Of a DNA stretch of 64,000 nucleotides, positions 1-64,000 are shown in pieces. Under the pieces are notes generated by a model that did not search any database, was not told where the DNA came from, and saw only the letters and a program-made list of their open reading frames with translations. Source of the DNA: Eledone cirrhosa (taxonomy: Eukaryota); assembly GCA_964016885.1 (NCBI GenBank), contig OZ024745.1:113894001-113958000 (forward strand), read 5' to 3'. Position numbers and translations under genes: made by a program. Positions within the stretch are counted from its first letter, which is position 1. Every line of letters starts with the position of its first letter.

Positions 1-255
1 ATATATATATGTATGTATATATATGTATATATATATATACTAAATTTTTATATACCGATATATATATATTTGGCAAAATCATTGAGACATCATTTAGGCA
101 TAGTAGGGTGTATATATATATATATATATATAAGGCTGCAGAGTCAGGTTCGATCTATAGTAGGTCTTGCCTCGAGCTGATCGTTAGAGAAACATATGTA
201 ATATGTTATTAAATATGGTATGATGCAACACTGAATCCTTGTTCCTTATCATTGA

Positions 256-436
256 TTGGCAGTATTGGTAGAGGGTTGGACGCCATGCTTTGACGTATAG
301 AGTTACGGCCCTTGCCTTTCTGAGTTCAAATCCCGCCAAGGTTAACTTTGCCTTTCATCCTTACGGGGTCGATAAAATAAAGTACCAGTAATGCACTGGG
401 TATTTGCTGGCCTTGTGCCTAACGTAGAAACAATTG
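256..436 (+). mobile_element. tRNA-type SINE, young subfamily (central domain resembles Meta/MESC-type core)
   Basis: A-box-like TGGCAGTATTGG, B-box-like GAGTTCAAATCC, core TTTGCCTTTCATCCTTACGGGGTCGATAAAATAAAGTACCAG, 3' end GTAGAAACAATT; many near-identical copies in the window. Confidence 0.85.
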
Positions 437-453
437 TAATATATATATATACG

Positions 454-640
454 GTGGATTGGCAGTATCCGTAGAGGGTCGGACGCCATGCTTTGACGCA
501 TAGAGTTACGGCCCTTGCCATTCTGAGTTCAAATCACACCGAGGTTAACTTTGCCTTTCATCCTTACGGGGTCGATAAAATAAAGTACCAGTAATACACT
601 GGGATAATTGCTGGCCTTGTGCCCAAAGTAGAAACAATTA
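454..640 (+). mobile_element. SINE, same young subfamily
   Basis: Near-identical to 256-436, separated from it by a short (TA)n. Confidence 0.85.
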
Positions 641-822
641 TAATATATATATACACGTACACAGTACAGGCCTTATAAACACTCTTATGCTTAAATGCTG
701 TTCCAATGATACTGCCAAATATATATAGACAATAGACATGCACGCGCACACACACACACACCTATGTGTCTATGCATGTATATATACCAAGTGGGGTTGA
801 CTAATAGATAGTGAGATAGATA

Positions 823-1144
823 TATTTCTTTATTTACCATAAAGGCATAAAAAGAAGGGACAAATACAAAGGGGGAGTTTACATAAAACCGAGTAAAAAG
901 GGTATAAAATAAAAATAATCAAAAACAACCTCAAAAGGGAGGGGACGTGATGGGGTTTGCACACACCCCCGTAAAAGTGTGCAATCCTTTGCCCGGTGAG
1001 CACATGGAGAAGGTGCTCCCATCTCCTTCACTTCTTTACCTACAGGATGGTATACAGAGAAGGCCCATTTACACGAGCCATTCTCGCCACTATCACCCAC
1101 CTTTCATAAAACTGCCTGTGGCCAAGCACCTCTCTCCCCATTCT
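823..1144 (-). mobile_element. 5'-truncated LINE 3' end (L1/Tx1-like) with 18-bp TSD
   Basis: TAGATAGTGAGATAGATA at 805-822 and 1145-1162. Minus strand encodes an ORF2 C-terminus-like RMGREVLGHRQFYERWVIVARMARVNGPS followed by a 3'UTR ending AATAAAGAAATA. Clade assignment is from recalled similarity. Confidence 0.7.
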
Positions 1145-1766
1145 TAGATAGTGAGATAGATAGTTTGATAAAAAGAGACTGAGTGATTAATGAATCTGTC
1201 TGCTTGAATCCAAGATATCAAAATTCAATAGACCTTACGATTTTGAAGGAGTAATGTGTGATTTTAGTGGAAAATTCACTACTTTAATAGGTTTCACATG
1301 GAGCCTTCATTTGTTGTCTTTTATTCCGAGTTATCCACATGTGAAATATATTTCATGAAAACAATTAACAATTGAAATGGACAATATCAATAAAAACGAA
1401 TAGTTTTAGTAACGATAGGGTGCTTAGATTAAGGAGGTTTTGACTGCTATTTCTAGTAATTCGCATGTGTCGTTTTCCTCGCATTTCTCTGCCCGTCAAC
1501 CTGTTCATTCCTAGCTTCCTGTCATTCATTGACTTCCTGCCTCTCACTCGTTCCTTCATTCTTTCCACCCCCACTTCTCTCTCTCCCTCTCCCTCTCGTG
1601 ATTGTACATATTGCTTCCATGCGCTTACTCTCGGTTATTTTACTTAGGGGTCCATTAAACTATCTATCTATCGCCCTTAATAAGCCTAAAGGTTACGAAC
1701 GGCTTTTGGTGGAAATGATGGACATGCGCTAAACAAACCGCAGGAAGTCGTCACAGACGTATATGA

Positions 1767-1971
<205 letters not shown>

Positions 1972-2233
1972 ATACACACACGCACACACATATATATGTA
2001 AATGTTTATATATACACACACACATACATACATGCACACATATAACTCAAAACTTCCACATCCACATCCACACATACAATAACATCCATACCTGCTCACA
2101 CATGCAGACATGCAGACATATCTACCTAGTTGATGTTTAAATTCTAATGAAAGAGACTTATGTCCATGTTAGCAACCGACTCCCTCTCTATTGGTAAAAC
2201 ATTTATACAATTATAAAACTAGAACAACATATA

Positions 2234-3350
2234 TATAGGTGAACCAAAAACAAAAGCTGGCCCCATATTTGTTTTTGTCTACATTATACATTTGTTAACA
2301 AGGATTGATGAAACTCCAAATATATTAAGAAGAAACCATAGAAAATACCATATCAAAACTTTACTATCTTCCGATGTTTCTCTTCAGAGTTGCAGTACAT
2401 GTTCCTAGTGATGCCCATTTGAATCCATGCATTATTTTAGTGGATTGGCAGTATCGGTAGAGGGCCGGACGCCATGTTTCCCAACTTAGAGTTACGTCCC
2501 TTTATGATCTGAGTTCAAACCCCGCCGAGATTAACTTTGCCTTTCATCTTTACGGGTTCGATAAAATAAAGTACCAGTAATGCACTGGAATAATTGCTGG
2601 CCTTGTACCAAAAGTAGAAACAATTATTTTAGGTGCATGATGCAGTTTAGTTAATGTCTTTACATATAGGCCTAGATATGGCTCTGATCGCCTCCCTGAT
2701 GTTTTTCATGAGTTACGTTAAGGTCCTAGGTTTGTTGACATATACCCTATCCTCCAAATTGTTCAAAATAAATAAATATGGTGGTGGTGGGGGGGGGGGG
2801 GGGAGTTAGATCAGCGCTGTATGGGGCCGCTCAAAATCAGTCTACAAACTGATTTCCAAAGCCATTCTCGCAACTCATTTGTGGATGAGGGCTTGCTGAG
2901 TTTTGCTGGAACCAGGACTTATTCATTAGAGATAAGTGCTTGGTCTGTACCTTTTGGATGTTTTACAGTATCTCCACATAGCGTTCCTTTCTGACTGTAC
3001 CAGAGACACAATTTTTTTCGAAGAAGAATGGGCCCGTCAAACATCTCTCAGAAATGGCAGCGCAAACGGTACATTTCCCGAGTGGAGAGGTTTCACAACC
3101 AATTCTGTTGATTTCTCTGACCCCAAGAACACATTGTTCTTAGAGTTGATTTTTCCATCTAAATGCTTCCACACAGGTCCACAGCAGATTCAGAACATTT
3201 GGGTTCTTTTCCAGCTTCTGCATTTTCCCAGCTACAGCCTTTCGCGGGGTCTTATTAGCTACAGCTTTTGTTTAGTCTGTAGGGGTACATATAAGAAAAA
3301 GAAACAAGCATTATTCCCAGGATGTATACGTGGCTGTAAGGTGAAACTTA
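2234..3350 (-). mobile_element. Decayed Tc1/mariner-superfamily transposon (rosa/DD41D-like), interrupted by a SINE
   Basis: Minus-strand fragments: MYPYRL, HLDGKINSKNNVFLGSE, PLHSGKCTVCAAIS..LTGPFFFE, SWFQQNSASPH, PYSADLTP, DRVYVNKPRTL. TIR-like TATAGGTGAACC near 2234. Boundaries approximate. Confidence 0.75.
2440..2626 (+). mobile_element. SINE, young subfamily, nested in the DNA transposon
   Basis: Matches 256-436. Confidence 0.85.
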
Positions 3351-3566
3351 GTAATTAGAAATTATTCAATGAAGTGGTTTCATATCATGAAATAGTTACC
3401 TTTCAGGATGAAGAACAGTTTCGATACTGGTTGTGGAAAGTCAAATATATTTGTGAGTTCAATAAGTACTTGTAAGTGCTTTCATCAGGAGGTTATCACT
3501 GAAAGTATGTATGTCTGTGTCATTTGGAAGCATGCATGTAAATACATATCATAGTATACACACACG

Positions 3567-3600
<34 letters not shown>

Positions 3601-3601
<1 letters not shown>

Positions 3602-3796
3602 ACGAAGGAAATGTGGTAAGGAACCAGATGGACCATAACGCACCAAAGTACTCAATACTTAGGGTAGTAGAGTGGGTAATAGGAACAAGTAAGACCCCGA
3701 CGGCTGAGCTCAAGCCGTTTCGACGGCTAATTCTGGACTGAATTAGCCGTCGAAACGGCTTGAGCTCAGCCGTCGGGGTCCTACTTGTTCCTATTG
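3601..3796 (-). mobile_element. Fold-back PLE-like terminal element, family C
   Basis: Between (TA)n tracts; 56-bp inverted arms 3678-3733/3740-3795. Contains the hammerhead 3' half GAAAC-GGCT-tgagctc-AGCC-GTC. Confidence 0.7.
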
Positions 3797-5399
3797 TATA
3801 TATATATATATATATATATGTCAAAAGCACATCACTAACTACATACAAAAGGGACCTAAAAATCAAGTCACTACCCTTTTAACTTAATTTTGAAAATAAT
3901 GAAAACGTCGTATTCATATTGCTGAAAGCAATGAGCCAGCTATTTTGTAAGATATGATTTTGAATAATCATTCTGAGCACTTCTTCTCGTGTACGTTTAG
4001 GATTTAGGGAACTTATAAACATTTTAAACCTATTACCTACTCTGACCGTTAATGCATATGCACATTTATATTGACGCGGTATAAAGGTGCGGCTAAAGAT
4101 GCGGCTAAAGACGTTATTAGATTACATTTTAGTAATTATCTTTCTATAACATTCATTTTTCCAGTCTAAAAATTTAACTCAACATTTCAACTAGTTATTG
4201 GGTTTAAAACTGTCACCATTGTCGATTTGTTTTAATTAACAGGCTTTCTGTGTTTTGGGCAGTAATTATTATTATGAAATCCCTTTAAGGCGTCGTAATT
4301 TTAGGGCTTCGGATTAAAAACATCTCTATATTTTTTCTGGCTCATTGCAATCTGAGTTTAAATTCATTCAGTCGAGGTCGATAACATGAAGTACGAGTCA
4401 AGTATTGAGATCGATTTTTAATCACCATTCTTAACCCCTAAAAATTGATGTCCTTGTGCCAAAATTCGAAACCCTTTTTTAATCCCTTTGACTTTCCCCC
4501 TCCAATGGCGTTACTGATCTTCCTTAATATTTCTGCTTAGTTACCTCGTTCTTGCATTTATCTATATCCTCTTTGTATCGTAGATAAAACTTTATCTTAT
4601 AACATACATTAGTTATTTAATCCCATCAACATCTATTACTCATTTAAATCCACATATTTACACAATTTCTTCACTTAACGGGTTGGTTATTTCAATACTA
4701 AGAATACCATTTTCCACTGCCTTCCATTCTCCTTCTATTTCTCATTTTTTAAATATCTTCCCTATCATAGTTATCAATAGGCTACCCTTTCGATTCTTGG
4801 TTCATTTACAAGTTATTCGTTTTTGTTTCTTTTACCATTAATATTTTCTCCAGAGAGGCTTGGAAGATATAAACAATTAATTATGAAGATTTCTACGACC
4901 AATTAGTAAATTCCTTTTAACTTTATAATATTTTCTGCAACCAATAATTAATAATTTATCATCCACTAATGCCAGGACTTGATGAAAATTTAATTCACAG
5001 CTTTGGCTTCTCAATTCAAGCATTATATGTTTCAGCTAAACTTTCCTCTCGTTTGATCTTCACACTCCTTATCTTAATCTCACTCATTACCACTTGCAAT
5101 ACATAGATCAGTCTAACATTACAACTCACCAGTCTCACCACATACCTAAAATTTCTTTATCTAGACTTTCTTTTTTTAATCCAATCTCATATGAACTAAT
5201 TCATATATATCTCTATCTATTTATCTACCAATTCTAATACCTATCGAGTAACTATCTGGTCACTGAAACTCAGACATACACACACGCTCATAATTAATTT
5301 ACGATAAGCAAAAAGAGAATATTTACGACATAAATATTTTTAAATAGTCGGGTACTTTGAGAAGATATAATAATTTAATTCTTTGTATCACTAAAATCC

Positions 5400-6500
5400 C
5401 TAAATCACCATCATTGTATGGGTCATAGCATTTCACAGTATATCGCATATGTGGCGTTGTCATCCACGGTTCGCCGATCCTCTCACATGACAGCCATTTG
5501 ACTTCAGGTCCACGCTTTGCCAGCTCGAAACACTTATTAGTTTCCCATTACAGCCACATGTCTCGATGCCACCTTACCAATAAAATGCAGCTGTCTTGAT
5601 CTCTGATCTTCCAGTCTCACTGGCTTTGCCGTCATGTCTTTTATCGAGACCCATTGTTTCTTCATTAACAGGGTTTTACACAACACAACTGGACCTACTG
5701 TGATCGGGGAACGCTAGGCAGCCAACACAATATGGAGCCAGCTCCACTTCTGCGCTGCGGACGTCTAACACCACCCCGTCTCTGTAGACGTCCAGTCTTC
5801 CCAAAGCAAATTGGATGCGTCCAGTGTGATAAGGCCATGAACAGGCTAGTGTATCTAATTAGCCAGAGCCGTCTGGCATGTTTTCACTCGTCCTCACAAA
5901 CCCACAGCAGTGCCTGGCTCACCGCCGTACCCTTACTTTCAACCGATAGCCTGCAGGACAGCGGCTGTTTGTGCATTAATGATTCCTAGATCCGCGAGCC
6001 ATAAAAATGCCACTGTGGTTTCATGGTTTCACTGTGTACTCTTTCGGCCTTCACTGAATATCAATCCATTAGAATACCGATCGCATCCCATGTCATGCCG
6101 CTCTGAACGAGATCCTAAAGAATGGCTTGGATGCCGAAAGCCTCCCTTCCCTGCGCAAGCCGACAGGACTACCAGACGGCATCACGATCTTCCTGTTTCG
6201 TCGTGGTAAGCCCTCATCTGGCACGCAGCTTGCAGTCCTACTCTCTCCAGCCGCAGCGTGGTGCATTCGGCAATAGAAACATCATTTGCTGTCCGACGAA
6301 CCAAAGATCGCAAACAGTCAAAGTATCAGCCGCTCCCCAATAAGTTTGTCGTCGAACCTGTAGCAGGATTCAGACTCTCGATAAGGAATGGCTATTCCAA
6401 TGCGTCTCAATCGCAATCCTTCCGAGCAGCACTTTCTTTCATCTACTTCAGTCCACTGGGACCACAACGTGGCCAGAGCCTGGGGTACTATAAGCTAAAG
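5400..6500 (+). mobile_element. Decayed CRE-clade-like (restriction-like endonuclease, REL) non-LTR retrotransposon, 3' part
   Basis: Frameshifted motifs ATLPIK, HSSAWLTAVP, ALNEILKNGL, PDGITIFLFRRGKP-LIW, KQSKYQPLPNKFVVEPVA, EWLFQCVSIAIL match the zinc-knuckle/PD-(D/E)xK C-terminus of CRE-like elements. Boundaries approximate. Confidence 0.7.
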
Positions 6501-7620
6501 AATGCTCCTCCACACCATCCGTAAACATATCTTTGCGTAGCGATGTTTGGGCGTGATTGTGATTATAAGTCTATAGAGTTCCCTTTTTCTTGACACTAAC
6601 CGTTACCACTACTCACGTGTCTTCCACTTTTTGTTAGCCCCTTCAATCAACACATCAAACAACGTCAGATACGTACGTATGTAAGCAAGCAGAATGTTAC
6701 AGAAGCATTGGATTACATGTGAATAGCTGTGAGATAATGATCTCTCCTTTATAACAGAACATGGGCATCATTTTCTTGAGATGGTCAAACAAAACAAAAA
6801 CCACGACAAATTGATCTCTGTTTTTGCCGAATGGGAGACACACACACAGAGAAAGAGAGAGAGAGAGTCACATAGACAGACAGACAGAGAAGATCGCTCT
6901 GTATTTCATTATCAATTAATTAATTCACGTTATCAGTGCATGCACAGACATTCGGGTTAAACAGACTAGTGTAGATCTGTCCGAATTTCGATATACGATA
7001 AATAGCTTTAGCCTAATTATCTCCCTTTGGGCAGAAAATGCCTATTCCGTCTGTGATAAATATCTTTCTGCTCATGGAGGAATACAATATATGAAGTAAT
7101 GATTACATCATTTTCTCACAGTGTAGTTAATGTAATATGTTTATTTAAAAGGTCTAAGCTACGTTTCAACTAAGACCAATTAAAAAGTACCGTACTATTC
7201 ATCAATTGATCCGTGTTAGTTACAAAATATTGAATTGGTTTGATTAGTCACTAATCTTCGTCAGAAGAAGCACAACAGTCTGTGTTTTGCAAAGAGAGAC
7301 TAGTAGGATATAGTTATAGTGTATACATTTCAGACACTGCGAATCTCATCTGTCTAATTTGTAGGATATTGTAGGATATTGCATATGGAGAGATAGTCTG
7401 TGGGTCTACCACGTTCTTTTTACTTTTCACATCGAAGCTAATAATGTATTTTTTTATCAAAAAATGCTTTATCTTAGAATACGTTTCAAATTATCGCAAA
7501 TTAACACTTGTGAAGGGCATTGTTAATTCGATGTGTGTGTGTATTTTACTATAATCTTCGATGTAACTTTACGATTCATCTCATAGTACTGGTTTGCTGA
7601 ACAAGCGACAACTATATGTA

Positions 7621-7696
<76 letters not shown>

Positions 7697-7857
7697 TGAA
7701 ACTAAAAACCATATCATTTGTACTGCCTCTCTGTATTTTGTTCTCTGTTCATTTATTAAACTATATATATATATATATATAATATATTTATATATACAAT
7801 GATATTAAATAAATGGAAATAAAAGTTGAATTTCCAGCAAATTAAATATCCTTTCTT

Positions 7858-7914
<57 letters not shown>

Positions 7915-8341
7915 ATGTGAGTGTGTGTGTATATACCCTACACACATACATATATAAATACGTATACATACATACATATATATATGCACACATACATTTA
8001 CACGTGTCTGTGTATGTGTATTTGTGTATTTCTGGGTGTATTTCTGGATGTATTCTGAATAGTACGAAAGTTTGCGTGTGAGAATCTATGTAATTAAGTT
8101 TCTCTATGCGTTTATTTGTTCAAACGTCTATGTGTATGAGCGAGTGTGTACACATGAATATGTCTGGTTATGTGTGTCTCTATCTGTGAATACCAGTATG
8201 TGTATATATGTGAGTGAGTGTGTGTGGGAACAAATAAATATATATGATACACATTAATACACGCACTTGTTTATACTGATCTATATATTGTGTATAGATG
8301 TTTACACACACACAAACGCATATATGTATACACACACACAT

Positions 8342-8375
<34 letters not shown>

Positions 8376-8455
8376 GTATATGTATAATAAATGTATAATA
8401 TATATATATGTGTGTATGTGTCTGTGTGTGTGTGTGTAATTATAGAGAGAGAAAG

Positions 8456-8530
<75 letters not shown>

Positions 8531-8718
8531 AGAGAGAAAGAAAGAGAAAGAGAGAGATGCGGGCGGCGTCTGAGTGTATAATTGTGTCACCATTGACTGG
8601 GTGCGTATGATCGTGCGTTTGTGTGTTTGTACATGATTGCATGTGAAGACAAACATGCAAATATGTTGGTATGATGCAATAAACACATACGCACTAGTCT
8701 GTATCTCCCTATTACACT

Positions 8719-8763
8719 TGTGTGTGTGTGTGTGTGTGTCTCTGTGTGTGTGTGTGTGTGTGT

Positions 8764-8812
<49 letters not shown>

Positions 8813-8863
8813 TATGTGTGTCTGTGTGTGTGGGTGTGTGTGTGGGTGTGTCTGTATGTGTGT

Positions 8864-8904
<41 letters not shown>

Positions 8905-8920
8905 GGTGTGTGTGGGTGTG

Positions 8921-9005
<85 letters not shown>
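8719..9005. repeat. long imperfect (GT)n microsatellite
   Basis: Directly visible. Confidence 0.95.
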
Positions 9006-9006
<1 letters not shown>

Positions 9007-9374
9007 ATGCTACTGTGTGAGTGCTAAAATGACTGTTTGCGTCAGTGATTGTATGCACGTGGTTATGTGCATATAATATATACACCACCAGACATATTTC
9101 TGTCACGCAACCATCATAAATCGTGTCAAACATCAAAGATCCCTCATTTTTTCCTACCAGATATTTCCTAATCAGTAGTATCCCTTATTGGACAAATAGC
9201 ACCTTATTCATTTTCTAAATGTCTTATTTATATCAGACAAATGGCATGAGTATTGCACCAAGAATTAAATGTGCATATTTTTTTCATTTGGTTCCTTGCA
9301 ATCAGCTCTTTATATCAATCTCTGATTAGTCCTATTGAGAATGTAATTGCGTAGCCCCCCCCCCCCCCTCTCTG

Positions 9375-9426
<52 letters not shown>

Positions 9427-9435
9427 TATAATTTG

Positions 9436-9475
<40 letters not shown>

Positions 9476-9589
9476 TATATATACATATATGTATATATGT
9501 AGATATGTAGATGTGCATATAAATATGTATAATTATATATATATGTGTGTGTCTGTCTGTCTGTGTCTGTTTGACTGTGTAAAGCGGGA

Positions 9590-10122
9590 CATTGGGAAAG
9601 TCGTTAGAATGTCCGTTAAAATGCTTTGCAGTATTTTTTCGACTCTCAGCTCACAGAGTTCAAAACCTTCTGAGGTCAACTTTGCATTTTATTCATTCAA
9701 TATCGATAAAAAAAAAGTACAAGTCTAGTACTGGGGTAGATTCTTTCTCTATAAATCTTCCGCTTTTTGATTCTCCCATTCTATATCATTATCAGCATAG
9801 AGTTACGTCCCTTTACGATCTGAGTTCAAATCACAACGAAGTCGACTTTGCCTTTCATCCTTACGGGGTCGATAAAATAAAGTACCAGTAATGCACTGAG
9901 GATAATTGCTGGCCTTGTGCCAAAAGTAGAAACAATTATCGTGGCAGTATCGTTGGAGGGTCGGACGCCATTCTTTGCAGCATAGAGTTACGTCCCTTTA
10001 CGGTCTGAGTTCAAATCCCACAGAGGTTAACTTTGCCTTTCATTCTTACGGGGTCGATAAAATAAAGTACCAGTAATGCACTGGGTAGTTTGCTGGCCTT
10101 GTGCCTAAAGTAGAAACAATTA
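9590..10122 (+). mobile_element. Three head-to-tail SINE copies (one old, one partial, one full-length young)
   Basis: SINE core repeated at ~9590-9735, ~9795-9939 and 9942-10122. Confidence 0.8.
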
Positions 10123-10229
10123 TCTGGAAAAAGAAATCTGCTATACATCAAACTTGGGGAGGAGATGCGCTGCGCCAGGTTTAAAAGATACCATAGAAAC
10201 GCTAATTGTCAATGCGGAGTTACTGCACC

Positions 10230-10297
<68 letters not shown>

Positions 10298-10461
10298 ATG
10301 GGAGTGCTTGGTAGGTTTGACATTCGTGCACATTTCATACACAATCTTGAAAAGTCTTAGAACTGGGAAAGAAGACTTGAGCCAAAGGCAAATATGAATG
10401 TAATCTTCGTTGATATCATTTTGTAATACATACATACATACACACAGAGGCACACACATGT

Positions 10462-10541
<80 letters not shown>

Positions 10542-10588
10542 GCTGACATACACATATATATTATATACATATGTATACATGCTGACAT

Positions 10589-10620
<32 letters not shown>

Positions 10621-10824
10621 TTTTTATTTTATTTTATAGAAGGAGCTTCTACAGGACTAGTACTGTTTCGTTCAGATGAAATCTTCAGCTTCCTGAAGAT
10701 TTCATCTGAACGAAACAGTACTAGTCCTGTAGAAGCTCCTTCTATAAAATAAAAAAATTTTACTCTGCCATGTATTGAGTACCTTACTTACTGTGGTTAT
10801 CCCCGACTCAACCCGGGACCTACG
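10621..10824 (+). mobile_element. Fold-back PLE-like terminal element, subfamily A
   Basis: Roughly 65-bp inverted arms centred near 10690, then a unique tail ...GTATTGAGTACC...CCCGGGACCTACG; (TA)n on both sides. Confidence 0.75.
10687..10737 (+). ncRNA. Type I hammerhead ribozyme motif
   Basis: Stem I AGCTTC/GAAGCT; CTGAAGA; stem II TTC-atct-GAA (U/C at 10.1/11.1); GAAA; stem III ACAG-tactagtc-CTGT; GUA cleavage triplet at 10729-10731. Confidence 0.75.
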
Positions 10825-10923
<99 letters not shown>

Positions 10924-11115
10924 AAACTGCTAAGGTCACATGTAAATATTGATAGTTCTTTTTATTTATAATCTGCTGTAATACATATTTCTGTAGCATT
11001 AACAATTACGTAATGCTGTCACCCAACGTGCAACATGACTTCGTCATACAGTATCTTAAGTAATAAGGTTGTCATGTAATATTTGTAAGTAATGCATTAC
11101 AGACTATTGATCACA

Positions 11116-11187
<72 letters not shown>

Positions 11188-11800
11188 ATGTGTGCATGCA
11201 TATGTGTGTGTGTTTATGCACACGAAATTGTATATTATATAACGGTAACACCTGGTTTCATGTAATTTTTATTAATGGTGATAATAGATGTACAGCTGCT
11301 TGACATTACATTTAGACATTAATGAGTACAAATTGCTGATCGAGAAAATGAAATAAGAAGAATTGTATATTATTTGTGAGTATATTTGTAATGAAACAAT
11401 CTTGGGGTGACAGCTAATCTGTTTAATATTTTTAAGTCATTGTTTCTGATATCATTGTGTTTATAGTAATTTCATATTCAAGAACACAGCAAGACCTAAA
11501 GGAGGTTTTCAATCACTGACTGGCTGCTTTTCTGAGTGTGGTGCTTCCGCCAGGACAATAAAAACTTCATAAAAGGAAGTGAATCTGTTCGTTGAAAAAT
11601 TCAGTGCTTCGAAGCTCGTATCTCGTGGATTAATTTATGTTGGATTTTGTTCTTCAAGATTTGCCTATTAAATACTCCCATGTTTTTACGACCCACACAT
11701 ATCTCGCCAAAACTGCGGAAATTCTCATATTGAATTCTTGGCTGACGAGATATGTGAGTTGTACCTTGGTTTAAATTTAATTCTATATATATATATATAT

Positions 11801-12103
11801 GTATAAGAAAGTGAGTTTTTTTTTACAAAATGAAAAATAACCGAAGTGTCCTGCACGAGTGAAAGTATAAGGAAAAAAGATGAAATCGAAAATGCAACTG
11901 GAGTCTTTTTTTATTTTAAATATATATTTATTTGGTTCCTTTACCAGTTTCGCAGTTCTTCTGCTTTTCAAAAGTAGAATTGAGATGGAGAGTCTGTGGT
12001 TTTTCTCAGAAGAACTGCGAAACCGGTAAAGGAACCAAATAAATATTTATTTTTAAAAAAGAAGACGCCAGTTGCATTTACGATTTCATCTTTTTTCCTT
12101 ATA
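11801..12103 (-). mobile_element. Fold-back PLE-like terminal element, family E
   Basis: (TA)n-flanked; imperfect ~97-bp inverted arms 11866-11963/12007-12103. Carries GAAACCGGTA (minimal hammerhead stem III plus GUA) at 12019-12028; the CTGANGA half is absent. Confidence 0.6.
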
Positions 12104-12627
12104 TATATATATATATATATTACTGATTTATATCCCTGTATCAACTTGCGGATTATTACGACTGACACACAAAAGCACAGACACAAATACCAACACACAC
12201 AAATGTGCTGGAAAATGAAGGATTACACATTAAAAACTATATTAATAGATCTCTATGAAAAACATTACAGATATACCACAGAGAATAAAGGAAACAGTGG
12301 TAAGAGGAAGAGAGAAAATGTAGGCTTCACACAGAATATTCTAAAATGCCCCACTAAAAGTACTTTGTTTTTCTGTAGTGTATGTAGGGTTTCAATCAAT
12401 TAAGAAAACCCATCACTATTTGGAGTGAGACGCTGAAGAGTGTTTTAACACATCATTGGTAGCTTAATAAGCAGTTAAACAGTTTCAAACTACTTACAAC
12501 GGTAAATATCTAGGTTTTATGATTCCATCTATAGCCAAGTTTATACGAATCACCGTATTGCCACTTCGACACAAAACTGACTCTACAAGCAAAGCGACGA
12601 CCAGACAAACACTCTTATACACACACA

Positions 12628-12659
<32 letters not shown>

Positions 12660-12742
12660 CGTTATTCCGGGTTGAATCGAAGGTAACCACAGTAAATAAG
12701 GTACTCAATACATAGCAGAGTATAAAAGTTTTAATATAGATG

Positions 12743-12794
12743 AGATTCTACAGGACTAGAACTGTTTCATTCTTTAGAAAATCATCAGGAATCT
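12743..12794 (-). ncRNA. Type I hammerhead ribozyme motif (mirror copy)
   Basis: Reverse complement of 12799-12849 with one extra T in the stem II region. Confidence 0.7.
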
Positions 12795-12798
12795 GGCC

Positions 12799-12849
12799 AG
12801 ATTCCTGATGATTTCTAAAGAATGAAACAGTTCTAGTCCTGTAGAATCT
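12799..12849 (+). ncRNA. Type I hammerhead ribozyme motif
   Basis: Stem I AGATTC/GAATCT; CTGATGA; TTC-taaa-GAA; GAAA; ACAG-ttctagtc-CTGT; GUA at 12841-12843. Confidence 0.75.
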
Positions 12850-12862
12850 CATCTATATTTAA

Positions 12863-13192
<330 letters not shown>

Positions 13193-13193
13193 A

Positions 13194-13386
13194 GTTATTC
13201 CGGGTTGAATCGGATGTAACCACAGTGAGTAAGATACTCAATACATAACAGAGTATAAAAGTTTTAATATAGATGAGATTCTACAGGACTAGAACTGTTT
13301 CATTCTTTAGAAATCATCAGGAACCCTGATGATTTCTAAAGAATGAAACAGTTCTAGTCCTGTAGAATCTCATCTATATTAAAACT
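13194..13386 (-). mobile_element. Fold-back PLE-like terminal element, subfamily B
   Basis: Near-identical to 12660-12866 but with centre CAGG-aac-CCTG, which truncates hammerhead stem I. Confidence 0.75.
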
Positions 13387-13487
13387 ATATATACATATAT
13401 ATATATATATATGTGTGTATATATATATATGTATATATATGTGTATATATATATATATATATGTATGTATATATATATATATGTATG

Positions 13488-13518
<31 letters not shown>

Positions 13519-14299
13519 TCACACGTTTCACAAACTGAAGTTAAATACCCATGATTGTGCATAGATTTATTCACGTGTATATTTAAATGTAGTTAGTGAA
13601 ACATTAAACGAATGAATATATGTGAGTGTTGGTTGAATTTTCTGTTAGCTTCCTATAACATTTGATTATAGTCTCTAAATGGTAAATAATAGAAACCGTT
13701 GACAATTCTGCCTCCAGCTATCAGTTGACTCGGAAGAAAGAGACCGGGTCTCTGCTGTCTGTTGAAGTCTGAGACAGGAGAAGAATCTTGAATGTGTGTC
13801 TTGTCTGATTGTGTGTACGTGCGTGAATGTGTGTGCGTGTATGTGTGTGTTTGTGTGTCTGTCGTTGAGCCTATACATATGTACATGCATATATATATAT
13901 ATATATGTGTGTGTGTATGTGTGTGTTTGTGTGTGTGTTTCATATGGCATCTGTTTCTTAGCATTTTGCTATCTTCGCAGAAGCTTTCTTGTAGACAGCT
14001 AAAGACATACGTATACATTGTCATTATGATGCTTATATATCTTAGTTTCAGTTTGGCATTCTTTTGTCCACCGACTCGCACATCTACCCACAGACAATCA
14101 CATATATTTATTAGAATGTGTATACAAACGAGGGAAAGGTACTAAATTTCTGTCGTAGAATAAGGTGTATCATCATACTAAACACGGACGCTCAACCTCG
14201 CCATCGACTACCACAAGCCCAACTTCAGAATGTAAAGACACGGAATAAACTCCGCAAAGCATTTTACCGATTCGACCAAACCACCACCCTCGGCAAAAG

Positions 14300-14912
14300 T
14301 TAATATTTCTTTCTAATACTGGCAAAGGCCAGCATTTTATGGGAAGGTTAAAGCTGATTATTTTGACCTCAGTACTTAAATGGTACTTTAATTTATCGAC
14401 CCCGGAAAGATGAAAAGCAAAGTTGACCTCGACGGGATTTGGACTCAGGTCATAGAAATTCGTAAATAAATACACCAAAGCAGCTTTTCCGACGCTGTAC
14501 TAATACTGCGAATCCACTACGTACCACAAGAGTTTCTTCATTTGGCACAAGGCCAGCAATTTGAAGGGAAGGGTAAAGTCGATTAAGCCACCCTCAGAAT
14601 ATTAGTGGGACTTTATTTTATCGATCTCGTAAGGATAAAAGGTAAAACTAATCTTGACAGTAGAACGTCGTAACTAAATACTGCAAAGCATTTTCTCCGA
14701 CACTCTACCGATATTGCCAATCAACTACAGATAATAATTGTTTCTACTTTTGGCACAATGCCAGCAATTATTTCAGTGCATTACTGGTACTTTATTTTAT
14801 CGACCCCGTAAGGATGAAAAGCAAAGTTAACCTCGGCGGGATTTGAACTCAGATCATAAAGGGCCGTAACTCTATGCTGCAAAGCCGTCCGGCCCTCTAC
14901 CGATACTGCCAA
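14300..14912 (-). mobile_element. Three head-to-tail SINE copies (two older, one young)
   Basis: Reverse-complement SINE cores at ~14300-14520, ~14535-14730 and 14735-14912. Confidence 0.8.
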
Positions 14913-16565
14913 CACATAATAATGTTAATAATGATAATTTCTTATTTTGGAACACGGCACAAATTTAATCTACTTTCTTCTTTCATTCAAATTGCTCTCC
15001 TTGTGTCAAAAATACAAAAATTATTGTTGTTACTGTTGTTGTTACTTCTGCTGTCGTTTTATGTCTAGTCAATAGTGAGATGCTTTCTTCCAGGTAGACT
15101 GAGAAATATCTTGTTTTTCACATATAAAACTTTCTACGGATTTTATTAATAATTTAACAGTATTGTCAGTCTGTGATTTGAAACTTCATCTTTGTTGTTG
15201 TATATGATGTTTTGTTTTCCTTGCTGTTGTTTCTGCTACTGCTGTGCTGACGGACATGGTGGTTGTGGTGATGGTGGTGTTGATTACCACGCGTTGTCGT
15301 CGTGATTATTGCTGATACGTTGTTTTTTATGAGACAGACAGTGATGCTGATGAAGCAGGTGATTGGACTAAACAACAATATAAGAAAGGTATTCATTGCA
15401 GGGAAATTACAGGGTGGGTTTGTCTGTAGTGACAGGGCTGTGGGAGTGAAGCAGCAGTGGTGGTGATATTAGTGATGGTATTGATGGAGTGGTAGTGGTG
15501 TTGATGGTAAAGATAGTGATATTAAGGGTGGCGTTAGTGGTAGTAAAGTTGGTGGAGTTGCTGACGGCAATAGTGGTAATATAAGTGGTGCTAATGGTAG
15601 TGGTGATGGTAGTGGTTGAATTGTTAGAAGAGCTGAAGACAAATGACAGTAGTATTAGTTGTGTTGATGGTAATGGCATCGTTGAAGGAGATGTTGGTAA
15701 CAATGTTAGTGGCATTAGATGTTATATTAGAGGTAAAGGGTAATCATATACAGATACGAAAATGAAGTTTGTGTATAACATCTGATTTGGGCACTGGACT
15801 TGCAAACTTAAATCAATGATCTAATAATGTCTTCGTTCTCCTATATTGTTTTACCACATTAACATCAAGAATACAGCTAAGTCTCACAAAGGAGTATGTT
15901 TATATTTCGTTGTTTAATAAACAAAAGAATGTCTTGCTCTTTCCCATTACGTGTGGACTCTCGCTGTTTTTCATCCTCCTGACTCTCTTTTCCACTGCAT
16001 CAGCCAGTACTCCATGCACCGGGTTATGCCACCATGTTTATCTATTCTTCAGGCTCAGTGAGCAGCAGGATGGTATGGCTCATCGTTCCAGCCTTCCGCA
16101 TTTACACAAACCACTCTCTTCTACTTTACAACGTTTTAGGTTTGGGGGACGAGAAAGCATTTCATAGAAGGAGCTAACCAGAAAACTAGTTCTGACTGTC
16201 TCCAACAGTCACAATGCGCATATATATATATAGAGAGAGAGATTATTTCTGAAGACAGCATATATATGTGTAGGTATGTATATTCCCTCTGATAGTTTGT
16301 AAACATTTTACATAGATCTATATGATATACATACCAACACTAACATATATATCCTAGAAACGATCGTAAAATGATGAATTTTTTTAATATAAGGAACTGT
16401 TTCTTTGTTTTTATTCATTATTTTTTTAATTTATCTTGACTCTGTTTTCCTGTGTTTTTCATCGAAAAAAAATGTTTGATTACATCTTCTCTTTTCATGA
16501 TATTCGGATTACATTGAGTTCTTCATACGGATTGGACACTACCGTATATTTTGGTAGATTTATCT

Positions 16566-16645
<80 letters not shown>

Positions 16646-16665
16646 ATATATATATACATATATAC

Positions 16666-17029
<364 letters not shown>

Positions 17030-17126
17030 ATATGTATATCTGTCTTTCTCCGTTATGACCCTCCTATACCCCGCAGTAATCTCATTAATTCGTCGAAACT
17101 GCACGAGGTTGAGATCTGAAGAGCAT

Positions 17127-17299
17127 TTGGCAGTATTGGTAGAGAGTCGGACGCCATGCTTTGAAGCCATAGAGTTACGTCCCTTTATGATCTGAGTTCA
17201 AATCCCGCCAAGGTTAACTTTGCCTTTCATCGATAAAATAAAGTACCAGTAATGTACTGGGATAATTGCTGGCCTTGTGCCAAAAGTAGAAACAATTAT
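17127..17299 (+). mobile_element. SINE, young subfamily (short internal deletion)
   Basis: Matches 256-436. Confidence 0.85.
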
Positions 17300-17484
17300 C
17301 TAATGTTTCTAACCTGTTCACTCTCATACATTCTTTTTCCTTCTCTCCCTTCGTTCGAGTCGTGTCAACTCCCATCTAGCCGCTCAACTTTGTCCTTCGA
17401 GGTAATACTTCACCCAACGCCGCTTCGGCGGCATTTTGCTGTTCTAACAGCTTCCATACGCCGAGTTATCCCATTTCCCTGAGA

Positions 17485-17516
<32 letters not shown>

Positions 17517-17659
17517 ATAAACGTGCTGCGTGGTTGCTAATGGGTTACATATGAATAAAGTTAGTCCTTCATCAGTGATCTTCCAACCATCATTGGTATT
17601 TCATCGCTTTAAAGACCATATACCTCCGGTTGGTGCGAGCAACAGCTAAAAAAAGTCGT

Positions 17660-17760
<101 letters not shown>

Positions 17761-17782
17761 GTTTGTACATATTTATGTATTG

Positions 17783-17823
<41 letters not shown>

Positions 17824-18261
17824 TACATATGGAATTAGACATGAAAGGGACACACATTTAGTCGTATATTAATTATGCTGTAGACGAATGCATATTATGC
17901 CAATTAGACTGGTCATTTCAGATAGTCCTAGTTAGTGTTTGATATAAATTCTGCTTGACTATAGATTTCTTTGTGAACAGAAGAGTATAGGTACTTGTCT
18001 TCTGATGAACGGGCAATTACTTTGAAATATTTAAAAGCTATCGTTCTATATTTATCTATGTACAAAGAGCTACGCATTCCATTCACGTTTGATTCAGAAC
18101 AAATCTTGTAAACCTGTAATGCCTCGCATCTTAGATTTTAAAATATACGCTGCCTCGTTTCGTTCATGTGTCGTATGTATATAGTAGCTGGAAATGAGTG
18201 GTTTTTGTTTTGTTCGTGGATAGCGTTAAATTGGTTTTGACTAATATTTATCTTGTTATAA

Positions 18262-18308
<47 letters not shown>

Positions 18309-18309
<1 letters not shown>

Positions 18310-19195
18310 GAGGTGGATCAGAAAAGTTCCAGGACTGATGTCGCAAAAGATTTATTTCAAACCCAAACTTCACACTAAGAGTTTCCTCCTTCAAAGCAAT
18401 CCCCTGGAGTCTACTGCACTTTTCCATCCTTTTTTGCCACACTTGCATGCACTCCTGGAAGGTTTCTTCCGGGATCCTCCGCAGTTCCGTCGTCACGGCC
18501 TTTTTGATGTCGTCCACGTCTTCAAAACGGGTCCCCTCCGGGTCGTACTCGAAGATTCATGTCTCATCACCGGTGATCACTGTCCCTAGCAAGTCAGGTT
18601 CGGTTTCAAGACGCTCGAGGATGTCCTGGCACACTTGCATGCGTCGACCCTTCTGGTCATCGTTCAGCAGTTTTGGCACCATCTTCGCGCAGACTTTCCG
18701 CACGTCCAAATCTTCAGTGAGAATCTTCCAGACGCTGTCCCGATTCATGCCCAGCTCATTTGCCACCAGTCGAACAGTCAGCCGATGATCGCTACGCACC
18801 ATCTGCCTGACGCGCTCAACGTTGACCTCAGTCCTGGTTGTTGAAGGCCTTCCGCTCCTGGGGTCATCTTCCACGCCCTCGCGTCATTCTTTAAACCTCA
18901 CTCAAAAACACGTGAGCGTGACATCGTCTCATCTCCATACACTTGGTGCAGTAATCCCAGTGCCTCTGACGGAGTTTTCAAGTTTGTTCGTTGCTCTGTG
19001 CTCATTGTTTGACGACCTGAAACAGAGGACATATATATAAAATTATGTAGAAAAAAGTTTGATCGCTGCAGAGAGCTAAGATTACAGTTACATACTCCAG
19101 GGGGATTACTTTGAAGGAGAAAAGTCTTAGTGTGACGTTTGGGTTTGAAATAAATCTTTTGTGACATCAGTCCTAGAACTTTTCTGACACACCCA
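18309..19195 (-). mobile_element. Internally deleted mariner transposon with ~100-bp TIRs
   Basis: TA flanks; TIRs CGAGGTGGATCAGAAAAGTTCCAGGACTGATGTC.../...GACATCAGTCCTAGAACTTTTCTGACAC. Transposase motifs EQRTNLK, VYGDETMSRSRVFE, DDPRSGRP, KMVPKLL (WVPxxL), ITGDET (first catalytic D); the rest of the DDD core is deleted. Confidence 0.92.
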
Positions 19196-19210
19196 TATAT
19201 ATATATATAT

Positions 19211-19540
19211 ATATTAAAATATAAGTATTAATAAAATAGATGTTCTTTTGATCAATTACATTTTATTATACATATTTCGGATGTACAACAGTACGTCCTC
19301 ATCAGAAAAAATATAATGATACATGTATCATTATATTTTGTCTGATGAGGACGTACTGTTGTACATCCGAAATATGTATAATAAAATGTAATTGATCAAA
19401 AAAACATCTATTTTATTAATATTTATATTCTAATATTAATAACTCCTGAAAATTATTTTTTCTCGTTGAGTGCTTCCAATCTACTGTAAAACTCATTCAT
19501 TGACATAATCATCGAATATTGTTTAACAACTTAATACTTA
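19211..19540 (+). mobile_element. Fold-back PLE-like terminal element, family D
   Basis: ~113-bp arms centred on GATACA|TGTATC (19323/19324), then a unique tail with TTGAGTGCTTCCAATC; (TA)n on both sides. Confidence 0.75.
19331..19391 (+). ncRNA. Minimal type I hammerhead ribozyme motif (mirror copy on - strand at ~19256-19316)
   Basis: Stem I TTATATTTTGT/ATAAAATGTAA (2 G-U); CTGATGA; stem II GGACGTAC-tgtt-GTACATCC (one mismatch); GAAA; 2-bp stem III AT-atgt-AT; AUA triplet at 19378-19380. Confidence 0.8.
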
Positions 19541-20463
19541 TATATATATATATATATATATGGAGGAAATATGTGGGTGTGTGTGTGTGGCTGATATATT
19601 AAATTGTTCGACTCACACATACGTACCACATGAAAATTAATTAAAATATCTTAGTATCCAGGCTTCGTCATATATTATGTGCTGAAATAAATAATCATTC
19701 TGATATTAATTAGAAGACCAATCTATTTTATTATTTGAGGAGATTATAAGAGAAAGCCGTGCCACCACGATTCATACTGGATTGAGAAAAGTGTTGAGGG
19801 CACCGATGTTAGTATCGGCGTTGGGGCATAATGTCAAGAATTATTGCACAACAATCTTCATTCAATATAATGAAGGTTACATAGAGTAACCTTAGGTCTC
19901 TGGCGAGTATATTCTGTTTACATGAAATTTCAGATGAAGGATTCAGAACTCTGTCATTATCTTCCTTGTCTATCAAATTATATTTTCTAGTTTCCTTAAT
20001 TTCCAATATATCACCTTGCTACTGTCGTTAACTACCGAATCAGCTAGTTGACCGGTAATTATGCTAATTTCTTTTGTTGTCGACATTCAATTCATTTTCC
20101 AATACTAATCTAATTCTCTGCTAGTAATTTAATTCAGTGATATTATAATTTTGTTTGATTTCCCTTCGCTGTGTACGTTTTATATCGTATGGGTCCTTTT
20201 TTTCGTATAAAGGTATTTATACATATTTTCTGTTATAACTCTTAAACCTATTTCGGACAAACCTGACGTTTATGCTTTTAATTTATATATAGTTTTGTGC
20301 TTCTCAAATTCCTTCGTCATATCATTAATAAACCCATGTTAGGTTTGCATTAGAATTGTCAATCAGTTGTTATTCAAGGAATATCACTGAAGTTAGTATA
20401 CAAGAAATAAGTTATGTCAGTGAGGAAGCGACTAGATGTATAAAAGAACCCAATAATTTCCAT

Positions 20464-20536
20464 TTAACACGTACATCTTAACACGTACATCTTAACACGT
20501 ACATCCTAACAGGTACGTCTTAACACGTACGTCTTA
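20464..20536. repeat. 14-bp tandem repeat (TTAACACGTACATC) x5
   Basis: Directly visible, minor variants. Confidence 0.9.
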
Positions 20537-21510
20537 TATCAAACTACACGAGAACATTTTATAAAATTAGCTGACGAGTTTTGGGTTTGGTTGAATATAT
20601 AGACATCTTTCACAGGATGGGCGCAAGCGTTTTTAACATATTTGAATATACTTGCAACCAAATCCAATTCTTTAATCAACAAAACGATATTACTTTAAAA
20701 CTCATCCCAATGACCACTGGAATGACACTGTTATGTACACTAGTAGGGAATAGGATCTTGTATATTAAAATTTCGGCCATTCATTTTTAGTATTCGTCTG
20801 CTGTTGGAAATGGTGACTTGTTGAGGCCTGCTAGGTTTTTGCTGTCATTTCTAATTATTTCGGATAGTTTTATGATACATTTTAATCATTTCAATATAAC
20901 TTTATTATTAATCTAGCTTCCTAAACCTAGTAGGTTTCAGTATAACATACGGAGTAGAACCTTGGGAGCTATACCAGCTTTTCACGTCGTTCTCCATTGC
21001 AGTTGGTGACACTCGAAACCCTAGAATGATAGAAGTCTGATTTTATACTTTGTGTTAAAGATGGTCCTGGATTGAGGTCCAAATTCCGTTTTATACACTG
21101 GAATATACAGAATTTATTTTGCGCTGCACTCATAACCTTTCTCTAGAGTAAGAAAAAGAGAAGGTAGCAGGCAATCCCTTTTAAAACATGTTAATTTGAC
21201 TTCATTCAATTGGGGATACAATCGTTATATTATACGAAGCATCAAGCAGTGTTTGGTACAAGGTTGCTCATGTGCACCACTCTTAAGAACTTTATTGTTT
21301 TCCCTTGAGAGGATAAAAAGTAAAATAGACTCCGGTTGGTTTTCAAACCGATACTACAAGTACTATGCTAAATGTTAAAACATAATCACAAAAAAAAACG
21401 ATATTTAGTTATAGAGATCAGGAAATGCTTTGAAATGAAGGATAGTCACTTTTTCATCTTGTTTGGTAATAGGCTTGAACAATCAGGGTTCACTTGAAAC
21501 TAATAAATAA

Positions 21511-22330
21511 TGAATTCGAATTTTGGCACAAAGCCAACAATTTTTGGGGAAGGAAAATTCGATTAAATTGATCACACTACTTCTGGTTCTTTATTTTATC
21601 AACTGGCTCTTTATTTTATCGACCTCGGAATCGCAACGTTGACTTCGGTGGGATTTGAACTCAGAACGTAGAAATAGGTTAATGGTTAATTGTTTCTACA
21701 TTTGGCACAAGGGCGGCAATTTGAAGGGAAGGAGGATGTCGATTAAATCAACCCCCAGCGTACTACTAGTATTTTATTTTATCGAAACCGTAAGGACGAA
21801 AGGCTAAGCTAGCCTCGTTGGGTTTTGAACTCAATGTAAATGAAGGACTTTGTTGTCCGATGCTCGAACGATTCTTTCAATCCATAAATAGGCTAATAAA
21901 TATTTAGGGTCAAAGCCAACAATTTTGGTGGAGAACAAATAGATTAAATCAACCCCTGTGCATTACTGGTACTTTATTTTATCTACCCCGTAAGAACGAA
22001 AGGCAAAGCCAACCTCAGTGGGATTTGAACTTAGAACGTAAAGAGACATATCTAGTTGCCGCAGAGCATGTTCTCTGATGCTCTACCAATACTGACAATC
22101 CATCGCCCTTAAAAGTACTTTCTGACTTAGGCATAAGGCGAACAATTTTGTGGGAGGTGAATGTTGATTTAATCGACTCCAGTGCGTTACTAGTACTTTA
22201 TTTTATTGACTGCATAAGGAAGAAAGGCGAAGCTAACCTCGGCAGTATTTGAACTCAGAAGGTAAAGGGTCTTAACTATATGCCACAAAGCATGTTATAC
22301 GACGCTCTACTGATACTGCCAATCCACATC
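21511..22330 (-). mobile_element. Array of ~4 diverged head-to-tail SINE copies
   Basis: Recurrent TTGGCACAA.GCC..CAATTT...ACTTTATTTTATCGAC...GATTTGAACTCAG at ~200-bp period. Confidence 0.8.
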
Positions 22331-22350
22331 CCTTAAAAGTTAATAAATAA

Positions 22351-22489
22351 TTGTTTCTACTTTTGGCACAAGGCCAGCAATTACCCAGTGCATTACTGGT
22401 ACTTTATTTTATCGACCTTACGGGGTCGATAAATAAAGTACCAGTAATGCACTGGGTAATTGCTGGCCTTGTGCCAAAAGTAGAAACAA
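22351..22489. mobile_element. Fold-back (palindromic) SINE 3' half
   Basis: ~67-bp inverted arms around TTACGG (22418-22423). Confidence 0.85.
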
Positions 22490-23479
22490 AAATACCAACA
22501 AAAATCATGCACCTTTGGTTACACCGCCATTCCAACTTATTAACAAGCAAAGCATTTATTACTGCATCCAGGTCAGAACACAATGTTAGTGGCTGAATTC
22601 GAAAGTTTTTAATAGAAAACGAAGCAACTTAAGCACTTTATTCACTCGACATTTATCGCTCATAACAAAAAGTAGAATGAATGAAAATAAGAATAAGAAA
22701 CTAACACAATGCTAGTTACAATAGCAACAACTCAACGAGCAACAAATCGTAATTCTATCAACAGCAACAAACAATTACTCATAAAAACAGATAAAGATCA
22801 TTAAAACAACCACTTTATTGCCATCTATTGGCTATATAATACATTAATTAAGACCCTACTACCGCTAGTTATCCATATTTTATAATCCCTTTTATAACAC
22901 AAAGCCAGGACACCGCAAATCTCCACTACTGCGTTTCGACCTCCTATATAATTAAGATATTCGTCTAACATTTTGATGTTGTCTGTATTGAATCATTGTT
23001 TGACACTAATAGTGATATTTTCTTTATAAATAGCACTACAATATGGTTGTATTTGTAGATCAAATGCTACCAAAGGAGCCTGTATATTGTGAAACAAAGT
23101 GCTAGAAATAACAGCAACATTTACATCAAATCCTACCACGAAGGCTACATAGGATAATGTTGTCCTAGATAAAATATTCTAATAGAATATTGGCGGCTGT
23201 GGCTAGAATGCCGTTGAACCTTGTTCTACTGAACTGCCGTTGAAAACAACAGAAACAAATGTCTTGAGTATTTAAATACGTATTTTTACGTTCTAAATTC
23301 AAATACTAGGCTAGGGTCAACTTTGTTTTCTTCGTCGATGCAGAAACTACCTATAGTATACCAAAGTTGATTAACTCGAATAGATGTGTCCTATTAAAAA
23401 AGCTTTGGCTTTGTGTCAATATTAGAAATGAATATTTTGTATACGAACTAGGGGTATGTTGATGTTTTAGTAACCATTA

Positions 23480-23660
23480 TTGGCAGTATCGGTAGAGGGT
23501 CGGACGCGATGCTTTACAGCATAGTTACGTCCCTTTACGATCTGAGTTCAAATCCCGCCGAGGTTAACTTTGCTTTTCATCCTTACGGGGTCGATAAAAT
23601 AAAGTACCAGTAATGCACTGGGTAATTGCTGGCCTTGTGCCTAAAAGTAGAAACAATTAT
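23480..23660 (+). mobile_element. SINE, young subfamily
   Basis: Matches 256-436. Confidence 0.85.
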
Positions 23661-26212
23661 TAAAACTAAAGACTGTTCATGTCCCCCTTGACATGTTTTA
23701 ATAAACAGTATAATAGCTGTCATTAAAACTGATATTCAGATTTTCCGAGTACTTCTTTCGGTTATTTCAGCATGAGACAAGTTTAATTGGTAATAAAGAT
23801 TTTTTTTTCTTTCATAAGTTACAATTTTAATAATTAATTATATCACCGCGTGCTCTAGAGAACAAGAAGTAAGCTTGCTGCAAATCGACGGGAGCTATTT
23901 CTCAGATGATACCTATGCTATTAAAACATGTTTCAGCATTTTAAGTATTAGACAGTTGCGTTTTCTGCTTGATCAAAAAGAACCCAATGTTTGCTGATAT
24001 CGAGTCTGTTTCGATTCGCGGTCAAAACCAATGAACGACCCGTGCACTAAATGTTTCCCTCTTCTCATTTAAATATAGAGCCTCTCTACTTATAATTCAA
24101 GAGAAACTGTTATTTACCAATAATAATATATAAACAAAGAGGCTTCTGATTGCAATTGTAAACTGAATTATCAAGAATATTGAAATAGTTGCTGTTTAAC
24201 CCCATATGAAACCTGATTAAGAAGACCTATCTGGTATAACAGTTTTTGATTTAGACACAAAGCCGACAATTTGGGGAGAGGGGAATGTTTATAAATTGAC
24301 CCAGTGTGTTACAGGCACTTTATTTTATCGATTATATAAGGATGAAAAACCTATCAATAATAAGAAACATTCAAGCTGTGACTGTCATGCATACTTTTCG
24401 ACACAATGTGTCTAAGTTTACACTATACACTTTCAAGAAGAGTCTTTCTAATAGGCTGTAGGTTATTTCCGATATAATATTTTAGTATACTAAATAACGT
24501 GAATGGAGCATGGCCGACTGATTAAGAAGTTAGCTAAGAAATGATAAGGTTCTGAATTCGATCACACACTGCGTAGAATCTTGGGCAACTCTTATCTATC
24601 ATAGCTTTGGGTCGTATCAAGTTATGTGGGCGAAATTTGTTAAATGGAAGCCTATCGAAAGCCTTGTCATACACAGTATGAGGCTAAGTCGTTCTGATCA
24701 TTACCTTAAGAGTATATTTGTTTGTAGAAAGCTCAGCTACTTGCACATTAACTTTGCGAGCAGGCTGTTCCATTGATCGAACTACTGAAATGCCTATCAT
24801 CAAAACTGACATAGTTCCATTCTACCATCAGTGAATTTTCTGACCACCAAAATCATTATCATATAATCTCCCTTAATTGTAAAGACCTACTAATGATTGG
24901 TTTAGGTTGGAATGAATATCGCAAGTAACAATGTTTGAAAATATTTTAGTTAAAATGATGATGATTGAGGAATTTGTTTCACATGTTAAGTTCTGAGGTG
25001 ACTCACCATTCAGATCATTTTTAGTTATTTTATCTAGCACTATCAGCTCAAATAAGGCACGTCAATTCTTTGCATATGAAAGCTGCTTTTCCCATCAAAG
25101 TTATTCTGTCAAGTATCCTATCTATAGATATAGACAAAGCCTACAGTTTTTAAATCGATTATGTAAGGATGAAAAACCTATCTATAATAAGAAACATTCA
25201 AGCTGTGACTGTCATGAATACTTTTCGACACAATGTCTCTAAGTTTACACTATACACTTTCAAGAAGAGTCTTTCTAATAGGCTGTTTTGATTTTAAAGG
25301 ATTTTAAAGGATAACGATAAAAATGTGTGTTTCTTGCCATCTCGGAAAAAAAAAGAAATTACTTCAAAAAATGGAACGTTAGGCTCTCTCTTCTTTCTCG
25401 ATTTTCCTCATTCATTTACATCAACAAGAAAAACACTATCTCCACCATTATCAATAACATCACTATTACTACCCTGTTTCCCAATTATATTAGTATTATT
25501 GAAGCAATTGCTATAACCATCGTCAACCACATTTAATATGTATTGCCGCTCATTCAACTATGATCACTGACTGCAGTTTACTTACTTACTATTTTCGACT
25601 TATCATTGAAATAATTAATTCAGTAGTTCGACTGGGTCGATGCAATCTAATGTTGTCGTAGATCCAGGCAAATGAAGCAAGTCAGGCCATTAATATAGCA
25701 AATATATTAATTAACCCTTTTTGTATCAGGATGGAACTGTCGCTTCTGGGCTACTTTAATATGATATATCGTAATTAAATCTTCCAGTATTAGGATCGAA
25801 TTTATCAGTTTTTATAGTTACCTGTTCCTACTCCCTCCGCTTACTTTCTGAAGTATTCACTATAAAATCTATTTATCTGTATAGACATGCGTGAGAATCT
25901 GTGCAAAATGTGTGTGTACTGGTAGGCTTCCGCTAGAAGCGCTACTGATTGCAGTGTGCTTCAGTGGTAATGTCTTCCAGCAAAGTGCATTTATTCAATC
26001 AAATAGAGGCAGTTTATTTAGCTGACCTCCTTCACTCTATCTCTCTCTCCCCCTTTCTCCCCCCTCTTCTCTCTCTCATTCTCTATTCTACCTCTCTCTT
26101 TCTCTCCCCTTTATGTAATATATACGTATATATTGTACATATACGTATATATTGTATATAATATGTGTATATATTCATAATATATATGTGTATATGTATG
26201 TATATATGCATA

Positions 26213-26293
<81 letters not shown>

Positions 26294-26869
26294 AGATAGA
26301 TAAATAGAGAGGGAGAAAGAGAGAGATTTACATTGAATTGATTTACACTGGAGTGGGAGGTTTTAACACGAAAAAGTACTCAATACACTTGAATGATATT
26401 TCCGATTTCCAGGCGACAAATGATAAAGTATATGAAGCATGTTCATATACACAACGGGCTGGATTTACTCGTATCATGCCGAAAACAACTTGGAGGAAAT
26501 TATAGATCTCAACCATGCCTTTATGTTAAATGTTTAAAATAGTATTAAAAACTATTACATTTTCTACAGATAATATATTCGTCTATAAAACTTTAACTGA
26601 AAAATTCCTATAACAACTTTATAGTGAACCTATACATTTAGAAGACCCTGGAAAAGAATGGATGATAAATATGAGAATTTGGTAGTATTCTCTAGCTATA
26701 AAAGGGGTGTTTTGCTACAGGCTAAATACTTGAATAATTAGTGTTAAAGTGGTTTAACAATTTTAGTACTTATTGTTTCACGTCCAGTTTTCTGGATTGA
26801 ACGAAGCTTACCCAAGTTTCGTGGCTTTAAACGACTGAGAATACAGGAAACCAATCAGTGCTAACATTC

Positions 26870-27300
26870 ATGTTCAACCCAAGTCATCCACCCCATAATA
26901 TGGCTGAGGATTCGAAGTTACTGGATCAGCATCTCTTAATGTCACGCTGCCCTTACTCTCGTCACGCATCAAAGCTGCGAAACGTAGGTTTCGACTTGCT
27001 TTAGATGCAACTGGCAACACACATCTCGACTGGTCCAACTGAATACACCAATACGACCGTCGCACCAGGCACTAACCTCCCTGAATCGGCTACACAAAGG
27101 TATTGGCTGATTCAATGGATCCATGCACCATCGGGTGATGCGTCCATCTGCAGCTAGCAAACAGCTGAACGCATACTAAGTGAATGCCCGGATCACCCCA
27201 CGCCTGAGAGTGTGTACCTCACGCATCCTAATCCCACTATCACGAGCTGCAGCGTCTGGGGGTCGTTACATGATTGCAGTCTGATACTCAAGAAGAAAAA
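26870..27300 (+). mobile_element. Decayed LINE 3' fragment (ORF2 C-terminal zinc-knuckle region)
   Basis: Reads LNRLHKGIG*FNGSMHHRVMRPSAA..QTAERILSECP, resembling LNRLRTGVGRF..MHKWG..CECG..QTA.HI..CP; ends in AAGAAGAAAAA. Clade not assigned. Confidence 0.55.
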
Positions 27301-27519
27301 CTGATTGAACTGGAGCAATGGGAAATGACAACGAACCTGCTAGTCTGAGAATGAAACACACTACCGTATGATCACCAGCTTAAGTCTACAATCCCTTGGC
27401 AACGCTCCTCGAGTAGATAGAGATTGAATATATAAATACGTTGTGCTTTTGGTTGACATGGGTTATTTTCATGGCTTTTGATATGTATATATAGCCAGCT
27501 TAGTCTACTTTAAAGTCTG

Positions 27520-27794
27520 TCTCGAGCCCAAGTGCACGTCAGGCCGGTGCTTATCCGGTTTTCCATGACATTAAGCGCATAAGAGTACAAGACTCACCCC
27601 TTGACAGGGTGCCAGTCCATCATAGGGTTAACCGCCTAGCTACTGCTTGTACTCATTTTCAGCTGAGTATACTGGAGCAACATGAAATGAAGTGTTTTGC
27701 TCAAGAATACAATACACACCCCATTACAGGATGCGAATCCACGACATTATGTACGCCAGTCCAACACATTTAATACTAGGCCACGAACCTCCAC
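27520..27794 (-). mobile_element. Second tRNA-derived SINE family (diverged)
   Basis: Minus strand begins GTGGAGGTTCGTGGCCTAGT and contains TTCTTGAGCAAAACACTTCATTTCATGTTGCTCCAGT, homologous to 36518-36637. Confidence 0.7.
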
Positions 27795-29459
27795 TTATGT
27801 ATGAACAGGGTTTCTTTATTATTATACCTTTTAATGACATGTAACCGATTTGAAAGCTTTTTTTTTATCTCTATTTTAAGTTGGTGGGACTCAACTTAAG
27901 GCAAATATAGTTTAATTTTATGAAATATTTGTTGGTAGTAGTTTCTCTTTAAAGAGGGAGTTCGTGTGTTGTTTGTGTTTCGTATTGTAATTGGGACGAC
28001 CACTGTTGACGATAAGATGTGTGGAGACGGAGAGGGAGTAAGAGAGATAGATAGAGAGAAAGAGAAAGCGGGAGAGAGAGAGAGCCAGGTAAACAACAGA
28101 CAGAGAGATAGATGAATGAATTGGTATATTTATATATATATATATACATATATACATATGTGTGTGTGTGTATGCGTGTGTGTATGCGTGTGTGTATGTC
28201 TGTGTGTGCTAGCGTGCGTGTGTGTATGTTTGTGTGTAAGTCGGTAAAGACGACACAAAAGAAAAAGTTTAGATGTGTACAAAGAAAGAGAAAGAGTTTT
28301 GAGGAAAATAAAGAAGGCGAGAACGACAGAATTAGTCGCAGTTGATAGTCTGAAGGTAAGTTTAGAAATAACTGTGTATAGTGTCGAAAGCTGTGAATCA
28401 AATTGGATACGGGATGAGACAATAGAAACAGAACAAACAAACAATATCAGATCTGGACAAAATCTTAATGTTTTTATTTCCCCTTCTGTCGCCGACTAGG
28501 TTAGTAACAGGCTCGCTTCTTAGGTCATAGATGCTCGATTTCATTTACTTTAGCGTCGTACTCGTCAATGTATGCTTTTGCTGTTGCTTTATTTTTCTTA
28601 CTTTCACTTTAACGACTGGCAGGTTTACATTATTTAAGACAGTTTTCTTCTCATTTATGTTTCAGCTACCTCGTCTGAGGTATGTGTTTGGTATTCCCCT
28701 GTTTTTCTTCTGCAAGTTGTATCTTGTAAACAAATGATTACAATTTTGTATGTACCGTAGTAACTCCTGAGGGTGTCGTAGGAGCACTGTATTCATATAC
28801 GGCGTTTCTACTCTTATTTACTCTTTTACTCTTTTACCTGTTCTAGCCATCCGGCTGAGGCCATGCTTGGGCACCGCCCTTCCAGGGTATTTTTTGTAAA
28901 AACCTGACGGAGCCCATCTCTTCTCCAGGTTTAAATACAGCAGATTTCTTCCAGTGAAGGATAGAGAGAGAGAGAGAGAGAGTGAGAGAGAATGGAAGTG
29001 AGAAAGATAAATAAAGGAACAATTAAGCCCAGTACTAGACTGGTATATTTTTAGCGACCTTCAGTTCATCTCGGCGGAATTTGAACTCAGAGAGCAGAAA
29101 GCCGAAACGAATACCACAATACATTATATCCAACGTTCTAATGACTCTGCCAATTTGCCGACTAGCGGTTACAATACATCCTGTCATTAGTCCATGGCCT
29201 GTGACTAATGTAATTTGCTTCGTTTCTAGTACTTTGTCCTGGTTATTTGCATTCCGGACAGCTGGATAATTTTACCAGATGCTACGTTATATTCTTGGCG
29301 GGATGGTTACCATTTTTCATATACCGAAAACCAAGACATCATCTGGGTAACACCGTCCAGCATCGATGGTTGCTATATCAGATATCGTTTGTTTGCTCCG
29401 ATTGTTTCATCTCTAATTTGCTTTATTTATACAGAAAAACATATGTATATATATATATG

Positions 29460-29515
<56 letters not shown>

Positions 29516-29541
29516 AGTATGTAATCATGTATACAAACACA

Positions 29542-29585
<44 letters not shown>

Positions 29586-29586
29586 T

Positions 29587-29733
29587 AACGAAGGAAATGT
29601 GGTAAGGAACCAGGTGGACCATAACGCACCAAAGTACTCAATACTTAGGGTAGTAGAGTGAGTAATAGGAACGAGTAGGAATTAGCCGTCGAAACGGCTT
29701 GAGCTCAGCCGTCGGGGTCCTACTCGTTCCTAT
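29587..29733 (-). mobile_element. PLE-like terminal element, family C, centre deleted
   Basis: Homologous to 3601-3796; residual inverted repeat TAGGAACGAGTAGGA/TCCTACTCGTTCCTA; (TA)n flanks. Confidence 0.7.
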
Positions 29734-29782
29734 ATATAAATATATATATATATATAATTAAGTTAATTTCGTTTCGTCATTT

Positions 29783-29914
<132 letters not shown>

Positions 29915-30049
29915 CATGCATATGCACGCACTAAAAAGGATGAATAAAAAATATCGCAGTATCGAAATATCGTAGAATTTTATAAAACACAAACGTACAC
30001 ACATATGCGCGCGCGACACCTCTCTTTCACTCGTTCGTTTACTATCACT

Positions 30050-30126
<77 letters not shown>

Positions 30127-30152
30127 CTGTATGTATGTTTGTATGTATGTGT

Positions 30153-30701
30153 GTCGGGTCGTTGTTGACTAAACTGGCAACCCCACCAAGGTTTCCTGGT
30201 GAGGAGGGTGACTTTGGACATCCTGCAGGACTAAAAACAAAACCTGTCAACGGGCAAAGGAGCTCTTAAGAGTCAATGGCCATCCAAAATCACCGGGAGA
30301 GATGACTCCTTAGCCTTTGTCAAGGCAGAATTCTAGGAGAAGGAAAACTCTGATATAACACCTGCAACCCTGATGGTATCCAATGATGTTGACTTGTTCT
30401 TCTTTTTGGTAAATATCATCTTGGTTAAGAGAGTGGGACTGGCTTTGTGCAGTGCCTTTGCTCGCTATAAAAGTTTCACGGCACATGCATTGCTTTATAT
30501 CTGGAGATCTCTCTGCACTTGTCGTCACATGGTACCATGGGCTCAGTACTATGTGTCAATAATTGTCACAAGTGTAGTGTTTGTACCAGAGTTTTCAAGT
30601 CGCTGGCTGGACTAAAAAGTCACTTGTTTAGCGCATCGGTAGGGGTTCTCCTACATGGATATAAAGTAGTGGCCCTACTCGAAAACGAGTTGGCAGCCAT
30701 C
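30153..30701 (+). mobile_element. Non-autonomous RTE-derived retroelement, 5'-truncated
   Basis: Closely similar to 32395-32950, 54620-55205 and 60821-61230; probable TSD ATGTGTGTC (30147-30155/30702-30710). Confidence 0.8.
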
Positions 30702-31239
30702 ATGTGTGTCTGTATGTAATATGGCACTGTGAATGTTTGAGTTGTTCGTGTTCGTAGCAGTCTGCTCTTCACTTTTAGTAAAACTGATGTCATGTGTCAA
30801 CTTGTCACTACGTGACGTCTCTAGTCTTCTTATGTGAATATTGAAAATGCGCATAATTAATTAAATGTTGATAAGAAATGTTTTCGAAAAATATTCCACA
30901 GTTGAACATGTTTCAATTTTTAATGTTTATGTGATTTTTTACAAGTACTATCATTTTGTCTAATAATATTTTGTCGTATATATATGTGTTTATGTGTCGT
31001 ATATATGTGTGTTTGTGTGTGTGTTTATGTGTCTGTGTTTGTGAGTGCATCAGTGTATATTGTATAATAATAATATATTGGTACAACTTTGTGCTAGGAT
31101 CTTTATAATTATGCACGTATATCTGTATACATGTATGAATGTATATCAGTGTTAACGACAATATGATAAGCCTGAACACGCATGCGTATGTCTCGATCAA
31201 AGCTAAAATGGCTATAAATAGTGTTGGATAACTAAGATA

Positions 31240-31406
31240 TAATTGTTTCTACGTTAGGCACAAGGCCAGCAATTACCCAGTGCATTACTGGTACTTTATT
31301 TTATCGACCCTGTAAGGATGAAAGGCAAAGTTAACCTTGGTTACGGCAAGGGCCGTAACTCTATACGTCAAAGCATGGCGTCCGACCCTCTACCAATACT
31401 GCCAAT
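31240..31406 (-). mobile_element. SINE, young subfamily (internal deletion)
   Basis: Reverse complement of 256-436, lacking the B-box segment. Confidence 0.85.
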
Positions 31407-32194
31407 CAAAGATATAATGCTTTACAGTGCAGCCTCAAAATGGTGGCCTCTTCCTCATTATCTTGTCTATCTGAGAAGACATTAAGCTTTCTTTCTGAAA
31501 TATTATATTAGAAATTCAGATTCGTAACAGATCAGAACCTAAGACAGATCTCAATCCATACCTGACTATATTATATATACCCTCGATAAAATAAAGTACC
31601 AGTAATGCACTGGATAATTGCTAGCCTTGTGCCTAACGTAGAAAAAATTATATATACCCACAGTTTAAATTATATTTATTTAAACCTAAATAAAAGAAAA
31701 CATTATAAACAAATTATTTGCTTCTAGTAAGGTTAACAGGAAAACAATGTTAATTCACAATATATGTTTTAAATGTATTTTCTTATCATTTACATTGTAA
31801 ATCTCATACTAAATATTAGATACTTTCGCGCCTTAACAAGAGGTCATTTATTTCAATGGCTAATTGGACCTTGGTTATGAAGTGGTAAGTGCATTAGTAT
31901 GTACGGATATATATTTGGGTACACATAAATGTTTGGAGGTGGACATATAAATATGAATGAATGCACGTTGTGTCCTCCTTATATATATATACATATATAT
32001 AAATATCCATCTGATGTTGACGGACGTGAGACTGAGGATACACAATACGAAAGTTAGATAATATTCCTTATTGTAGCTAAATGTTGAACCTTGTTACTCA
32101 AGCGTTTCACCTCTGTGCTTACAGGATTATCCGACAAAACTGGCTCAGGTTCCTATGATTACACAGGAGAAACTCCAGTGGAACATGACGCATG

Positions 32195-32394
32195 NNNNNN
32201 NNNNNNNNNNNNNNNNNNNNNNNNNNNNNNNNNNNNNNNNNNNNNNNNNNNNNNNNNNNNNNNNNNNNNNNNNNNNNNNNNNNNNNNNNNNNNNNNNNNN
32301 NNNNNNNNNNNNNNNNNNNNNNNNNNNNNNNNNNNNNNNNNNNNNNNNNNNNNNNNNNNNNNNNNNNNNNNNNNNNNNNNNNNNNNNNNNNNNN
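32195..32394. other. Assembly gap (200 N)
   Basis: Run of N; true distance unknown. Confidence 1.
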
Positions 32395-32950
32395 CCAATG
32401 GTCGGGTCGTTGGCGACTAAACTGGCAACCCCACCAAGGATTCTTGGTGAGGAGCGTGACTTTGGACATCCTGCAGGACTAAAAACAAAACCTGTAAAAT
32501 GGCAAAGGAGCTCTTAAGAGTCAATGGCCATCCAAAATCATCGGGAGAGATGACCCCCTTAGCCTTTGTCAAGGCAGAATTCTAGGAGAAGGAAAACTCT
32601 GATATAACACCTGCAACCCTGATCGTATCCAATGATGTTGACTTGTTCTTCTTTTTGATAAATATCATCTTGGTTAAGAGAGTGGGACTGGCTTTGTACA
32701 GTGCCTTTGCTCACTATAAAAGCTTCACGGCACAGGCATTGCTTTATATCTGGAGACCTCTCTGCACTTGTCGTCACATGGAACCATGGGCCCAGCACTA
32801 TGTGTCAATAATTGTCACAAGTATAGTGTTTGTACCAGAGTTCTCAAGTCGCTGGCTGGACTAAAAAGTCACACTCGTTCAGCGCATCGGTAGGGGTTCT
32901 CCTACATGGATATAAAGTAGTGGCCGTACTCGAAAACGAGTTGGCAGCCC
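32395..32950 (+). mobile_element. Non-autonomous RTE-derived retroelement (5' end in gap)
   Basis: Same family as 30153-30701. Confidence 0.8.
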
Positions 32951-32986
32951 CCACTTGAATATCTACTATGTCAGGGTATGTCATGC

Positions 32987-33200
32987 ATCATCTTATTTTA
33001 TCTGATGGGCACGTACTGTTGAAGTTAGCTCAGTACCTCTGAAATATGTCTAATAAAATATACTTGATCACAAGAAGTTCTATTTTTGTTAATATTCTGA
33101 ATTAATATTAATAACCCCGGAAAACCATTTTCTTGAGTGCTTCCAATCTATTGTAAAACTCATTCTTTGATTTATTCATTGAACCTTGTTTAACCTTTAA
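32987..33200 (+). mobile_element. PLE-like terminal element related to family D, non-palindromic, degenerate hammerhead
   Basis: TATTTTAT-CTGATGG-...GTACTG/CAGTAC...-GAAATATGTCTA-ATAAAATA, then TTGAGTGCTTCCAATCTATTGTAAAACTCATTC as in the family D tail; ends at (TA)n. Confidence 0.65.
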
Positions 33201-33356
33201 ATATATATATATGTGTGTGTGTGTTGACTGGTGAGTGTGTGTGTGTGTGTGTTGACTGGTGTGTGTATGTGTGCGTGTGTGTTGACTGGTGTGTGTGTGT
33301 GTGTTGACTGGGGTGTGTGTGTATACATGTACATATATATATGTGTGTGTGTGTAT

Positions 33357-33500
33357 AACAAACAAAGTGTGTGATAAGGCACCAGAGTACACGATACTAG
33401 GATAGTAGAGTGGGTAATAGGAAAAGAGTGAGGACACCGGAAGCTGAGCTCCGGCCGTTTCGGGTCTAGCCGTCGAAACGGCCGGAGCTCTTTTCCTATA
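33357..33500 (-). mobile_element. PLE-like terminal element, diverged family C
   Basis: GCACCAGAGTAC..GATAC..TAGTAGAGTGGGTAATAGGAAAAG and inverted GAGCTCCGGCCGTTTCG/CGAAACGGCCGGAGCTC. Confidence 0.65.
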
Positions 33501-34378
33501 TATATATAGTGGCAAGAGTTTCCAAAGAGTTAGAGGAAGGAAAAAAAGCGTTCTAAGCAATGTACAGAGCCAAAATGAATAATATGAATAATATCTCAAC
33601 ACAAATGCGTGTTACCTAAGGTTTCAAACATCAGCCACCGTAGGACATAAATATTATGCCTGCTAGTTTAGTTATCATCGCACGAAACCCTTGTTTTATC
33701 CGGTGATGATTAAACCAACATAGAATATCTATGTCTTATTCTGGTTGAAGTTTGAAACTTTAGGTAGCATGTATTTGTTTTGGTTCTCTGCTCTCTGAGT
33801 TCATATTCCACTGAGGTCAACTTTCTGGAAGAAATCTACTGTATTCAGACCGGGAGAGGAGGTAGGCTTCACCAGGTTTTACAAATGCCCTAGAAGCGTC
33901 TGATGTCAATACGACTCCCTTACGAATTCCCCCAAAAGTTACGAGACCATGTATGTATGTATGTGAAATATTGGCTTCACCAACATAGTACAGCCTCTAT
34001 AAGTATTGTTGCTTTTCTCTTTTTCTTTTATAGCAACAGAAGCTCTGCTTCTTTGAAATAATTTATAACTCACTTTCTTCAGGCTCATCTGACTAACCAG
34101 CATGTTCATCTCCCCTCGTCTATATTAACCTGCATCATTTAGATTCTTAAATAAACAATTCAACAAGTCATTCATCGACAGAACTGGAAAACTATGGAAG
34201 ATCCTCCATGTCCATTTTTTTCCTGATGCTTCTGACATACAAATGTTTATGCTGAACACCGAACAGCTGCCCAATTGCGTCAATCTATTACATAGGACCT
34301 GCAAGGATCATGGTTACTATTATTTCCCCCCTTGACAAACATTCTCAAAAATATACCTAATGCCAATACATTATTACG

Positions 34379-34507
34379 ATCTTTTATGGTCTGAGTTCAA
34401 ATCCCACCGAGGTTAACTTTGCCTTTCATCCTTACGGGGTCGATAAAATAAAGTACCAGTAATGCACTGGGTAATTGCTGGCCTTGTACCAAAAGTAGAA
34501 ACAATTA
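34379..34507 (+). mobile_element. SINE, young subfamily, 5'-truncated
   Basis: Matches the 3' two-thirds of 256-436. Confidence 0.85.
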
Positions 34508-34679
34508 TTACGTACTGGGGAAATAACGGGACATCATAGATTATTATTTAGTTTAAATGTCACCAGCTTGCCTTTATTTCTGTTTTCTTCTTTCTATTTA
34601 TTCCCTGATTGTCGAGTACATTCAAGAGAAAACATGACATTTGCCAATAGGATTTTGTTTATACAAGAAACAACTCGTG

Positions 34680-34723
<44 letters not shown>

Positions 34724-35430
34724 TATAAAGACAGAGAGAGAGAGAGAGAGAGGGGGGGAGAGAGAGAGAGAAAAAGGGGGTGGGATAGAGACAGAGATGG
34801 AAAGGGAGAGAGAAACAATAGTGCGAGAAATAAATATTGTAGGGGTGTGATCGAATTGACACCTAAGCAGTGGCAACAAGCAGGGATATCTCTGTTCGAA
34901 CAGATAGATTACCGGAAGGCCTTTGATGTGTTTTTAAGAAATGTGCTAAATCCAAACAACAGAGGTGTCAGTGAAAAGCGAAAAGGTGCAAAACGAGTCG
35001 TAGAGAAAGAAAGCGACAGAATGGAGTCGAAAGGAGAGAATGATTGAGAAAGGATAATGGGAAGGCAAAGGTCGGGGAGGTTAGTCGATTCCACCTTTGG
35101 TGTTGATATTTGATGTTGTCATTGATAGCGGCCATCATTGTTCCTCTCACGAACTATTACGCAGCGGTGACAGTATACTGTTAAAGCAGCAATCAATCCC
35201 TATTCATTCAGCCTAGGTGCGGACACTTAGTCGAGTCTTGTAAACAAGGTCAACGTACTCGATAGACTTTGTTAGGCAAACTTTTGGTTGGTTACATTTT
35301 CAAAACCCTCTTCACTCTACCGACCCATTTGAAATGCACTAATGTTAAAACCCAGTGTGTAGTAAGTATACTGAGATGTATGCGTCTGTTATGTGAGCCT
35401 AGGCATGCATTTCTTTATCTGCGTTGTTCA

Positions 35431-35475
<45 letters not shown>

Positions 35476-35519
35476 CTACACCCACAAGCATTTATATATA
35501 AGTGTGTGTGTGTGTGTGT

Positions 35520-35561
<42 letters not shown>

Positions 35562-35701
35562 CACTTGTTAAAGTACTTGTTCATTACTGCGACACAAAAC
35601 TGTAGGACACATTAGTCAATCCAGAGACATGTGACCTATAAAAACTTTACATATTGAGTTCTCTCACCCTTCTTTTCAAAAGATCTCAGTATCCACACAC
35701 A

Positions 35702-35768
<67 letters not shown>

Positions 35769-36273
35769 CAACACATATATTTTTATTGTTTGACCCGAAT
35801 TACTTGGTCGTTTTGTTTTGGCTGTGCGGATGATATGTTTAACCATCATCTCAGTGTGTTTGGCCCTTAACGTATGTTGTAGCTCTGATTCATATGATTC
35901 ATCGAGCGCTTGCCACACATATCGGACGTTGCGTTGATTTTCGTTAATTCCTGAGCTGAAAACGATTCTCGCTAATTTATATTTGTATATATATATATAT
36001 ATATATAATATAAGATCAAAAGATTGTTAAAGGAGTTCCATATATTTTATTATGCGCATTTCAAAAACAAACATCATCATGCAATAATATTTGTGTTTTC
36101 ATCAGATAAAACAGGAGAACATGATATGAAGGCTAAAAAACACTTGTGGATAGTGCAGTTTTAAATCAACATCTTTTGATCTTATATTATGCATACTCCA
36201 GTCCTACAAACTGTAGAGTGCTTCTTATCCGATATCTGCATTGCTTTATTGTACTACAATAAAACTCACCTCC

Positions 36274-36308
<35 letters not shown>

Positions 36309-36310
<2 letters not shown>

Positions 36311-36468
36311 CAAATACGGTTTGGTAAGATACCAGGTGGACCATAATGCACCAGAGTACTCGATACTTATGGTAGTAGAGTGGGTAACAGGAGAAGAGTC
36401 AGGACCTCGACGTCTGAGCTGTCGAAACGGTCGGAGCTCAGCCGTCGGGGTCCTGACTCTTCCCCTTT
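36309..36468 (-). mobile_element. PLE-like terminal element, diverged family C, centre deleted
   Basis: Homologous tail; inverted GAAGAGTCAGGACC/GGTCCTGACTCTTC; GAAACGGTCGGAGCTCAGCCGTC; (TA)n flanks. Confidence 0.65.
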
Positions 36469-36517
36469 ATATATATATATATATATATATACATATATAC
36501 ATATATACATATATACA

Positions 36518-36637
36518 GTGAAGGCGTGTGGGTGAGTGGTTAGAGAATTGGATTCGCAATCGTAAGGTTGTGAGTTCGATTCCTGGACCAGGCGATGCGT
36601 TATGTCCTTGAGCAAGACACTTTATTTCACGTTGCTC
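36518..36637 (+). mobile_element. tRNA-derived SINE 5' part (second family)
   Basis: tRNA-like head (GAGTGGTTAGAG...GAGTTCGATTCC) followed by GTCCTTGAGCAAGACACTTTATTTCACGTTGCTCC. Confidence 0.7.
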
Positions 36638-36740
36638 CTTCTACCTGGAGTTGCGACCGATAGATAGCATTAGCAATTGGAAAGACCAACGGAAACATTG
36701 TTCCCTCGGTCCGATTTGACGAAAGTCGATCGTTCCTTAT

Positions 36741-36791
<51 letters not shown>

Positions 36792-37159
36792 AACTGGTAC
36801 ATTCGAGGCACCAGTACTATACAGTTAGTCGTATACATATATAGGTATCTTTTTATTATTATTATTAATCTGTGTCGTCGCCCCCCCCCCCCCCCCACCG
36901 CCCTTCCCACTCTCTCTTTCACACTCTCTCTTTCACTCTCTCTCCTCCCCCATCTCAGAAATGTAAAAACAAGAACGTGAATATGTAAGACACCAAGCTG
37001 GGTGCTCTACCGTTTGTTTCTCGGTTAATTCATTCATCTTACATGAATATTATAAATTATTTACAAGTTCAAATAGTAGTTATCATCACACCCAGCACAG
37101 ACACGTACACTCAGGTAGAGACATATCCAGCCAGCCATTCACACATCATACACTTATAT

Positions 37160-37770
<611 letters not shown>

Positions 37771-37898
37771 TAGACATCCCGCTGTTAGACACCGTGTCAG
37801 TTTGTGTACACAGCTCACTCAAAACAAACCATGAGGTGTGTCCTGATATCTAATCACAATAACGACTAACTTCATGCGCACTTACTGCTCATGCTGCT

Positions 37899-37993
<95 letters not shown>
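37899..37993. repeat. (TAG)n microsatellite
   Basis: Directly visible. Confidence 0.95.
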
Positions 37994-37994
<1 letters not shown>

Positions 37995-40114
37995 GAGGAG
38001 GAGGAGCTGTGGTATTGGTGTTGGTGACGGTGGAGGTTATAAGAGCCGTTATATTCAGAGTAGTTTATAAGCACCATCACCATATTTTTTCAGTTTATAC
38101 CATTTTTTTTTATTGTTACTATAAAACATACAAGTTTATGACGTGTTAACACGTCACCTATCCACATAGGTGTTGTTATAGTTGTTGTTGTTTAATCCAA
38201 ATCAACTCTGATCTATTAGTCTTATGATGAAAGGTCTTCCAATAGAGGCTATTCCTCTTTTTTTCTTGTGTACAGAGAAACCACTACTACATTATTTCTG
38301 ATTTGGAAGAGTTTTGGTTACTGATTCTAGCAGGTCGAGCGACTATGTAGATGATCCGTCGTGGGCTCAATACCGATTTGGTTAACATGGCTGCAAATCA
38401 ATTCAGTCTAAAGAGTAATTGATGTGCTACTATAAGTCAGTGTTGATTGAACCAACCCCTAAACGAACCCATGACTGCTTACATAATATTCTCGAACCCT
38501 TTCCACTCGATCATCCCACAAAAGATGCTTTAAGGAAGAAAGGAGTATGAAATATTGGGTAATTTACTTTCGTCGTGTATTTGTTATTGTTTTTTATCCA
38601 ACCGTAACCATTCCGTATTTTCTCAGACATAGTCACACCTAGGATTTCATTATGCCAGCTGTTCTCTATCTCACTAAGATGTAATTGATCCCTTAAGGAA
38701 TAATTTGAGGTAAACAGGGCTATTTTTTCTAAGAATTCGAGAAACGATGCCAGGGTTCCCTCGCTATCTTGTGGTGTAGGAGTGCATTTTCGATGACAGA
38801 ATCGGTAGTGTATCAAAGAATGTGTCTTGCATTTTTTAGTTTCTTAACTCTGCTTCTTTGGTTAAAATCCCAGTTATATCAACTTTACTTTACATTGCTC
38901 TGGTGTTGAATAATTTTCAAGTAAATCGATTCTTTTCGTCCCGCAAAATCTGAGGCTTTGTGCTTATTTTAGAAACCCATATGGCATTGTTTTAGCAGAA
39001 CAGAGGTATAGCTGTATAGTATATTTTGGTGCGGTCAGTGCTGATTGAATGGCCCTATAAACAATGATGTTTCACCTGTAATCATCCCGTCCTTTTGTAT
39101 AAGTCTAACTACATTGTAAAATATATACTTTTAAAGTCAGCAGGGTGAAATGTGAGGGGATATTGGCAACCTATTTTAGCTGGTTGAGTTTGGTTTAGTA
39201 GTGCATTAATGTTGTTGCAGTTCTTGTTTATGCTAAGTTAAATATAATTAAGCAGACCTTTGCTCAAAGTTATTCGAACCATTATCAAACCCAACTCTTT
39301 TTCAGGGAGGGTGTAACGAGGAGGATATTATTTTATATAGCCTCTTCCGTCAGTAGGGTTTGATATGAAAGCGATTTAGTGCTATTTCTAACGTTTCGAG
39401 CTATCACATACCGGCGTCTTCGTATTACTTTGGTAAATCCAGAATTAATTCGCTGAGAAATACTAACAAAATAAAATGCAAAGTGACAGAAAAATACAGC
39501 AATTCCACTAATTCACTGGCGTGGACCGGTATATTATTTTATCAAATCCAAAATGATGAAACGCACGTTGACCTCTTTGGGATTTGGACACAAAGGACAG
39601 TGTAGCCCAAGCAAAATTCTCATACCCTTGCAACTATGCCAATGCGCTGAATGTTGCAATTAATGACGATTTTTTGTAGCTGTAGTTTAATTTTGGTTTT
39701 CATTTCTTGCAGTATTTGTTTAAGTAGTTGTAAGTTAGAGAACCACAACTAAATATCTTACAACATTTAGTTACGTATCTTTATGATTTAAAATATTTCG
39801 TTGGCACCAGCTTTGTCTTTCATATATTCTCGGTTGACCAACCTGTGGTGAAATAGTTAAACATTCGAGTGAGATCCTTGGTTCTTCTCCCCTCATCATT
39901 TATCCTGCATGTATTAACGTGCAAATTATCAGGCTGAGCACACAATACTGCACTAAATTTCTCTGAAGACTGCGTTATGGGTGTACGTGATTATGGAATG
40001 CTCAGTCGTCTGCATGTTAATTTTACTAGCTTGTTGTTCCTTTGATCGTTATCTGACCCGGAGGATGTCCGACAACAATTAACACACACACACACACACA
40101 TACACACACACACA

Positions 40115-40231
<117 letters not shown>

Positions 40232-41539
40232 ATGCAGATGTGTGAGCGTGTGTATAATACGTGAATTGTAATTTACGTGAGTTAAAGATTAACGTGATTA
40301 CTAACTGCTTGTGGAGAGATACGCAGTCTTTGTTAGGTTCATTTACATATATGATATGTGATTAAATCAATACAATAGTGTCACACATAATCGAATGAAT
40401 ATTAGCGCTCCTCATTTTTATATATTTGTCTGGGAGTGTCTAGAATCCATTTTCATACGTATGTGAAATCATGGTATGGGTTTAATCGTATAATCATCTG
40501 TGTATCCCTAAACACACATTCACATACATACATACATACATACATACATACATACATACATACATACATACATACATACATACATACATACAAGCATAGG
40601 TTCACACATAAACTCATGTACATACACATGTAGATGTGTATGTGTGTGTGAAGCGTAGCGTTTATGAATCTAATGAAACTTAAGCTGGAGGGCTCTTCTG
40701 ATTTAAGAAATATTCCCATAAACACTCAAGCCTCGGGCACCTCATTAAATACAGTTCAGTTCCACCATTGCTAAATCGCAATCTTGATCAAAGGAAAAGC
40801 AAAGGCTGATACAGCTTCTTTGCACTAGGGCTGTTGGAACAAATACCACAGGTGATTTTGTCCACTTGTCTATCAATTCCGCCAGCCAATCACCCTGGAG
40901 TGATATTCTTTATCGGATTCTGTAGAATGAAAGGCTAAGTCGTCGATCCCGGTGTTATTTGAAGTCAGAATTCATAAAGTTGGAACAAATATCAGCAGGC
41001 ATTTTTTTCGACGCTCTATCGATTTTGCGAATAAACCGCCCTAAAATTATGTAATGATTTCTTATACAGGCAGAAGGACTATCTGGATGAGTTCATCGTA
41101 GCTTGCATGGATTCAGTTGTTGACTGGTGACATTATATGCACATATATTGATCTCTGTGTATATGCATTTATTACATATATGTGTGAGTGTGGGAGATCA
41201 TGTCATTCCATTCATTTATAACTGTGTACATGTATGTATATATGTATATATATATATATGTATGTATTTAGGTATATATTAATGTATATATGTGTATGTA
41301 TGTATTATGTATGTATTGATGTATTTATGTATATATGTATGTATATGTATGCATGTATGTTTGTATGTGTCTATGTATTTATGTATGTATGTGTGTGTAG
41401 GTGTGATCGCATGATTGTCTAAGCATGTGTATGTGTGTTGCTTGTGTATTCATTGACATCAGATTGAACAGCACAGATGTTGCAGCCAAGATGGTTAGTG
41501 ATGATGGAAAGCTATTACCCCTTTCTTTTGTATTTACAG

Positions 41540-41846
41540 CCACACCACCGTCACCCTGCGTGTCACCTATCACTGTCGTCGCTGCAAGGTCCCCACCTCC
41601 CATCTCATCTACATCTGTCAGTGCTTCCCAGTCGGTGTCACCATCCAGCACCCTGTCATCTTCGCTAGGCGGTCATCTGAGTCACAGCAGCAGCAGTAGC
41701 AGCAGCAGTCCTCTCAAGCGTCATTCGCCTGGCTTGGTGTGTGTGGTGTGTGGTGACACTTCCAGTGGCAAACACTACGGTATACTTGCTTGTAACGGCT
41801 GTAGCGGCTTCTTCAAACGCAGTGTCCGACGGAAGTTGATATACAG
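41540..41846 (+). CDS. NR2E3: NR2E3/PNR-like nuclear receptor, exon with Ser/Pro-rich N-terminal region and first C4 zinc finger
   Basis: Translates to ...[46 protein letters not shown](R); the NGCSG P-box and [10 protein letters not shown] are characteristic of NR2E3/PNR/Hr51. Donor AG|GTGAGT at 41846/41847 (phase 2). Best acceptor is CTTTCTTTTGTATTTACAG| at 41539 (phase 1); the 5' boundary is less certain (alternative AG at 41462, in-frame ATG at 41491). Confidence 0.93.
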
Positions 41847-42479
41847 GTGAGTCGGTTTTATATAAGCTCTAAAAAAGAAACATAAAGAAATATAACGATC
41901 TCTCAAAAGTGGTAAGTTGGCACCATGCTGTGTTTTTTTTCCATCATTATAAATATATACAATGGCAATAGATATTATTCAATTGAATCGAGTTTGCGGC
42001 GAATAGTCTGATTCGTAGTCTGAGTGTTGGATTAAACGTTTCGGTATTTTTTACTGGCTCCCTTCTCTCTCAGTTTAAATCCCATCGAGGTCAACTTTGC
42101 CTTTTATCCTTTTGGAATCCACGGTAGGTAGAATTGTTGGTGTCAGACAGAACGTTTTGCGGTATCTCATCTGGTTCTATATGCAATGAAGAAACTAATG
42201 GAAGCATTGTCTCCTTGGCTCGATCTGACAATGATTTCCTTTCAAATCCAAAATATGGCTCTTATTATATCAATTTCATTGCATGACATTAATTGTTTAG
42301 CAAACACTTTTTTATGTGACATTAGTTAATTTTAGGGTGATCTTTATGAATACCAAAACTATTTTGCTCCATCATGTCTACATTTTGATCTACAAGAAGT
42401 GAATTATGTTGTTAACATTGCATATAATTTATTAATGTACTATTCTACAATTAATTACTGTTAAAATAACAATATACAC

Positions 42480-44215
42480 TTACCACAAAAATGATACAAC
42501 ATTGGTTTCACTGTCAAAGTCAGTACCATGGAGTTAAAGATGAGTGAAGCCAGCAAAAGTATATCATCATACTCGCCTCTGGAACCATGATGAAATGTTT
42601 TACCATATTCATCACTGATATTGTCCAAAGGAACAAATATCCAAGTGACTCTCTAAAAAGTGAATCTTCAAGGAACTTTTGACGCCTTGTGCACCGAATG
42701 AATCCCAAAGTTCAGCTTTGATTGCCTTGTAATTCGGGCTTCGATTCATTCCTAGAAAGTTTTCACCTTGCTTTAACACGGCATAATAAACTTGTAATTC
42801 AGCTTTGTTCAGGGAATCTCTGAACATCTTATTATTCATCAATTTATGAGTGTCTGGTTCAACGAACCTTTATTTTCCGTTCTTTATTTTCCACTTCGCT
42901 AAAACCAGGAAGGATATCTTTCGGTATCTTGTGAAGTCACTGGACTCAGAAGTTCAGTGACTTCACAAAATGTTTGAAGATTCCAAGTTTAATATGTAGT
43001 GGTGTTAACACAATTATCTCGGGTGAAACTAGTGGTACGTATTGAACACTTTTATTCTCTGGTCTCCATTCATGACATGCTGGCCAACCCTGTCGACTGT
43101 AGGGCTCGTCTCGTGTCCGGCTTCCCTACAGGCACAAGAAACAGCAAATCTCTGTGTAGATCTTTTGCATTCCAGTTACAATTCCTCTGATCAATATGTC
43201 ATCTCCAACTTACCACTAGAAATCACCATACCTGATAGTGTCGTATGACTTTTTTGCCTTCCTCGAAAAACTCACTGGAATCCGCGGGTACTCATTCCGA
43301 ATATGCAAAAGGACTGCATTTAAGCTGGAAACACTCCCATCAATGAATAACCACCAATCTGTGTTAGCACCAGAGGAAATACCCAGTATTAACATCAAAC
43401 TAGTAATGTTCTTGCAATAAACTAAATTCAGTTCATCATGTGTGTCGATAAATTTAAGAAATCTCTTCTCATGGTGCCTGTATGCTGTTGTTTTGGTTCG
43501 TTGGACTAAGACGCCATATTCTCTGACCATTGTTCCAGTCAGGTAAGCATCATTCATAGAAAGTCCCAACTTTCGAACAAAATGATCCAGTTATTCTTGA
43601 CTTATTTTAGTGAAGAATTCCAAACCTCTTGTCATCTATTTGGTCTCCAGGTCCAGTTTCGCCAACGGAATCATCATCTGACTCACTCAATGGTTGGTTG
43701 CTTGGCACAGGGGTTCTTCCATCTTCATCTCGCTGTTGTCTTATAGCAGATGACAAATTAGGATACTCTATATTCTTTGGAGATTTCTTATTGAACCACT
43801 CAACATAAGTAATACACAAGTAGCAATCAGTAGAATCATTGCTTTGTTCTCGTCAAGTCATTGAAGTGGCAGACGGCATATGCTTCAGTATGTCACTGGA
43901 CCATAAGGAAAGCCAATCACTGCAAACTTTGCATAAAATATGTGGAGCAAAACACTTATCTTGGTCTCCAAGTTTCACTTTGAAGTAATCCTTGTATTTT
44001 ATTTGTATGATTGTCGTGATGTTTCTCCTACAGTCCTTGAATGTTCATTCCCCACAACTGGACATTGATATCGTTGGGCATTTAGTAGACGTAGGTGGCT
44101 GTTTGTCTCCGAATTCAGTGGTGTTAAGCATATCAGCGTCCAATCTTCGCTTACCTAGGAGATTTCTTGGGTGTTTTACTGATAGCAGTTGCAATCCTAT
44201 CATGCCATCATTTTT
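42480..44215 (-). mobile_element. Decayed DNA transposon, Chapaev-3 (CMC)-like transposase, in the NR2E3 intron
   Basis: Minus-strand motifs YFKVKLGDQDKCFAPHILCKVC, STDCYLC, IEYPNLSSAIR, WWLFIDGSVSSLNAVLLHIRNEYPRIPV, PLHIKLGIFKHFVK, FLGMNRSPNY, SLKIHFLESHLD, SDEYGKTFHH, YFCW, with many stops and frameshifts. Superfamily name is from recalled similarity; ends not defined. Confidence 0.7.
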
Positions 44216-45471
44216 CTGGGGCCAAGCGGCAGAATTTTAACTCACATACATACTGTCCGATGCTCTAATATCACCTCCTTGGACTTGTGCTTTATTTATT
44301 GACCTCGCAAGCATAAAAGTCAGTTGATCTCGACGGATTTTGAAATCTAAGCATACAGAGCCTAAATAAAAACTGCAAAACATTTAATCCGACGATCGAA
44401 AATTTTGTTAGTCCATCGTTTCATATTGAATGCTAGTCAATGACAGTTAACTATCGTTAACAATAATTATTAAGTAAATCATCTCCACATGAGAGATGGA
44501 TATTTAAATGTATTACTCGGTGTATAACGTACAATGAGATAAGAACTTCATAAATTGCTGCCGACAGATTTTGACAAAAACGATTGTGAACGAAAGTCAA
44601 AAACCAATCAGTTCTTAAGATTATAGGATTACTGGCGGGCAGCATTAATAGTGTTCTAGCCAGACGTCTTACACAATTTAAACTTATAGAATCCAAGAAA
44701 CTTTTGAATAAAATGAACATGTATTGTATGCATTACAATTAGATTTTTTATGTTCGAAACCCTACCCCATCCTCAGAATAAAAGAAAATATGAATGATAA
44801 GATAACCAAACTAGATACCAAATAAAGGGTTTTTAATTAGTCTAAGAATATCTATTTGAGAATAAATCTATTTTTTATCCTTGTGTCCGATGAGGATAAG
44901 CGAAGCACATAGTCTATAAACGCGTTTTTAAACCGGAAACATAGAAAGGGAGAAGATGTCTGTAATTGACAGGATTAACATGAGGCCTGAGGTGTACGAG
45001 ATTAGTGTCCTGAGGGCTCCACGTTGTAGGGAATAATGCACAAAGTGCTTAATATGGAGGCTAGGAAGAGAAAGACACAGCACGCAGTGAGAGTAACAGA
45101 TGGGTCAACCAGCCATGGGTGTTAATTCCCTTTGTAGTAAATGATATAGAAGAGGAAACAGCGCGACAGCAGTAAATGAATTGCGAATTTATCGATTACG
45201 ATTCTGGCTTGCTTTTTAATATTGAATGGGGCTTTAATTACTAGAAGTGTTATATCATATCTCAGAGGTGTATTTCTATATTTTAGGCAACAACTAATTA
45301 TAACCATTTATACTTTGATAAATTGTAAGTGATTTCGTGGTGAAAACGTTGAGACTCCTTAAACCAACTCAGAGAACTGTCACTATCTTGAATTTACGTA
45401 ACTTCTAGATAGTGACCTTATTTGAAAATAAGATATTTAATATAGGGCATTTTATTATATGAAAATAATTT

Positions 45472-45586
45472 TTTTGTTTTGTTTTGTTTTGTTTTGTTTT
45501 GTTTTGTTTTGTTTTGTTTTGTTTTGTTTTGTTTTGTTTTGTTTTGTTTTGTTTTGTTTTGTTTTGTTTTGTTTTGTTTTGTTTTG
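45472..45586. repeat. (TTTTG)n pentanucleotide repeat
   Basis: Directly visible. Confidence 0.95.
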
Positions 45587-46972
45587 AGTATTGTATTTTT
45601 CTTTATGCTCTAAAGAAACTAAACTCCTATTATTGTTATGAAATAAATACAGTCCTTATCTTGTGTCAATAACTGAAATTAGTATGACTTTAAAGATTGT
45701 TACCAATGTAAAAATACAAAAATAGCCCAGTATTTCTTGTAATATACCGTAACCTGATAAAACAAGTTTCATCTGCTCTCTCTTTATTCTACCATCATCT
45801 GACTTATAATATTTCTTCTAGTCACAAGAATTTGAAAGTAAGAATGTACAGGATTGATTTTCTTATACTAAATGCAAATTTTTTTCACGGGGTTTTAGGG
45901 TAAATTATTTCAGTTTATTTTGGTATTAGATTTGGTATTGTAAAACTGTCTCTCGAGTCTGTCATCGATCTTCATAACATTAGCTTTACGACGCCATCGT
46001 TGTCCCCCCCTTCATAAGTTCTTGACGTTTTCATTAAATAATAAGATTGTCTATGGCTGATATTGTTTTAGCAGCCAAGAAAATGCTGTTTTAAGTTCGT
46101 TGCAGAAACTGAGCAACTATAGCACCACCAGCAATATGTAAACTATCAGAAACGTCAGGAAACGTCATTCCAATCTTCCTTCATTCTCCACTTTCATTTC
46201 TCTCATTTTATTCTCCTCTTTATCTTTACAATCCTGTTTGTTATACATACAAACAAACACACCTACACACATATATATATATATGTATGTATGTATCATT
46301 TTTTCTTCACTTTGTCTATTCATCTCCTTTCATTATTATCGTCCTCTCTCTCTCATTAGCTTCTGTCTCTCAGACATTCTCCTGTCACCCACTCTCTGTA
46401 TTTATCTCTCCTTCAGTCTCTTGTTCTTTCTCCCTGATTCGTGTTTTCGCTCTCTCACATTATAATGCTTTTGATCTACCAATGATAGATACCTTAGTAA
46501 AGATTAGATTTTGCCGAATGATTTATCAGTATGTTTGAATAATTCAAATAATCTGGGTGTTTACACACACACACACATACACGCATTCACATCCACACAC
46601 AGACACACACACACACACGCGCGCATATATATGTCAAACATTGTATGTCGGGTGTAAAGAAAGAATAAGAATATAGTATGTGTTTATGTATGCATATGTA
46701 TATATGCAATATATGTATATGTATATGTGTTTATATGTGTATGTATGTATATGTATGTATACATATATATATATATATGTATATGTATGTATGTATATGC
46801 ATGTATATATACATATATGTTTATATGTATGCATATATATGTATATATATATGTATAAATATATATATATATATACATACATATATATATGTATATATAT
46901 ACATACATATATATATATTTATATATATACATAGATATATATATATATATATATACATAATAAAACACACAC

Positions 46973-47017
<45 letters not shown>

Positions 47018-47021
47018 CATT

Positions 47022-47112
<91 letters not shown>

Positions 47113-47193
47113 CTAAATACATAAAAAATAATTAACTCTTTTAATTATTGTATGCGTACTAGTGCGCGGGCGGGAGCTTGTGTGTGTTTGTGT

Positions 47194-47275
<82 letters not shown>

Positions 47276-47785
47276 CAAAGATAAAAACACTAAATGAAAA
47301 CTTTCGCTTCGTGGTTATTGAAAACGCTATGAGAAAATTGAATGAAATTGAAATAGAAATGAATTGGTAAAGAAAGGAAAAGAAAAGAAATTAAAAGTAA
47401 AGGAGGAAAGAAGGAAAGAAAGAAAAGGAAAATTCTCTGCATTCGACACCAGCAAATTTCTTGCAGAAAGTAATACCATTAATGTCAACACATCTCTCTG
47501 TCTCTCTTATTTGGATGACTTGCCACCGCCATTCCACCATTCAAGCATTATCATTGGAGACCAATCCTTAACGTCATCGATACCAGCGCCATCTGGATGT
47601 TTTGCAAGTTTGATAACTCTTATTCCCCATCATCTTCTTCTGTCTTACAGAATGGAATTAAATGATACAATTACAGTTAGCTCAGAGCTAGCGTGCACTT
47701 TTGTTGATGAGGTCAGCATCAATGAGACGAGGATGCTCGCAAAATACCCGCCTGTTCCTTATTAACCATCAACATTGACCAACAT

Positions 47786-48172
47786 TTCTTCTTTTTCTTC
47801 TTCTTCTTCTTCTTCTTCTTCTTCTTCTTCTTCTTCTTCTGCTTCTTCTTCTGCTTCTGCTCCTTATTCTTCTTCTTCTTTTTTTTTTCTTCTTCTTCTT
47901 CTTCTTCTTCTTCTTCTTCTTCTTCTTCTTCTTCTTCTGCTTCTTCTTCTGCTTCTGCTCCTTATTCTTCTTCTTCTTCTTCTTCTTCTTCTTCTTCTTC
48001 TTCTTCTTCTTCTTCTTCTTCTTCTCTCTTCTCTCCTCCTCCTCCTCCTCCTTCTTCTTCTTCTCCCCTCCTCATCCTCTTCCTCCCCTTCCTCCTCCTT
48101 CTCCTTCTCCTCCTTCTCCTTCTCCTCCTTCTCTTTCTCCTTCTTCTTCTTCTTCTTCTTCTTCTTCTTCTT

Positions 48173-48203
<31 letters not shown>

Positions 48204-48450
48204 TGCTTCTCTCATCTCTCTTCTCCCCCCCCCCCTCCTCCTCCTCCCCTTCTTCCTCCTCCTCCTTCTTCTTTTTCAACATCACCACCACCACCACCAC
48301 CACCACTAGAATCACTAACACCGTCCTCATCCTCATCATAATCGTAACCACCACCCCATCATCATCATCATCACCACCCATATCACCACCCACATATCAT
48401 CGTCACCATCACTACCATCATCATCATCATCATCATCATCATAATCATCA
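47786..48450. repeat. compound (TTC)n/(CCT)n/(CCA)n/(CAT)n low-complexity tract
   Basis: Directly visible. Confidence 0.95.
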
Positions 48451-48569
48451 TTGTTTTCGTCGTCGACGTCATCGTCGTTGTCATTTCTTTTCCCAATTCT
48501 TTCCTATTCTCTTATACTAGCGCATTCAACCCTACCGCCGCAACTCCCCCCCCCCCTCCCTTCTCATTT

Positions 48570-49640
48570 TCCTTTCCACCACCACCACCACCACCACCCT
48601 ACACAATCCTTTCCACCACCACCACCACCACCACCACCCAACACAATCCTTTCCACCACCACCACCACCACCACCACCACCACCACCACCACCACCACCA
48701 CCACCCAACACAATCCTTTCCACCACCACCACCACCACCACCACCACCACCACCACCACCACCACCACCCTACACAATCCTTTCCACCACCACCACCACC
48801 ACCACCACCACCACCCAACACAATCCTTTCCACCACCACCCAACACAATCCTTTCCACCACCACCACCACCACCACCACCACCCTACACAATCCTTTCCA
48901 CCACCACCACCACCATCACCACCACCACCACCCTACACAATCCTTTCCACCGCCACCACCACCACCACCACCCAACACAATCCTATCCACCACCACCACC
49001 ACCACCACCACCCTACACAATCCTATCCACCACCACCACCACCACCACCACCACCACCCTACACAATCCTTTCCACCACCACCACCACCACCACCCAACA
49101 CAATCCTATCCACCACCACCACCACCACCCTACACAATCCTTTCCACCACCACCACCACCATCACCACCACCACCACCCTACACAATCCTTTCCACCGCC
49201 ACCACCACCACCACCACCCAACACAATCCTATCCACCACCACCACCACCACCACCCTACACAATCCTATCCACCACCACCACCACCACCACCACCACCCA
49301 ACACAATCCTATCCACCACCACCACCACCACCACCCTACACAATCCTATCCACCACCACCACCACCACCACCACCACCACCACCACCACCACCCTACACA
49401 ATCCTTTCCACCACCACCACCACCACCACCACCACCACCCAACACAATCCTATCCACCACCACCACCACCACCACCACCACCACCACCGCCCTACACAAT
49501 CCTTTCCACCACCACCACCACCACCACCACCCAACACAATCCTATCCACCACCACCACCACCACCACCACCACCACCACCACCCTACACAATCCTTTCCA
49601 CCACCACCACCACCACCACCACCACCACCCAACACACCCA
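48570..49640. repeat. Minisatellite: C(T/A)ACACAATCCT(T/A)T motif alternating with variable-length (CCA)n, ~23 units
   Basis: ACACAATCCT counted ~23 times by eye. Confidence 0.92.
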
Positions 49641-52600
49641 GAAACAAACTCTCACACACCGTTGTTTATTAATTTATTTATTTATCAATATATTTTGTCT
49701 TTATCTTATTTAATCTGCCTCCGTTTCTACTGCTGCTGATATTGTTGTTGTTGTCGTCGTCGTTGTCATTATTGTTGTTGTTGATCTTGTCGTCGCGATC
49801 GTCATCATTGCTTTTGTTGTTGTTGTTGCTGTTGTTGTTTCTGTTGTTGTTGTTGTTAATGGGATCTATTTACTTCGTGGTTAGAGCGAAGATAATGGGA
49901 ACGAGGATAATGAAGTTATGAAAGGAAGGAGAGGGGTAAAGTAAGTGTGTGAAGGAGGAAATGTAAGAGGAAGAGGAGGAGATATTTGATGGAAGGGGGT
50001 GGATTAGAATGTTAGAAGGATGGGGGTGAGATAGATAAAGCGCTGGTTAGCCCTGATAAGGCAAACTTTGATATAGGGTATTCCAGCCGTGACCATCCCA
50101 CCATAATGTATATCAACGATATAATTCAATGTGTTATTCCTTTTTTTTTTCTATGTCGATTGGGTTTGATTTAGGGAAGATTTAGCTGCTGCTTCTAGCA
50201 GTTTGGATAACCACATAGTGGCTCCCATTGATGGAAGTAAAGTTTGAGTATTGTAGTAGATGTGATAGAGGTGGAAAGCTTTGAAAAGGAGTGAGAGAGA
50301 AAGATGTTGACAAAGAAGAAAGTGGGTGGTGGTGGTGGTGGTGGTGGTGGTGGTGGTGGTAGTGGTTATCGGGGAAGAAGGGACAGATGTGGGAAAAAGG
50401 AGTAGAAGTGGGGAAAGGAGAAGAATTAGAAAAAAAGAGTTGGGAAGAAGTAATAGCTTGATGTAAAGATGGAGGCCAAAATATATGGTGATCATTTCGG
50501 CTGCAATCAAACTACACTTAATGGAGTAAGTCTAGTTCCGATTCAGTCCAGATTAAGCAGATATATGATCAAAGTCATTCCATATATATATAGGAAACGA
50601 AGGATTACCTTATTAAATGCTCCCTTACTCTCTAACTGTCTTTTTCTTTCTCTCTCCATCCCGCTCTCTATCTCACTTCCTCCCTGCATATCGGTATTTC
50701 GGACTAAATGGCGGTGGTTGTGGTTACAGAGAAAACAAATTAGAATTTCCGATTTTTGTAAACTTTGGTTCACCCCAAAACTACCCCAAACTCTTTAAAA
50801 ATATTATTGGAGGTTTCTGAGTAAAGATTATTAGGAAAGGCAGGTAGAAATGAGTATCGGTGATTAAGTGCAAGAAGGTGAAAGAAAGAAAAAGTGAAAA
50901 AGTACTAACGAGTATGGTGACATAAGCATGTAGTCTAAGAGGTACTTATAAAGATATATTTGGTAGTGTGTAAGTGAATGATTGCTTGATCGGAGAAGCA
51001 GAAGTGTGATTGATGATTGAGCAACATGATTGAAGGTAATACATAACACACTATAGGCTTCATCACGAGTCTAACCTTCCTCTTTAGAACCAGAAAATAT
51101 TTCAACCTCTTGCAAAGCTCCGCAATGGAATGTTGCTCCCACATCTGAGACTGAGTTACTTCAACAAACATCGGCATCCTAAACGATATCTAAAAAAAGG
51201 CCACTGAAACGAATGGTATGAAGTCACAGACATTCGTCATGGTATGAAGTCATTTCCTCTCGTCGCCATTTCTATCGCAATTACTGTGGCTTCTGCTCTT
51301 CTGAGTTAGATTGTTACATATCACTCCACTTAAACGCTTATAACATTGTCGTCCTTGATGTCCAGACTCAGGTTCTGCAACAACCCTACACCCAGCACTT
51401 CTACTCTCATCTCTTTAGAATTCCACTCCTTGCACACGTCTTACCATGGATTGTCAAGTTACAGCTTTCCAAAAGAAACAATAAATACATAGATCGCTCT
51501 TGTCTTCCAGGGCCTGAAAGCCCATGAGCGGCACAACCCATTCCAGGGCAAACCAATAAGATTAGAGGGTAAAAATCAAAGAATTGAATATAATTGAGAA
51601 GTAAGAATGAGGTATGAACGAACGCGGAGAAAATATAAAGTAAAAGAAAGTAAATTAAGGTGATCAAGATTAAAGGAAATAAGACTAGCGGTGGGAAGAG
51701 TAGGAATTATGAGTTAATGTATTAATATGCATGGAAACGTTGAAGTGAGAAGAATATTGTGAAGGGGAGGGAGAGTAAAGTTTGAAGAAGAAAATGAGTT
51801 TAGAGCGAAAGGAAAAATAAGGTTCGAATTAAATTTTACAGAATGATTGACATAAGATGAGATGAAGTGAATCTAGAATGTTTGAAATGGCGGTAGAGTT
51901 TAAGAGTCAAAATCATGGAGTAGTAGATTAATGAAATGACAGTAACAGTAGAATGTGAGAAATATAGAAACAACAAAGAAGGTTTGAAGAGTATTAGTAT
52001 ACGTAGTTAGAGAAAGATAAGTGAAACTAAGAAGATGAGAGATATACGAGTAAGAATGTAGACGTACCACATGGAAAAGTGGATAAATAATAAGAGTGCA
52101 GGTAAGAAAGTTAGAGGTAAGGTGGTGTGAGGGTGGAATATGTCGAATATTTAATACAATATAAAATATGTGGGTTGATGTCATTGTTGATGGTCAGTTC
52201 TGTTTAGCTATGGTACATCGTTGTTTGTTAGTTCAAAGAAACAATGCGGTTCACATATCCATAGTTCCAGATATACTATGTTTGCTCTAAATGAAAGGTC
52301 ACACTATAACTTCCATAGAACTCCAAACTATGTAATGCGCAGTATGACAAATGAGCATGACTGTTTGTATTTATTGTTGAATCGATTTGTGTATGTCAGT
52401 TTTTGTTGTCGTTTAATATCAAGTCTAAATTCAGCATACCTATGGCCACAATTATTCCAGTTGTGTTAATACATCGTTTATTTTTCTCTGCATAGCCTAC
52501 TTTGGACGACATTATACAAAGAGTCCTTCCTTTTTTAGGATGGCATAGTGGGATTTGAAGAAGGTTTAGTTAGTATATTTTGGAAGTCATGCAACCAAAC

Positions 52601-53238
52601 AAAGGCACCCAACTATATTCTGGTGGTAGCCAAGTCAGAACGAGTTAAGTGGACTAGATCAATAAAATGAGATGGCCCATGAAGTCCGGTGTGATCTGAG
52701 CCTAAGTTTGTAAGTAGGGGATTAGGGGATGGAGTGTGAATAAGAGTAAGAATTTGAGGATCAGATACGGAGTATGAAATACGAAGGTACATGTTTGAAG
52801 AGTGAAAATGAAATAGGAAATGTGATGGTGAAAGGTCGAATGGTAGTGGAGGAGGGAGGGGGCGGCGAGGAGGAGGATTGGGCTGTCTTGTTTGTTGCTG
52901 TTGTTGCAGTTGTTTATAGATGTGGATTGTGTTGGTAGTGATGAAAGTGACTGTAGTTATAATAATTAGAATGGTGTAGGTGGTTGCGGATGACGATGAT
53001 TTTATGATAATGAAGAAAACAATAATAAAGAGAAAGAAGAAAAATATGGTGATAACGAGATGTTGCGAATGATGAAGAAAAGAAGGTGTTAGTATCGTTG
53101 CTAATGATGAGTTTGGAAGATGCTTAGTTTGAGACAAATAATTGAAACTATGAGATTTACATGCACAGTGCGGTCAGGAGAAGGGGAGGGTATATACATG
53201 CAAGCAAAAACAAAAGAAAAAGAACGGTCTACAAGCAG

Positions 53239-53269
<31 letters not shown>

Positions 53270-53271
53270 AC

Positions 53272-53311
<40 letters not shown>

Positions 53312-53499
53312 CTATGCTAGAAAGCATGGCGTCCAACTCTGTACCGATACTGCCAATTCACATAATATAATATAATATTATATAATGTAATACAATATAT
53401 ATATATAACCAATACTTATTCCTAATTAAACTATTTTTCACTGGGAAAAATTTGTCAGCATTTTCTTTTCCTTTTACTAATATATATATATATATATAC

Positions 53500-53918
<419 letters not shown>

Positions 53919-53921
53919 GTA

Positions 53922-53980
<59 letters not shown>

Positions 53981-53996
53981 TGTATTATATTATGTG

Positions 53997-54176
53997 AATT
54001 GCCAGTATCGGTACAGAGTTGGACGCCATGCTTTCTAGCATAGTTACGTCCCTTTACGGTTTGAGTTCAAATCCCGTCGAGGTTAACTTTGCCTTTCATC
54101 CTTACGGGGTAGATAAAATAAAGTACCAGTAATGTACTGGGTATTGCTGGCCTTGTGCCAAAAGTAGTAACAATTA
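53997..54176 (+). mobile_element. SINE, young subfamily
   Basis: Matches 256-436. Confidence 0.85.
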
Positions 54177-54506
54177 TATTATATTATATATTATACATGT
54201 TTGTGTATGAGTCTGCATATATATATATACGTTTGTAATGCATATATATTAGCAGATGTGCATTTATAGGTCAATATGCGTGGCTTAGTGGTAAGGAATT
54301 CATAAAAGCTAGACTTGGTACACGTGTCAGTGGAATGCTTAGTCAAATGCACGATAATTTCATAATCAGTATGTTCCGTTGTAACCGACGGATGCGCGCC
54401 TGCACCCATATATATATATATATATATATATAAATGTATACATACGCGTGTATGTATATGTGTATATATTTGTATATTCATATATATATATACATATATA
54501 TATATT

Positions 54507-54565
<59 letters not shown>

Positions 54566-54619
54566 ATAAATATATATATGTATATATATATATATATATA
54601 TGTGTATATAGATATATAT

Positions 54620-55205
54620 GGTGGCTGCCAACTCGTTTTCGAGTACGGCCACTACTTTATATCCATGTAGGAGAACCCCTACCGATGCGCTGAACGAGTG
54701 TGACTTTTTAGTCCAGCCAGCGACTTGAAAACTCTGGTACAAACATTACACTTGTGACAATTATTGACACAGTGCTGGGCCCATGGTACCATGTGACGAC
54801 AAGTGCAGAGAGATCTCCAGATATAAAGCAATGCCTGTGCCGTGAAGCTTTTATAGTGAGCAAAGGCACTGCACAAAGCCAGTCCCACTCTCTTAACCAA
54901 GATGATATTTACCATCATTGGATACCATCAGGGTTGCAGGTGTTATATCAGAGTTTTCCTTCTCCTAGAATTCTGCCTTGACAAAGGCTAAGGGGTCATA
55001 TCTCCCGGTGATTTTGGATGGCCATTGACTCTTAAGAGCTCCTTTGCCATTTGACAGGCTTTGTTTTTAGTCCTGCAGGATGTCCAAAGTCACCCTCCTC
55101 ACCAAGAATTCTTCGTGGGGTTGCCAGTTTAGTCGCCAACGACCCGACCATGGGACAGGTTGTACTGGGATACATGTTACCAGTAGCACCAACTAGTGAC
55201 CTGAC
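54620..55205 (-). mobile_element. Non-autonomous RTE-derived retroelement, longest copy
   Basis: TSD ATAGATATATAT (54608-54619/55206-55217). RTE 5'UTR-like TCTAGGAGAAGGAAAACTCTGAT; 3' C2H2 remnant [22 protein letters not shown]. Confidence 0.8.
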
Positions 55206-55559
55206 ATAGATATATATACACATATATATACACGCGTATGTATACATTTATTCATACATACACACACGCATACATATATCTACAATTGTAAGTGTGCACA
55301 GATGTATGCTTGCAGGCATATGTATGTATATGCATATATGGATCTTCAATGTGACAGTGTAAAGATAATTTTCTTGCGCAATTTGTGTAACTTTATTATT
55401 GATATAAATGATTCGTCTACGAGTGTATTCAATAATTGTACCTTTAGGTATTTAATTCTCAAGCCGTGTTAGCCAGATTATGTATACGTGTGTATATATA
55501 CATATATATATATATACACACACATTCACACATACACAGACACACATATATATATACAA

Positions 55560-55657
<98 letters not shown>

Positions 55658-55666
55658 ATATATATA

Positions 55667-55733
<67 letters not shown>

Positions 55734-56143
55734 ACATATCAACATATATATCTACTTATGTGTATTTTTCCTTATCCCATTGTTTAGTTTACGAGCCTGT
55801 TCGTGTAGTATAATGAAGATTCGAATCGAATGAATGAATTGCTATGATATTACATTATATAAAGCAGCGAGCGAGGGGATATTAGACGAATATGAGTGAG
55901 GGGAAGTAGATGATGTCAGGTAACAAAACGCAAAGCAAACAATACAAACAAAATCTATGACAGATAATTAGAAAGTGTGAATTAGAAATGGAAGTATGGG
56001 AGATTAAGTGATGTGTGTTAAATTGTTTTAAACGAATAGGTGGATGCTGAAAACAAAAGACTATCGCACTCTCTTAGTTACAGTGTTTTCACTTCGTTCA
56101 ATATGTTTAATTGTATCCTGTTAAATTTCATTTTTATTACTTT

Positions 56144-56202
<59 letters not shown>

Positions 56203-56422
56203 TGTATATATATTTATATTCATATATATATGTGTGTGTGTGTGTATATATATATATTTCGCTTACTATTAAAAGGCAAATAAACATACATACATACACA
56301 CAAAGAGATACAGAATTATATATATGTATTACTTTTATATATATATATATATATATATATAAATATATATAATATATATATTCATATATATATATATATA
56401 TGTGTGTGTGTGTATATACATA

Positions 56423-56629
<207 letters not shown>

Positions 56630-56803
56630 TATATATATATATATCAATATATATATATATAAAAGTAATATATATATATATAATTCTGTATCTCTTTGTG
56701 TGTATGTATGTATATGTTTATTTGCCTTTTAATAGTAAGCGAAATAAATTGGATATTATATTGATAAATCTATTTTTGGCTGAAGTGTTCTTAATAAAAT
56801 TAC

Positions 56804-56863
<60 letters not shown>

Positions 56864-56888
56864 AAAGTAATATAAATGAAATTTAACA

Positions 56889-56970
<82 letters not shown>

Positions 56971-57539
56971 ATATATACATGTGTATATATATATATATGT
57001 GTGTGTGTGTAGCATACATACCTACTGGATTCCATATCTCCCATCTTGCCCCTATTATACTCCTCTTTCCCTCTCTTCGTTGTGTCTCATGTATACAACG
57101 TATTCAGATACCAAAAATTGAGGTGTTTCTGATAAATCCAATTTGTTTGCTTCATTGCTTTCTTCCTTGAGTCTACGCTTAGCTTTCCCAACATTTATTT
57201 AAGTTAAGCATTCCAAATGTCTTTAAATTGCAGCATTTCCTATCTAAGCGAAGTCATATTATTTTCATAAAATAGATTTTGTCCATTTGTTTTCAGATAT
57301 ATGCTTTTTTTTTTATCGTTTATCAAGTTATCAGCATATTTGTCTGACTAATTAAATATTAAGCGAAAATGGACATAGAAATACGTTTACACAAACACTT
57401 TCATGTCAAGAAAACATTTCAGTCAATAAAAAGATGGAGCCTTTGTGTAGTTACTCGGCCTACAAGAAATAGCAACAAAACCTCCCTCAATATTACAGTT
57501 GTTCATCAATGCAGAGTTGCCTGACCGACCTCTCCCTTA

Positions 57540-57910
57540 TTGTATGCCATGACAATCTTCCTGTTCCGCCAGGTTAGGCCCCTCATCTGGGAGGCCATAT
57601 ACTGTAATACTTACTCAAACGGCAACTTGGAGCGTTTGGCTACCATACCAGCCCAGGCTCCGCTGCCTGCCAAGCCGAAGAGGCAAACTGTCCAAGTATC
57701 GGCCGCTCTCGGATTAGTTTGTTGTAGAGCCTGTAGCAGTGGAGACTTCCGGCGTTGTTGGCCCCTGAACCACATCCCTACTCACTGCTATCATAGCGGT
57801 GTAGGTCGCCCGCAGGTTTGTGCTCGCGAGATTGAGCGGCTGTTCCAGCGCGTCTCCCTGCCCGCCCGCCATTCGGGTCAATGCATTTTTCATCCTGTTG
57901 GTCGGGACCC
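57540..57910 (+). mobile_element. CRE-clade-like LINE 3' fragment (REL endonuclease)
   Basis: MTIFLFRQVRPLIWEAIYCNT, VEPVAVETSGVVGP (shifted frame), EIERLFQRVSL; related to ~6170-6440. Confidence 0.7.
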
Positions 57911-58981
57911 AGAGGCGGAGGGTAAGTTAGTAACTGAAATAGAGAGAGATAACACTACATCTAATTAGATTTAGATTCCAAGAAAATACAGCTATGCATT
58001 ACCAGTCGCCCTGTTGAAACATTCTTCATTCAAAGAGAACGATCAAGCAACCAGACAGACTTAGTTTATGACTTTCTTATTAGGTTAAATTATATAAACA
58101 TACAACCTAATTCCAGACTGGAGCTGTTAATTTGCTGTTAACTTTTATTAATTTTATAAGCTCAGAGTGTATTGATTATTTTAAAGGTAGCGTGAATGTT
58201 GTGATATAGTCTTTTATGATGGAATGTTATCATGTAACGGCTATGTATTTTCCCTTACTTAAGCGGAATGTTGAGCTGCAGCATTATTCTCTTATAGTTT
58301 ATAGTTACCTTTTTCTCGACAAATGATTATAATCGTCGAGATATAATTCTATGTTTAGCTAGCTATGTGTCAGTTAATTAATTTATCTATTTGTCTGACT
58401 GTCTCACACATTCTATAAAATAGAAATATCGTTTCAGAGAATCCCCCTCAAATTATACTATACTTTCTTTTAAAAGGTAAGAGACACTGGATAATGTATT
58501 TCTAGACAGAGTATATCTGAAAACGACATAGTAGTGTTCACTTAAGAACACCCCACCCCACCCCCCACACACACACACGCTAGAAACCAATATAAAGAAA
58601 TAGTTTAAGCTTTAAGCCACCCCTCCCCCCTAAAAAAATGTAATGTAATATAAATTACAATTAAACAATTAATGTTTGATTATTTTTCTTAGCCTAGATA
58701 TGCTCCAGCATTTTCTTATACACTTGCAGTTCTCTGGTAGCACTGAAAGGTTACCGAAACCTTAAGTTATAGGTTCATATTTTAGTCACAGACGCCATAT
58801 CTGTTGCTACGCTAGACACTGATGATTCTTCTTTCCTATAAATCTTATCTAATAATACTCTGTAGAATAATCATCTGTCCATTGAAACACTATCGAGTTA
58901 ACTGCTGCTCCAACTATACCATATTTAACCTACAACATATATTTCTCTAACCTAATACAATATTGGTAATGTTTTTTTCAG

Positions 58982-59085
58982 ATGTCAGGCGGGAACTGGT
59001 CTTTGTACGGTAGACAAAGCTCATCGCAATCAATGCCAAGCATGTCGATTGAAAAAATGTCTTCAGATGGGTATGAACAAAGATG
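58982..59085 (+). CDS. NR2E3: NR2E3/PNR-like nuclear receptor, 104-bp exon with second C4 zinc finger
   Basis: Acceptor GTTTTTTTCAG|, donor G|GTAAGT. In frame with the previous exon (AG+A = Arg): (R)[34 protein letters not shown]. Too short for the ORF track. Confidence 0.95.
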
Positions 59086-60820
59086 GTAAGTACACAAACA
59101 TTCTCATTGCATAAAACATCATCCTACATTATTTTTTTTTTTTTTTAATTAAATTCTTATTTATCAATTTATGTATTTTGTTCAATTTTATAATATTGGA
59201 TTAATTTTATCAAAATATTTCTTTTGCGCTATATTTGAATATTTTTAGATGCCTATTCTAGGTTTTCAGGTCATAAACGGTGAACAGATAAGGCATAAAT
59301 GACGCAAGTGTATATACGACTTTAAGCAATATATAGAATCGATGAAAAGTTCTGATGAACTGTGTAGGGAAAAAAGAGAACAAAACAAAACAAACACAAA
59401 TAACAAATAACAAATAACAAAAAAAAAAAAAAAAAAAAAATCGCCATTGCTAAAGTAAGTTTGTATATTGCGAGGAGAAATATGTTTGGTAATTTCAGAT
59501 TCACCTTTCCACGAAAAATGGATCTGCTCGAAATAGTAGAACCTCTTTAGTCTCCCGACAAAACAACTTAGTTGCCATCAAGCAAAAACGTTTTGTATAG
59601 TCAATTTAATTGAATTCCACGTGTATATGTCTGCCATTGAATTATTTATTCATGTGTATTATCTATTATTCATTTCATTATATTATTATATTATTAGTAT
59701 TGTATTTCATTGAATTGTTTCTTTTGAGTTCTATGTGAATATATTTTAGACATATTTTGTATTTGTATTTTACGAGTGTTGGATTTATTATATCTTAAAT
59801 GAAGTAGTTCGTATCGAATTTTTTTTTTTTTTGTATATAAAATCATGCAAATTCCTTATGTCACGATCATCGAGATTTTCGATAGTCTTTGGTGTATTGG
59901 TAACATGATACATCATTTAAACATTTAAGGCACATAAAGCATGTGTATGTACAAGAATATATGTGACTGAACAAGATATTGTATGTCTACATACAATATG
60001 TGGCTTATTACACTATATGTTTTACAGGTGAATGTGCATAGTTTTGGTGGGGCTGATAACGTATTCGGCATTTTCTGGTAATGTCATATTCCTTTTTGAT
60101 TGCGAACCCCTTATATACCAATGTTTATTTGTTTCATTAGGGTTTGTTTCATTCTATTTTACCGTATCCTTCGGCTTTTCTCTTATACACCGCTCTAACT
60201 AGTATAATGCTTTCCAAACAATGTGAGGTCACGACGAGAAACAACGAAAAGTTCCTGAGCATCTAAATTTCAACCCAGTTTCGATTTTTGGTTTGAACAA
60301 GTTCACTCAATGATGTAACTTATTTCCTTGACAAACGCAAATATTTCACAATATCTAATATCCACTTTCTTATAGACTGTAGGTTATTTGTGTTTGGATT
60401 CTGTCTGAGAATTACGTACAGGATGCAACTGCCTGCGGAATACTAAGCTTCTTACATAGTAATCCAACGAGTTAAAAGTTTAGCTGATAAAAAAACTGGA
60501 ATACTCTTGGTCAAAACTGACAGAGGAATCATTTTTACTTGAAATTTATTTAGTTATATATGTATGTGTGTGTTTATGTATGTATGTATGTATGTATGTA
60601 TGTATGTATGTATATGTGTATATATGTATGTGTTTATGTATGTATGTAGGTATGTGTGTGTTTATGTATGTGTGTATGCACAAACGTATATATGTGTGCA
60701 AGCATGTTTGTCATTACTTGTGTGCCTCTGTATGTCGATATATTTAATTACGTATATGTATGTTTGTATGTATGTATTATGTATGTATGTATTCATGTAT
60801 GTATGTGTGTATATAGCTAT

Positions 60821-61230
60821 AGGGAGAGATGACCCCTTAGCTTTTGTCAAGGCAAAATTCTAGGAGAAGGAAAACTCTGATATAACACCTGCAACCCTGA
60901 TGGTATCCAATAATGTTGACTTGTTCATCTTTTTGGTAAATATCATCTTGGTTAAGAGAGTGGGACTGGCTTTGTGCAGTGCCTTTGCTCACTATAAAAG
61001 CTTCACGGCACAGGCATTGCTTTATATCTGGAGATCTCTCTGCACTTGTCGTCACATGGTACCATGGGCCCAGCACTATGTGTCAATAATTGTCACAAGT
61101 GTAGTGTTTGTACCAGAGTTTTCAAGTCGCTGGCTGGACTAAAAAGTCACACTCGTTCAGCGCATCGTTAGGGGTTCTCCTACATGGATATAAAGTAGTG
61201 GCCGTACTCGAAAACGAGTTGGTAGCCACC
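60821..61230 (+). mobile_element. Non-autonomous RTE-derived retroelement, 5'-truncated
   Basis: TSD ATATAGCTAT (60811-60820/61231-61240). Confidence 0.85.
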
Positions 61231-62256
61231 ATATAGCTATGTACTTAAGTCTAAGTTTGTGTGTATATGTCACCTGAATACGTATATGTAAATCAGATAG
61301 CTAACCAGCATGTAACATCAAGCTAGGCCACGTTGTGCCACCCCAACACACTTCCGATCCTTCGGTGTATTAACAGCACCACTGCCACCACCACATTAAT
61401 CAGCCCAAAGACCAACCACCCTACCATCACCACCAACAGCACAACCATCACCATCATGATAGCTGCCACCATTTTCTACCACTTCACCACCAACACCACC
61501 ACTGCCAACAACAACACCAACACTACTATTAGCTCCATCTCCACAAACGTCACAATTCTCCAGGACTCCTCACCATCTCCAATATCATGACAACCACCGC
61601 CATTTTCTGCCCCGTCACCCCTACATCCCGCACCATCAACACAATCACTGTCACTAATACGACTTACACCATCTTCTCTATTGCAATTGCACCCCACCAC
61701 CAACGAAACCGCCGCCGCCATCACCACCACCACTACCGCAGCCTCCACCACCGCCTACACCACCACCACCATCACGACCATCGGCATTACTTCTAACACT
61801 ACCACTACCAACAATAACGTCACTAACAACAAGGAAAAAACTACAACAACAACAACAAAAACAACGACAACAACAGCAACAACAACATCAGCAGCAGCAA
61901 CAGCAACAGCAGCAGCACTAACAATACTAGTCTCAATCAGTCGTCAGTGAAATGTCAGCTGACACTGCAGTCGTGAATATTTGATGGACATCCAATTAAA
62001 GATGGCGCTCTCTGCGGCGTTCTCGACCGAACAGACAGGTGAAGATGGACACGAAATATCAGGCAACAATCAGCCGACGACGGTCCAATCAGCCATCAAG
62101 CAGAGGGTCGACAGTCGGTTTAGCGGTATCGCAGCTAAAACAACAACATCCTCTGAAGATATGCTAACGATAACGTTTGTATGTTTATCTCTTACAAAAA
62201 CATACATACACAAACACACACTCACATACACACACACAAAGACACACACACACACA

Positions 62257-62301
<45 letters not shown>

Positions 62302-62311
62302 ACACACACAA

Positions 62312-62342
<31 letters not shown>

Positions 62343-62509
62343 CACACTCACAGACACACACTCTCTCTATCACACACATCTGAAATCACACAGGTGCTCA
62401 TACATACTGAATAACCAATTTCCTTTACGACATTTCCCCCGAGCGTGTTATATAAAACTCTCTGTCTCTCCACTCACACACACACGAACGCGCGCGCACA
62501 CACACACAC

Positions 62510-62540
<31 letters not shown>

Positions 62541-62642
62541 TGTATGTATATATATAAATACGTATACACATACATACGTACGTGCATATATACATACACA
62601 CACTCGCAAACATATATATATATATACATATATACACATATA

Positions 62643-62740
<98 letters not shown>

Positions 62741-62788
62741 CATATATATATATTTATATATACATATATATATATATACATATATATA

Positions 62789-62886
<98 letters not shown>

Positions 62887-62891
62887 TATAC

Positions 62892-63072
<181 letters not shown>

Positions 63073-63689
63073 GGGGGGGGGGGGTGTATAAAGAACTGTA
63101 CAAGACAGATAAGGAAATAAGTGAACAACCAAAATAATAGAAAATGGAAGAAAGATATGCGGAGTGTCTGTGTAAAGAATGGCACAATACAGAGAGGCGG
63201 GGGGGGGGGAGACGAGATAGGAACGGGTAGAATTGAAAGAAGGCTTCCGGAATAAAAAGAAAGAAATGACAATAAAATTTCAAAACAAAAATGATTGCTA
63301 TACAACTGAAACATCTAATAAAACGATACGAAAGAAATATCATCAAACTGCAGTATAATGATGAACAATTAAATATACATAAAGTAGGCTATTCAGAAGT
63401 ATTTTCCGTGTAAAATAAATGCATAGTTAATATATAGTTTATTTGGTAATCAATAGTAATGCCAACAGTAATAGGAAGAAAATGGAGTCTAAACATAAAG
63501 GGATGAAAAAGGAAAACGTAAGAAAAGTATTACAATAGTAATTGTGTAAGTAGTTGCACGACTTGTCTTCTTATAATGTCACATTTCCGAACGCCTGAAA
63601 TATTTACATAAACATTTAAATTAATAAGGATAATTCTTTCTAATATAAGCACAAGCCCAGAGATTTTGGAGAAAGTGTTAGTCGATTAG

Positions 63690-63757
<68 letters not shown>

Positions 63758-63796
63758 CCAAAAGTCAGGTCAAAAGTATATATATATATATATATA

Positions 63797-64000
63797 GTCC
63801 CAAAAGTCAGCTAAAAAGTGACACAGGGGAGAGTGAGTTTAGCTGGACATGCTCACCGACATCCAGAGTTAACATTGCACTCAGTGCTCCTGTGGGATCC
63901 CCTACATGGACACACTGGAAGAGGAAGACCAAGGTTAACGTATGTTGATGCCCTAAGGACAGACACTGGTCTGTTGGAGACGCAGGACATGGCAGCGATA
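63797..64000 (+). mobile_element. LINE ORF2 C-terminal fragment (RTE/RTE-X-like), continues beyond window
   Basis: VPKVS*KVTQGRVSLAGHAHRHPELTLHSVLLWDPLHGHTGRGRPRLTYVDALRTDTGL resembles the RRLRLAGH...LW.P.HG...RGRP..TY.D.L..DTG motif. Confidence 0.75.

What the first reader, a model, noticed from the sequence alone, without database searches (positions are those of the whole stretch)
10687..12849. Compensatory covariation supports a real hammerhead fold in subfamilies A and B
Seen: stem I is AGCTTC/GAAGCT in A and AGATTC/GAATCT in B, a C-G to A-U double change. The stem II loop differs (ATCT vs TAAA) with TTC/GAA retained, the variable core position differs (CTGAAGA vs CTGATGA), and stem III ACAG/CTGT plus the GUA site are kept. 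Changes fall where a hammerhead tolerates them. The 10.1-11.1 pair is non-canonical (U-C or U-U). The stem III loop contains palindromic CTAG, which could permit dimeric folding as known for minimal PLE hammerheads (inference).
Basis: partly seen in the sequence, partly recalled or inferred. Interest (0 to 1): 0.75.

Follow-up and report, generated by a model that had tools for sequence, protein, structure and literature searches.

The report
Hammerhead stubs of Penelope-like retrotransposons
The two motifs are short back-to-back stubs of a very abundant Penelope-like jumping gene of the known Hydra type; they carry a predicted self-cutting hammerhead RNA, one stem of which shows three paired changes across subfamilies, and the stubs likely end where the element's RNA begins.

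Summary
A and B are 5'-truncated head-to-head stubs of the pseudo-LTR of two Hydra-clade Penelope-like elements inserted in (TA)n. Each motif was found upstream of an RT + GIY-YIG ORF elsewhere in the genome; the pattern has 27,303 matches, reversed control 0.

Eight subfamilies give three double changes and one wobble, all in stem I (rough joint chance about 0.001-0.003). Stems II and III show no double change. The U-U opposition and ACAG/CUGU-A stem III match published Hydra hammerheads. The monomer hammerhead is 3.2-3.4 kcal/mol above the best fold; the dimer is favoured. Cleavage is untested, and a read-through transcript of these loci would be a long hairpin.

Of 99 copies chosen by their 3' end, 56 stop at stem I's 5' edge, about 30 nt after a TATA box, likely the transcript start. 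The scan reported this reading before on other DNA of this genome. New member of a known kind.

The parts
10687..10824 (+). Subfamily A main arm: from stem I first base (likely transcript +1) to the element's 3' end at the (TA)n junction
   Evidence: 98.5% identical over 137 nt to the pLTR of a near-full-length element; same 3' end in fetched copies
10687..10737 (+). Predicted type I hammerhead of A; predicted cut after 10731 (GUA)
10627..10688 (-). A inverted arm (62 bp perfect); lacks the stem I 5' strand; ends in the A/T-rich patch next to (TA)n
12660..12796 (-). Subfamily B main arm carrying the element's 3' end; hammerhead 12794..12743, predicted cut after 12749, one extra T in stem II
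12797..12866 (+).
13190..13386 (-). Second B stub (main arm on minus strand, 62-bp palindrome)
53572..53760 (+). Third B stub (main arm on plus strand, truncated at the core)
10825..10919 (.). (TA)n target array at A's 3' end; (TA)n also flanks A on the left and B on both sides (12631-12659, 12866-12905)

Best explanation
A and B are truncated, head-to-head copies of the pseudo-LTR of two Hydra-clade Penelope-like retrotransposons inserted in (TA)n, and the motif they carry is a predicted type I hammerhead ribozyme whose stem I shows compensated changes across subfamilies, whose cleavage is untested, and which likely folds best as a dimer. Shown: the link to RT + GIY-YIG ORFs, the Hydra protein motifs, the copy number, three double changes in stem I, and a sharp 5' stop at stem I's first base. 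Inferred: transcription starts at that base, about 30 nt after a conserved TATA box. Inferred: the RT starts internally about 139 nt downstream on uncleaved sense RNA and runs off the RNA's 5' end. Inferred: the second target strand primes a second copy at the A/T-rich patch about 60 nt into the RNA, and the two cDNA ends are joined, giving the palindrome. Inferred: in a pLTR-ORF-pLTR transcript the two hammerheads pair through stem III and its palindromic loop and cut slowly or with protein help.
For: PLE link: the A motif lies upstream of the ORF in L125 and L124 and downstream of it in L126, L128, L131; B continues into a related ORF in L144, L163, L171 (71-84% aa identity). Hydra motifs IRWR, SDKT, CNCPDKTTC, CDLC, CMH; close homologs carry Pfam GIY-YIG. 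Stem I by subfamily, assigned without using the 3' strand: A AGCTTC/GAAGCT 43 of 45; B AGATTC/GAATCT 24 of 28; C1 GGCTTC/GAAGCC 9 of 11; C3 GGC(T)TTC/GAAGCC 4 of 6; E GAC(A)TTC/GAAGTC 8 of 15. Pair counts: 2 double-change pairs in A2, 1 in A3; slid controls give at most 1 such cell against 10 and 7. Sporadic GAATCC mutants are uncompensated in the 30 loci printed. Of 99 copies, 56 end in -12..+3 with 20 at -6; 1 ends in -59..-13; 16 run past -60. The inverted arm reaches further 5' than the main arm in 35 of 61 two-armed copies, the reverse in 15. A second family stops at the same promoter spacing but inside loop II of its own hammerhead-like motif. Dimer cofold -27.4 and -21.2 kcal/mol against 2 x monomer -19.6 and -15.2.
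Against: No cleavage or transcript-end data. Only three independent double changes; the bulge in C3, C4 and E was placed by me. Two copies (L205, L277) carry AGCTCC on the 5' side, leaving C-A at pair 2. Stems II and III do not covary; RNAalifold pairs stem II's UUC with the core GAA instead. The C-G pair of stem II is broken in 6 of 15 rows of A3, probably CpG decay. Monomer z-scores are only -0.9 and -0.3. A cap-derived extra G is not shown (3 of 6 unambiguous junctions). Deletions at palindrome centres after insertion could also make arms unequal. The 99 copies come from the first 37 Mb of one chromosome.
Confidence: 0.75

Rival explanations
1. The motif is a hammerhead-derived structure kept for stem I only, as a 5'-terminal hairpin or protein-binding site, and it no longer cleaves.
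For: Covariation is confined to stem I. The monomer's best fold keeps stem I but mispairs the core. There is no pile-up of copy ends at the cut site: 3 main arms and 1 inverted arm end in +36..+42. In the Anolis element, core mutants did not affect insertion in vitro (PMC11167929).
Against: Across eight subfamilies the core letters, GAAA and the NUH site are kept; the only consensus changes are at position 7, loop II, one loop III base and GUA to GUU. Copies made from cut RNA lacking its 5' piece may simply be rare.
Confidence: 0.15
2. The palindromes arise by self-priming or fold-back of one strand (the proposal for Adineta Penelopes, on an antisense template), and the stop at stem I reflects the ribozyme structure or a splice acceptor (CAG at -7..-5), not a transcript start.
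For: Junctions often abut or overlap by 0-4 nt. PMC3846280 (passages) argues for self-priming. In D. virilis the intron ends at helix I's 5' end (PMC4209133), and A and B have CCCAG there.
Against: Simple fold-back of the tail-primed cDNA cannot let the inverted arm outreach the main arm, which is seen in 35 of 61. No shared upstream exon or leader appears at junctions. The second family stops at the same promoter spacing but at a different part of its ribozyme-like motif.
Confidence: 0.2
3. The stem I matches are chance co-inheritance within related repeat lineages, and the fold is not selected.
For: Few independent events; related sequences beat shuffles without structure (the tool's own caveat).
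Against: Three different pairs changed on both sides (rough joint probability 0.0008-0.0025); sporadic mutants are uncompensated; homology to published Hydra hammerheads.
Confidence: 0.05

Closest known systems
Hydra clade of C-terminal EN+ Penelope-like elements (Craig et al. 2021, PMC8557442; passages, section 11, supplement parts 1, 2, 7 read)
   Same: Single RT + C-terminal GIY-YIG ORF of about 710 aa; DKT, CxCX5C, CxxC and CxH motifs; (TA)n target; type I hammerhead with CUGAUGAU...UGAA (U-U) as in most listed Hydra hammerheads, and ACAG/CUGU-A stem III as in Hydra-1_aMil, Penelope-1_NV and Penelope-1_SK; inverted 5'-truncated copy.
   Different: Loop III is 8 nt with a central palindrome (0-3 nt in the listed Hydra hammerheads); RWR instead of RWK; a simple-repeat-rich 3' region of roughly 1.7-2 kb makes the unit about 4 kb (listed families mostly under 3 kb). 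The hammerhead differs from that of Hydra-1_Obim, whose consensus is noted as having no pLTR.
Minimal hammerheads of metazoan PLEs (Cervera and de la Pena 2014, PMC4209133; parts 1-2 of 4 read)
   Same: Type I, in pLTRs, mostly as single truncated copies, extra nucleotide after position 9, palindromic loop 3, dual motifs on opposite strands noted, subfamilies with compensatory changes.
   Different: G10.1-C11.1 is replaced by U-U or U-C; stem II is only 3 bp; stem III has 4 bp with a long loop rather than being minimal.
Poseidon element of Anolis (Frangieh et al. 2024, PMC11167929; parts 1-2 of 4 read)
   Same: Genomic 3' ends match an internal position downstream of the hammerhead; AT-rich targets; uncleaved RNA as the apparent template.
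   Different: There the RT start lies inside the ORF; here the 3' end lies about 45 nt before the ATG. 5' ends and inverted arms were not treated in the parts read.
Penelope families of Adineta vaga (Arkhipova et al. 2013, PMC3846280; passages read)
   Same: Head-to-head inverted pLTRs with palindromic junctions; putative TATA and Inr in the pLTR.
   Different: That paper explains them by self-priming on an antisense template; the end distribution here fits run-off from the sense RNA's 5' end with two priming events.

Membership tests
Type I hammerhead ribozyme | Core CUGANGA, GAAA and NUH site | tested here: met
   Present in A and B and in eight subfamily majorities; GUA, GUU in C4
Type I hammerhead ribozyme | Stem I closing the motif, with covariation | tested here: met
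   6 bp; three double changes and one wobble
Type I hammerhead ribozyme | Stems II and III supported by covariation | tested here: inconclusive
   Pairing possible, 0 double changes; loop II varies freely
Type I hammerhead ribozyme | Canonical G10.1-C11.1 pair | tested here: not met
   U-U or U-C; the same U-U is common in Hydra-clade hammerheads
Type I hammerhead ribozyme | Match to an Rfam hammerhead model | tested here: not met
   No hammerhead family at E <= 10 on 10685-10760
Type I hammerhead ribozyme | Site-specific self-cleavage | not testable with these tools
   Needs an in-vitro assay
EN+ Penelope-like element | pLTR with hammerhead flanking an RT + GIY-YIG ORF; inverted 5'-truncated copy | tested here: met
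   L124-L128, L131 for A; L144, L163, L171 for B. The ORF itself has no significant Pfam hit; two homologs hit GIY-YIG
Hydra clade | DKT, CxCX5C linker, CxxC and CxH around E and N, no CCHH | tested here: met
   SDKTKN, CNCPDKTTC, CDLC, CMH read in the ORF against section 11
Hydra clade | RWK motif | tested here: inconclusive
   IRWR: conservative K to R change
Hydra clade | (TA)n insertion preference | tested here: met
   Most 3' junctions printed run into (TA)n
Hydra clade | Placement in the RT phylogeny | not tested
   No tree built; only a by-eye comparison with the printed part of Hydra-1_Obim
Non-LTR retrozyme | Head-to-tail tandem units each with a hammerhead, no ORF | tested here: not met
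   Copies are single head-to-head stubs or ORF-linked pLTRs

The most novel reading that the evidence does not exclude
In these Hydra elements the hammerhead sits at the very 5' end of the capped RNA. Thousands of palindromic stubs are twin-primed run-off copies of uncleaved sense RNA that map the start site to the base, and the ribozyme is held off as a monomer by a decoy fold and switched on only when the 5' and 3' pLTR copies pair through an 8-nt palindromic loop III. That would settle template strand and palindrome origin for PLEs and give a dimer-gated switch that removes the first 45 nt with the cap.
Probability: 0.45. Interest if true: 0.62.

Novelty: new member of a known kind. Interest (0 to 1): 0.38.

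Why it matters
Hammerheads in PLE pseudo-LTRs are well known, so the finding itself is ordinary. Its value is as a test bed. A young, very abundant family with eight subfamilies shows natural compensated changes in stem I, a variant loop III that predicts dimer-only activity, and genomic stubs whose ends predict the transcript start and two-ended priming. How PLEs form inverted repeats and what their ribozyme does are stated as open in PMC8557442.

Tried and rejected
Rfam: only microRNA-type matches to hairpins and microsatellites; rejected. MITE or DNA-transposon reading: rejected, since ends are asymmetric and the motif continues into an RT ORF. My first guess of Neptune clade was dropped after the Hydra motifs were read. 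PDB sequence search: 0 hits. No PLE ORF in the window itself (tblastn). Searches for further stem I states: GAATCC (173 matches) are sporadic mutants; GAAATC (96) led to subfamily E, whose true 3' strand is GAAGTC. A first end-mapping script was confounded by simple repeats in its references and was redone with 85-nt references. Cap-G test inconclusive. Expression: no RNA holder listed; contigs of four runs gave nothing usable on ends. Lunse et al. on dimer cleavage was not held and is known to me only through the review PMC6765202 (passages). Literature searches listed no paper on this family or on twin priming in PLEs; most subscription papers, Repbase entries and bioRxiv supplements were not visible.

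Full report
OBSERVATION. The two motifs are as described. Each sits in a head-to-head palindrome inside (TA)n: A at 10627-10754 (62-bp perfect arms), B at about 12730-12860. The core pattern has 15,006 + 12,297 matches in the 3.0-Gb genome and the reversed pattern none; a 26-nt tail word has 15,892. These count arms, not elements.

WHAT IT IS. Following longer A copies upstream and a nearby endonuclease fragment led to near-full-length elements: pLTR with the A motif, an ORF of about 710 aa starting about 185 nt after stem I's first base, a simple-repeat-rich 3' region, and the A motif again (L124, L125, L126, L128, L131). Three B copies continue into a related ORF, 71-84% identical in pieces. 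The protein has 1,426 homologs at E <= 0.001 among 7,991 scored; two checked homologs hit Pfam GIY-YIG, while the query itself has no significant Pfam hit. Its motifs IRWR, SDKT, CNCPDKTTC, CDLC and CMH match the Hydra clade definition. The published Hydra hammerhead table shows the same CUGAUGAU...UGAA arrangement in most rows and ACAG/CUGU-A in three, so the 'non-canonical' 10.1-11.1 position is a clade trait. No tree was built.

COVARIATION. I collected copies that keep their native upstream sequence (125 TATA-anchored rows; for E, 15 of 30 loci that passed the filter) and assigned subfamilies without using the 3' strand. Majority stems: A AGCTTC/GAAGCT (43 of 45); B AGATTC/GAATCT (24 of 28) and B2 (4 of 6), the exceptions being GAATCC, the variant that one search was aimed at; C1 GGCTTC/GAAGCC (9 of 11); C2 GGCTTT/GAAGCC (3 of 6); C3 GGC(T)TTC/GAAGCC (4 of 6); C4 GGC(T)TTT/GAAGCC with a GUU site (3 of 3); E GAC(A)TTC/GAAGTC (8 of 15). 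That is three double changes (pairs 4, 5 and 6 from the core), one C-G to U-G wobble, and a one-base bulge that I placed by eye in C3, C4 and E. Pair counts on hand-picked subsets gave 97.6% cells paired with 2 double-change pairs (24 rows, 19 distinct) and 92.8% with 1 (17 rows, 15 distinct); slid registers gave at most one double-change cell. The shuffle control ignores relatedness and is not a probability. Sporadic GAATCC mutants keep the parental 5' strand in the 30 loci printed, so inserted copies decay without compensation while subfamily changes are compensated. Against: two copies carry AGCTCC; stems II and III have no double change; RNAalifold prefers another register for stem II. Loop II varies at all four positions, while loop III changes at one of eight, which fits a pairing role for loop III.

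FOLDING. For the 51-nt monomers the best fold keeps stem I but mispairs the core; the hammerhead fold lies 3.2 (A) and 3.4 (B) kcal/mol higher. Two molecules cofold with stems I and III between strands (14 and 12 of 16 pairs across stem III and its loop) at -27.4 and -21.2, against -19.6 and -15.2 for two monomers; the explicit double hammerhead scores -25.6 and -18.4. Other hammerhead families in the fetched DNA have fully palindromic short stems III. RNA read through both arms of A folds into a -104.8 kcal/mol hairpin, which would hide the ribozyme at this locus.

HOW THE STUBS LIKELY FORM. I took the first 100 places of the tail word (chromosome C1, first 37 Mb), 99 distinct after removing duplicates, one of them a local partial duplication. 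With the core's first C as 0, the furthest 5' reach of either arm was -12..+3 in 56 copies (20 at -6, the first base of stem I; 42 at -7..-4), -59..-13 in 1, beyond -60 in 16 and downstream of +3 in 26. TATAAATAC begins 29-33 nt before that base in A, B, B2 and C. Of 82 short copies, 61 have an adjacent inverted arm, whose far ends cluster at +54 to +65, an A/T-rich patch. The inverted arm reaches further 5' in 35, the main arm in 15, equal in 11. A second PLE family in the window stops mostly 12-22 nt before its GAAA (46 of 61 arms), around an initiator-like A about 30 nt after a TATA-like tract that lies inside loop II of its own hammerhead-like motif, so the stop follows promoter spacing and not a ribozyme edge. 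The simplest reading is run-off from the 5' end of uncleaved sense RNA after internal initiation (as in PMC11167929), with a second priming event from the other target strand. This differs from the antisense self-priming proposal (PMC3846280) and from the TATA-less internal promoter of D. virilis Penelope (PMC2377424, passages). It remains inference: no RNA ends were available and the cap-G test was inconclusive.

PRIOR NOTES AND NOVELTY. I had reached the Hydra and start-site readings before looking at earlier scan notes (notebook). The notes report the same for other DNA of this genome, and one named twin priming, which I then tested by arm lengths. They are not independent support. In print, PLE hammerheads, their subfamily covariation, dimer dependence and inverted 5' copies are known; my searches listed no paper on this family or on twin priming in PLEs. 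The retrozyme preprint 10.64898/2026.07.22.740005 was read in part 1 of 5 only. Verdict: real, correctly read as a hammerhead, a new member of a known kind; interest 0.38.

Noticed in passing
window 3596-3795, 12900-13087, 16698-16835, 29585-29678, 33374-33490, 36304-36392; loci L410-L439: Stubs of another PLE family (ORF about 49% identical to A's, L124 8089-9998). Its native upstream forms a hammerhead-like motif with core YUGANAA (U3-A8 in most, C3 with A8 in the rest; 3,502 genome matches, none of 100 listed with G8), whose long loop II holds the TATA-like tract and initiator, so a transcript from that start would lack the ribozyme's 5' half.
   Followed up: partly
window 19305-19390: Head-to-head palindrome of a third hammerhead family (core at 19342, stem I up to 10 pairs, short A/T stem III).
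   Followed up: no
flanks of many loci, e.g. L218:306, L232:431, L234:618, L108, L128:1134: Many further type I hammerhead families with palindromic stems III (ACTAGT, AGTACT, ACGCGT, ACATGT, ACAATTGT); one (L108) has a stem II like A/B but a minimal stem III.
   Followed up: no
window 41704-41850 (+): Exon encoding a nuclear-receptor C4 zinc finger (Pfam zf-C4, E 3e-15); from recall it resembles the NR2E group.
   Followed up: partly
window 11840-12100 and 22340-22490: Two other imperfect or perfect inverted repeats of interspersed repeats; the second family also occurs as a tandem pair at about 9790-10130 and 254-657.
   Followed up: no
window 10790-10800 and equivalents: The word GTATTGAGTAC is shared by the tails of A, B, C, E and the second family; in A, B and E it follows an upstream ATG-TAT-TGA mini-ORF. 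Possible protein-binding or promoter element.
   Followed up: no
G000:C24, 13-nt spacer matches: A variant with loop sequence TTTTTTCC is concentrated on chromosome C24 (11 of the 100 listed rows are identical there).
   Followed up: no
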